Notes: generated from the letters alone by a model not told the origin. 63,972 nt of DNA, filler included, from Olpidium bornovanus S191 (GCA_017911155.1; 25 parts of 25 records of this genome joined end to end with filler, not necessarily neighbours in it), one strand, 5' to 3'. Numbered from the whole stretch's first letter, positions 1-63,972 are shown. Numbers and translations are program-made.

Positions 1-37
1 CATGGCTCAAATTACTCACGCGGGTCCGACGATCCAG

Positions 38-1449
38 AGACTATCCGAATCGCCGTCTGCGACCGCCTGGAAAGCTTCCTGGGCCTCAGCCGACCGACTG
101 GTTTGACCGCGTCCGTTTTCAAGACTGTCGGCGCCGCGATGGGCAGCGCGATGGGGCTGGTGAAAGGATCTCCCTCATCGGCTTTTTCGACGGAATATCC
201 GGCGTCGGATGCCGCCTGCACGGACACAGCTGCTGGGAGTTCGGGGTCGTCGTCCGCGTCGTCCTCGTCAGTTCTGCAAACCGCGCCAAAGAGGGAGTTC
301 GAGGACTTGGCTAAGCGCCTGTTCCTGTGGTATTATGATACTTACGTGGTGCGTAGCCTTCTCCCGTGCCTGGTGCAGCGCGATCGTTGCGGTCAGCCGG
401 GTGGCTGTTTTCGCGCTGTTCTGAGGTGATGATTGAAGAAAAATACCCACCACGCAACCAAAATAAAAAAACAAAAAAAGCACACAATTAGAACGGAGTC
501 GCCAAAGGTGACGCCTGGCCAGGCATTCACGAAGATGAGTTTCGAGCACGCCAGAAACAGCATGGACGGCACGTTCGTGTACCCGCAGCTGGAGGAGCGG
601 TTAATCAGGATTCGCCAAGCCATTATGGATGAGACAGAGGAATTTATACTGGAGAGCCACACGTGGGTAACGATGGACACGACGACGTGCAGCAACCTGC
701 GGCGTCAGTTCGAGCAGATCCGAGAGAGCAAAGATTACGAAGGTGAGCGCGATCTCTCGAAACGCTCGGGTTTTTGCGCGAGCCGCATGGAGGCAGGGGC
801 GACCGGTATCAGCTCTAAACACAATCCGGGGGGCGCGTTGGCTGTTCTTCCTGACTTAGGCTTGATGGAGCTTCAGCTTCGGGACAATAACCCTTTTGTC
901 TGGGACATTCTAGTGTTCGGCAGGCCGATGACGTAAGTTGCGTTGTAGACCCTTATTGCAGACCTGCGGGCCGCCCGGAGATACTCTAAAACCCGACTTG
1001 CCGGATCTACTATGTTGACGTTTACCCTTCTCTTCCAGCCAATTTGACGGCGGGCTGTTCAAGTGCCGGATGGTTTTCCACGATAACTTCCCCGAGGTGC
1101 ACCCTCGAACAACGTTCACAGCGCCGGTGTACCACCCGCACGTGACCGAAGACGGCGTGCCGTTCTACCGGGTGGTGCGCGAAGACAGCGTGCGGGCGCA
1201 CCTGACCGCCATTTGTGACATTTTCGACAAAGATCCCGTACCAGACCCGGCGACGCACGTAAACCGCAAGGCGGCTGCGCTCTACTTTGGGACGAAGGAG
1301 GAGAAAAGGGAGTACAGCAGGTGCGACTGGCGGGGGTCATTTCGGGGGGGTTTTTTTGTTGCAAGTTCTGTAGCCTTACGGGCCTGCGCTACATCTCGAC
1401 CCTCCGTAGAAATGCACGGAAATGTGCGAACAGGTCCGTCGACTATTAG
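38..1449 (+). CDS. Fungal UBE2Z-like ubiquitin-conjugating enzyme with tandem UBC folds, C-terminal half (5' partial)
   Basis: Exons about 38-348, 481-932, 1039-1320 and 1410-1449. They give ETIRIAVCDRLESFLG, KRLFLWYYDTY, MSFEHARNSMDGTFVYPQLEERL, NLRRQFEQI, NPFVWDILVFGRPMT/QFDGGLFKCRMVFHDNFPE..PVYHPHV, VNRKAAALYFG..EEKREYSR/NARKCANRSVDY*. This is a UBC fold matching my recollection of the fungal double-UBC family. Confidence 0.8.
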
Positions 1450-2367
1450 CCAAAAGCGGATGATGTTCATCAGTAATCAAGGCGAAGCGCACAACACCAT
1501 CCCCGTGTTAATAAAACGTTGTACGTTCTGCGTAACGGCCCCTTCCGCCCCTTTCCCCGTTCCCCGTTATCCCCGCCTCCCCTTTCCCCGCCCCACTTTC
1601 GCGTTTCTTCACTGTTTCGAGCACCACCGCCAGATACCCCTTGAAAGCGTCTGGAGATATGACCAAGAACTCTTTCTACCCCTCGTCCGCTGTGCGTCTG
1701 TCTCCATCCTTCCGTAAAGCATTCTCATTCCTCCTCGTCGCTCCCATCTTCGCTGGCCGACGATTTCTCAACCAAGTCCGCGGTTCTGGACCTCTCCTTT
1801 GCGTAGGTCCCCTCAACGCCACACCCCCCCCCCCCCCCCCCCTCCCCGCATTTCAACATCCCGTTTGCACGCCGCAGATCACAGTAGACACAGTTCTTTC
1901 CGCCATTCGGGCAGAGGGAGGATCACGTCATAGTCATTGCCGGCGGGGATCCCCGTTCCTTTGTCGCGCATGGTTTTTTGCGGCAAAACCTGCCTGATGA
2001 ACAAAAACGTTTGGATGATCCCGCATGATTTTGAGAACGAAGTGCGAAGGCTACGGCGATCAACAGGCCATTTGTTTCGAACCTTGCGCCCTTACGCTTC
2101 CATCGGGGGGCGGCGGCAGCCCCTCCCCTCGTTCTGCTGCGCCGCGGGCTGGCGATGTTTTCCCTCTGCGAGGTTGCGGCCGATTCCTTCGTTCCGGGGG
2201 GTGGCGGTCAGTCGGGGTCACGTGTGACTCGCCACGCCGCCCCGTCTTGCGCCCCTGCTGATGATGCGCACAGGAGTCCGGCTCGAACCGCGCCGGCCCA
2301 CCGCGCACACCCACACCCACCGCACCCTTGGGCCAGCCAGCGGCCGCTCTGTCGACCGACCCAGAAA

Positions 2368-2464
2368 ATGTCACCGCAAACAGGCGCCGCGGGCGCGCGG
2401 GGAGCGGGGGGAGGGCCGACCGCGCCGCAGGCCCAGCAGCAGCAGCTCGCGTATCTTTGCGCTG
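2368..2464 (+). CDS. Possible first exon of RNA polymerase I/II/III subunit RPABC4 (Rpb12/Rpc10)
   Basis: MSPQTGAAGARGAGGGPTAPQAQQQQLAYLCA followed by a GTACGT donor. Resembles the Rpb12 start (..LKYICAEC..). Downstream exons are not present. Confidence 0.4.
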
Positions 2465-2662
2465 GTACGTGGGGGTGAACGTTCGTTGCCGTCCGTCAGC
2501 CCACCCTGCGCGAAAAGCCGACTTCCCTCGTCCCCCCCCCTCCCTCACACGCGGAAGCTCGGAGTCTTCCGCGGCGGGGTGGGCGGGGGTTGGGGAAGCG
2601 AAGACGGAGTGCGCACAGGCGGACTGAGTTGGCTGACGGCTGTCCCAAAGAGGCGGCGGCAG

Positions 2663-2708
<46 letters not shown>

Positions 2709-2780
2709 GCGGAGGAGGTTTTTGTGGGGGGACGGCGGGCGCGCGGGGAGCGGGGGGAGGGCCGACCGCGCCGCAGGCCC

Positions 2781-2880
2781 NNNNNNNNNNNNNNNNNNNN
2801 NNNNNNNNNNNNNNNNNNNNNNNNTTAATTAATTAANNNNNNNNNNNNNNNNNNNNNNNNNNNNNNNNNNNNNNNNNNNN
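2781..2880. other. Artificial contig linker (first of 24): 44 N + TTAATTAATTAA + 44 N
   Basis: Identical 100-nt spacer with stops in all six frames. Others start at 4034, 6040, 8699, 10337, 17759, 20580, 22367, 23891, 25297, 28063, 29478, 31142, 34095, 35256, 36791, 38027, 47159, 50275, 52484, 54529, 57440, 61386 and 62704. Confidence 0.99.
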
Positions 2881-3739
2881 CATGACTGGATCGCAGCCGT
2901 CACAAACAGCTCGACGCGGTCACATTACTTCCCAGGTAAACCCACGGTAAAGAAGACAAGAGACGAACAGAAGAAAGGCAGTCTAGCTTTTCTTCGTATC
3001 TTATTTGCCATTTGCGTCTAATCTGTGCGACATCCGGCCCCGTTTCGTGACGACCTCGTACCGACGACACCGTTGACGCGATGTCATTGACGGCACCGAC
3101 CGGCGATCGCCAGGCGACGAGGTGTCGTGTGGCGAGGGCATTGCGCGGTTGATGCGGCCTGCGACAGGGACGAGTTCGGCGAGCTTGTCGGCGCCATGCT
3201 CCCCGCCACGCGGCGGCCTGTTTCCACGGGAGCGCCAGACGCACCCCAACGCAGTAACAACGTTTGTGTTCCGTTAGTCCAGCGCCATTTCTCAAACCCT
3301 TGCTTCGCGGTTCGGGGAGCCATTCTGGGCGCGCGGCCCCGGTCTTCCGCCGCGACGTCGAGGCCGCAAGTTCCTCGTCCTCCGCGGACGCGACATGTTG
3401 CCGCCCTTGTCCCGCCCTCGCGGGGCGTCGTCGGTTGCTAGGCTCCACAGCAGCGACTCGGAAAGGAAAAAAGAACAAAAATTTTCCGCGCAGTCCGCGG
3501 GAGGCAGCATCAGAGGGAACGTCGCCGTTGCAACCCCGGACGGACAGCGCAGCACCAGAGAGAATCGGCCGTTGCGGACCGGATGACGATGCGCACGGCG
3601 GAAGGGCCAGGTCCACGCGCATCCCGGCCGGGAACCGCAAACTTAAGAAGCCGTAAGGGGTTGCCAAACTCTGGGATCCTGCCAAGACAAAACGCATAAA
3701 AAAAAAAAAGAAAAAAAGAAAAAGAAAGAATCGACACCC

Positions 3740-4033
3740 GTGATGGAGGGCAATCTCTCCGCAAGCGGCCGGCTGACCTCCATATCGGAGAGCCTGCCCA
3801 TGACCACCATCGCATCGCCCGCAGCGGCACACGCCCCGGGCCGCAACGTCGAGAACACTCCCCCGCGCCGCGAGCCGGGGATTCACCGCCACATTTCCCG
3901 AGTCAACACGGACATGCGAGGCGACTCGGTGTCGCGCGATTCCCTAGGGTCCACGCCGAAACTCCCGCTGGGGTCGCAGGAAGACTTTGGAGTGCGTAGC
4001 GCCGCCCGACGGAAAATCCTGCCCGTGGGGTCC
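3740..4033 (+). CDS. Hypothetical Ser/Pro/Arg-rich coding segment (3' truncated)
   Basis: ORF open to the contig end, composition typical of a disordered protein. No family motif recognised. Confidence 0.3.
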
Positions 4034-4274
4034 NNNNNNNNNNNNNNNNNNNNNNNNNNNNNNNNNNNNNNNNNNNNTTAATTAATTAANNNNNNNNNNN
4101 NNNNNNNNNNNNNNNNNNNNNNNNNNNNNNNNNCGCGCCGCCCTGTTTCCTTTTTTCCTCCGCCAGTCGTTTTTTCGTCCCTTTTCTCCCCGCGGCCGCC
4201 GCCCGCCCCCCGGAGGACCTCCCCCCTCGCCCCGCCCCACCCCACCCCCGGAAAAAACACCACACACACACACC

Positions 4275-4305
<31 letters not shown>

Positions 4306-4344
4306 GCGTGCCGCACCGGCCCGCTCCCCCACGCGCGAAACACC

Positions 4345-5878
4345 ATGCGCTTCGCCGCCGCCGGCTTCCGCCCCGCGCCCTACCACCGCCCTCCCCCCGC
4401 CCCCGCCCACGCCCACGCCCCCGCTCCCTCTGCTCCCTCTGCTCCCTCTGCTCCCTCGGCTCCCTCGGCTCCCTCGGCTCCCTCGGCTCCCTCGGCTCCC
4501 GCTCTCGCCGGCGCGCCCTCCGCCGGCCCCCGCCCCTGCCGTCGCCGCCGCCGCCGCCGCCGCTCGCCCGCCGCTTCCCCCGCGCGGCGCCCCGTCGCCC
4601 CGCCGCCCGCCCTCGCCGCCGCCTCCGCCTCCGTCCGCCTGAACGCGTCCGGGCCCGCCGGCGAGAGCAGGCGCGAACGGAGCTGCGCACGGCCCGCCCT
4701 CGCCGCGGCGGCGGACGCGCTCGTTTTCGGCGCCCTCGCCGGGGCCGCGGGCGGGACGTCGCGCATGCGGCCCGAGGTGCCGGCGGAAAACGGCGACGCG
4801 TCGCGCGACGCGCGCTGGGAGCAGGAAGAGGGGGAGTCGCTTGAGGAGGAGGACGACGACGAGGAGGACGAGTTGGAGGAGGAGGACGAGGAGGGCGACG
4901 AGATGGAGGAGGAGGAGGAGCTGCAGGAAGAAGAGGAGGTGGTGGAGGTTCCGGAGGTGGTGGTGACGGTTGACGACGACGAGTCCGCCGGCGACAGCGA
5001 CGTGGAACTGGTCGCGGTGTGCCGCCAGACCGCGAACCGAGAGCCTCCGCCGCCTACCGTCATCGTCATCACCGACGACGAGGAGGACGACGAAGGGTGT
5101 AACGCGCGGATCTCGCCGGCGAGGGTCTCTCGCGCGATCGGCGAGGAAGCCCGCGAAGACGACGTCGAGATGGTTTCGCCGCAAGAAGTTTTCCGGGGCG
5201 GCTGGAGCGCCCCCAGCGGAAGAAGCGCCGCGGGCCTCGCGTGGACGAACGAGGAAGCCGGCCCTGGCCGCGCCGGGCTGCGCCTGCCGGAGGTCCGCGC
5301 CACCGGTGACGGCAATCGCGGGTTGAAACGGTCGCGGGACCTCTCGCCGTGTTGTCCGGAAGAGGAGGGACGGAACGCGTCTCTCAATTACTACACGAAC
5401 GGGAACAGCGGCGCAGCCGCGGGTGCTGCCTTTTCTGCCGCTGCTCTCTGGTCGTCCGCGGCTGGGCCGTCGGCGAAGAGGATCAGGCTGGAGCCGAGCC
5501 AACATGTTTTTTGCGCCTTGTCGACGCCCGGCGCGGGCGAGGACGCCGGAGCTCCCGTCGTCGGCGGCGGCCAAGTCTCGCGCGAGCCTCGCGCCGAGGA
5601 GCAGAACGGGATCAGCGCGCCGGACGCGAGTGAAGTGGCGAGCGTGCCGTTCGAGATGTTCAAGGAAGCTCTGGAGTTGATGGAGAGAATGACGAGGGCG
5701 GCGAACAGGGCGAACGAGCGTTTGTCGAAAGGTCAGACACCCCCGGGTCCGATTGTTGTCGTTGTTAACTTTAGGCGCGGCTGCTGACGGATTTCGGCCC
5801 GTCGCGTCCCGGCTCATCCAGGAATTACCTGCAGCATCTGCTGCGAGCTGCTGGTGAACCCGTACACGTTGGGCTGCG
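4345..5878 (+). CDS. RING-finger protein (probable E3 ligase) with acidic N-terminus and SIM-like motifs (3' partial)
   Basis: Exon 4345-5731, intron GTCAGA..CAG (5732-5821), exon 5822-5878 encoding (G)ITCSICCELLVNPYTLGC(G), then a GTGCGT donor. This is the C-x2-C-x11-C start of a RING-HC domain. Confidence 0.75.
4436..4499 (+). repeat. Coding 9-bp repeat (CTCCCTCTG/CTCCCTCGG)n giving (APS)n
   Basis: About 7 tandem units inside the RING gene. Confidence 0.9.
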
Positions 5879-5973
5879 GTGCGTGACCGCGCGTCCCTCG
5901 ACGCACCAGTGCGTCGTTTTTTTTTTTTTTTTTTTTTTTTTTTACGGGCCCCGTTCGTTTCCCTCCCCCCCCG

Positions 5974-6027
<54 letters not shown>

Positions 6028-7051
6028 AAAGCAAACCACNNNNNNNNNNNNNNNNNNNNNNNNNNNNNNNNNNNNNNNNNNNNTTAATTAATTAANNNNN
6101 NNNNNNNNNNNNNNNNNNNNNNNNNNNNNNNNNNNNNNNAACGGCTCTAATTTACCACCTTGTCGTTCTCCTGTTCGCCATTCCTCAAAGACCGCGAGCT
6201 GCTTCTTTCTGCAAAGCGTCTAGTCTTCTACAGTAAACGTACCAACACACACCTACATGCATACCTCCGCCAGTTTCCGTTACCAGGTCCTGGATATCTA
6301 CATTCTTCATCGCCCTTGTCGCCCAATCTGAACAGAGGTCGCCCCTCGCCCTCTTAGCCAAACTTAGCCGGTTTTGCTGGGACAGAACTGGCGTGAGACC
6401 GACCGCCAAACCGTGCACGCATGCCCCCTGCGCTTCTGACATTGCGGAATTCCCGGGTTTCGCGCGTTCGAATTTCGAGCCTTTTATTAGACGTGAAGAA
6501 AACTGACACAAGTCTATAATCTATGAATTTCAGAGGAGACGTGGTACAGAGGATTCTGCCCGCAAGAAAAACGGCAAAAGTGAAAGGCATGATGAGAAAA
6601 AAAAGAAGAAAAAAAAAAGAAGAAAAGGAAGAAGAAAATGAAATAGTAGCGGGACGGTTTTAAGAACGGGCGAGGGGAGTTATCGGAACAACAAACGGAA
6701 ATCCCCGGCCGTCGCTTGCGCCTCGTCTGAAATGTTCTCCGACGTGCGTCTGCCAAGAGCCCCGCCGGCAGGGCCTCGAGCCGCACCCGGCCAGTCCCAC
6801 GCCATCTGCGCGCGCGGTAATGCCGCCAAGCGCGTGTGGCCAGATCGTCGAAGCGGCAGAGGACGTGCCCACCGACCCTCGAAGAGGGAAGGAAGGGTTG
6901 GGACAGGTCAGCCGCCCGAGCGACGCCGTCATCTCTAAGAAGAAGCCCCGCGGCTGGCTGCGCAAGCAATAAAAACGAGCGCGAGAGGGCGGATTGTGCT
7001 CTCGCGCGCGGAAAGGCATCCCGGGGGGTGGGGGGGGTGGGGGGGGGGGGG

Positions 7052-7893
7052 TCACGCATCCGGGCGGCAACACGACGTCGACCGAAAAGGCGACATTTGT
7101 CGTTCCAATTCCTCCCCCGGTGCCTCTTCCTCGTCGATTTCGTCGTCCTCCTCCTCCTCGGCTGGTTCCCCGTCTTCCGACTCCGTCCCGCTCGCGCACG
7201 GCCGGTTGTCGTTCCGAAACAGGCCCTCGTCGTCGCTCTCGCTCCCTTTCAAAGCCTCCCCGGCCGACGTCTCGGGACCGGCCGGGCGCGACGCCTCCGT
7301 GTCAAATCCGGCGGGCCTTATTTGTTGAAACAAGACAAAACAAAGTCGAAAGAAAAACGAAAAAAAGGCGTTAAAAACAGTAACCGTCCGCCTTTGCGGC
7401 AGAAAACAAAAAGCCCGCCACATGCCCCTTCCTCTTCCTCACCAGAAGCCCGCCTTCTTCAGCTCCCGTACGTGGTGCGGGAAAAGCACGCTGGCGATTT
7501 CGCCTCCGAGCTTGTTGGCGCGCTCCGAGTTCGGGTCGACGATCACGTAGTGTCCTGCGCGAGGGCGTTTCCAGCGACCGCCAGCCGACGTCAGCAAAAG
7601 AAATTTCTCCCTTGCACCTGTTCCCCTCCCCGCGAGGCAGAGGGGCAGCTCATTCTTCGTCTTTTTCTTCTTTTCTCACCCCTCTTGACCCATACGGTGT
7701 TTCTGAACTTGGGCGGCAGGGTGACCAGCGTCGGCTCCTCACTTGCCGCTCCCGTCGGCGCGCCGGGGGCGGGCAGCACCAGGTGCAGGTTGTTCCCGCG
7801 GGGGCCAAGCACCCTCGCGACGAACTGCGGGGGACGCGGGACCGGGGTGCGGTCCAGCACATCCTGAGTCGTCCTCCTGTCCGGCCGCGGCAT
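7052..7893 (-). CDS. EIF1AD: eIF1A-domain (S1-like) RNA-binding protein
   Basis: Three exons: MPRPDRRTTQDVL..QFVARVLGPRGNNLHLV..TLVTLPPKFRNTVWVKRG / HYVIVDP..KLGGEIASVLFPHHVRELKKAGFW / PAGF..SDDEGLFRNDNRP with an acidic tail. GT-AG phases are consistent. Confidence 0.92.
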
Positions 7894-8354
7894 ACGCGGA
7901 TGTCACGTTTGTTTCGGGGGAGGAGAAGAGAAGTCGGCAGCAATTCTCCCCTTTTTTTCTGTTTGCGGCCGTTTGTTTTTGAGTTTTCGCCCGGGGGTCC
8001 TCCGTCTCCGTCCTCTTGCCCCCTGGAAGAAACACACACAAACAACAGAAACACAAATGGAATCCAATAAATACTGTGTGTGACGCGTTATCAGCACCAA
8101 AAAGGCTCGCCCGCGAGAACCTTCTCCCGCGACAACCTTCTCGCCCCCCGTCCGTCTGCGCGCCCCGTCGTCGCCGCACAACGAGACGCGCCGCGAAGCG
8201 ACGAAACCCGCTCCTTTGCGTCCGCACACTGCGTTCCCGCGCGGGAGCAGCGGGGTTGGAAAGGCAGGGGCGCGGCGGGCCGCTGGTCGGCGATGCCGCG
8301 TGGCATCACCAGGAACAGCAGCAGCAGCAGGAGCAGTTGCCGGGCTAACACTTG

Positions 8355-8520
8355 GAATCCGTGGCGGATTCAGACGCAGAATCCGAGGCGGACTCAGACG
8401 CAAAATCCGAGGCGGATACAGAAGCAGATTTGCGCAGATTCAGACGCAGAACCGGATGCAAATAAAGACGCGAAATCGGAAGCGGATCCAGACGCAGAAT
8501 CGGATGCAGATTCAGATGTT
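8355..8520. repeat. Seven-unit 24-bp tandem array, consensus GAATCCGAGGCGGATTCAGACGCA (unit 4 is 22 bp)
   Basis: Units read directly: 8355-8378, 8379-8402, 8403-8426, 8427-8448, 8449-8472, 8473-8496, 8497-8520. Confidence 0.9.
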
Positions 8521-8840
8521 GGTGTCTCCAGTTCGTCAATGCGTTTATTTGACACCTCTCCTTGTGGGCAGTGCGGCCGCCACCGGGGGACATCCCTCCA
8601 CTCCCGCCCGGCGGTGTGCTTGACAAGTGAATTCGTGCTGCACCCTCACCAAAGCAAAACAAACCTACGCTCCGTTTTCCCCGCCGACGACTACCATGNN
8701 NNNNNNNNNNNNNNNNNNNNNNNNNNNNNNNNNNNNNNNNNNTTAATTAATTAANNNNNNNNNNNNNNNNNNNNNNNNNNNNNNNNNNNNNNNNNNNNGA
8801 GGGAAAACAATAAAATATAATAGATTAAAACAGCGCTCAC

Positions 8841-10182
8841 CATCGGTACTGGCGGCAACGACAAGTTGGTGTTCAGGTACTCCTGGCACAGCTGCCGCCT
8901 TTCCCGTTTCCAACCCATGGTGGCTCGGCCGGTGGTGATGGGGGATGCCTTCTGCGTACGCTGCTCTAATCTGGGTATTAACCAACTCCTCTGCCCTCCT
9001 CTTCTGCTCGAAAGCCCTTAGCCGTTCCCGCTGGCGGTCGAGGTAACGTCGTCCGCTCTGACTCCCGGGCCGATAAGGCCTGCCGGCCGTCAACGCAGCC
9101 TCCTCTTCCGGCGCCGCTCCGATAACATTTAGATTCCGCCGAGATTCCGAGAGATCGACCATCACGGCGTTGGAGGCGCGCGTCCGCATGGCCCTCTTGG
9201 CATCGTAGTCTGGAATGTCGCCGGGTTCGTAGGCTTCGACGCCGCCCTCGTCGTGTTCCCACAGCGAGAGGCCATCTGGTGCTCCCACTTCGGCGTCTTC
9301 CGGGTCATACTGGTACCCTCCGTCGATGCGACGAACCCAATCCGACGATTTTCCGGTCGAGGGTGCCGATTTGCCATCCACACCAGTAGATGCCGCGCTG
9401 GCTGCCGTCCGCGGCCTTGATGTCGGCATATCATGCTGTAAGGTATCCAACAGAGCCGATGGCGGCATCCACGGCGGCGGCACCCCATCGTCCTGATGAA
9501 CAACGGTAGTGGGAATTGGCGTTCCGCCGGAAGTAGAAGAGTCGGGCCGCTTGATCTTCGACGACTGCGTCGCTGCGGCTTCTAAACCTGTCGATTTGGC
9601 AGTTCTGGTGGGAGATTGTCCTTCTAGTTCGATTGCGGGCCCACAGTCAATAGGGCCCTCCCTAACGGCAGCTGCAAACCTGACGGTGGCCGATCCCGCT
9701 CTCGATTGCGGCACTGGCTGCTGATACTCTGCTTCCGCGATTTCTTGAGGCCGCTCCAGACGGGATAACTCGCGCTGCCTGTCCGACAACAAGGCAGCGT
9801 ACTTGCTCAAAACCGAGTCTACATCTTCAATACACGAGAAGTCGCCTTGGTGGTCAACAAATGGCATGGTTCTCGGTAACCCGGTCGTTGACCTGGTCGA
9901 AGTCCCATCCGTTGAGGCGGATGTTTTCAATGTCGAGATGGAAACCGCCGAATAACGATCGCTGCGGTCAACCTCGATTTCAAAATTTCGAGAAGCTCCA
10001 TGGTCTTGCGGGCGTTCCGCACCCTCCCCATCGGATTCGGAGTCGGTCAAGTAGTACGGTTGCAGCTGCATTACCGAAGACGGCCTGTCCCCGTGTTTCA
10101 CGCTGTTCCGCCGCGACGTTTCCGACCAGCGACGACGTTCTCGGCCGAATGCTGCAGTTCGAATGCGTCTCTTGCCGTCCAA
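8841..10182 (-). CDS. Hypothetical largely disordered protein, one long exon (start uncertain, 3' partial)
   Basis: About 445 uninterrupted codons ending at a GTGAGC donor. Short helical segments (IEDVDSVLSKYAALLSDRQRELSRL; RERLRAFEQKRRAEELV). No family recognised. Confidence 0.65.
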
Positions 10183-10756
10183 AGCCTCAAGTCGCTGTCT
10201 GCCTTGGGCATGTCCACATGTATGCTCAGCTGATATAGCACGGGCGCGCTCACGTGGAGCTGTAGCAATTTTTGCAGAACCGTCTATCTCATCATCGTGT
10301 TTGCTCGCATAGTATTCCGCTGATAGTGCAGGTTTANNNNNNNNNNNNNNNNNNNNNNNNNNNNNNNNNNNNNNNNNNNNTTAATTAATTAANNNNNNNN
10401 NNNNNNNNNNNNNNNNNNNNNNNNNNNNNNNNNNNNCATGGACGAGAACGGGGATTTCCTGATGTCCAGTGCCCCTGAGCGAGGAGTGATGTGGAACCGT
10501 ACGGTGCACTCTACGAATCACGTGATCATCAAAGCCTGGCTCCGCTCTCCCACGGCGCAGAAACGCAAACAAAGCAAAGAAGGAAGCGTTTTCGTTCTTC
10601 CTTCCGGCTGTTCCATTGCGCTTCTCTTCAAATGAATTTTACGCAGTGAACAATCACAATCCCCTGCGCCAACTCAAACCGCAGCAGCGCCCCAGCCCAC
10701 AGGCGACAAAAAAAAAAAAAAAAAAAAAAAAAACCCCGAAAGTTACGCGACGCGCA

Positions 10757-15080
<4,324 letters not shown>

Positions 15081-15213
15081 ATGGCCGTGCCGTCCTCCGC
15101 AACGACGGCGAGCCGATATCCTGTAAATTCGGATGCTTTCGAATGTAACCCACACCCGAGTTCCAGCCTCGGACGGCGTTCCCGCGCACATCGGCTTTGC
15201 CGGTTTTGCGAGA

Positions 15214-16279
15214 TTATGTCCAGAATAGCTTAGCGAACAGCCTGTCGTGCACGCCCTGCCAGATATCCACCAACGGCGCCGTTTGGGCAGAAATCTCTGC
15301 GAGCAGGTGCAGGGTCTCAGCCGTTGTCCCTGCGGACAGGATTGCAGCGAACTGACGCTCCGCCCGCGCCACCACGGCGTCTGTAAAATCGTGGAATGAG
15401 ACAAGAAGCCTTTGCGCCGCGTACGGACCGACGCCGGGCACGCCGAGCCTCACGGCGGCGGACGTGATGGACCGAACCAGGAGGAAGATAAAGAGGCGGA
15501 ACGTCTGCACTAAAGATTAGGAGAAGCGAACGCGTAGCGGTTAGGCTGGTACGCTTTTTCGAAGAAGCCGCGTTGAGAGAAGGCGCAATCCCACTGGTAC
15601 CTATTGAGATACCCATCACCGCGCAAACCAGCCCGAAGCACACGGGGGCGTGCCCGCTGGCGTCCCCGCGTCGCACCCACTGCTTGAGCAGGCGCACCGT
15701 CGTAGTCCTTGCGTCGTCAGCACCCACCCCTTCTGGGCCGCGGACGCCGGCGGCGACGCACCTGTCGTAGACAGTCAGCAAGGCCACGCCCTGGGCACGG
15801 GAAGCCCTGCGGAGCGGGGAATTCGGGTTGCTGGCGTCGTACAAGTCGTCGACCTCCACGAGGTGCCGCACGGCCTCCTCGACGGCAGCGGCGGCCGGAC
15901 GGCCAAACCCGTCCTCCGACGAGGTCAACGAGGATGCGCGGCGGTGCGCCGCCGCGACGAAGGGGAGCGCGCCGGACGCGCAGGCGTGCACGCTCGCGCG
16001 GACGAAGGCGCCGACACCGGCGAGGTCGCGCACGTGGCCCAGCTGGACGGCCGCCTCGAGGCCGGCCGACGCGACGAAACCGCCCGTGGGCAGGCCCGAG
16101 TCGGCAAGGACCCAGAGCAGCCAGTCGGCGGCGACGGTCGCGGCGGCCGAGGACGGAGGAAGCGGAGGATGAGGAGGCGGAAGAGGAGGACAGCCGGGAC
16201 GCGGCGGCGGACCGTGTCCGGCGACCAAAGCGGCGGTCGTCCGGGTCACCGCGTGCGCAGGGTCGTCGTCGGTCATCAT
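15214..16279 (-). CDS. UREF: Urease accessory protein UreF
   Basis: Exons 16279-15601 and 15509-15214: WVLADSGLPTGGFVASAGLEAA, RRASRAQGVALL, GHAPVCFGLVC, VRSITSAAVRLG..GPYAAQRLL, AQTAPLVDIWQGVHDRLFAKLFWT*. Confidence 0.93.
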
Positions 16280-16458
16280 CGTGGATGACTCGTCCGGGGT
16301 CTGGTGTCGTCCTCCGCAGGCGTGACTCGTCGGCGGGAAGGAAGGGGGCTGACGCATCATACCCACCCCTTACCCGCCCCTCCCCCCCTCCTTCCCCACG
16401 CTGGGCAGAATACGCTAAGAGGAAAGGAAAGAAGGAAGGAAAAAAATAGATCGAGGCA

Positions 16459-17526
16459 ATGACGACCAGCGTGAGCCACAGCTCCGCGAAGTACCGAAGG
16501 CGGAATCTGGTCGAGAGCCTGATGGCCGGCGCGATACCGTATCTTGGTGCGCGCAAGCTACGTTCCCGCCGGGCCGCCTTGGTCACGGGGGCGAAGGGGG
16601 AAGACACCTGTTGCACACGTCCTTGCCATGCGCCCCCCCAGCGCCGACCCCCGGACCCTTTTCCCTCCCCAACGCAGAGTTGTGCGCAGGAGTGAGCGAG
16701 GTCAAGTTTTGCAGTCGGTCCGGAGTGTCGACGGGGAGCCTCGCGGCGTGGGAGAAGGTCTGCGCTTTCGGCCGCGGGCGGCTGCTGGAGGTATGGCGCG
16801 ACAAGCGACACCCAACTAACAGACACACCCCATTCCTTCCCCCCCCCCCCCCCCCGCTTCCCCCCCCGCCGCCGTTTCACCTCCGGTTTGGAACTTGCTC
16901 AGGAGTTCCACCCCTGCAAGCTCCCGCGGGCGTACAAGGACTTCCTGCTCGTAACCAACGGCCTCGACGTGATCTGGAGCGTAAAGCTGAAAGGTCCCCG
17001 ATGCGTTTTTGGTCGGACCGTCGCAAAGCTTTTCACCGAGCGCGTCGCGTGACGCCCCGGGTTGGCCGTCCCCTCCTCCTCTCTACCCCGCTTTCAGGCA
17101 GGGTGGTCCCTGTGGGCAGCATGCACATCGCCAGCATCGACTCGATCGTGCGGTTGAAGCTCTCCAGCACCGGCAAGGCGCAGGACTTCCGCGCCGCTTT
17201 CGTTATCGACGAGAACAAGTTGATCGGGACGGTGGCAATGGTTTACCGCGAAGGTGCGGGCGGCGAAAAGAAAAAAGCGGCGGGAGGGCGTGGGCGGGGC
17301 CTAGTTACATATCGGTTCGTGACGGGGAACGACCGTCGCCCGGGCCTGAAAAACCCGGCTTTTTTTTTCGGGCGTCGGGGTACTCTCCCGTTTTACCCCA
17401 CCCAGCGGACGAGCCCGAGTTTTGGTTTCAGACCGCGGGCGGGGAGTGGCATTTTATATGCCCTTCGTTTTCCAACTACTACCGCCTCATGATCGCCCAC
17501 CTCGGCATCTACGGGTGGCATTTCGC
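16459..17526 (+). CDS. TPGS2: Tubulin polyglutamylase complex subunit 2 (SMI1/KNR4-like fold), 3' partial
   Basis: Spliced: LVESLMAGAIPYL/ELCAGVSEV..LAAWEK/EFHPCKLPRAYKDFLLVTNGLDVIWSVKLKG/RVVPVGSMHIASI../EPEFWFQTAGGEWHFICPSFSNYYRLMIAHLGIYGWHF. Matches TPGS2 motifs (TNG...WSVKL, PLGSM, YYRL...HLG...W). Confidence 0.9.
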
Positions 17527-17589
17527 GTAAGTAACGAGCTGTTGACTTTGTTTTAATTTTTTTGGTTTGTCGTTTGTTTTCTTAAATTT

Positions 17590-17758
17590 TTGTTGAATTT
17601 TTTGAATTTTCTAAGTTTTTTGAATTTTTTGAATTTTTTGAATTTTTTGAATTTTTTGAATTTTTTGAATTTTTTGAATTTTTTGAATTTTTTGAATTTT
17701 TTGAATTTTTTGAATTTTCTGAATTTTTTGAATTTTTTGAATTTTTTGAATTTTTTGA
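17590..17758. repeat. 9-bp minisatellite (GAATTTTTT)n in a TPGS2 intron, at the contig end
   Basis: About 18 near-perfect units. Confidence 0.95.
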
Positions 17759-18156
17759 NNNNNNNNNNNNNNNNNNNNNNNNNNNNNNNNNNNNNNNNNN
17801 NNTTAATTAATTAANNNNNNNNNNNNNNNNNNNNNNNNNNNNNNNNNNNNNNNNNNNNCATGATGGTTTACGACCGAAACGAGAAAGAATGGTTTTTTTT
17901 TCTCTTTTTTGGGTTTGTGATGTGGATGGGAAATCTCGGTGGGGTACTTGCGTATTATCCTCCGGGTGAGATGGGATTCGCACACAACCAAAGCTGTGTT
18001 GAAACCGTCGTTACTCGTTCACGTAACTCCCTTTCGTCCCTTCTTCTCGCTCGCTCGCTGCGCTTTCCGTCTTCCTTCCGGGCACCACGAAGTCAAACGC
18101 CCTCAACGCCACCCCGGCGCGGAGTGGGGGCTGTCGCTTCTCTGTTGTGTTTGTCT

Positions 18157-18270
18157 TCTCTCTCTTTTTCTCTCTCTCTCTCTCAGTCTCTCTTTTTCTC
18201 CCTTTCTCTCTTTCTCTCTCGCTCTCTCGCTCTCTCGCTCTCTCGCTCTCTCGCTGTCTCTCTCTTTGGT
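18157..18270. repeat. (CT)n and CTCG compound microsatellite upstream of the PAK gene
   Basis: Read directly. Confidence 0.85.
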
Positions 18271-18601
18271 CCCGGCCGTTCGCGGTCAATCGACCGCCCT
18301 CCGCAAGCCTCCCCGCCGCCCCGCCTCCGCCCGCTCCAGTTGCCGTGGCGACGACCCGACGGCGCCGGCGAAGGAAAATCCTTCGTCTTTGCCGCCACCG
18401 CCTCCACCTTCCCCCCTCCCCTCCCCCACCTCGCCTAACGTCCCACGTTTCCTGCACGCTTCGCACGCACCCCCCCCCCTTCCCGCCCTTGGCAGCCTGC
18501 GAACATCCCCGTCGGCCCTGACCCTCTCTCACCACCGCCCCGTTTCGTATGAAAGCGGGTTTCTAATCCCTTCTTTAGGTGCCGCCGCACCCCGCCTCAC
18601 C

Positions 18602-20579
18602 ATGTCCGACCTCGTGATAAAGCGCGGTTACGTGGCCGTCAAGGAGGATGGGATCATGGCCTGGGGTTGGAACAAGAGGTCGATGATGCTTCATGAGACT
18701 ATGCTAAGTTTCCACAAGAACGAGGTCGGTGGGAAAGAAAACAAGTCGGGAACGTAGGCAAAGCGGCCGCTTGCATCACGTCGTCCTGACAGCCGTCGTC
18801 CTTCGCCTTGTTGTGAACCCCGACGAACAGACTACATACCAGGCAATCGGCGTTGTCTTCCTCAAGGACGTGGAGTCTGTGAACCGGAGCGAGCAGCGCC
18901 CCTACTGGTGAGGACTCCGGGCCCCCGGCGAAATCTGACCTTGTGTGGAAATTTCGACACTGGTACGACCGTGCCTTGATCGATTTGCGGTGCCCGAAAC
19001 GTCGCGCAACAGCTTCGAGATGGTGACGAAGGAGAAGACGTGGTACATCTCGTGCAAGAACGACGAGGAGCTGTACTCGTGGATGGACGAGATATACCAG
19101 CGGTTGCCGCTGACGGGAGTGTCGAACCCGACGAACTTTGCGCACAACGTGCACGTCGGCTTCGATCCGAACTCGGGCGGCTTTACGGGCCTGCCGGATC
19201 AGTGGGCCGATCTGCTCAGCCAGTCCAAAATCTCAAAGGAGGACTACAAGCGGGACCCGCAGGCGGTGCTTGAAGTCCTGGAGTTCTACACGCATCAGCA
19301 GAAGGCGGGGATGGGCATGATGGACACGGACGGGCGGTTACAGGATCGGCAGATGACGGACATGTCGCCGTCGGTAGACGCCGTGGACGGGCGGTCGCAG
19401 ATCGGTTTCAGCCCACCGATGGGCAGAGGGCCGCCGCTTATGCCCAGCCCTCCGATGGGTCGGGCGGCACCGCACGAGCAGGGCCCGCCGATGGATTACG
19501 GTCCGCTTCCTAGAATTAGTCCATCGATGAGCAGATCAACGCCGAACATCGCGACCCCGCCGATGGGCAGGGGGCCGCCGATGATGCCGATGCACCCATA
19601 CGACAGAGTGCCGAGCCGGGAAGACATGGTAATTTGATAGTGGGACCTCGCACCCGTTGGATCGGGATTCACAGCGTTATACGCGGTTTGTCCTGACCGT
19701 TTTATCCTGTAGCGCGGGCAACCGCCGTTGCCGAATAAGTTTTGGGCTCAGGGACAGATGACCCCGCCCCAACAGAGAGCCCCGCCGCCCGGTGTAAGTT
19801 AGATTCCAGGGTCCCTATGGAAATGGCGTGTTGAAAAGGTGCACAACTAGTAGCCGTGCTCATCAAGTCTGTCGTCGGCATGGCCAACTCTGCACTTGGC
19901 GAGGCAGATGGGTCGGCGCGGCTCCTTGCCGTTTAACTCGAGTAGCCAAAACGCGCGGATTCCGCCGCAAAACATGGTCTACGCGCCCCCGTTTCGGGAG
20001 GGACAACCCCCGCCTCCTCAGCGGCCCCAGCCGCCGGGACCGTCGCATCCTCAGCGGCCCCAGCCGCCGGGACCGCCCCCCCAAGCACAAAGACCGCCAC
20101 AGGCCAACCCCCAAGCTGCTCCCCAAGCTGCTGCGGCCTTACCGCCGCAAAAGCAACAGGCTCCACCGTCGCGGACCGGGCGACCACCAGCGGCGTCCGA
20201 AGCCCAGGTCCTTGAGAAGCTGAGATCGGTCGTGTCGAAAGGAGACCCGACAACGTTATACCAGAAAATCAAGAAAATCGGTCAGGGGTGAGTCGGAAGG
20301 AGGGAAGTCGTTCACGGCAATAACGGGGTCGAGAGAGAGACCTGAAGTCATACTTGGTTCTACGCGCAGTGCATCCGGATCCGTTTATGTAGCCCGATGC
20401 CTGGCGAACAACGCAAAAGTGGCGATCAAACTGATGGACCTGGCTCACCAGCCTAGGAAGGAGCTGATCGTTAACGAGATCTTAGTGATGAAGGAGTCTG
20501 GGCATCCCAACATCGTGAATTACCTGGACTCATATCTTCTCCGGTCTTCGGAGCTCTGGGTAGTGATGGAGTACATGGA
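18602..20579 (+). CDS. CLA4: Cla4-type PAK kinase (PH + CRIB + kinase), 3' partial
   Basis: PH: [43 protein letters not shown]: [22 protein letters not shown]. Kinase: [68 protein letters not shown]. Confidence 0.95.
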
Positions 20580-20750
20580 NNNNNNNNNNNNNNNNNNNNN
20601 NNNNNNNNNNNNNNNNNNNNNNNTTAATTAATTAANNNNNNNNNNNNNNNNNNNNNNNNNNNNNNNNNNNNNNNNNNNNGGGGGGGGCCCCCCGCGGTTT
20701 TTTGGGGGTGGGCGGCCTTTGGGTTTTTGTTTGGGGGGCCTTTCCTTTTT

Positions 20751-20781
<31 letters not shown>

Positions 20782-20936
20782 CTCCTGGCTTCGTCGTATT
20801 TCGGTGGAGGCTGCAGGTTCTCGCGCGACGCCGAAACTACGGACCTCGCGGAGCTTCGGTTGAAATGTTGCCGCGGTTTTTTTCTCCCTTTACTACTCCC
20901 TTCCGCCCCCCCTCCCCTCCCTTCCCGCCTCCCCAG

Positions 20937-21392
20937 CCTGGTTAGCCTCAAGATCATAGTGGGCATCCACCTCCTCAACTACGCGCACCGGAGGCTGGAG
21001 GGCACCATGGAGCGCGAAGCACGGGACAAGGCTTCGGCGGATTCGGAGAAGAAAGAGCGGGACGTACGTGTGGATTCGTTGCTTGCCTCGCCCCTGGCTG
21101 ACGACGTTTTTTTTTAGGCGGGGAGGAGGAGGCCACGCGCGCAAATTCGGTCATCTGACGGGCCCCGGCCGCCGCACGAAATAAAAAAAACCACTAAAAT
21201 CCCTCACCCACCCCTTACGCCGCAACCGCCGCTTTCGCTTTCTTCTTCTCACTTTTCAAGGCTGAACGCAAGCGTCTAAACCAGAAGCTGTCAGACGTGA
21301 CCAAGGATTCGACATGGAAGGCGGAGATGGACACACCGCTGACGTTGGAGACGATAGACCGGTACACGCTGTTCAAGTCTCGGATACCTTGA
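20937..21392 (+). CDS. TAPT1/Emp65 (DUF747) membrane protein, last exons (5' partial)
   Basis: LVSLKIIVGIHLLNYAHRRLEGTMERE.. then final exon AERKRLNQ..LTLETIDRYTLFKSRIP*. Resembles the TAPT1/Emp65 last TM helix and its C-terminal DR(Y/F)T motif. Confidence 0.7.
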
Positions 21393-22312
21393 CAAAAGGG
21401 GACGGTGGAGGCGGTTTTTTTTTTTAAAAAATAAAAACGCTTTCCCCGCGAAAGCCGAAACAGGTATGCCTTGAAAAGGAAAGTTGGCCCGTCTTTTTTT
21501 TTTGACCTCGCATCTCTAGGAATGGTGGGGAGGAAAAACGTCGCAAAATTCCGGCAGGCCTTATTTTTGAAAGCCCTGCTCGCCGCAGAAATACCGGAAA
21601 CCAAGCGAGACACGCCCGTCACGGACAGGTCGCAAGAAGAAAAACGTTCTTTTTATTGTTGGAAAAAAAAAAGACTCCACTTTGAGACGAACACGAAATA
21701 CTGGGGCGCACAATTCGACTTGACGAAATGGGGGAGCCGACCGCCTCTAGCAATTATCTCTCACTCCAGGATACCCCCCCCCACACACGCCAGCGTTTAG
21801 GATGGCGCTATTCTCTGGCCACAACCGGTTGGACATAGCAGATGGGTCCTTAAGAACGGGAGGCCAGTGGCAAATGCCACGAGAGACAACCACGAAACTG
21901 TCTTTTCTGTTTGGGCGGTGATGTCATAATGAGTCATAATGATGTCCCGCGCGGAAATTGTAGAAAACGCGGCGTATCTTACCACCGCGACAACATACTG
22001 TGAGCACTGGCACGCCACCACACGTGTCCTCGCACTACGTGCTCCAACCCCTTCCATCCTCCTTGCCCGTAGGCTCGCCCCTCATAGATGATATCCCTTC
22101 ACACCTTTTAAGAGCATTCTCTTTCTGGCGTCTCGTCACCGCCCGTGCCTCGTGCCTAGGCGTTCTGCTTCCTCTTTTGCCTCACGAAAACAACGGCGAA
22201 CCCCTTCACCTTCCCTTTCCCTTCCCCCTCAACCCCGCTGTTCGGGGTCCGCGGCGAAGCCGGCCTTGCTCCCTCGTACGGTGCAAGACACCTCACCCAC
22301 CTGGCCAAATTC

Positions 22313-22366
<54 letters not shown>

Positions 22367-22532
22367 NNNNNNNNNNNNNNNNNNNNNNNNNNNNNNNNNN
22401 NNNNNNNNNNTTAATTAATTAANNNNNNNNNNNNNNNNNNNNNNNNNNNNNNNNNNNNNNNNNNNNGCTTGCGGTGGTGGGCGGCGCGGTGGGCGGCGCA
22501 CCGCGCCGCCGAGATGGGGGGCACCCAGAGAG

Positions 22533-22573
<41 letters not shown>

Positions 22574-24054
22574 AAAAAGAAAAAAAACGAAGGCCGTAAT
22601 ACGTGCGGGAGGAAATTAACGAACTGAAAAAGGGGACCCCATCCGGGTTGAGCCACGCGCTCAACGTTCGACAGTCGGCCGAAAGTTCGCGCGACGAACA
22701 AAAAAAAAAAAAAAAAAAAAAAAAAAATTCTGGCCTGCCGTTTCGTCCTTTTCGGCATTGCCGCTCCTGCTCTGACCAACTGCTTTTTCTGTGTCGTTGA
22801 CATAACGCCCCCTGAACCGCCCGGCCCACACGCTGTTACGGCCTGTTTAGTGGGCGGCGACGGGCAGCGAGGAGGCGGCGAGCAAACGCAGCAAGGCGTG
22901 CAGGAGGGCAGTGGCAATGGCGCTGATAACGCGTTGAAGGAAAGAAAGGAGACGGTTCCTTTCTCTTCCGTTTGCTTTTCCGCGCGATGGAGCGCGGAGC
23001 CGGTCTGCGCCGGCTCCTCCTTTCAGGAGTAGCACTTTTATGATCTCGCGACCCGTAGAGAGCACCCGCACGGTTCACAATGTGTTGTATATAAATGCAA
23101 TATCCATAATGGTCGCATTCAAACTACTCCAGCACTCGCTCAAATGCCTCGGGATGATATCGCGCGGGCCTCAAATCCGCATTCCGAACCAGGTCCGTTG
23201 AGTTTTGCCTCCCCAACCGTTTGAGCAACGTTCTCCGCGACGTGGCCGGATATGGCGACGTGCCGTTACCGCGGTCAACAAGCACTCCAATCGGGATCTC
23301 CCTGAACCAATCCATAAAGCAGTACCGCTGCGTGCTCTCAACGCACGGCCAAAAGTTCCTTTACTACCTCCCAAAAGCGACGGTAATAGAGCACTCAACC
23401 TGCTGCCCTCGTCAACAGCAAACGTATGCTCACACGCTCTCTCTCCCCCCTCCCCCCCCCCCCCCCCCACCCCCCCCACCCCCCCCCCCCCCCCCGCGCG
23501 CCCGGTTTCAGCCCGGCTCGGGCCTAAAAAAAAGAAATCACCCGAGAAACGTCACTGTCTCTGTCTCACGAATTTTTTTTTTTTCTTTCTTACTCTCCTT
23601 CCTCCAACACCCTGGTCTGACTGACGACGCGGAGCGCGCTCCCCCCGGCCTTTCCGCCCGGGCCCACTTTGCCGGCCTGGACGTCGGCCGCCGACGGTGC
23701 GGCATCGTTGCCCTTAAGGATGGGATGGACGGGACCCGAGGTCGACTCGGGGTAGACGAACACCGGAGCTCGGGACGCCGGACAATGCCGGATGACGTCT
23801 GGAAAAAAAATAATGTGAAACGGGGGAAACCCCTGTGAGGGTTGCAGTCGCCCCCACCCGCACACCCCCCACATCCCCCACTCACCCCCCNNNNNNNNNN
23901 NNNNNNNNNNNNNNNNNNNNNNNNNNNNNNNNNNTTAATTAATTAANNNNNNNNNNNNNNNNNNNNNNNNNNNNNNNNNNNNNNNNNNNNGCTACGGGAT
24001 AAAAACAAAAAAAAATAATAAAACAAAAGGTCTGACGGAGGATTCTCTTTCTCG

Positions 24055-24175
24055 TTCGGCCTTTCGTTCGTTCGTTCGCTCGTTCGTTCGTTCGCTCGCT
24101 CGTTCGTTGGTTCGCTCGCTCGTTCGTTCGCTCGCTCGTTCGTTCGCTCGCTCGTTCGTTCGTCCGTTCGTTCAT
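24055..24175. repeat. Mixed tetranucleotide microsatellite (CGTT/CGCT)n
   Basis: Read directly. Confidence 0.9.
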
Positions 24176-24403
24176 TCCGCGTTTACCGTCCACTTCCCCC
24201 GCCCCGCGACAGTCGAAGATTTTCCGGTCGGCCGAAACGTGAAAACGACCCCAACATCGCCTGAAAAAAAAAAAAAAAAAAAAAAGCCCGGGCTCGGTTC
24301 AAGCCCGTCGCCTCCCCGCCCTTCGCCGGGGTCCCGCGCTTGCTCCGCCTCCTCCAGTTTCACACGACAGCACGCACGCCGCCCGCCGTCCGCCGCCCGC
24401 GCG

Positions 24404-25296
24404 ATGCTGCTGCCGCCGGGACCGCCTCTGGGCCTGGCCCGCTCGTGCGCCGGCCGTTTCCCGGCCGCCGCGGCCGCCGCGCGCAGCGGACCCTCCTGCC
24501 CGCTTCCGCCGCTCGCCGCCGCCGTTCGCCCCGCCGCCGCCACGTCGGTCCGATTCTGTGAGTGGCCGCACAGTTGACCCTCCCCGCGCCCCGCCCCCTC
24601 CCTTCTCCCTCGGTTTTCTGGAGAGTCGTCGAGCTTTTCTCTGCGCCCGCCCGCCCATTGGGGACACAAAAACTTTTCAGGAAGACGTGTCGTTTGCCCT
24701 CTGCCCCCTCCTCTCCCCTCGTTTCCCCCCCGACTCTGCCACGACCTCGCTTTAAGTCGGCCGCGTCTTTTTTTTTTTCTCTTCACCCTCTCCGCCCTCT
24801 CTGACGTCAAGCACATTTCTGCCACTAAGACGCGAGGCCTCGCTGGCGGACCCCGGAGTTCGCGACGAGGATCACGTCGGACGTCAAGCAGACGACCGCC
24901 AACGACCTTTTCCAGGACAACGAGTTGCTGTACGAATCACCTGACGGCGGCAGGGCGTGGGTTATAAAGACCCCTGAAGGGCCGAAGGTCCGGTTAGAAT
25001 TCCCCAAAGGGACGCCCATGCACGCCTCGGGCAGGCCGTGGAGCAACCGCCAGCGGTTCCTGGCCGCGCAGTACATCGTGATGCTGAAGTCGCCCGCGGC
25101 GCTGGTCTTCCAGCTGGTCCACGGGCCGTCGCACCTCTTAAACGCGACGCGGAACGAGATGGCGATGAAGGGCCTGTCCCTGACCATGATCGACAACGAG
25201 GTCGCCCGATTGGCCTTTGGGCCGACGCGCTACGCTGGCCTCTGCGAGGTGCTTGCGGGACGGTGCGTCATGTGCTACTGGGACCCGGACTTTGAA
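24404..25296 (+). CDS. Probable mitochondrial ribosomal protein uL10m (3' partial)
   Basis: Exon 1 (24404-24557) is an Arg/Ala-rich presequence-like segment and joins in phase to exon 2 at 24830. Core ..LVFQ..LLNATRNEMAMKGLSLTMIDNEVARLAFGPTRYAGLCEVLAG.. fits the uL10 pattern. Confidence 0.6.
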
Positions 25297-26017
25297 NNNN
25301 NNNNNNNNNNNNNNNNNNNNNNNNNNNNNNNNNNNNNNNNTTAATTAATTAANNNNNNNNNNNNNNNNNNNNNNNNNNNNNNNNNNNNNNNNNNNNGGGG
25401 GGAGGGAGGGAGGAAGGAAAAAGGAAGGAAAGAACCAACTTACTCTCTACGCCCTCTTTCCGCCCTTTCCGGGAGGGGAAAAAAGAAACGGGACGGGGGG
25501 GGAGCCCCCTCCCGAGGCGCGCGGCGGAAGGGGAAGGGGGCGGCCGGAAAACGGAGACCAAGGGCCCGCCCGGAAGAAGAAGGGATCCCGCCTGAAAACG
25601 GCAAACGGAACGTTTTGGCGAGAGCTCCCTCCCCACGCAGGGGAAAAGGTAAAAAGTAAAAAAAGCCCTATCGAACTTCCCCCGCACCCCGTCTATCGGC
25701 GTCCTGTAAGAGGAGTCGGGGAAAGGGGAGATGGGGAAGAAGAAGGGAAAGGGGGTCGGGGCGGGGGAGGAGTGGGGGAGGAAGGGGGCAGGTAGGTTGA
25801 CCTCTTTTCGGAGTCCAGGTCTGTCGTTCCGGCGACCGGGCTGCTTTTGCCCGAGTTGCCATTTGATTTGCTTATCGAAATAATTTCCGCTTCACCTCGG
25901 CAAGTCATGCGCTCCCTCAAATAGCGCCAAATCTTGTCACGTTTCTGGTTGGCGCATCACGCGCTCGCGGCGTGTTGGATTTTGGCGACAAATTGACGGG
26001 CATTTTTTGACACCAGA

Positions 26018-26083
26018 TTTTGACGAGTGTTTTGATTGATTCTGTTTTGACGAGCGTTTTGATTGATTCTGTTTTGATGAGTG
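26018..26083. repeat. 27-bp tandem repeat (TTTTGACGAG..GATTCTG), about 2.4 copies, in an AT-rich island
   Basis: TGA(C/T)GAG recurs at 26021, 26048 and 26075. Confidence 0.85.
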
Positions 26084-26945
26084 ATGGCCGAACGTTTGAC
26101 AAGAGATTCTGAAGCGGATACGACCGCGGATTATGAAGCGCGGATTTCAAAACGTGGATTTTTGGCGCGAATTTGGCCGGACACTTGAGTTGTACTGGGT
26201 CTTTTAAGATGATTTTGAAGTCGGATTTTGGCCGAGTTTTCGCTAGGGGGTTCTGACCAGAGTTCTGCTCGGGATTTTGGGAGGGAATAAAAAAAATTGG
26301 ATCGAAGTTTCTAAGCTGGTTTGGAAATTTGACTGCAATCTTGAGGCATACTTTTCTTTTTGTTTTGCAAATTTTTATGTTTCCAAATAGGATGTCAGAA
26401 ACATTAGGTTTTTCCAATGACAATATTCATATTTATTAAAATTATTACATTATAAAACTTACTTTGTCAGCCCAGATGAAATGCAGAATGCAATGCACAC
26501 TATTGACAGCTCGAATCGCTTTTTGTGTAACGACCGGTGTAGGTGCAATAGGTGCAGCCGGCACAGGAGGGGCGCCTGGCTGAATTTTTGCAGTGAATCT
26601 GTGTCGTGCGCACTTTGTCCGAGTCGACCTTAGGGGTGAGTATGCGTTTGCGCAGCGGAGTATCGACGGGAGCGGCCCGAGCGTGGAAACCCCGCATGAA
26701 AAAAGGGCCTAGCGCAGCGAAATGCCGGCTGCTGAGGTTGCTAAGCAACGTCGAACGTTCCAGTAGCGCCGTTTGATATAAAAACACCCTGGCAACACGA
26801 GCGCCCCGTCGGGCCGCCGCGGCGCCCGCTGCAGCACTCCGCAGTGCGGCCGAACCCACAGCACGTCGGCTCACTTTCGCAAAATCTCAAAGAACTACCC
26901 CGGATAGCAAAAAAACGGAACCCCGCAAACATCCACGTCAGAACT

Positions 26946-27955
26946 ATGAGCCTGAAGGACTGCGTCGACCGCGTCCGGTACATTTACGTAGAGTGTGCTC
27001 CGGAAGCGAAAGAGACACTCGAACATGAAGCAGGTTTAGATGACTGGACGCGGTTTAAGAAGAAAATTCATCAGAGCGTCAAAGAAGCGAGAAAGGTGGG
27101 CGTATGACCTAGAAATACGGCGCGGCTGCCAGTAATATAACATCGACACTACGAGAAAAGGGTTGACAAGCGACCTCATGGTTTCTTCCTCCTGTTCACA
27201 AAGTTCCTGAAAGAGCGGGATGAGGTCCTCAACTCAAAATATGGCACAGCAGCGGACGCCGCCCAACTGTCGTATCAGGCGCGGATGTGCATCAAGGCCG
27301 CAAAGGAAGACTTGGAATCACTGGAAGAAGTGCAGCGAAAAGCGGAAAAGAAAGAGTTGGTACGGGTGCTCGCCTTCGCAGCTCTACTCATGGGATTGGC
27401 ACCGCAGGACTTGCTTAATGCCGTTTGGATCTTACTTGGCCGCGCGAGAGGACTTAGCGTTGACCGGCCAAATTTGATTAGAAAAAGAAGCGCCTCGAAG
27501 ACATCCAACGGAACGCCGCTCGGAAAGAAGTCGTCGTGTTATGTCACCAGCATATCGAGGAGTTGGAGAACGCGGAAAAACGGCGGGGCCAGGAGGCAGC
27601 GACAGCTGACCGGCAATTGCTCTTTACCGGAGTCGGTGCTGTATCCAACCGAATAGGTACGCCAGCATGGAGAGACGAGGAAGGTTGTCCGGTAATCTGC
27701 CTGGCTCCATTCTGACCTTTTGACGTTGGTTGGCCCGTTCTATGCCTTTTCTTTTTTTTGTCCACTCCTTTTCATTATCTTTTTTTTTTGATGCGCTAGA
27801 TATCGCGCGGGCAGGAAACAGCGTGTCGCCGGCACCTTCGGGGCGCGCAGCAAATGCAGTAGCAGATAATGGATTCGGCGGCAACGCGGCGCGACATGCG
27901 TTGGTTGGTCTTGGCGGCGGCGCGCGGGCAAGAACAGGGGGCATGTCGACGATTC
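26946..27955 (+). CDS. Probable Qc-SNARE of the SYP7 type, N-terminal part (3' partial; SNARE motif and TM not in contig)
   Basis: MSLKDCVDRVRYIYVECAPE..DDWTRFKKKIHQSVKEARK/FLKERDEVL..AQLSYQARMCIK../..ARKEVVVLCHQHIEELENAEKRR. Helical N-terminal pattern recalled from SYP7-like SNAREs. Confidence 0.55.
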
Positions 27956-28320
27956 GTACCGATGTCCTCAGTGGCAACGCCCAACGGGCCATTACCCCAA
28001 ACACTTCGTTTTGTCCCATTCGAATTTTCTCGCGTCGGAATGGCTTTTCCGTTGAAATTGGANNNNNNNNNNNNNNNNNNNNNNNNNNNNNNNNNNNNNN
28101 NNNNNNTTAATTAATTAANNNNNNNNNNNNNNNNNNNNNNNNNNNNNNNNNNNNNNNNNNNNCATGTGACCCCTATTAGTTCCAAAAAGAGTCACGAAAA
28201 TTTACTTGCGGTGCGGCCCTGACGTGGGTCTGGTCGGCCATTCACCAGACCCACCAGGCGGCTCTGTCTTTCCTTTTCCCACAGGTCCGACCGGTACCAG
28301 CTCTGTGAGGTCGCGCCCGA

Positions 28321-29460
28321 TCATCGGCGTATCCCGGGCGCCGCGCCCTCGCGGGCCTCGGGCTCGAGAGTTCTGACGGTGTAAGGCACCGGCATGGCCA
28401 GCAGCTGAAGAACGTGCGCGGGCGGCGTCTCCTGGCGGGCCTGCTGATTTTTGATCGCAGCCGCGGCGCCGGTTGACCACCGACGTTTCGGGAGCCGACG
28501 GCGCGCCGCAGCGGAAGAAGCCGGCGGCGGGCGCTGCGGAGATTCCCCGCCGATCCTCCCGCCGGCCCTCGGGTTCGTCCACTCCGCCGCCTTCTGCCCC
28601 AACTCCGCCGCGACGCGCCTCAGCGCTCCCCGGAGCTTCCGAAACCACCCGTTCTGCCGGGCGAGGCGGACGGCCGCGGCCTCGGCCGGGGGACCAGCCG
28701 CCGCGTCGGCCAGCCCGCGTCCCGGTTCGTCGTTCCGCCGGTCGAGGGCAAAGCCGGGCGCCGCCGTCTTTTCGCAAACATGATCCCGCCGCCCCGGCAA
28801 CCGCGGCGCGCCCGGGCACGGAGCTTGCCGGCGGACAAGCGGAGGCGATGTCGGGACGTCGCTGTCCCACAGGCTGATGGACCGCTCCAGAAAGCTGTTC
28901 GGCGTAAATGGCCGGTCGCCGGAAACCCTTCCGTTCGCGGGCCGCCCGTTCGCGGATTGCAAACCCTGCTTGCCACCCGGCGGGAGATCGCTTTCCGGCT
29001 TTTCGCCGGGGCTGCAGATCGGTAACTCCGAATTAGACCTTGTCGACGGCCGGGAGACGGGATGTTCTTCGGTCCTCAGGCAACGATTGGCGACGGGGCC
29101 ATCGAAAGTCGGTGGCGAGGGAAAGGACGGTTTTAATTCAAACAGCACGCCGCTGTCGGGCCGGGCCGCCAGTTTCCTTTCTCTCGGAGCATAACCTCCG
29201 CTGCCCTCGTCTGCCGGAGTTGACTTTTCCTTGAGGTCGCATCGAAGGAGAGGCGCCGAAAGCTCCGATGCAGGCTCTTCGAGTTGCTCCGTCGGGTCGA
29301 TGACTCGGATTTTCGACGCCATCCTGCCAGCGGCGTGCGTGTTTCGGGGAATTGCGTGATCCGAGCTCCGTCTGCCACCGTTGACCGCAATTGGCCTCGA
29401 GCCGCGATGCCACCGCGGTAATGCGTACGCGCAAACCACATCGAAGGGCAGGCTGTCCAT
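28321..29460 (-). CDS. Hypothetical low-complexity protein
   Basis: 379-codon ORF, but overlapping frames are also open in this GC-rich DNA. MDSLPFDVVC is weakly F-box-like. Confidence 0.35.
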   Translation of the reverse strand: MDSLPFDVVCAYALPRWHRGSRPIAVNGGRRSSDHAIPRNTHAAGRMASKIRVIDPTEQLEEPASELSAPLLRCDLKEKSTPADEGSGGYAPRERKLAARPDSGVLFELKPSFPSPPTFDGPVANRCLRTEEHPVSRPSTRSNSELPICSPGEKPESDLPPGGKQGLQSANGRPANGRVSGDRPFTPNSFLERSISLWDSDVPTSPPLVRRQAPCPGAPRLPGRRDHVCEKTAAPGFALDRRNDEPGRGLADAAAGPPAEAAAVRLARQNGWFRKLRGALRRVAAELGQKAAEWTNPRAGGRIGGESPQRPPPASSAAARRRLPKRRWSTGAAAAIKNQQARQETPPAHVLQLLAMPVPYTVRTLEPEAREGAAPGIRR

Positions 29461-29883
29461 TCTGCAAAGAGGGGGGGNNNNNNNNNNNNNNNNNNNNNNN
29501 NNNNNNNNNNNNNNNNNNNNNTTAATTAATTAANNNNNNNNNNNNNNNNNNNNNNNNNNNNNNNNNNNNNNNNNNNNGTCTCCCGCGCCGGACGGCTTCC
29601 GTCCAGTGGCGGCGGCTCTCGCGCCGTGAGCGACGGTGTCGGTGAGCGGCGACGGCGACGACGCTTGAAGCGGCGGATGGCTTCCTCAGCGGAGAGGCCG
29701 AGACTCTTAATCTGTTACGTTCAGCTCAACGTTCTCTCGTGTATTTGCTATGGTTGACGGTTACAGCAGGGAGGTGCCGGGCGGTCAAAAAGAAAAAGAA
29801 AAAGAAAAAAAGGGGCAAAAACGAGGGCGCATATCTGAACACTTCCCCCTTCCCCGCAATTTTCCCGCGACCTTCCCCCACAG

Positions 29884-31141
29884 CCCCGGCGCCACCGCCC
29901 GCCCGCGGCTCTCTGCGCCAGCCGCCGCCGAAACGCCGGCGAGAGCCGAGATCATCAGTGGTCGTCCGCCGCCGAAACGCCGGCGAGAGCCGAGATCATC
30001 AGCCGTCGTCCGCCGCCGAAACGCCGGCCACAGCCGAGATCATCAGCGGTCGTCCACCACCGCCGCCGCCCCGGCTCGCCTCGGCCGGGACCGGAGGAGA
30101 ACGCGCCGCTCCAGACGCCCCGCGGGCCGGCTCGGCCGTCGCCCTGCGCTGCCTTTCGCCGGCCGCGAGGCGCGGCAGGACGGCTTCCCGTCGCTCGCCG
30201 GCCTGGCTGGCGACCCGGCTCCTCGGCGAGGCGTCGCTCCCGCCGCCGCACGAGCGGGAGGAGGCCGTGCTGCCGCCCCTTTCCGCGGCGGCGGGCTCTG
30301 GGGCGAAGCCGCCGGGAGTTCCGCGGCCGGCGTCGTCCCGGCAGGCGCGGCCGGGAGCGTGGCACAGGGGACCGGGTTCTCTCGACGTCCGGCGCGCCGG
30401 CCCGCTCGCGCTGGCGAACTTGCGGAGGAGCGTCTACCCGGCCGGCGGCGGCGGCGGCGGCAGGGCGCTTGCCGCAAGCGCGTTCTGGCCCCGGTGCTGC
30501 TTCCAGACGTGCCGGAACTTTTCGCCCCGCCGCGAGCGCCGCTGGCCGGCGCCAAGTCACCGCCTGCTGCGACAAGCGGGTTGCGCGCTTTCGCTTTTCG
30601 TGTTCGGGGCCTTGCTTACTTGCTTCGTCGCGGCGCCGTTCGTTTGGTCCGGCTACGCCGCCCGGGAGCGCGGCGGCGGACCGGGAAGAGCATCCGCCTT
30701 CTCGGACGGCATCCCAAACGCGGAAGGCTTAGGCCCGTTCACCGTGCACATGTCCGCGGCTTCGCGGGCGGCCGCGACTTCCGCGGGTCCCCCAAACGTC
30801 GTTCTGTACCGAATACTGGGCAACGACCTTCCACCAAGGCACAAGCCTGGCCAAACGCTCCAAAACCTGTTGTTCATTTTGGATAACGAGCCGGCCTTTC
30901 CCGATACCAGCAAATGGTGGGTTCTGAACCGCATTGTTGGCGGTCCCACAGAAAGAGCGGTCATGGATATCTTAGAACGTCGAGGGCAGCATTATATCCG
31001 CGTCCCGTTCGACGAAGCCGAATACGCCAAACGCGATTTGAGGCTAGACGATTTCCCACAGCCGGACTTTTTCCACACGTTGGATTACGAACGGGCGTCA
31101 AAGCTCTCAAAGTTGAGTGCCGTAGACTACATATACCATGA
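29884..31141 (+). CDS. Type II membrane protein with RILGNDLPPRH glycosyltransferase-like domain (partial at both ends)
   Basis: TM segment LSLFVFGALLTCFVAAPFVWSGY, then VLYRILGNDLPPRHKPGQTLQNLLFILDNEPAFPDTSKWWVLNRIV..YIRVPFDEAEY..VDYIYH. The 5' boundary is set at a CAG acceptor (29883). Confidence 0.75.
29922..30053 (+). repeat. Three tandem 44-bp units
   Basis: CCGCCGCCGAAACGCCGGC..AGCCGAGATCATCAG..GTCGT at 29922, 29966 and 30010. Confidence 0.95.
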
Positions 31142-31250
31142 NNNNNNNNNNNNNNNNNNNNNNNNNNNNNNNNNNNNNNNNNNNNTTAATTAATTAANNN
31201 NNNNNNNNNNNNNNNNNNNNNNNNNNNNNNNNNNNNNNNNNCCCGCGCCC

Positions 31251-31290
<40 letters not shown>

Positions 31291-31490
31291 CCCCCCCCCC
31301 CCCGCCCTCCTTCCTCTCCCTTTCCCGCGGCAGAGAGGGCGCGTGCGTGTTTTGCGTGCTTTCCGGCCCTTATCCCCTTCCCCTTATTTTGTCTTCCCGC
31401 CCTCTCTCTTTCCTTTCTCCTCCCGCCCCCTCCCCTCCCCTATACTTCCCTCATAACGCGGGAGAGAGAGGCAGAGCGAGAAACAGAGAC

Positions 31491-31523
<33 letters not shown>

Positions 31524-31552
31524 AAGTTTTAGAAAGAAAAAGAGGAGAAAAG

Positions 31553-31586
<34 letters not shown>

Positions 31587-32087
31587 GCATCAAAAATTCT
31601 CTTTCGCCCCGGCCCGCACCCCCAAAAGGAACGCCGGGGGGCCACACAGAAAAAGAACAAAAAAAAAAAAAAAAAAGAAGGTAAAAACGCTGCCTCCGCC
31701 TCTCGGGAGCCCGCCCACTGCCCTTGCCCCATCCCATCCCCGTCCCATCCCATCCCGTCGCGTCCCATCCCGGTCGACCGCCCGCCGCATCTTCCTGCCA
31801 CCCCCTTCCTCCCTCTCGCGAGACGCCCCCTCTGCCCGTATCCGCGTGTTGCGGACGCCTCTGCGCGCCTGCCCTTGCCGTGTCGCCGCTTCCCTCCGCG
31901 GCCCCCTCCCCCCAGACGACCGCTGGCCGTTAACCGTCGGTCCGCGCGGCTGCTCTCCCCTCGCCACCACCCCGGTTTCTTTGCCACCGCGCCCCCTGCT
32001 GATGCTGCCTCCCTTCCGTTTGCGTCCTATCGGTTTAAATGGCGTAGTCCAAGATAAACTAAAAGAAGCAATCGAGAAAGAAAAAAA

Positions 32088-33371
32088 ATGGGTCGCCGTC
32101 CCGCTCGCTGCGTACGTGTCCGAGCAGTCGCTCGGGAACCGTGTGTGTGCCACTGGTTGTTGCGGGCCCTCCCGTGCCAGCGCAAAATATGACGTCCGTT
32201 AATGCGTGGCGTCCTGCTGTTGCACAACCGTTATAGTACCGCTGGTGCAAAAACAAGCCGTATCCGAAATCCCGGTTCTGCCGCGGCGGTGAGTCTGGCT
32301 GCCCGTGGCGACGGGGAGCTCGCCAGGGGGGGGGAGCAACCGCTGTTGGTTATAGGGGCGAACCAGCCAGAAACGTGTGTGTGTCTGACTCTTCCCGCCC
32401 GTGTGCAAAACAATCACCGCAGTCCCCGATCCGAAGATCCGGATTTTTGACCTGGGCCGCAAGAAGGCCAGCGTCGACGAGTTCCCGCTTTGCGTCCATC
32501 TCGTCTCCGATGAGAAGCAGCAGATTTCGAGTGAGGCCCTCGAGGCGGCCCGAATCTGTGCCAACAAATACATTGTCAAGAGCGCTGGCAAAGACTCGTT
32601 CCACATGCGCGTTCGCGTCCACCCCTGTACGTGGACCTCATTTGCTCGTGTCGCCTTTTCTCGCGCAACCCGCGGGCGCGTTGGTTTTGCGCGCAGCTAA
32701 GACGCTGGATTTCGCCTTTTGGGTAATGTTTAGTCCATGTGATTCGCATCAATAAGATGTTGTCCTGCGCCGGTGCTGATCGGTATGTCGCATAGTGTGC
32801 TCTTGTCAAGGGGCGAGGAGGGCCAGAGAAATAATCTATGAAATCGCTAAATTTTTTCTTCCTCTGTTTTGCTTCCGCCAGTTTGCAGACCGGCATGCGG
32901 GGCGCGTTCGGTAAGCCTGCCGGTACTGTCGCCCGTGTCAAGATTGGCCAGATTCTTTTGTCCATCCGAACGAAGGACGCAAACAAAGCGCACGTCATTG
33001 AGGCGCTCCGCCGGTTGGTGAACACTTTGTGCGGATCGTGTTTGGTGCCGTGCGTTTCCGTCACCTGTGTAACAGGATTGGTCCTACCGCAGTTGCAAGT
33101 ACAAGTTCCCGGGCCGCCAGAATATCATTGTTTCGAAAAAGTGGGGTTTCACAAAGCTCTCGCGCGAGGATTACGTCACCGAGCGCGCCGCCGGTCGCCT
33201 CCAACCGGATGGGTGCTACGTCAAATGTGGGTTCCGTTCTTGCTGATTCATTTGGTTGGGCAGGCGTTCCGCATGTCCGCTGAATCGGGTTGGTTACCCT
33301 TTGTTCCGAACATAGACCTCACCGAGCACGGGCCGCTCGAAAATTATTTCCGGCGCGTGGAGCGGGCTTAA
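32088..33371 (+). CDS. RPL10: 60S ribosomal protein uL16 (L10)
   Basis: Seven exons: [76 protein letters not shown]../[14 protein letters not shown]../..[15 protein letters not shown]. Confidence 0.99.
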
Positions 33372-34450
33372 AGGCTGTCCGATGACCGTTTCCTCGCGGT
33401 GCGATGCGCTGCACGATAGTGCTTCTATTCTAATCTGCTGCCGCCCTGTGTGTACTTCAATGTGGACCGCGAGAATGGAAATCTTCCTGTCCAAGCTTTG
33501 TTTTCCAGTTGGCACCGCGGCGGAGGATTTCGTTGTTGTGGTCGCGATGTGATGTTTGGTTCGTTGATTCCGGCGTGATTCCGTCTCAACACATAGGACC
33601 GACCACCTGCGGCGCACGTTTCCAAAACCTCGATTGAGTCACGGTGGGGCGGGATTATCCGCTTCCAGGCTGGTTGTCATCCATTTACGCCGGGATTATC
33701 CCGTTTCTGAGGTTCATGCGTCATGGTTTCGTTTTCCGTGTCTCTTCCCAGTTGAACCAAAATCCACAAATTCTCCAAAAAGCTAGCGGTCACGTGTATA
33801 AAATCACTGCCTGAGGATGTGTCAAAAATCAGGAAAAAACGAATAGATTAAACGATGAAAATATTAAAGTTTTGCTATCCAGGCAGTTTTGGTCCGTGGG
33901 AGGTACTTTTCTCAAGAAAAGCTCCCAAAACGGGCGAAAAACGACTGGAAGACACGTAACGGCTAGCCCTATTGCGGAGCGGCACCACCAACCATCAGCT
34001 AATCATTGACTTCGTATGCTTTCAAATCGCTTTGTGATGAAACCGGGGCCCAATTTTGGGAACCAGTAGCTAAAAACTCTCCTTAGTTCATGCGNNNNNN
34101 NNNNNNNNNNNNNNNNNNNNNNNNNNNNNNNNNNNNNNTTAATTAATTAANNNNNNNNNNNNNNNNNNNNNNNNNNNNNNNNNNNNNNNNNNNNCATGCT
34201 AGGCCACACAGTCCTTGCCGCGTGCCCCCACGTGCACCACACGGAGGAGATAGTTATGGAGCCTGTCGGGCTGGGAATAACCCACCCTACTCCCACCGTG
34301 GGTCATTCCTATGTCGTGCCCCAACAAGCACCGGTGGCAATCCAAATAAAACAGAAACAAAGAACACTAATGGCGGTCAACAGAAAACGAAAAAAGGCTG
34401 TCGATAAATGCGATCAAAAGAGGAAAAGCCTAGGCCGTCCTAAACAAAAT

Positions 34451-34572
34451 AAAATCTGAATCGGGAAATCCAGAGCATCTGGGAATCTGGCGAATCCGGC
34501 TAGCCCAGATGCGAATCCGGTGAATCCGGTGAATCCGGTGAATTGGATGAATCCAGGGAATCCTGCGCATCC
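34451..34572 (-). repeat. Degenerate 9-bp array (GGATTCNNN on the minus strand), followed by a 39/40-bp direct duplication at 34573-34651
   Basis: gaatccggt x3, gaatccagg and gaatcctgc. The duplication is cgcgaattttgggga..aacgctccggaagaaaaaaag twice. Confidence 0.8.
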
Positions 34573-35355
34573 CGCGAATTTTGGGGAATAAAACGCTCCG
34601 GAAGAAAAAAAGCGCGAATTTTGGGGAAGAAACGCTCCGGAAGAAAAAAAGAGGGAGCGGGTGGGCGAGTGCAACGCTCCGAAGCGCTGCGCCGCACAAA
34701 ACGCAAATCGGACCCCGCTCGGCACGTGACAAGAGACCCGCTCGGGCGTAGACAGTGCATGATGGACAGGACCACGGTCAGCATTGCAGACGTCTCGCAC
34801 GGCCATGGCGGGGACGTGCACCCGCAAGCTGGCCAGGATAAACGGGTCCTTGCTGGGGGCCGCAGTAGACATGTACGACCCCTCTGCCTCTGCCTCTGCA
34901 AAGGTTTCGACGAGGCCTCCGTGCCTCGTGTACGAGACATCCTGATGCATGAGCTGACCCACGGGCGCATAGGCAAGGTCGCCAAGAAGGCACGGGTGGC
35001 CGCGTACGATGCCACGATCTCCTCCGCGGAACCCAGGCCACGGCAGTCGCAGGGGCCAAAAATCGCAGGGCAACGTGGCATTTGGCGTGGATATGGGGTT
35101 GCCCCGGTCCGAGGGTTAGCAAGCTGTCTGCGACCATGCAGCAGTCGGCCCTGGATGCCCCACTCGGTCACGGAGGCAGCCGGGCTGAACTTTGCCTCCA
35201 CCGTGGTGGCGGGGGGAAGAGCTGTTGAGTCGTCGTCCGACGACCCCGCGGCGGCNNNNNNNNNNNNNNNNNNNNNNNNNNNNNNNNNNNNNNNNNNNNT
35301 TAATTAATTAANNNNNNNNNNNNNNNNNNNNNNNNNNNNNNNNNNNNNNNNNNNN

Positions 35356-36459
35356 AGTTTATCGTCGACGCGCGTATTCTCCGCGGTCGACAGGAAGAAA
35401 TCTACAATCTCGGCGATGTACTTGGAAAGGAACGGAGCCTCCTGGAAAACGCAACGGAATTGGCCAAACGACCATGTCAGACGGTCCCACAAAACACTCA
35501 CCGCACTTCCAAAAGGTGTTTCGAAAACCTACGTTTTGAAGCAGGGAATCGAATACCTCGAAGCCGAGGTCCGCAGACTCCTCGTCATTCTCGTTCAGAC
35601 ACTGCTGCATTACGCTGACCATGGCCGGGACAAGCTCGCGGAAGGCGGCTACGTCCCGCTTGTTCTCAGGCTCGATGTAGTCCGAAAGGCGGCCAAGAGC
35701 CTGCAGGGTGGTAACGCGGACTTCCTTGCTCTCGGGGTCATGGAGGCCGCGGGCAAAAAGACCAAGCAGGTCGTGGGCGTGCTCGGCAAAAGTGTTGCCG
35801 ACGACGTCAAATAAGGTGAAGAGCACATAGTACCCGACCTCGCGGTGACCCGCGGTGGGGGCCTGGCAGCAGGAATGGAGGAACTGAACGAGGTCGTTCC
35901 AGCGTTGAGCGGGGACCTCAGTTTTTGCGATGGTAGAGATGACCCGCGCGGTCGAGTGGCGCACGAGGTTCTCGGGCTCCTGCAGGATGCACTGCAGCAG
36001 CGCACGCTTGATCTGCTCCCGGCTCGCCTCGTCGACCTGCGACCAGAACGTCGCGACCCGCTTTCGCAGCTCGACCGCGGCGAGCTGGCGGACCTGCGCG
36101 TCCCGCGAGTTCTGCAGGAGCTCCACGAGCGCGGGCACGCAGGCCGGCTTGCAGAAAAACTGCGCTTTAAGCGTTGTCGTCGCAGTGCGGATGCGCGCCG
36201 AATCCGGGTTGGCGGACGTCAGCTGCGCGAGCAGCTGCTCGAGGTGGCTGAGGAACTGCACCTGCTGCGTGCAGTGGGTGTGGGTCGGGGCCCTTCCCAC
36301 GTCAGCACGCGAGCGTGAAACGACGACGCAAAACGGCCGGCCCCTCCTCCCCCCCTTTCCCCTTTCCCTGCCCTCAGTTTCTCAAAAGCACGCCGCGGCC
36401 ACGTTCGACCTCTGCCTCCTCGGTGCCTCTCTGGTGCCCGCACTTACGTCCGTCGTCAT
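35356..36459 (-). CDS. KAP123: Importin-beta family Kap123/importin-4, N-terminal part (3' partial)
   Basis: 12-nt first exon MTTD (36459-36448), then QVQFLSHLEQLL..VRQLAAVELRKRV..VRHSTARVISTIAK..WNDL..HREVGYYVLFTL..ESKEVRVTTLQAL (HEAT repeats). Confidence 0.9.
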
Positions 36460-36613
36460 CCTGCTGGGCTTCGCACGCGCGCAGCACCGCCGTCGGTCGG
36501 TCAGAGGTGGGTTTCGGTTCCGCACACGCCGCACTGTCTTCCTGCACCCGGCGTTTCTGGGCTGGTTCGCGTGCGCACTCTTTGCGTCCCCCCTTCTTCC
36601 CCCTTGAAGGAGA

Positions 36614-36669
<56 letters not shown>

Positions 36670-38565
36670 AAAAAAAAAAAAAAGGGGGGAGAGAGAAGGA
36701 AGTGGAGAACGTCGACGCCCGAAGGAGCGACAAAGCGGCGATGTCAAGCAAAGAAGGAGAAGCGAGCGAAGGAGCTGAAGGACCGTGGAGNNNNNNNNNN
36801 NNNNNNNNNNNNNNNNNNNNNNNNNNNNNNNNNNTTAATTAATTAANNNNNNNNNNNNNNNNNNNNNNNNNNNNNNNNNNNNNNNNNNNNCAGCCCCTGT
36901 TTTGTTTTTTTTTTTTTTTTTTTTTTTGGTTCGTGCGGAGCTCGCAAATTTGCGGTTTATGCTGTTTTTGACAAAGCCGAGTCCTTTTATCTCCGGACGA
37001 AATATGCACACTTGCGTTGTTATTAACCGACCGGCTCACGAGAAAGCGTTGACGTTATTTTCGGGCCGAACAGTCAGGAACCGGCGCCCTGATACCCGCT
37101 GAATCCCCGCTTACACGGCCTAAGCTCCCCTGTGACATCGAAAGTGATTTTACCCCTTCTGCCCGTGGTTTCCACGCCGGCTTTTCTTTTTTTGGTTTAA
37201 ATTGCAGATCCCCCGTTGAGTGCCTCGCTCCGTTGGTCATCGACATCAAGGGGCGAGATTTTTATTGTTCTCTAAAATGCGGCGTGGGAGAGGAGGGCGA
37301 GTGGGAGGGAAAGTTCGCACGTCAAACCTGACGGTCGGAAGCGATGCCCGGCTACCTGCTTATCACCCCTGGCCCGTGGGCGGAGCGCCGGCGGCAGTCT
37401 TTTTGACCCCCCCCGCCGTACCCAGGGGATTCGTCGCTAGCGCCACAGGTGGCCCCGCTTTGCTGCCCCCCCCGCCCCCCCCTGCCTCCCCATTCGCCTC
37501 TCACGCACGCGCACGCACACGCTGGAATCGCGTGGATCACCAGGCGGGTCCCCTCCCTTTGATCGGGAAGACGGTCCTTTCGCCGGCCAGCCGGCCGAAA
37601 CGGTTGCCGGTGGGGGGCCGATAAGGGGGGGGGGGGGTGCACCCTCCTCTCCGGCTCCGTTGGTCAAAAGCTCCCCTCGGGGTCGCGAAAGAAAAAAAAT
37701 TCGCTGCTGCGACAAACCCGCGGACCCCGCCCGCCGCCCAACCAGCGCCCCACCAGGCGGCCCCCCCCCCCTCCCTTTCTGGCCAAAGAAAGCCGTCGCC
37801 GGACGCCCCGCGAGGCGCAGCTAGCCTTTTTGCTTCTCCTTCTCCCCGCTTGGATGTCCTCCGCGTAACCCCGGGCGGTGCGAACGAATGTCCGAACTGG
37901 TAGGGTATTTTGGGGGAACGATTCTCGTGCCGAATCGGCGGATCTTTCGCGGACCGGGGGGGGGGGGGGGGGGGGGGGGGAGTTCCCCCCCAACGGGGAA
38001 AACGGGGCCCCGGGCCCCCCCCCCCCNNNNNNNNNNNNNNNNNNNNNNNNNNNNNNNNNNNNNNNNNNNNTTAATTAATTAANNNNNNNNNNNNNNNNNN
38101 NNNNNNNNNNNNNNNNNNNNNNNNNNAGAAAGAGGAAAAAAAAAAAAAAAAAAACAAAAAAAAAAAAAAAAAAAAGGAAATGGGAAAAGGGGGCCAAAAT
38201 TTTCCACGCGCTTCCATTTCTGGTCCCCCCGCCGGCCCCCCTCTGCTCTTCCCCGTCCCCCGTCCACCTCCCCGTGCAGGGCCGTTCCCCCGTCCCGCCC
38301 TGCTCCTGCGCTCCTCGCGCGGCTCCTGCCCTCCGGCGAAAAACGCACGTTCGCTCCTGCGCGCCGCCCCTTGCCCTCCGCCTCCTCCCCGGGCCGCCCG
38401 CCTTTTGCCGTCTCTGTGAGGGTACGGTGTGCGGCCGGCGTGTTCCCTCCGCCAAAGGGATAGCGCGCGCCCCCCCCCGCCCCACCCCCCGCAGAGCAGT
38501 GGGGCTCGCACGAGTTCGGCTGATTCGGGTTCGCAAGCTGAAACTTACGTTATTTGCTTCTTCCT

Positions 38566-38566
<1 letters not shown>

Positions 38567-38631
<65 letters not shown>
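38567..38631. repeat. (CT)n microsatellite just upstream of YDJ1
   Basis: Read directly. Confidence 0.95.
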
Positions 38632-38633
<2 letters not shown>

Positions 38634-38717
38634 AACGATTGTCACTTTCTGTGTCGTAGACGGACCGTCGAAACGCCGTACAGTCGACACCGTGAAGCGT
38701 GTCCTGCCCGTCGCGCA

Positions 38718-40482
38718 ATGGTTAGGGAAACAAAACTTTACGACCAGCTCGGGGTCTCCCCCGACGCGACGGAAAATGAGCTGAAGAGGGTCCGTCTTCC
38801 CCCCCCAAACGCCGCCGCCCAGCCTTTTTTCGAGCGCCGCTGCCCCCTGTTTTTCCAGTATGGTTACGGCGAAGCCTGGAAAAGTGCAATCGGTTTACGG
38901 AATTTGCCTGAAATTTCCCCCTATTCCCCGCCCTTTGCAGGCTTACAAAAAGCTTGCTATGCAATACCATCCAGATAAGGTACGGAAAAAGTTTGCAGGG
39001 AAGGCCGGGACGTTTGACCTCGCGCAACCCCGGTTGCGGGACCGGCGTGCCTGGATGCGTGCTGATGTATATAAGTTGTCTCCGGAATTGCTCTGCAGAA
39101 CCCTGATGCCGGAGACAAATTCAAAGGTATGCCGGTTGCATTTGCAGCAATGGGCCGTCTGTCTTGGGAGCGCCGAACTCAAACCTGCCTTTGCCTGTAA
39201 AGAGCGAACTTTTGGCTAACTGCTAGTTTCTCCGGTTTAGAAATTTCCCACGCGTACGAGGTTCTCTCTGATCCCGAAAAGCGACAAGGATATGACCGCT
39301 TTGGCGAGGAAGGCATCGGCGCCGGAGGGGGAGGGGGCGTCTCGCCGGAGGACCTCTTTTCTCACATCTTCGGTGGCGCGTTCGGCGGCGGCATGCGACA
39401 ATCACGTACGCGGCGGGGAAAGGACCTGAGCCACGCCCTCCAGGTGTCACTCGAAGACCTGTACCGGGGCAAGACGTCTAAGCTGGCTTTGCAGAAGACG
39501 GTAATCTGTTTCAAGTGCGACGGAAAGGGAGGGCGGGACGGAGCCGTCAGGACGTGCGGCGGCTGCGGCGGTCGAGGTGTCAGGATCATTATGCGGCAGC
39601 TCGGCCCCATGCTGCAGCAGATTCAGCAGCCGTGCAACGAGTGCAACGGAGAGGGGGAAACGATCAATGAGCGTGACAAGTGCAAGGAGTGCAACGGACG
39701 CAAGATAGTTTCGCAGCGCAAGGTGCTGGAAGTCTTCGTCGATAAGGGCATGCGAGATGGACAGAAGATCTCCTTCCAGGGCGAAGGTGACCAGATGCCC
39801 GGTATCGAGCCTGGGGACGTGAATATCATTATTCAAGAGAAGCGCCACGACCGCTTCCGCAGGAACGGGGATGATCTCTTCTACGTCGCCCACATTGACC
39901 TCTTAACTGCACTGGCAGGGGGGCAGTTCATTGTCCCCCATCTTGACGACCGTGTGCTTCTCGTCAATATTGAGCCGGGGGAGGTCATTCGACCCGGTAA
40001 GCAATCCGTGGTCGTGATCCGTCGGCTCAGGGAAACGTTTCCTATGTGCGTATTCACATTTTCTTTCACTACCAGGCGAGAAGAAGGCTGTTCTGAACGA
40101 GGGGATGCCCACGCTTCGTCACCACAATTACGGCAACCTGTACATTGAGTTCGAGGTCGAGTTCCCACCACCGCGCTGGACCACGCCGGAAAGAATCTCT
40201 AAGCTTGAAGCAATCTTACCCGCCAGGCAGCCGTTGCCTAACACGGCAGGTGCCGAGGTGGAGGAGGTCGTTCTTGCCGACCTGGACACGCGCCAGCAGC
40301 AGCGCGCGGCCGAGGCCGGAGCTGCGGACGAGGAAGACGACGGCCATCCCGGGGCCGGCGTGCAAGTAAGTTATGCCGCGCGGGCAGCTCTGTTGTTGTG
40401 CTTTTTTCTAGGAGTATACAATGTGATTTGCCGCGACTAACGGGGCCTTTTTTTCCCTTTTTACCAGTGCGCCCAGCAATGA
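38718..40482 (+). CDS. YDJ1: Type I Hsp40 (DnaJ) Ydj1/DNAJA with farnesylation motif
   Basis: MVRETKLYDQLGV/AYKKLAMQYHPDK/NPDAGDKFK/EISHAYEVLSD. Four CxxCxGxG zinc repeats and C-terminal domain. Terminal exon 40468-40482 encodes CAQQ*. Confidence 0.98.
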
Positions 40483-40674
40483 CAGGGACGAAGTGTGGGG
40501 GAGAGGGGAGGGATACTCTCCGACGAGCATAATACTTACAGTATTTCAAAAATTCCATTCTGTTTCTGCCACGTAGATGCGCTTTTGCGTATCCCGAGGG
40601 TGAGGGTTGGGTCGGGGGAATACCACGAGCTTTCATCCCACCTTTCCGTCCCTTTGGCCATGTACAGTATCCAG

Positions 40675-40770
40675 GTTTAGGAACCGGACCAAACAAAGCA
40701 AGACATGCTTGATGACGTTGCAGTTTAGGAACCGGACCAAACAAAGCAAGACATGCCTGATGAAGTTGCA
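40675..40770. repeat. 48-bp tandem duplication (two mismatches), intergenic
   Basis: gtttaggaaccggaccaaacaaagcaagacatgc(t/c)tgatga(c/a)gttgca twice. Confidence 0.95.
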
Positions 40771-41276
40771 GTTCCTTGACATCCTGGTCTTCAAGCCTTC
40801 AAGAGCGGACGCGTGTAGGCCGGTGTTCTCGTGGGGGGTGGCCGGGGGAAATTGAAACACCCAAGGCAGGACGAAAGAAGGCGACGACGCTCTCCATGAT
40901 GCTCCGTCGATTTGCGGGCCGACATACGTTGCAAGGAAGGAAAACAAAAGAAAAACCAAAACCAAAAAACGGAACGGGGACGCTCAGCAGATTCGCAGCA
41001 GATTCGTTCGGTGGCCGTGGCGTGGGTTGGTTGGGTTGGCGGAGTCGGGGTGGGCGGGTGGGCGACCGCCGGTCCGGTCTGCATGTCAGAATCCCGCCCT
41101 CCCACGCACACCGCGCCGGGCAGACGCTACCCCGCCAGCAACGCACTCGACCACCCACCCCTTTAGTAAGCCTCGGAAAACTTTAAGGAAACCCACGGTC
41201 GCCTTCCCCCACCCTCCCCACCGGCGTGGCAAGCTGCAGGAGCGTCGTCCTTGGGCGCTTCACACCGCTAGAGTCA

Positions 41277-42958
41277 ATGTGCGGAAGAACCTCCCTCGCC
41301 GTGGCGCCGGAGGTCATCGAGCAGGAGACCCGAGCGCAGCGCTGGGAGAACGCGCACCTGTACCGGCCCAGCCACAACGTCCCGCCCACAAGATACCAGC
41401 CCGTCGTCCTGCGCCTGCGCGGCGGAGCCGGTGCCCAGGGGGCCGCCGCAACCGCGGACGGTCAGGTGGCCGCCGGCGGCCTGTTACTGTGCTGCATGGT
41501 AGGCCGCCTCCCCGTTGGCGCGGAGGCGGCACGGGACGAAGGAGGGTGGAGGGGAGGTGGTTGTCCGCGTCTGATACCGGACGCCGACGCCGCCGTGCCG
41601 GTTAACGTCCTCCCGGCCAGAAATGGGGTCTCGTTCCGCCCTGGAAAACGGCGACCACGCCTGTGGTCAACGCGAGGTAAAAATATGTTTGCGAGCATTT
41701 TTCTCTCTGCTCACGCCTCCCCGGGGGAAGCGGGAGGAAAAGGGTGGAGGGAGAGAGAGAGAGAGAAAGAGAGAGCGGGTTGAAAGTCTCATACACTTTC
41801 GCCGGGGCTGTCTGGGCTCTGCTTGCCGTTTGCCCGTGTTGAACTCAGGGATGACTCTTTGACGGGGAACAAGCCGATGTTTTCCCGGCTGAAGCAGCAT
41901 AAGCGCTGCGCGGTCGTGGCCCAAGGGTGCGTCACCTTACTAAGACGTTCCTTTTTTTTTTGTTCATCCGCACGACCTCGTCCCGACCCTTCGCCCCGCG
42001 TCGCTTGCGCCCGCCAGCCGCCCGGTGACCCGGTTGCTTTCGTCGCACTCGTCTCAGGTACTTCGAATGGCAGCGGAAACAAAAGGACAAGCAGCCGTAT
42101 TTCGTGTCGAGGACAGACGGGAAGCTTATGCTTTTCGCGGGGCTGTACGACGAGGTGGTAGTCGGTGGTAATTATCAGTCGTCCCTGCCGGGTGCGCAGG
42201 TAAACCGCCGGAGACCGGCCCCGGCCCAACTGTCGTGTGACGGCTTTTTCCTTACTTTTTTGCAGGCGAGAGAGTCAAGACGTACACAATTGTGACCACG
42301 TCCGCCCCTCCGTCGATGCAGTTTCTGCACGACCGGATGCCCGTGCGCCTGGACCACGACGAAAATGCCCTGACGACGTGGCTTGATCCTGCCGTAGGGT
42401 GGACGCCGGAAGTCGCCCGCGTTTTGACGGCAGTCGACGACGGCTTGCAGCAGTTAGTTGTCAACCCGGGGGAAGAGGGGGGGGGGGGGGGGGGGAAGGG
42501 GTTTCTGGACACTCCTTACCGGGCCCACACCCCCCTTCCCCCATTTTGTCCCGTGCAGGTACAAGGTTTCGCAGGCCGTCGGGAAGGTCGGCAACGATGG
42601 ACCAGAGCTCGTCGAACCGTTGAAGGAGAAGAGACCGACCGCCACGGCGTCGAAGTCGAAGGACATCGCCAGCTTTTTTCAGCGGAAGAACCCGAGGTCC
42701 GAGGGCGCGACGGCGTGCAGCAAGAGGAAAGGCCAGGAGGAGAACGACGGGGGGCTCTCGCAGAGGGAAAAGTCCGGGGAGCACGCGGAAGGCGGACGGC
42801 CCGAAGAAGAGGGCAAGGGAGAAAAGCGGCTGCACCCCGCGGCGGGCGAGGAACCGCCGACCCTGCTTCCACCGAGCGCCGCGCCCCGCAAGCGCGCCAA
42901 AGTCAACGAGAAGGGGACCAGGACGCCGGGACGCGCGCGATCGAAAGTCAAGGCGTGA
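41277..42958 (+). CDS. HMCES: SRAP-domain abasic-site protecting protein (HMCES/YedK family)
   Basis: MCGRT start (catalytic Cys2), SHNVPPT, KWGLVPPW, VVNAR, YFEWQ..KQPYF, LFAGLYD, YTIVTT..FLHDRMPV, YKVSQAVGKVGNDGPELVEP. Confidence 0.95.
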
Positions 42959-43422
42959 ATCAATCAACCGAGCCGCGTAAACATTGTCTTCGGGGCGAGC
43001 GCGCCTTCCTTTTTTCGACTGCAGCGCGCCCTCCTTTTTTCGACTGCGGCGCGCCCTGTCCGCCATCGGCCGGATCCCTGTTTTCCCCATTGCCCGAATA
43101 ATAACGCTGGTGACGAACGACCCCGCGATGCGCGACGCGCGCTCTTTGCCAAACGCCGCGGACGACGTAAAAAGAAAAAAAGAAACGGTTTCCGCCGCAG
43201 TTCCCGAAAATCGGGAGACGATCCTGTTGTCGCCGCAAGCGGCGCGCCCTGCAAGCGCCGCGAAAGAGAGATGAGAGATTTTTGCGCGCCTTCGACACGG
43301 ATCCCTCCCCCCCCTGGCCCCGCCTCCCCCGGCCCCCCTGACGCGAATGGGGTCACGTGATTTCGGCGGCGGGAAGGAGGGATCTCAGCCCGCCCGGGCG
43401 AGAAGAGAGAAAACTCTGCCCG

Positions 43423-43469
<47 letters not shown>

Positions 43470-43611
43470 CATCTCTCTCCCTCGGCAGGTCCCTCGCTCG
43501 CCCCCCCACCCCCCTCCCGCTGCTTCTTCGCGGACGCCCGCCGGCGGACGAGGAGGCGGAAAAGAAGAAGAAGAAAAAAAAAAGAGGAACGAGAAAGCAG
43601 TGGCGGCCGCC

Positions 43612-44330
43612 ATGCTCCCCCTCGCCCGCGTCGCCCGCGCCGGCCGCTGCTGCGCCATCCTGCCGCCGCGCCTCGCCGTGACGCTCATCCGCGGCCCGCC
43701 CGCGTCCGGCTTCCACTCGGCCAAAAAACACAACGCCGACAAGGACATCTCCGTCTTTCCCGCGATCCTGGCCGTCGCGAGCTTTGCGCTCGGTGCGTGT
43801 GGTGGAGGCCGAGGGCTGCGAGGCGAGAAGAAAAGAAGGAGGGGGTGTTTTGACATCTTTTTTTGGTTCTCATTGCGGAGTGGGCAAGACACCGGGCCGG
43901 TTTCCCCGTCTCGCTGACGTAGTTTTCTTTTTTTTTTTCCATTGCGCACTCGCCTCGCGTTTGCCGCCCCGCTGCTCCTCCACGTTTGCTCTCTGCCGTC
44001 GGCCTTGATAAGGGGGAGCCGTCGCCGCCATTCAGATGGTAAGGAGCGACGATCTGGAGTTCTTTTTATTTTTTTTTGTCCGCCTCTATTGAGAAGGGCT
44101 TCCCCGGGGGGGGGGAAAGCTTTGAAGAGATGGGGAGTGGGGGTGGCGGGTGTGTGTGCGGCGGTGGGTGCGTCCCCGGATATTGTTGCTCGGCCCGGCT
44201 TTTTTTTTTTTTTTTTCCCCTTTCGCCGCCGGTCCCGCGACTGACGATTCGCTTGCCCGCCGTTCTGCTGTGCCGCGCCGACCCGCCGTCACGGTAGGGC
44301 TCGCGCAAGAAGAATTGGCCGTCCCAGTAG
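43612..44330 (+). CDS. Putative 79-aa single-pass mitochondrial microprotein
   Basis: Exons 43612-43792, 44013-44038 and 44298-44330 join in phase: MLPLARVARAGRCCAILPPRLAVTLIRGPPASGFHSAKKHNADKDISVFPAILAVASFALGGAVAAIQMGSRKKNWPSQ*. Confidence 0.55.
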
Positions 44331-45526
44331 GCGAAAGAGAACAGGATTTTTTTTTTCCTGCTGTCACATTCGTCGCCGATTAGTATTATTGTTATCGTTT
44401 TATCATTTCTCCGAATTTCGCCGCCCGCGCGCGCCGTCGCGCGCGCCGTCGTCCCGTCGGTTCGTCGGACGGTCCAGTTTCCTTCGTTCCAATCTGTTCC
44501 GTGCTTTGCTTTCCCGTTCCCCGCCACCTTTTCCGCCCGCTGTTTAATATTGCAATGGAATTTGTCGAAGTCGGAGGTGAATCGCGGCCGGCTTTTTTTA
44601 CACGCGGAAGTCCTCCCGAGGGTTCCCCCCGCCGGCGCGGGGCGGGGGAGGGCTTGTTAGCCCCGGGGCTGTCGGGGCAAATTCGTGGGGAACTGCCGCT
44701 GAGCTCGGGCACGGGCAAACGGGCGTCGAACGGGGAAAAAAAAAAAAAAAAAAAAAAAAAAAGACGCTCATATCGCGCGCCGCAGCGCTTTCACCCTTTC
44801 CCACCCCTTTTTTTTCACCCTCGCAGCGGGCTGCGCTGGTGGTGCGACCCCTCCTCAGAATCTTCGGTTCGAGTTTGCGGGAAAGTCAGCTTTCGTTCCG
44901 TCCCGTATTTACCTTCCTTTTTTTTTTTTTTTCCGAGTTCATCCCGCCGGAGGGTTTCGGAGAGCGAAAGACTCAGAATCGCTTTAACGCACTGCCCGCG
45001 TCTTCACCAGCCAGACGCCGTTCCTGAACTTTCCCCCCTTCCTCCATCGACAACGCGGTTTCTACTTCGCTCGGGAGAGTTCAAACACCCCTCGCTTTCC
45101 TCCTGTTGGCAACGACGACCGAGAAGAAGGATTACAGGTGTTGTACTGTACATACAGGGGATGGGCGGCGCGTGGTGCGCCCGTGTCTCGCCTCGGCCGC
45201 CCCCCCGTCCCACCCCCCCGTCAGCGTCATGCCCAGATCAGATCGCCTTCCTGCGCCAGCAGGGCGCTGTACTGACGTTCAGAGGCACAAAGGCCAAAAA
45301 AGAAAAGTAAAACACACACGTCGACAAAACACAATTCACTCTTCTTGAATCCCCCCCCGTTATTAAAACCTCCGGGTCGAAAGAGCTGCGGCGCTTTCGT
45401 CGTTACCGTGTATAACGAGGGGGGGGAGCGGACTTTCTCAGAAAGACGAGGGACAGGAAATGAGCGCCTGGCAGACGACGACCGACATCCCTTTGCCGCC
45501 CGAACGGGTCCTCCTCCCGCCGCCCG

Positions 45527-47158
45527 CTAGTGAGCGAACCGGAAAATGCCAAAGTTCTTTGAGCTGTCGGTGCACAGCGAGTATAGGGAACTGCTCTTGA
45601 CATCGAATTGGAGCTTAAGCAACCGGGACGCTGGTGGGTTGCCCCGAGAGGAAACGAAGAGCGCCCAAACATTGAGTTCGTTAACAACGGACACTCCGCT
45701 CCTTCCCTCCTCCCGGCAAATTCCTTCTGTCCTTCACAGCTTACCGTTGACTTTCTCGTGGTACATCGGAATACCCGAGATCTTGGTGTAGCGAATATCC
45801 CCTAACGACCGGAGCCGTCGTTCAGTACTGTCACAAAACCGCTGGGGAAAACACTGTGGAAGCCCACCGAATGCCTTCTGTTGCAAATGTCCAATCACAA
45901 AGCACTCACACAAGCTAAGCAGTCCGCTATGGCTCCCGCACGCAACCGTCCACCCGTTGGGGTGGAACGCCGGGGTGACGTACTTGCTGAGGTTTTCGCC
46001 GTTCGGGAAGCCGGTGACGAGAACTACAGGATTCGGTTTTCGGAAATCGCAGAACTGCAACTGGTCGGTGGAGAGAGCGATCCTGTTTCCACAGACAATT
46101 AGTGGAATCGCCTACCAGTCGACACGGACGCCAAGTAACGGAATGCTTACGTGGCGAGCTGTAGGTGCGGGTCAACCGGCGACGTACTGACGTGGTTTAC
46201 CTTGTGTGCCCATCCGCCACATTAGAACCAACAAACAACAACGTTCAAAGGAAAAACTTTAACCGACGAGCGCCGGCTTACCCTGCCGAGAAAGCGGTGA
46301 TCAACGACGCACCCCCCGTTTCCGACGTCTACGCCGTAACATTTGCTAGAAGCCCACTGTTGTCAGCCACGAGAAAAAGCTCTGGTCCGAACCGCAAAGC
46401 TGCAGGCGCGCCGAATCCCTACAAGTCTGTGCCGCCAGAATAGATGACATTGTGCTGCGGAACGCAATGTACGGTATTGATTTTCGACGTGTGATGAAAG
46501 CTCTTTAGCACTATCGGCGCCTCGACCTTGAGGAAAGTGCTTCCAGCTCCGGACGGCTGTCGGTCTAGTTTCGTCTTCCATAAATACTGTTGTGACGGAA
46601 TTCGGCATTCAACGGACAAAAATCCACTTCGTTCGAAAGGGGAAAAAAGGACATTGGAAAAAAAGCCACGACCCCGTACTCACAACAGACTTGTCTCCCG
46701 CTGTCGCAAACGACACGTCGCCATTTCCAAAGCAGCTGGCTGCGCTTACCGCGCTGATGCAATGGGGATCGTAGTCGACGTGCTGAATTCTGTATTCGAG
46801 TTTGCCCTAACGTACAATAACGAAATTGGAGGAAAGATTGAGCCTGATGTCCCAGGATCATTCGCAAAACACTGTTAGCCATTTCCAAACCTTGTGAGGG
46901 ATGACGCGCACAAGTGCGAGGTTCTTGAAGTCGCCGACAGCGGTCGCGCTGTGTCCGCCGGCTACGACTATGGTATCTCCCGAAAGCCAGGCTAGATCCT
47001 CCGGCCACTGCGTTTTCAGCGCCACTTGCGGGATACGCACCATAGGACCACTAGAAAACATAAGTAGCGAATGTGAGCAAAAGCAGTGCTTACTTTTTTC
47101 ATCTATCTTTTGCGCCCTTGTAGTAATTACTTCTGCATTGGAGATTGCGAGTTGCATG
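45527..47158 (-). CDS. WD40-repeat protein, C-terminal exons (5' partial)
   Basis: WPEDLAWLSGDTIVVAGG, HCISAV..VSFATAGDKSV, HTSKINTVHCVPQHNVIYSGGTD, TPAFHPNGWTVACGSHSG, final exon SRLLKLQFDVKSSSLYSLCTDSSKNFGIFRFAH*. Confidence 0.7.
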
Positions 47159-49053
47159 NNNNNNNNNNNNNNNNNNNNNNNNNNNNNNNNNNNNNNNNNN
47201 NNTTAATTAATTAANNNNNNNNNNNNNNNNNNNNNNNNNNNNNNNNNNNNNNNNNNNNGCTGCACCAACATCGAGAGCAGCTTCGTTACCACGCTACGAG
47301 GGCCAACTCATACGTAGTAGAGTCACTGTCACTCCTTCGGGGCGCACCTTTACCAGAACCCTCGGGATCAATGTACATGGTAGGTACAGCCAGAGGTTCT
47401 CTTCCTTCTAATTCATCTGAAAGGCATCCTCCGCGATTGCCCCGTAGTCCGTGCCTCAGGTGCAGAAGCGTTGGAGTTGTGCATTCACCGCCGAGGCCAT
47501 TCCGTTGGCCGTGTGCGGATTGTAGCCGGCTAGCCGGCCAATCTGTGCGGAAAAAACTGGATTTAGTTGTATCTCCATTTTTGGTCCCTCCGAACACCCA
47601 TCAGGACCGAAGTCATGCTGCAAAACAGCTCGGATTTAAAATCTTTCTTCATCCTAAACGAGGTCCAGTCTCGATGTTGGTGACGGCAGGAACCCGCTTT
47701 TGCCCTCAGCGTATTTGAAATCGCGGTGTGGCCCCGCCGTCGAGCAACTCCGTCGATATGAAAGCAAGGGAGGGTGGGCCGCCGGGGGCAACTTACTCAG
47801 CTACTTTTAGTAGTGAGCTGTTTTAGACATGCAAAACTCGCCCCGTCGCCGCTCTCCCTGTCGCCCCACCCGCTCTTCGCCGATCCTTCGACACCCTCCC
47901 CGCCCAACGCTGCGTCACCGATGCCAACCGAGGCCCTAACCGTCGACGATCCCTTGCGGCCGGTGATGGTTCGGCGCTACCCTCCTCGATTTCGGCGCAC
48001 GAAGGGTTATGGGGTTTCGCCCGTTCGTATTCGCCTCAGTCTATGTTTAACGTGCACGAAAGTCCGGAAATGCGCCTGTAACGCCTTGCCGTGACCGTTA
48101 AATGGTTAGAAAACATCCCGAGGCTGCTTTACATCGATGGAAATCTCGAAAACAGAGATAACATCGAAGTACCCCTCAGAAGGCCACAGGTAGGGTGCCC
48201 CGTGGATCCTGATTTTGGTCCGGACTTCTCTCCAAAATGAAGCAAAGATCAATCGGCGTTACGCATCGAAGACGGCGGGGAGTTTCTCCCACTGCGGGAG
48301 GAGGAGGTGAGGTGAGGGGGCGGGGAATGGATCGATGGATCGAGAGAAGTCATAGGAAATGCGCGTTACCAGCGGGAAAAAAGATACGATTTGTAGATCA
48401 GACGTCAAACAAGAATAGGACGAAAATTCGAACGAAATGATGGAAAAAATGGAAGGAAACGGTAGAGAAAAAAATGGTGAAAAAGGCATAAAGAACGTTT
48501 TGTGCGGCATGCAGCTGAAATTGTGAAGAACGCAATTCGATCACCATCTTTTAGGACTCCTCGCCAAGCGCCAAGTTTACCATGGTAATTAACGTCGCTG
48601 CAGGACTTGAAGGGCGACATATTTCTCGGAGTCATCCGCGCGGGTTTGCAAGTTCAGGCTTGTTTCGCACCCGACACGGGTGGACTAATCCGTCGTTGGC
48701 GCCGTGAATGCGGTCTGCAACGTCCACCATTGTGGCAAACGTACCGCGGTGATGCGCCAGCGGTCCTACGAATCTGGTGTGGTGGGGGGGGGGGGCCCGG
48801 TTTCTGCATCCTCAATGCCCCAAAAACGCCAACTACGACGTGAAACATGCAGCATTATAACTCCCCAACTCCCGCTATATCATACTTAGTCAGCTGGAAT
48901 TTAAAGCGTACAAAGTGTACAGCCGCTGCAACTGTACAGTCCGCCATGTACAAATATATAAGTGGGGAGAAAAAGTTTTCCCAGACCTCGTAAAAGTTCC
49001 ATTTCCTTCCTTTTTTTTTCCGGAAGGCTAATGGAACGGCGGAAGTCAAGCCG

Positions 49054-50190
<1,137 letters not shown>

Positions 50191-51419
50191 TAGCTACGGC
50201 GAAGCCCTGTTATTCTTCTACCATATTGAGTGCAGGCAGAATTCATCGCCGAAATAGAGAAAAACAACCACGACNNNNNNNNNNNNNNNNNNNNNNNNNN
50301 NNNNNNNNNNNNNNNNNNTTAATTAATTAANNNNNNNNNNNNNNNNNNNNNNNNNNNNNNNNNNNNNNNNNNNNCAGCGAAGTGCGAAGTGCGAGGAATG
50401 AACGTCGCGATCCTAAAGCCTAATTGCGTACGCCTTTACTGCAGACTGCAGTCTTGAGAGAGAATCTACCATCATCTTTCAACGCTCACGGCATGCCCAC
50501 AAGCGTCACATTTTTGCCCAAGAGCATTTCGGTTTCTGCAAATCCATCCGTTCTGATCGGAGGTCCCCCCCCCCTTCACCACTACCAAAATGTTCCTGCA
50601 AATCCACCTTTCCCGAGCCAGCGACAGTTCGTACCGTCCTGAGTAAGAACGTCTCTGCGCTGTAATCTTGCATCAAACCCCGCACAGTTTCTTGCTTTGG
50701 GTCGTCGTCACTACGGGCCGCTCCCCTCAGCGGTGTCGTCGCGCCCGAAGGCGATCCGGCGATACGGACTTGGCCGTTGTCCTCATGTCTGACGGACGGT
50801 GCTCTGGCCGACGGTGGGTTGAGGAAGCGCTTTTGCGGGCCGGACTCCCAGCGCACTTCACTGCGCGCCCGGTGTGCGGAGCGGTCTGTACGACCGAGGA
50901 GCGTTGGATGAAACACACGATCTCGTGACGGGGTCGACTCGGCAACGCTTGTGCGATTGCGCTGCACAGCACGGCGTTGGGAGTGGAGTATGCTCGGACA
51001 GCGTGGGAGGAGAGGCGGGGCAAACAGTTTGTTTCGGTCGACGGCGCAAGAAGGGCAGGGGAAGGATGACGGAAGCTGAGTTGGAGGCGGAACCGGAGGC
51101 GAAGTCCGCGGTTGACGAATAGGCTACGATAGAGCAGAGACGAATGGCGAGACCGTATCAAGGCGGGCCGAACGCATCGAAACAAGCCTAAATACGGCGA
51201 GACCGAAACAAGTGAGGTCATAACCTCCACCCAAAGTCAGAAACTAGAGAGACACAAAGAACCGCTGGGGACGGAGGAGGAATACCGGCACACTTCATAC
51301 AGCTATCATTTCTACACTTCTCTTTGTCTCAATAGTAGTGTGGAAGAACAACGGACATGTAGGCTGTGATGGTTTCGGTGTCACCGTATTCCGGCCCGGC
51401 TCAGCCGTGCGCCGCCAGC

Positions 51420-51552
51420 CTCGATTCGCATATTCAGGGAATTTGCAGACTCTGATTCACGGTTTCCGTGGATTTGCGAGCGTCAGCGGATTTGCGGGAT
51501 TTGGGGGATGCGCGCGGTTCGCGGAATTCGCAGGATTCGCAGATTTAGATTC
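51420..51552 (+). repeat. Degenerate 9-bp GGATT(C/T)GC array
   Basis: ggatttgcg, ggaattcgc, aggattcgc and agatttagattc. Confidence 0.75.
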
Positions 51553-52604
51553 CCGCGGCCGGGTAGCCGGAGCCGCAAACAGGATTTTCCGCCCACCTTT
51601 TTTGATGTTGTTGTAGTTGTTTCTGACCACTGCCGGCGTGCGTTTTCTTTTCTTTTTAATGACAGGCGCCGGCGTACATGTTTTCTTCCGTTTTTGCCGC
51701 CGCAGCGACAGGATTCGCGCTGGAATTGCTACGGGCCCTTTCTCTTTTTTCGCTTTTTTTTTCCGACGGACGCCGGCGTCCAACCCTTTTCTAAGAAAAG
51801 TTTTTCTTTTTTAGGCCAAGGAAGCTGTTGAAGATTTATGGCGCCAGGAGGCGGTCAGGAGGTAATTGTGTGCGTTGTGCACGTTGCCCGTGTCGTTGGG
51901 CGTGTCGCTGCGTACGTCGGAGCCAGAGCCGTAGCCGGAATCCGCGGATCTGCGCCGCCGCCGTTGTGCGCCGTCGCGTGCAGCGTTGTGCGGCCGCGCC
52001 GCCGTTGTGCAGCGTTGTGTCGACAACCCGGCCTGTCCTGCCGCTGCCGCCGTCATCGGCCCTACGCCGCTCGAACGGGGCACCTTTTGCCGCCGCTGTC
52101 GGCCCCCGATGCCGCCACCGCCCGCCTCACCTGACTGCCCTTGGCCGCCGTGACCGTTTTTTTTTTTAAAAAAAGGTTCGCTGGAAGTTACGCGTTTGAA
52201 ATGTGGTGGCGACGGGGGCAGGGTGCCACGCCCGAACGCCGTAACACCGAACGGAACCGCAGCGCCGAGACAAAAAAAGTCAAAACAAGCACGGAAAAGC
52301 CGTGGTGACCATCCCTCCACCCCAGCGCGGAACCGGGTGTACAGGCATGGGGACACCCCAGGGGGAAAGGACAAAGAACTTAGAATGGGGTTGCAAAAAA
52401 AAAAGGCAAGTCTCCAGCTCGCCTGACCGCTGAGCTACCCGCCCATACGTATTGGTTCAAAAGCGGCAAAAAAATGAATCATGNNNNNNNNNNNNNNNNN
52501 NNNNNNNNNNNNNNNNNNNNNNNNNNNTTAATTAATTAANNNNNNNNNNNNNNNNNNNNNNNNNNNNNNNNNNNNNNNNNNNNGGAGGAAGGGGGGGGGG
52601 GGGG

Positions 52605-52637
<33 letters not shown>

Positions 52638-52749
52638 GGGGTCCGCAGCCCAATTGGCGGGCGGGATCAGTTTTGGCAGATCAGCCAATATCGGAAAAAA
52701 AAAATAAAATAAAAAAGGCGCCGGCAACATCTCACTAGCCCCCCACCGA

Positions 52750-54422
52750 AATCAGGTCATTAACTTTCTTGGACTGCTCCAGCTGGGCCTGCGCAGCGCG
52801 AAGACGATCTCCGCGTTCTTTGGAAAGCTCGAGGACCTTGTCCACGAGCGCGCGGAGGAGGCCGGGTTCGTCCGCGAGCGAGGCCGCGGGGGCGGCTTCC
52901 TTGAGCGAAGGGCCGGGCGGCGGCGGCTGCGTCGCGGCGCCGCCGACGGGCTGGTCGGCCAGGAAGGCCCGAAGGTCCGCCCGGATGCCAGCCAGCGCCG
53001 CGGACAGCCCTTCCTCGACCCCCCTGCGGTGGATGTCCAGCGCCGCCGCCGCGCTCTCGTACAGGTGCTTCAGCGCCGCGAGCTCCGCCTCGTGGCGGGC
53101 GCGGCCGGCGGCCTCGGCGCTCCGGCGCGCAGCCTCCGACTCGGCCCTCTCCCGCTCCGCCCGGGCCCTCAGCGCCCCGGCCTCCTCCTCCAGGCGCCGC
53201 GCGCGCTCCTCGGCGGCCCGCGCGCGCTCCTCGGCGTCCTCCCGGCCGGCCGCAATCTCCCGCGCCTGCTCCTCGGTCGCCAGGCGGATCCCGATGTGCC
53301 GGTTAAACAGCGTCGCCACGAACCCGAGGTTGAGCCGCGCCCGGCCGAGCGTGATGTCCCGCGCGGTGGCGAACCTCCGCGCGCCGAGCCGCCCCGCGTG
53401 CTCGAGCACGAGCCGCGCCCGACCCTCCGCGTCCGCCCGCGGGAGCCGGTCCGCGCGGTCGAGCAGGTCGCACGGGACGCGGTCGGGCGTGATCTGCCGG
53501 AGGAGGGCGATGTAGCACTCGCCGTCCGCGAGATCCTTCCCGAAATTGGCGACGGCCCGCCGCGAGCGCGCCCTCTGCAGGTGGAAGTTGATCCACCGGA
53601 GGAGAATCTGCTCCTCGCTCAACTTCAGCATGTCTTTCAGGTTTTCTTTCTCCGGATCCATCAACCGGATCAATTCCGGATGGCTGCCTGTTCGGCGTTT
53701 TATAATAAGGAAAAAAAAAAAAAAAAAAAATAAGAAAAAGCGCAGGGCCACCGCACTGGGGCGAATCATACCTGCGGACCGGAAACGGCGAGGCGGCGCG
53801 CGCAGAAAGCCACGAACCTAGATTCACTTCGCTGAATAGGTGAGCTCGGACGAGCTGCCAAACCAGTCCGAGAACCAGGTCCGCTTTCTTGCCCAGGATA
53901 TCCTCCGCGCCGACGTTCACGACAACGACGTTGTTTAGTTTCTTGATGCCCTCCACGCAAAGGTTGAGGTTTGCCATGACCTCGAAGTAGTCCTTCGTCC
54001 CTCGGGGGTGCAGCCGGCTGACGTTCACGTCCGTCTTCAGCTTCGAGATTTCTATCGTCCCCGGCTGGACCGCATTGGCGAGGTGGGACAACAGAACGCC
54101 TGAGAGGAAAAAACCGTCCCCACCCCCATGAGGAGTAAACGCTCCTGCACAGCTACCCGCTTTCTCCTATCTTCCCCCCCCCCCCACCACCCCCTCACTC
54201 TCAAAATGCTCGCCACGCGGCGGGATAATCGAATTTACCATCGCGAAGGGATTCAAGGAGAACTTCGGGCAATTCGGGGTTTTCCGGAAACGGGAGATAC
54301 TTGGGTTTAAGCGATTCGTTGTTATCCAGGAGGTTTGCGATGTGTTCCATGTAAGCGGCGGTCTCGGAAGCCACTGCCTCCTCTGTCGACGACGTCCCGT
54401 TGGCCCACATGGGTCCCGACAT
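52750..54422 (-). CDS. Fimbrin/plastin-type CH1-CH2 actin-binding domain fused to a coiled coil (3' partial)
   Basis: Exons 54422-54239, 54099-53818 and 53687-about 52750. Motifs LRDGVLLSHLANAVQPGTI, NLNLCVEGIK, VVNVGAEDI, LVLGLVWQLVR, HPELIRL, EQILLRWINFHL, NFGKDLADGECY, LNLGFVATLFN. Confidence 0.9.
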
Positions 54423-54650
54423 CACGATCCGCGTTTTTTTCTGATTTTTTTTTTTGGGGGGGGGATCTGTCGGATGTCGGGCCCAAAGGCGGAGAAGAGA
54501 GGAAGAGAGTAAAGCCTTTCAGTTGCGANNNNNNNNNNNNNNNNNNNNNNNNNNNNNNNNNNNNNNNNNNNNTTAATTAATTAANNNNNNNNNNNNNNNN
54601 NNNNNNNNNNNNNNNNNNNNNNNNNNNNCACCGTCGTCGCCGTCGCCGTC

Positions 54651-54683
<33 letters not shown>

Positions 54684-57539
54684 TCTCTCTCTCTCGCACT
54701 CTGGTCTTCTTCTTTTTCCCCCTTCTCGGCGCTTTTTTTTTTTTTTTTTCGTCTCCGTTTTTTTTTTTTTTTTTTTTTTTTTCCCCCCCCCCCCCCCCCG
54801 TTTTTCCCCCCCGGGGGAAACATTCCTTTTTTTTTTTTTTTTTTTTTTTTTTTCTGGAGGGTGCGAACGGGCGCGGTTCCGGGGGTCGCGTCGGGATCTC
54901 CGATTTACGCCCGGGCCTTCTCGCGGGCGCGGCTCTGGGTGAGGAAGGGGGAACGGTGGTGGAGGGGCTGCGGTGCGCGCGCGCGCTAATCTGGCGGCCT
55001 TCCTCCCGCCTTTCTCCCTCTCCCCCGCGCGCGCGCGCGCGCGCCCCGCCCCCGCCCTGCCCGCCCCCCGGCCCCCCCCCTCTCCACTGCCCCCGCATCC
55101 CCCGCCCCGGCCGACCTTTGGCTGCCGCACCGGGCGCGCGGTATATGCCCCCCGCGCTCTCCCTCCCATTCACCACGCTCACAAAGTAACTTCTGCATCA
55201 AGGCGTAAATCCGGGGGGGGGGGGTGGAAAACAAAAACAAAACAAATTGAACCAAAACCAAACATAAAACAGAAACACTAAGATGAAGAAAAAAAAAACA
55301 AATGGAGAAAAAGAAAAAATAGAAAACAGAAAAAGACAACGGAGCGCGACGTGCTGCTCGAGGCGTGCTTGAAAACTTAAAGCCTGCCCCGCGAGCCGCC
55401 GAGCGGTTGCCCAGGAAGAACCACGTGGAGGCGTTTGACAGGCTTCCCCTTCTTTTCTTATGCCGGGAGAAATAGTCCTTGAAAGTCCCATGCTGGCCCA
55501 TGAGACATCGAACGCGTCGCAAGAGTCCTGCACACAAGTAAGGACGCAGCACACTGGTCCCTAACAACCGATGGCTCGAAAACGATTCTGGGTTCCCATG
55601 TCACCGGCGTCTGCCGCGGATGTCCCAATAAAAATGCCTGCAAAATAATTAGTTTGACGTGGCCCCGCAACGTCCAGTGTATAAAATCGGATAAAATTTA
55701 ATCCAATAGGGCTGGCTATGCAAGCGATAGTGGGCATCAGGGCTCGTAAAGGCGGAGTATAACCGCGCAGTAGCAGTATACCGGGCAAAGTCATCGAAGC
55801 TCTTGTTGGTTAGAATCATGCTTTTTTGTGCGCAAGAAGAAGACGAGCACGGAGCCGTGACGCCAGCGCTTTCTTTAACTGCCTTCATGGCAGCCACGGC
55901 CGCCCCTATGCCCAAGCTACCGTTCTCGCCATGGAGCGTGAGTTTGGGAACACGCCTTTATCCCATGAGCTCGATTGGCGTGTCTTCCACGCGTCTTTTT
56001 TTTTTTAAAAAGTTGGTTCGAGTTTCCTGAGCAGGGCTCCTCGACGCCGATGTCTATTGGACATTCCTCCGCGCAAATATCGACGAAACCGCACATGGCC
56101 GCTGCAGTGATCCGTGCAGCCTGCGCGTGCTGTACCGATCTCGACGATCTCTTGTCTCCCGCTCTCTGTCTTTGAGCGCGGTGCAACTGGTGAGGCCACC
56201 TCCGCCAGGACATCGCGTGTGAAATGTCGAGTTCCTCTGTAGATGTCACACTCGATTTTCCTCATCCCCGAGACGCTGACGGCACTGAAGTCGGCCGGCC
56301 AATCCGGCAAGCATTCTTTTTCTGTCAAAGAGCTTCAGAAAGCACGGCCCGTGCAATCTCGCCGACATGCCTGTTGTCTGGAACCCACATACGAGAACGT
56401 TGAAACCAAACATGAAAGTTGCCGCAAGCAAAATCCTCATTTTGGGCACATGGGGCGTTACCTTCCCGCCGGCAGCCTTTTCGAAGATGAGGTTGTCGGC
56501 ATTGCTCGCGTCGTGACTTCGGTGGGTCGCATGACCTTCCGCTCAAAGTAGGCGCACGGATATGTCAGCATGGCTTTACCGGGATCTTTCAACTGTCACA
56601 GATTATGCGTTCACATGTTCGAAACGACCTCTTCTGTTTCAATGTGCAACTCATTCCGTTTGCTAAAAACTTCGTGGCTGGCGTATAACAGGCTGCGCAG
56701 CAGTTGCTCCCCGTGACTACGCCAACGCCAGCGTTCGGGTGAAAATAAGCGTGCGCGATGGGTGAACCAAATGCGTCGTTGATCACGCGAGCAACTTTGG
56801 CCTTTATTTTATGGCGGTCCAAATGCATCCTGAACGAAAAGGAGGAAACGACTCCCGCGGTGGCAAACTGGGGCTTTCACCCAGCAGTCCACATCTACTC
56901 AGGTAGTCAGCACTGTTCAAACCATAATAATATCCATGTTTTCCTTAGAGGAAAATCAAACCGCGCACTTGCCGTGCATGGTTCGGGGGGGAGCATAGAA
57001 GTGGAGACTGCGACGCCGAGCAACGCGTCGTCCCCCGCAGCGTCCAAACCATGCAGAGACTTGCCTGCTGACTTGGGCGACGGCATTTAAACACGCGACT
57101 GCTGCCTGCGCCAACGCAAGAAAACACGGGAAGCCAGCTGCCGAATCAAACGCCGCCGACGAAACCAACTGTGGCGTACGGCGGCGTTTGAGAGGCCGAC
57201 GACGGCAGCGTGGAAATTTGTCGCCGCGCTCAAAATCTGCTCGGACGCGTTGGGCACGCAATTTTTTTTTTCCGGGGGGGGGGGGGGAGGGGCAGAAGTC
57301 TGTTGGAAAAAGGGGGGAGAACGAGGTGCACTGCGCACATCACGCCCCTGAATTCACCCCTGGAATCCCCTCCATAAAACCGGGTAGACCGGCGGAATAC
57401 AGACGCTCTTCGGAGCTCCTTCGAACCCGAATTCAACAGNNNNNNNNNNNNNNNNNNNNNNNNNNNNNNNNNNNNNNNNNNNNTTAATTAATTAANNNNN
57501 NNNNNNNNNNNNNNNNNNNNNNNNNNNNNNNNNNNNNNN

Positions 57540-58617
57540 CATGCGAGGAGGCGGACCGCGGGCGGCTTAAGATGGTAGGTGTGGGCGGCTCACTTCCTGC
57601 ATCGGGTAGCTGCAGGCTGACGACGAACACGGAAGAGGCCAAAGTAGCCGGGGAGGAGGTTTCGGCGGAAGACGGCGACGACGACGACGGGGACGGACTC
57701 GGAAGATATACCGCGACGGTAGACGCGTCCGTTTCGCCTGTCGGGTCTTGAGACACACTTCCAGGTTCCAGTAGATTGGAAGTCTCCATCGCCTTTGCTC
57801 TCCAGGTTGTCTTCTTTGCCTCCGTTGGCGTACCACGCGAAGTTTGCAATAGTACGCATGACTTCCTTGAAGCCCTCCGCTGCAGCGCTTCCGCGTCGAC
57901 GGACTTCCACCGGAACTGCTGAAGTTGGGCTGGGAGCACGGGCGCAGATAGTTTCCGCTGAGGCAGGCCAGCAGTATTGGATCCCTCACTTAGGACGCCA
58001 GGTTGGCCGCATATATCCGTAACGCCACTGATGGCCGGACACGGCGCAGTCGGATAGTATCCAAAATTTTCGTCAAAAGGGCCGGTTTCGTCGGCTAAGG
58101 ATGTTAAGACAAAACTATGCAGGGGGCGGCATGCGTGATTACCGGCCGTAGAGGACGGTAGACCATGATGATCGGAGAGGAAAGCGCTTGACGCGTTTGG
58201 ATGTCCATGACCCATCGCCGGCAAGGTGGGCGCGAATGATGCGGTCAGCTGCCGGAGCTGCGGCAAGCCGTTCCCAACTACAAGCGGCAGAAAGTTGTCC
58301 CGCAACCCATGGTTTGCCGCTGGCAACGTGAACGAGCGAGGCGGCCACGGAGGGGTGTAGGAATGGCCGGCGAATGTTGGGTGCGCGTCTCCTACGGCCC
58401 CTTGCGCCGGTTGCCAGGCCGAGGGAGCCTCCGGCGAAGCGACCCAACCGACGTCTCCAAGCATTTCGAAAGGACTCTGAGCATTGTCCGGAAATGACGA
58501 GGAAGGCAGCATGCTCGTCGAGAAGGGCCGGAGCGCCGATGACTTTGGCGCGTCAAGGCAGCTCCGCTGTCGCACCTCGGCGTCAGACGGCACCGCCCAC
58601 CCTGCATCCTCGGACAT
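57540..58617 (-). CDS. Hypothetical Ser/Pro-rich disordered protein (3' partial)
   Basis: About 360 open codons to the contig end. No family motif recognised. Confidence 0.5.
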
Positions 58618-60084
58618 CGCGGGAAGAGGCGCTGAACGAACACGTTCGAGGAGGAGCGGTTATCGTTTCAGGCCTCCTAGGGTTTGTTGAGCCGGCCGGG
58701 TTCGGTGACGGGGATGATGATGACGATGATAATGATGATGATGATGATGACGATGATGCGTTTTCGTGTTTGCTTCGCCTGCCTTTGAGCCTCCGCGCCG
58801 AGAGAAAGAACAGCAACCGCCGGGGCTGCCCTGCTCGCCTTCTCCGGAACGGACAGTGGAGATGATGATGATGGCGCGTGTGGCGCGCCCGTTCGCGCAG
58901 GCCCGCGCGTTATCGGGCCACCTAAGAAAGCGATCGTCGGGCGGCCGAGCAAAAAGCGGCGGGCGCTGTTTTCTCCAAAATGCCGCGCGGACAAGTGGGT
59001 CTCCCCTGCGGCCCGGCGGCCCTGGCCCCGCAGATGCGGGCGTCTGTCTCCCTGCGCCCCGCCGGTGGGCGCGTGCGTGGGTGCGCGTGAGAATTTTTTT
59101 TTTCCGAAGTCGGCGGAGGGGTTGGGCGGCCCAGGCACCGCGCGGGAGGGGGCGAGAGAGGGAGGCGGCGGCGGCGGGGCCCCCGCGCTTACATCCCCCT
59201 CCCATCCATCCCCCCTTTTGCTCCCAACATCACCCTCCGTCACCCACCAGCAGCGAGATCAACTCTCGCCCCGCGCACGCCCTCCTCCTCCCCACGCGCG
59301 CAGTTCAGAACGGGACGGACGGATTAATATCTTGTTCTGTTATCCCTGTCGCATGGCATCCGGCGACTTTTTGCAGTATGGTCGGCAGTGACTTGTGCGT
59401 CGAGGATCGGCCGGCGTAATTTGACGTGACCGTAATATAGGTTGACGGCCGTCGAGGCGAGGCTCCCGTCCGCCGCGTTGTAATTGCAGGGCGTCGAGGC
59501 CCTGTCGCGTTTTGCCGAGCCGCTCTTACATCTCGGGATTTGTCGAGTGCTCCTCTTTGGCGACGTGACTTTCCCCGTTTGGGAGGGGCGCCTCCTCGCG
59601 GACGTATCAACCATGGCCCGCCAGCGTATTTTCCGGCGGAATTTGCCCGAGACGCAGATAAATACAAAAGGATCTGGATCTAACGGAGCGCGGGCGATAG
59701 CGCATAAGCAGTCAAAGTGGTGATTTTCCTTAGCTGGCCCGGGCCAAACGGGACCTGTTCTTTCTGTCCGGCGAAAAGCCTCCGCTCGGCACTAACTCGC
59801 AAATCTTCACCGCCCCACCGTGGCACTCCATTTGGCCGACAGTTTTCCGCTGGAGGATGACTCTCTTCCCTCCGCGCCCACTTCTCGCCCCCCGGAAAAG
59901 TCAACGATGTTTTCCTCGTAAGCGGTACACTGAATCCTCCCAGCCTCGATTCACCCGCCCGCCCAGAAACATGGGTACGGATGATCTGCGATTTTCGCCG
60001 TCTTTGTGTGGAAAAGAAGGAAATGCAGAACCCGCTAATTTATGGGGCTCGCAGTTTCAGGTTCGCTGGATACGCGAGTTATGT

Positions 60085-60185
60085 GATTTGCAGATTTGGT
60101 AGGATTTGCAGATGCAGATTCGCAGGATTTGCAATTTATATTCAAGGGATTAGCGGATTCGCGAGATTCGCAGATTTAGGTTCGC
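60085..60185 (+). repeat. Degenerate 9-bp GGATT(C/T)GCA array
   Basis: gatttgcag, ggatttgca, gcagattcgcaggatttgc and gcggattcgcgagattcgcagatttagg. Confidence 0.8.
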
Positions 60186-60943
60186 AACTATTCAAAGGAC
60201 CCAACCGTCATTTTTCTTTGCGGCCTTCATGCAACTGGTGGACCCTGCCTTCCATTGTGCCACCGCCGCTTCGAGCGACAATTGCGGTGGTAACCGCTTG
60301 TTTGCGGATGTTGGACATATGGATTGCGGTGGGTGGACCTGTGGATTGCAGGACGGCACACGTTGTGGGCAAGAACGGTGCGGTCCGGCCCGATGGCAGT
60401 TCCTTCCGGCGATCGCTGGGGTGCTAAGGTCGGCTGCTTTCTATCTCTCTTTCTCTCTCTTCGCTCTACGCCTTGGCGGCAACTCTAAGTTGGGCTCTAA
60501 GCGCGTCGCTCTATTCTCCGAAAAGGGCTTGCCTCGGCGGCAGGTACCTTCTTTTCCGGGGACGTTGCGGTTCACGTAGCGGATAGGACGGCAGGAATCC
60601 GTGTGCGGGCTGGGTTTTACGCGTAGTCTACTATTTTTTACAAGACCCTGCCCCACCACGGCGCGTCATCTGGCCCCCTGCGGCGAAGTCTCCACCGCCC
60701 ATTGGAGTACACACTGCTGCTGCCAGGCACTCTCGACACTCTTCGATAGTTAACGCAAGTCAGAGGAGCGTCTTGGAAGCTCGGAGAATATACTTTCTCT
60801 TCGGAGTGATATGATGATGTTGTTGAGCCTCTGCTTGACCCTGCCCCCTATTCCCAGCGCTCTTCCGCCGTGGATAGAATCCGGTCAGGTTTTACTTCCA
60901 CATTCGCCCTCCCGTTGGCAAGCAGGGAGGTAAAAGCAACAAC

Positions 60944-61385
60944 TGTAACGAGCGAAATACTTAATCTGCGCGTAGCGCTATCTGGAGATTGTATTCGCTG
61001 TTCTGGCTCTGGATCTGGATCTGGATCTAGAGTACGTAAAAGTACAGGATTCTGGAACGGTGGAACGTAGCTCTAAAGATACGTGCTATATGCACTTTAT
61101 ATAGGCGCGGCTGCCATAGCCAGCGCCGTAGCGGGTATGTGCGCAGTACTGCGCGTCCAGGTGCGCACCATCCGGTGCGCAATATCCGTGTGCAATATCT
61201 GGCCCACCATACATGGAGCGCAATATCTAGTATTGCGGCTCCGGCACTGGCATTGGGCTTGGAAATACTACGAGAGCGCGGTGGAAATTCACCGCGGGCT
61301 CGGAAATACTCCGAAGGCCACAGCGTGGTGGAAATTTGCTGACGTTATGGCTCAGGCGCCACCACACTGGTGAGCCCACGCCTGG
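60944..61385. mobile_element. Possible LTR (60944-61366) with adjacent PBS-like sequence (61368-61385)
   Basis: TGTAAC...CCACA termini, an internal TATATA box (61095-61105), repeated short motifs, and TGGTGAGCCC one base after the end. No TSD and no retroelement ORF visible. Confidence 0.35.
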
Positions 61386-61834
61386 NNNNNNNNNNNNNNN
61401 NNNNNNNNNNNNNNNNNNNNNNNNNNNNNTTAATTAATTAANNNNNNNNNNNNNNNNNNNNNNNNNNNNNNNNNNNNNNNNNNNNCCCCGCCTGTAAACG
61501 CCCCGCGCCCCGCCGCCGCCCAGGTTTTGCTTTTTTTTGTTTGGCCCCGACCCCTACCCGCGCTCTCCGACCCTCTCACACGCAAAAATAAAAGAAAGCT
61601 TTTCTGAAAACAAAAGCCCCCCGCGCCTCGGCCCCCCCTTCCCTTCCGTCGTCAAGATCCCCCCCCTCCAGATTCGCCCCTTCCCCCCCCACCCACCTAT
61701 TCTGTTATTTTTCTTGTCCTACTTTTCTTCCCCCAGGTGGGGTTGCTGGGAAGAGGGGCCGGGGAGGCGACGAGGAGCCGCCGGAGCGTCGCGGCGTTTG
61801 GGGTGGCCGTTCGGGTAAAAAGAAGAAAAAATAA

Positions 61835-62703
61835 ATGAGCACGGCCACCGACGTCCGGCCGGCGGAGGCGGCGGGGGGCGATGATATTGAGGGCGCGGCC
61901 GGTCCGCCGCGGGGCGGCGGCGACGACGGACCCGCGCGGTTTCGGCGGCGGCACCAGCAGGGGAGCCGGGGCCGGGGCCGGGGGGGCCCCGATCCCCCTT
62001 CGCCGGGAGGCGGCGGCGGCGGGCCGGGCGCCGCGTCGCCTCCGAAGGAGCCGGCGGGCGGCCGGCGGGCGCCCGACCACGCCGACGGGCCGAAGCACGT
62101 CTCGCTCGACAAGAACTACGCGACGGACTACCGGCCGCACACCACGAACTACAAGGCCGCGACGACCTGCGCCGCAGCCTCCCACCGCTCGTACGTCAGC
62201 TTCAGCCCCACCTGCAACAAGCTGCTGGCCAAGAAGTGGGACGAGCACAACCGCCAGCTCCACCTCCAGAAGCTCCGCCGCACCAAGCCCACCGTCGACA
62301 ACCGCCCGCCCAAGGTCCACAAGCACCTGGAGACGAACGTGCGGAAGATCCAGAACGAAGAAGGTCGTGCCTGTGTATTTGTTTTTTCTTTCTTTACTCT
62401 TTATTTTTTTGTTTTTTTCTCTATCTCTCTTTGATCCTCTCTTTTTTTTTTCTTTCGTTTTGTTTTTTGTCCCATCATTTCTTTTTCATGTTTATTTTTC
62501 GCTTAACGAAGTGTCCCTTTCCAGCCCGCCAGGCCGAGATCGAACGCAAGAACAGCATCCTCGTCGAGAAGATGGCCGACATCATGAAAACCACGGCGAA
62601 CGAATACGATTACAGAAAGAGACTGGAACCGGACCCGGAGTACCTGCAGATGTTGCACATGGCGAGGCGCCAGCGAGACCTGAACATCATCAACAAGCAG
62701 AAC
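61835..62703 (+). CDS. CFAP97D2: CFAP97-domain (KIAA1430/hemingway) ciliary protein, CFAP97D2-like (3' partial)
   Basis: HRSY..PTCNKLLAKKWDEHNRQLHLQKLRRTKPTVDNRPPKVHKHLETNVRKIQNEE/ARQAEIERKNSILVEKMADIMKT. Confidence 0.85.
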
Positions 62704-62803
62704 NNNNNNNNNNNNNNNNNNNNNNNNNNNNNNNNNNNNNNNNNNNNTTAATTAATTAANNNNNNNNNNNNNNNNNNNNNNNNNNNNNNNNNNNNNNNNN
62801 NNN

Positions 62804-62925
62804 AGAAGAAAAAAAGAAGAAAAAAAGAAGAAAAAAAGAAGAAAAAAAGAAGAAAAAAAGAAGAAAAAAAGAAGAAAAAAAGAAGAAAAAAAGAAGAAAA
62901 AAAGAAGAAAAAAAGAAGAAAAAAG
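62804..62925. repeat. 11-bp minisatellite (GAAGAAAAAAA)n in a bystin intron, at the contig start
   Basis: About 11 units. Confidence 0.95.
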
Positions 62926-62999
62926 ACATAAAAGAGAGGAAAGATGTGTAAACGGAAAAAAAAATCGAAAATAACAAAGAGAAAAAAAAATAAACGCAC

Positions 63000-63780
63000 C
63001 TTCGCCTCCCGCTTCCTTGTGGGCATTTATCTTTTGCATTATGACATCGGCAAGGTTTATCCGCTCTCTCGGAGCGGACGGGAGAAACTTTGAGAGGACG
63101 TCCTGGTCGCCTTCCTCGAGTTCCTGGAAACACCGGTGGGGTTGTTTTTTTTTTTTTTTTTTTTTTTTGTTCGGCCGGGCGCGTTAGACAGCCGCTCTAC
63201 GGCATTCTCCTCCCCCCACCTTTTCCACCCTCCCCCATTCCCGGAGCTCTTTCGAACAATCGGGCCCCCAAAAACCGAAGGGCGCGCGCGCTGGCGCGGG
63301 AAACAAAAGAAAAACGCACCAGCTCTTCGACATATTCTCCCTCCTCGGCGTCGGCTCCGTCCCGAACGTCGAGGCCCTCGTCTTCGTCGCTGTCGCAAAG
63401 GTGGGGGCGGCAGCGAGACGCGGAAGCGGGCGCGAGACTGGGGTCCGGACGGCGGCGGCGAGAGGGGGAAACGCTTCGTCGGTTCAGCACGGCGCGCGGC
63501 CGACCCGCGCGGGACGAAAGTAAGAGGCGCCACGCGGAACGCGGTCGGGGGGGGCCGGCGCAAACATTTTTTTTTTTTTTTTTTCATTTTCTTTTTTTTT
63601 CTACCGTTCTTTCTTTCTTCTCGATTCCCCCCCCCCCCCCCCTTCCCCCCCCCCCCCTCCTTCGCCCCTCCGGAAAACTCCCCCGCCGTCGAACTCCTCC
63701 AGCACGTTCTCCTCCTCCTCGTCTTGCTGCTCGCGCACGATCCGCAGGATGTTCCGCGAGATCTTTGGATCGACGAACTG
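63000..63780 (-). CDS. ENP1: Bystin/Enp1 40S biogenesis factor, internal N-terminal exons (partial at both ends)
   Basis: QFVDPKISRNILRIVREQQDEEE, acidic linker ..EEGEYVEEL/, ELEEGDQDVLSKFLPSAPRERINLADVIMQKINAHK. Confidence 0.88.
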
Positions 63781-63916
63781 CTACGGGGAAACGCGCGAGG
63801 CGGGGGGGGGGGGGGGGGGGTGAGCTTGCGGCCTGCCGACCGGGAGGGCGTCGTCGCTCCCTCCTCTCTCGCCACTTTTCCGCCGGGAGAGGGGAGAGGG
63901 ACGGGGTGGTAGAGGG

Positions 63917-63956
<40 letters not shown>

Positions 63957-63972
63957 CCCCCCCCCCGCCGCG

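Follow-up and report, generated by a model that had tools for sequence, protein, structure and literature searches.

A fimbrin-type actin-binding domain with a long helical tail in Olpidium bornovanus points to an unnamed sister family of fimbrin/plastin

Results

Gene structure and transcripts

We analyzed a 63,972-nucleotide stretch of DNA (the window), in which 25 parts of 25 records of the genome of Olpidium bornovanus S191 (GCA_017911155.1) are joined end to end with filler. Direct reading of the piece at positions 52584–54528 gave one gene, on the minus strand, which is real, is transcribed and has at least four exons. The gene is assigned to Olpidium on the basis of a MAG obtained from zoospores that were not axenic. 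A partial model of the gene has been deposited (P0001, 429 aa, ‘MAG: calponin homology domain-containing protein, partial [Olpidium bornovanus]’). All the splicing evidence comes from Logan contigs of two separate RNA studies, X1 and X5; the raw RNA runs X21 and X24 gave almost no coverage, just a few reads on homopolymers.

The 5' untranslated leader (54423–54528, minus strand, as are all the features below) contains C9 and A11 homopolymers, and the RNA contigs cover it and extend past the end of the piece. Translation of the upstream frame meets an in-frame TGA at 54521–54519. Exon 1 (54239–54422) opens with an ATG at 54422–54420 and comprises 61 codons plus one base, encoding a short N-terminus and the start of a first calponin homology domain, CH1 (motif E..AY.EH.N..L). 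It is followed by intron 1 (54100–54238; 139 nt, GT..AG, phase 1), exon 2 (53818–54099), which encodes the remainder of CH1, and intron 2 (53688–53817; 130 nt, GT..AG, phase 1), which includes a run of T20. Both introns are skipped exactly in contigs of both X1 and X5. Exon 3 (52747–53687) carries the inter-CH linker, CH2 and most of a helical tail in a single open frame, as the initial annotation had read it, and the X1 and X5 contigs run unbroken through all of it, CH2/tail junction included, without any difference from the genomic sequence. The coding frame is open over 469 codons. We left the exons unjoined, so that every search, alignment, tree row and fold described below used single exons.

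The initial annotation ended the open reading frame at a TAG (52737–52735), and this proved wrong. Because the RNA contigs leave the window at 52746, and a GT donor stands at 52746–52745, this stop lies within an intron. From 52746 onward the contigs go on with letters that are absent from the piece (393 in one X1 contig, 82 in one X5 contig), so that the transcript extends for at least another 255 letters, and contig depth over 52584–52713 is zero. A splice at 52747|52746, leading to an exon outside the piece, is therefore used in both studies. The start of intron 3 occupies 52584–52746 and holds, after the donor and the false stop, a T-rich tract and then a C-run of more than 45 where the contig breaks; exon 4 is outside the piece. 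Translated in frame on the gene strand, the initial 30 letters of this loose RNA end give EKVVKFAEKE, which is further tail and not the start of a CH3, the outcome that would have undone the earlier reading of the locus. In JGI metagenome contigs, exact matching of these 30 letters gave nothing, and neither did a search for related loci guided by the protein sequence of exon 3.

GC content rises from about 55% to 75–83% at about position 53580, inside CH2, and drops again at about 52879. GC3 is 0.92–0.96 over 53580–52879, compared with 0.66–0.80 on either side. Since CH2, within which the jump occurs, is homologous along its whole length, the jump reflects a local substitution bias rather than a join.

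Identity of the actin-binding domain

Pfam finds a CH domain in exon 2 (E = 1.5e-9) and another at residues 24–131 of exon 3 (E = 6.3e-17; positions 53296–53619, with pLDDT above 90 in the model described below), and nothing else. The claim that this pair is of the fimbrin/plastin type is borne out by comparison to solved structures. The best match of the CH2 in exon 3 is to Schizosaccharomyces pombe fimbrin (1rt8 residues 141–288, E = 3e-30), and further matches, also at CH2, are to plastin-3 (2e-26), L-plastin/LCP1 and Arabidopsis fimbrin. Fimbrin-type chains score 1e-24 to 1e-30, whereas the solved chains of alpha-actinin, filamin, spectrin and plectin reach only 0.003–0.05. Exon 2 aligns with the CH1 of 1rt8 (residues 51–137) and of 7r94, and the match to a fimbrin CH4 is negligible (7 bits). 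Fimbrin-like motifs are also present (HPEL..L in the linker, LLRW.N.HL and LNL.F.A.LFN), and all nine CH2 residues that are invariant in the family alignment (see below) are kept in the window copy.

No EF-hand was found by Pfam in exon 1, and the in-frame TGA precedes the ATG at 54422, in agreement with the initial annotation. Judged by sequence comparison, then, CH1-CH2 is a fimbrin-type actin-binding domain 1 (ABD1) that lacks the EF-hand headpiece. Spectrin repeats and C-terminal EF-hands have no Pfam match either in this gene or in 33 relatives.

A family of two-CH relatives of fimbrin

When exon 3 was used in a word-index protein search, the deposited model P0001 and one other protein, P0002, were all that came back; the low yield is probably due to A/R/E-rich words swamping the candidate list. 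P0002 is a protein of 510 aa from a transcript-like Logan contig and is complete: its ATG is preceded, at a distance of 39 nt, by an in-frame TAA, and codon 510 is followed by another. Pfam detects two CH domains in it and otherwise only sub-threshold coiled-coil noise, with no CH3-CH4, and its tail is E/L/K/Q-rich. The window exons are colinear with P0002: exon 1 corresponds to residues 13–49, exon 2 to residues 58–153 (45% identity), and exon 3 to residues 155–452 (34% identity along the tail). The residues EKVVKFAEKE read from the RNA align with P0002 residues 453–462 (NKVYQIAEEM), after which 48 residues of P0002 remain; its end is about 58 residues beyond the window-colinear part. Because P0002 ends so soon after this alignment, the window protein is probably short of 50–60 residues at its C-terminus. 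We consider it very unlikely that CH3-CH4 lie downstream of the window tail.

The family came to light when P0002 was searched exhaustively with phmmer against 1.84 billion representatives, which gave 286 matches with E < 1e-30; a profile search added few members. The best 150 of these 286 matches were scored against each of three parts of P0002 (CH1, CH2 and tail) on its own. Among these best 150, 56 proteins have CH1-CH2, then 120 or more residues, and lack a third CH domain, and there are 50 canonical fimbrins, 16 short proteins and 5 multi-CH arrays. In a maximum-likelihood tree of the actin-binding domains (107 rows, quick search, LG+C20+F+G4), in which the window is represented by CH2 only, a branch with 99% SH-aLRT separates 52 two-CH proteins and the window CH2 from the 50 canonical fimbrins. 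The window CH2 is nested inside a 41-row set (100% SH-aLRT) and a 53-row set (99%), all of which are two-CH proteins, and the tree gives it no specific grouping with chytrids. The tree is unrooted, so it shows a clean split and not which form is ancestral. Four ‘half’ proteins (P0075, P0124, P0126 and P0140) fall on the fimbrin side and look like truncated fimbrin models, and we set them aside.

The named members on the two-CH side come from a wide range of organisms. They include proteins from Capsaspora owczarzaki (XP_004365892, 590 aa, labelled ‘actin-bundling protein Sac6’), Pigoraptor chileana, Amoebidium parasiticum, Corallochytrium (Clim_evm38s201) and the choanoflagellate Salpingoeca macrocollata; from Rozella allomycis (EPZ31339, 477 aa, labelled ‘Actinin-type, actin-binding domain-containing protein’), the aphelid Amoeboaphelidium protococcarum (with KAI3640768 from Amoeboaphelidium), Phlyctochytrium arcticum (with KAI9105885 from Phlyctochytrium) and Spizellomyces sp. 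‘palustris’; and from Balamuthia mandrillaris (labelled ‘fimbrin’) and Thecamoeba quadrilineata. There is no animal and no member of Dikarya among them. The architecture thus does occur in zoosporic fungi and their neighbors (chytrids, Rozella and an aphelid), where the initial annotation had proposed to look for it, and it is confined neither to them nor to this genome. In all of the 33 members that we aligned, CH is the sole significant Pfam family, and none has an EF-hand; matches to HSBP1, liprin and CENP-F in the coil tails are below the Pfam cut-offs and are coiled-coil noise. The database entries bear automatic names only, some of which are misleading (‘Sac6’, ‘fimbrin’ and ‘plastin-1’). 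A search of the ESM Atlas gave nothing at 0.9 or above, and the nearest matches there (Parabasalia CH proteins, dixin, Hook and NuMA) are unrelated look-alikes that also combine CH domains with coiled coils.

On the evidence of sequence, these proteins form an old, unnamed sister family of fimbrin/plastin that extends across Holozoa, early Holomycota and Amoebozoa. The two-CH plus coil architecture is not unique to Olpidium, and the window protein groups by sequence as a member of this uncharacterized family.

Conserved junction and C-terminal end

Directly after CH2 the family has a junction motif, LFN..IGI.LP(S/T)E.E, which is followed by a variable heptad region in a helical tail of about 150–300 residues. 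The window junction, LFNRHIGIRLATEEQ, contains IGIRLATEE, and so the motif is present: G133 is invariant and I134 is kept, and the nearly invariant Pro is replaced by Ala. Farther along, in the Pro/Gly linker region, the family alignment is variable and gapped. Toward their C-termini the relatives share a conserved block, N..MG.KI.EY.E..I..K, and then have Lys/Arg-rich ends. Exon 3 of the window gene ends (KKVNDLIS|) inside this block, and the residues EKVVKFAEKE supplied by the RNA fit the first half of the motif. That a coil takes the place of ABD2 is thus upheld, since the downstream exon continues the coil and the full-length relatives end without CH3-CH4. Going by these relatives, the window protein would also have a basic C-terminus, encoded on the exon outside the piece.

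Proteins in sister subclades, on the same side of the tree, carry additional domains at their C-termini: a C2 domain in the Balamuthia protein and four others, a PH domain in the Salpingoeca protein, and a vWA domain in the Thecamoeba protein. Taken with the Lys/Arg-rich ends, these domains suggest that the rod would meet a membrane at its C-terminal end and engage actin through the ABD pair at its other end. Given the C2, PH and vWA domains at this position in the sister subclades, the C-terminal end probably ties the rod to a membrane or to another filament.

Predicted structure of the tail

We modeled exon 3 with AlphaFold2, using a 35-sequence family alignment (mean pLDDT 86). The tail begins six residues past CH2, within the exon, and the model shows a well-folded CH2, a six-residue connection and a continuous helix of 106 residues (residues 139–244, positions 52957–53274, pLDDT 90–98). 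After it come a 26-residue disordered linker rich in Pro and Gly (residues 245–270, positions 52879–52956, pLDDT below 50) and a second helical segment (residues 271–314, positions 52747–52878), modeled as helix over residues 271–313. This is the succession of long helix, Pro-rich hinge and second helix that had first been read from the DNA.

Ala makes up 24% of the tail, Glu 15% and Arg 13%, and large hydrophobic residues are scarce. Its A/R/E/G/P-rich composition is a consequence of the local GC island, which probably accounts for its weakened heptads as well. We measured heptad signal in 28-residue windows, taking the best register, as the hydrophobic occupancy of the a/d positions compared with the remaining positions, relative to shuffled sequences. 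In the window tail the signal is weak but real (z of about 2.3–3): its a/d positions are mostly Ala, and Gly residues break the helices. The relatives have z of 4–7 in most weightings; for example, with Ala given a weight of 0.5, z is 7.3 for P0002, and the Rozella and Capsaspora proteins reach 5.2 and 4.0, respectively. The columns that are a/d in the family alignment are mostly occupied by Ala, Ile or Leu in the window copy.

A homodimer model of residues 138–314 scored 0.48 (median of three runs), compared with 0.00 for the best of three controls, all of which scored 0.00; the score is one of model confidence, and for eukaryotic proteins that have no older solved relative this test rarely reaches its mark. 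The mark is reached by 21 of 30 proteins that were solved as pairs of one chain and by none of 23 that were solved as single chains. At least 91% of contacts are in common between the runs, with partner pLDDT of at least 75. The contacts with the lowest predicted error pair residues of the same number (285–285, 289–289, 296–296 and 228–228), and the interface residues of helix 1, between 152 and 242, recur at a spacing of 3–4. Because the contacts join same-numbered residues and the interface returns every 3–4 residues, the model is that of a parallel, in-register coiled coil, and the tail probably dimerizes in this way. Of the earlier proposal of a coiled-coil dimer resembling cortexillin, the dimer itself is supported by the homodimer model (0.48 against 0.00); the weak heptads of this copy (z of 2.3–3) count against it.

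Discussion

Our reading of the locus is that a fimbrin-type ABD1 has been combined with a coiled-coil tail, in a sister family of fimbrin, to make a dimeric crosslinker or membrane linker similar to cortexillin. We put the probability of this reading as a whole at roughly three in four. The protein would consist of a short N-terminus without EF-hands, ABD1, the conserved junction IGI.L..E and a long helical tail. Two copies of the tail would form a parallel, in-register, two-stranded coiled coil, which would place two ABD1 heads at one end of the rod, so that the dimer could crosslink or bundle actin filaments in the manner of cortexillin while the C-terminal end of the rod tied it to a membrane or to another filament. 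The data show the gene structure, its splicing, the identity of the domains, the architecture and the membership of the family; dimerization comes from structural modeling, and the crosslinking of actin and the attachment to membrane are the parts of this mechanism that we propose from likeness to other systems.

The likeliest alternative concerns the tail. It might be a single stable alpha-helix (a spacer of the ER/K type) or a partly disordered rod, in which case the protein would be a monomeric F-actin binder or anchor and not a crosslinker. The abundance of Ala, Glu and Arg and the low heptad z both fit such a helix, as does the very high confidence with which AlphaFold2 predicts 106 helical residues even in a monomer, but we judge it unlikely: the homodimer model passes where three controls score 0.00, its contacts are in register and return every 3–4 residues, and column-aligned relatives have strong heptads whose a/d columns are mostly filled by Ala, Ile or Leu here. 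Another idea is that the Olpidium copy in particular is decaying or functionally relaxed, its coil being eroded by the GC island, and that it may have lost the way of working of its relatives. The extreme GC3 over 53580–52879, the skew toward A, R, G and P, the weak heptads and the loss of the nearly invariant junction Pro could all be understood in this way. Against it, the frame has stayed open for 469 codons, the gene is expressed and correctly spliced in two studies, every one of the invariant CH2 residues is kept, the helices are predicted with confidence and the dimer model passes, which leaves decay with only a small probability.

Two further explanations would make the architecture itself illusory, and we regard both as effectively excluded. 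If the protein were a canonical fimbrin with a helical insertion, its CH3-CH4 should be on downstream exons outside the piece, and the gene does extend past the piece. However, the next exon opens with ten residues that line up with the C-terminal motif shared by 33 full-length relatives, and those proteins all end within about 60 residues of that motif; no relative on the two-CH side of the tree has a CH3; and the X1 contig extends only 393 letters. The chance that a CH3-CH4 is hidden there is very slight. Slighter still, in our estimate, is the chance of an assembly chimera or non-gene artefact in which a fimbrin fragment has been joined to GC-rich, low-complexity DNA, as the sharp GC jump within the piece and its origin in a short MAG contig bounded by homopolymers might suggest. 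The jump is inside CH2, not at the domain junction, and the tail is colinear with relatives of ordinary composition. A chimera at the CH2/tail junction, which the initial annotation had itself raised, is excluded because RNA contigs from two independent studies span it without difference.

The combination of a fimbrin-type ABD1 with a coiled coil sets the window protein apart from three well-studied groups. Canonical fimbrins and plastins have an N-terminal EF-hand headpiece and four CH domains, which make two tandem actin-binding domains in one chain. The window CH1-CH2 is homologous to the ABD1 of these proteins (Sac6, Fim1, PLS1-3 and LCP1), but there is no EF-hand headpiece and no ABD2 (CH3-CH4), and what follows CH2 is a helical tail whose last 50–60 residues are outside the piece. 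Bivalency here would come from dimerization, and the spacing and geometry of the heads should differ from those in the compact fimbrin core. In alpha-actinin, spectrin repeats form an antiparallel rod and EF-hands lie at the C-terminus. Alpha-actinin resembles the window protein in having a tandem-CH domain that is made bivalent by a dimerizing helical rod, and differs in that the window protein has neither spectrin repeat nor EF-hand and its dimer model is parallel.

Cortexillins I and II of Dictyostelium have a tandem-CH actin-binding domain of the alpha-actinin/spectrin type, a parallel two-stranded coiled-coil rod and a short C-terminal element, a site for actin bundling that PIP2 regulates. 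These properties are said to come from the work of Faix et al. in 1996 and from later work. The window protein, as modeled, has the same plan of an N-terminal tandem-CH domain and a parallel coiled-coil rod. It is not a member of the cortexillin family, because the cortexillin actin-binding domain is of the alpha-actinin type whereas that of the window protein is of the fimbrin type (1e-30 compared with 0.003–0.05). Cortexillin may nonetheless be its closest functional analogue, and a cortexillin-like dimeric actin crosslinker or membrane linker is the most likely function. The principle is not new: tandem-CH crosslinkers that act as dimers are familiar from cortexillin and alpha-actinin. With its named relatives, such as those of Capsaspora and Rozella, the window protein shares both architecture and clade, differing from them in a tail that is unusually GC-rich and A/R-rich.

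In the full-text literature open to search, we came across no account of a fimbrin with two CH domains and a coiled coil, an outcome in favor of the initial annotation, and as far as we could find none of the named two-CH family members has been characterized. A 2023 paper on Dictyostelium FimA considers the four-CH architecture to be strictly conserved and to be present in no other proteins (PMC10533516), and a survey of chytrid actin and a survey of the filopodia toolkit, which between them deal with chytrids and unicellular holozoans, list ‘fimbrin/plastin’ alone. Because the automatic names ‘Sac6’, ‘fimbrin’ and ‘plastin-1’ have been attached to two-CH entries, surveys of gene content can miscount true fimbrins.

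A broader scenario, which we offer tentatively and would put at somewhat less than even odds, is that an overlooked sister family of fimbrin dates from the common ancestor of Amoebozoa and Opisthokonta. Its members would have ABD1 only and be made bivalent by a parallel coiled coil, with ties to the membrane through polybasic, C2, PH or vWA modules. Amoeboid and zoosporic lineages (chytrids, Olpidium, Rozella, aphelids, filastereans, ichthyosporeans, choanoflagellates and amoebae) would have retained the family, which is apparently absent from animals and Dikarya and which might, in opisthokonts, take the role that cortexillin has in cortical mechanics and cytokinesis.

For the fimbrin family, the relatives of the window protein would represent another old lineage, one where a predicted coiled coil pairs ABD1 on its own, often with an end of a membrane-binding type. 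They also offer a natural experiment, in which the ABD1 of plastin is freed from ABD2 and from autoinhibition by the EF-hands. A crosslinker or cortex-membrane linker of this kind would be an addition to the toolkit of the lineages that are used to reconstruct the transition of fungi from amoeboid to walled cells, and since the same lineages are used to study the origin of animal cell motility, the candidate linker would join their actin toolkit there too.

Structure and transcripts of the two-CH fimbrin-relative gene

The deposited partial protein P0001, annotated as a calponin homology domain-containing protein and encoded on the minus strand of the genomic piece at 52584-54528, contains three errors. 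Exon 1 is missing from the model, about 20 residues of intron 2 are translated (an SWLSARAASPFPVRRYDSP-type insert), and the protein terminates at an intronic TAG (52737-52735) instead of being spliced correctly at 52747.

Contigs assembled from reads are broken at long homopolymers of the gene's non-coding parts, and the genomic contig itself stops at one of them, a C-run of 14+30 letters at 52591-52635. All of these long homopolymers are non-coding. Read on the gene strand, like the C-run, the others are a T20 in intron 2 (53711-53730), a G12 in intron 1 (54174-54185) and a C9A11 in the leader (54445-54464). One RNA contig that covers the leader (record 5 of study X1) extends 224 letters beyond the 5' end of the piece at 54528, which reflects either a long leader or an abutting neighbor transcript.

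RNA contigs mismatch the metagenome-assembled genome (MAG) at 54025, 54280, 54309 and 54336. The first of these, T>C relative to the MAG (Asn to Asp), is common to the RNA contigs of X1 and of a second study, X5. The other three distinguish two transcript forms in X1 that have similar depths (30 and 40); 54280 changes Asn to Thr, and 54309 and 54336 are both silent. The two forms may represent different alleles or different strains.

Domain variation among relatives

We looked at seven deeper relatives (P0077, P0113, P0041, P0117, P0123, P0046 and P0102) on the side of the ABD tree that holds the two-CH proteins. The deeper subclades there carry different C-terminal domains–C2 in Balamuthia and others, PH in Salpingoeca macrocollata, and vWA in Thecamoeba–and several members have N-terminal extensions of 100-500 residues. 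Some fimbrin-like proteins (P0003, P0014, P0020 and P0137) contain tandem rows of five to seven CH domains; P0003, 1250 amino acids long, has a single CH1 followed by six CH2-like domains.

A GC island within the gene

The gene contains a sharp GC island at 52879-53580 (75-83% GC), whose upstream edge falls inside CH2. GC3 is 0.92-0.96 in the island, compared to 0.66-0.80 in exons 1 and 2, in the first stretch of exon 3 and in the final helix. The A/R/G/P-rich composition of the protein's tail is driven by this island, and biased gene conversion may have a local hotspot here.
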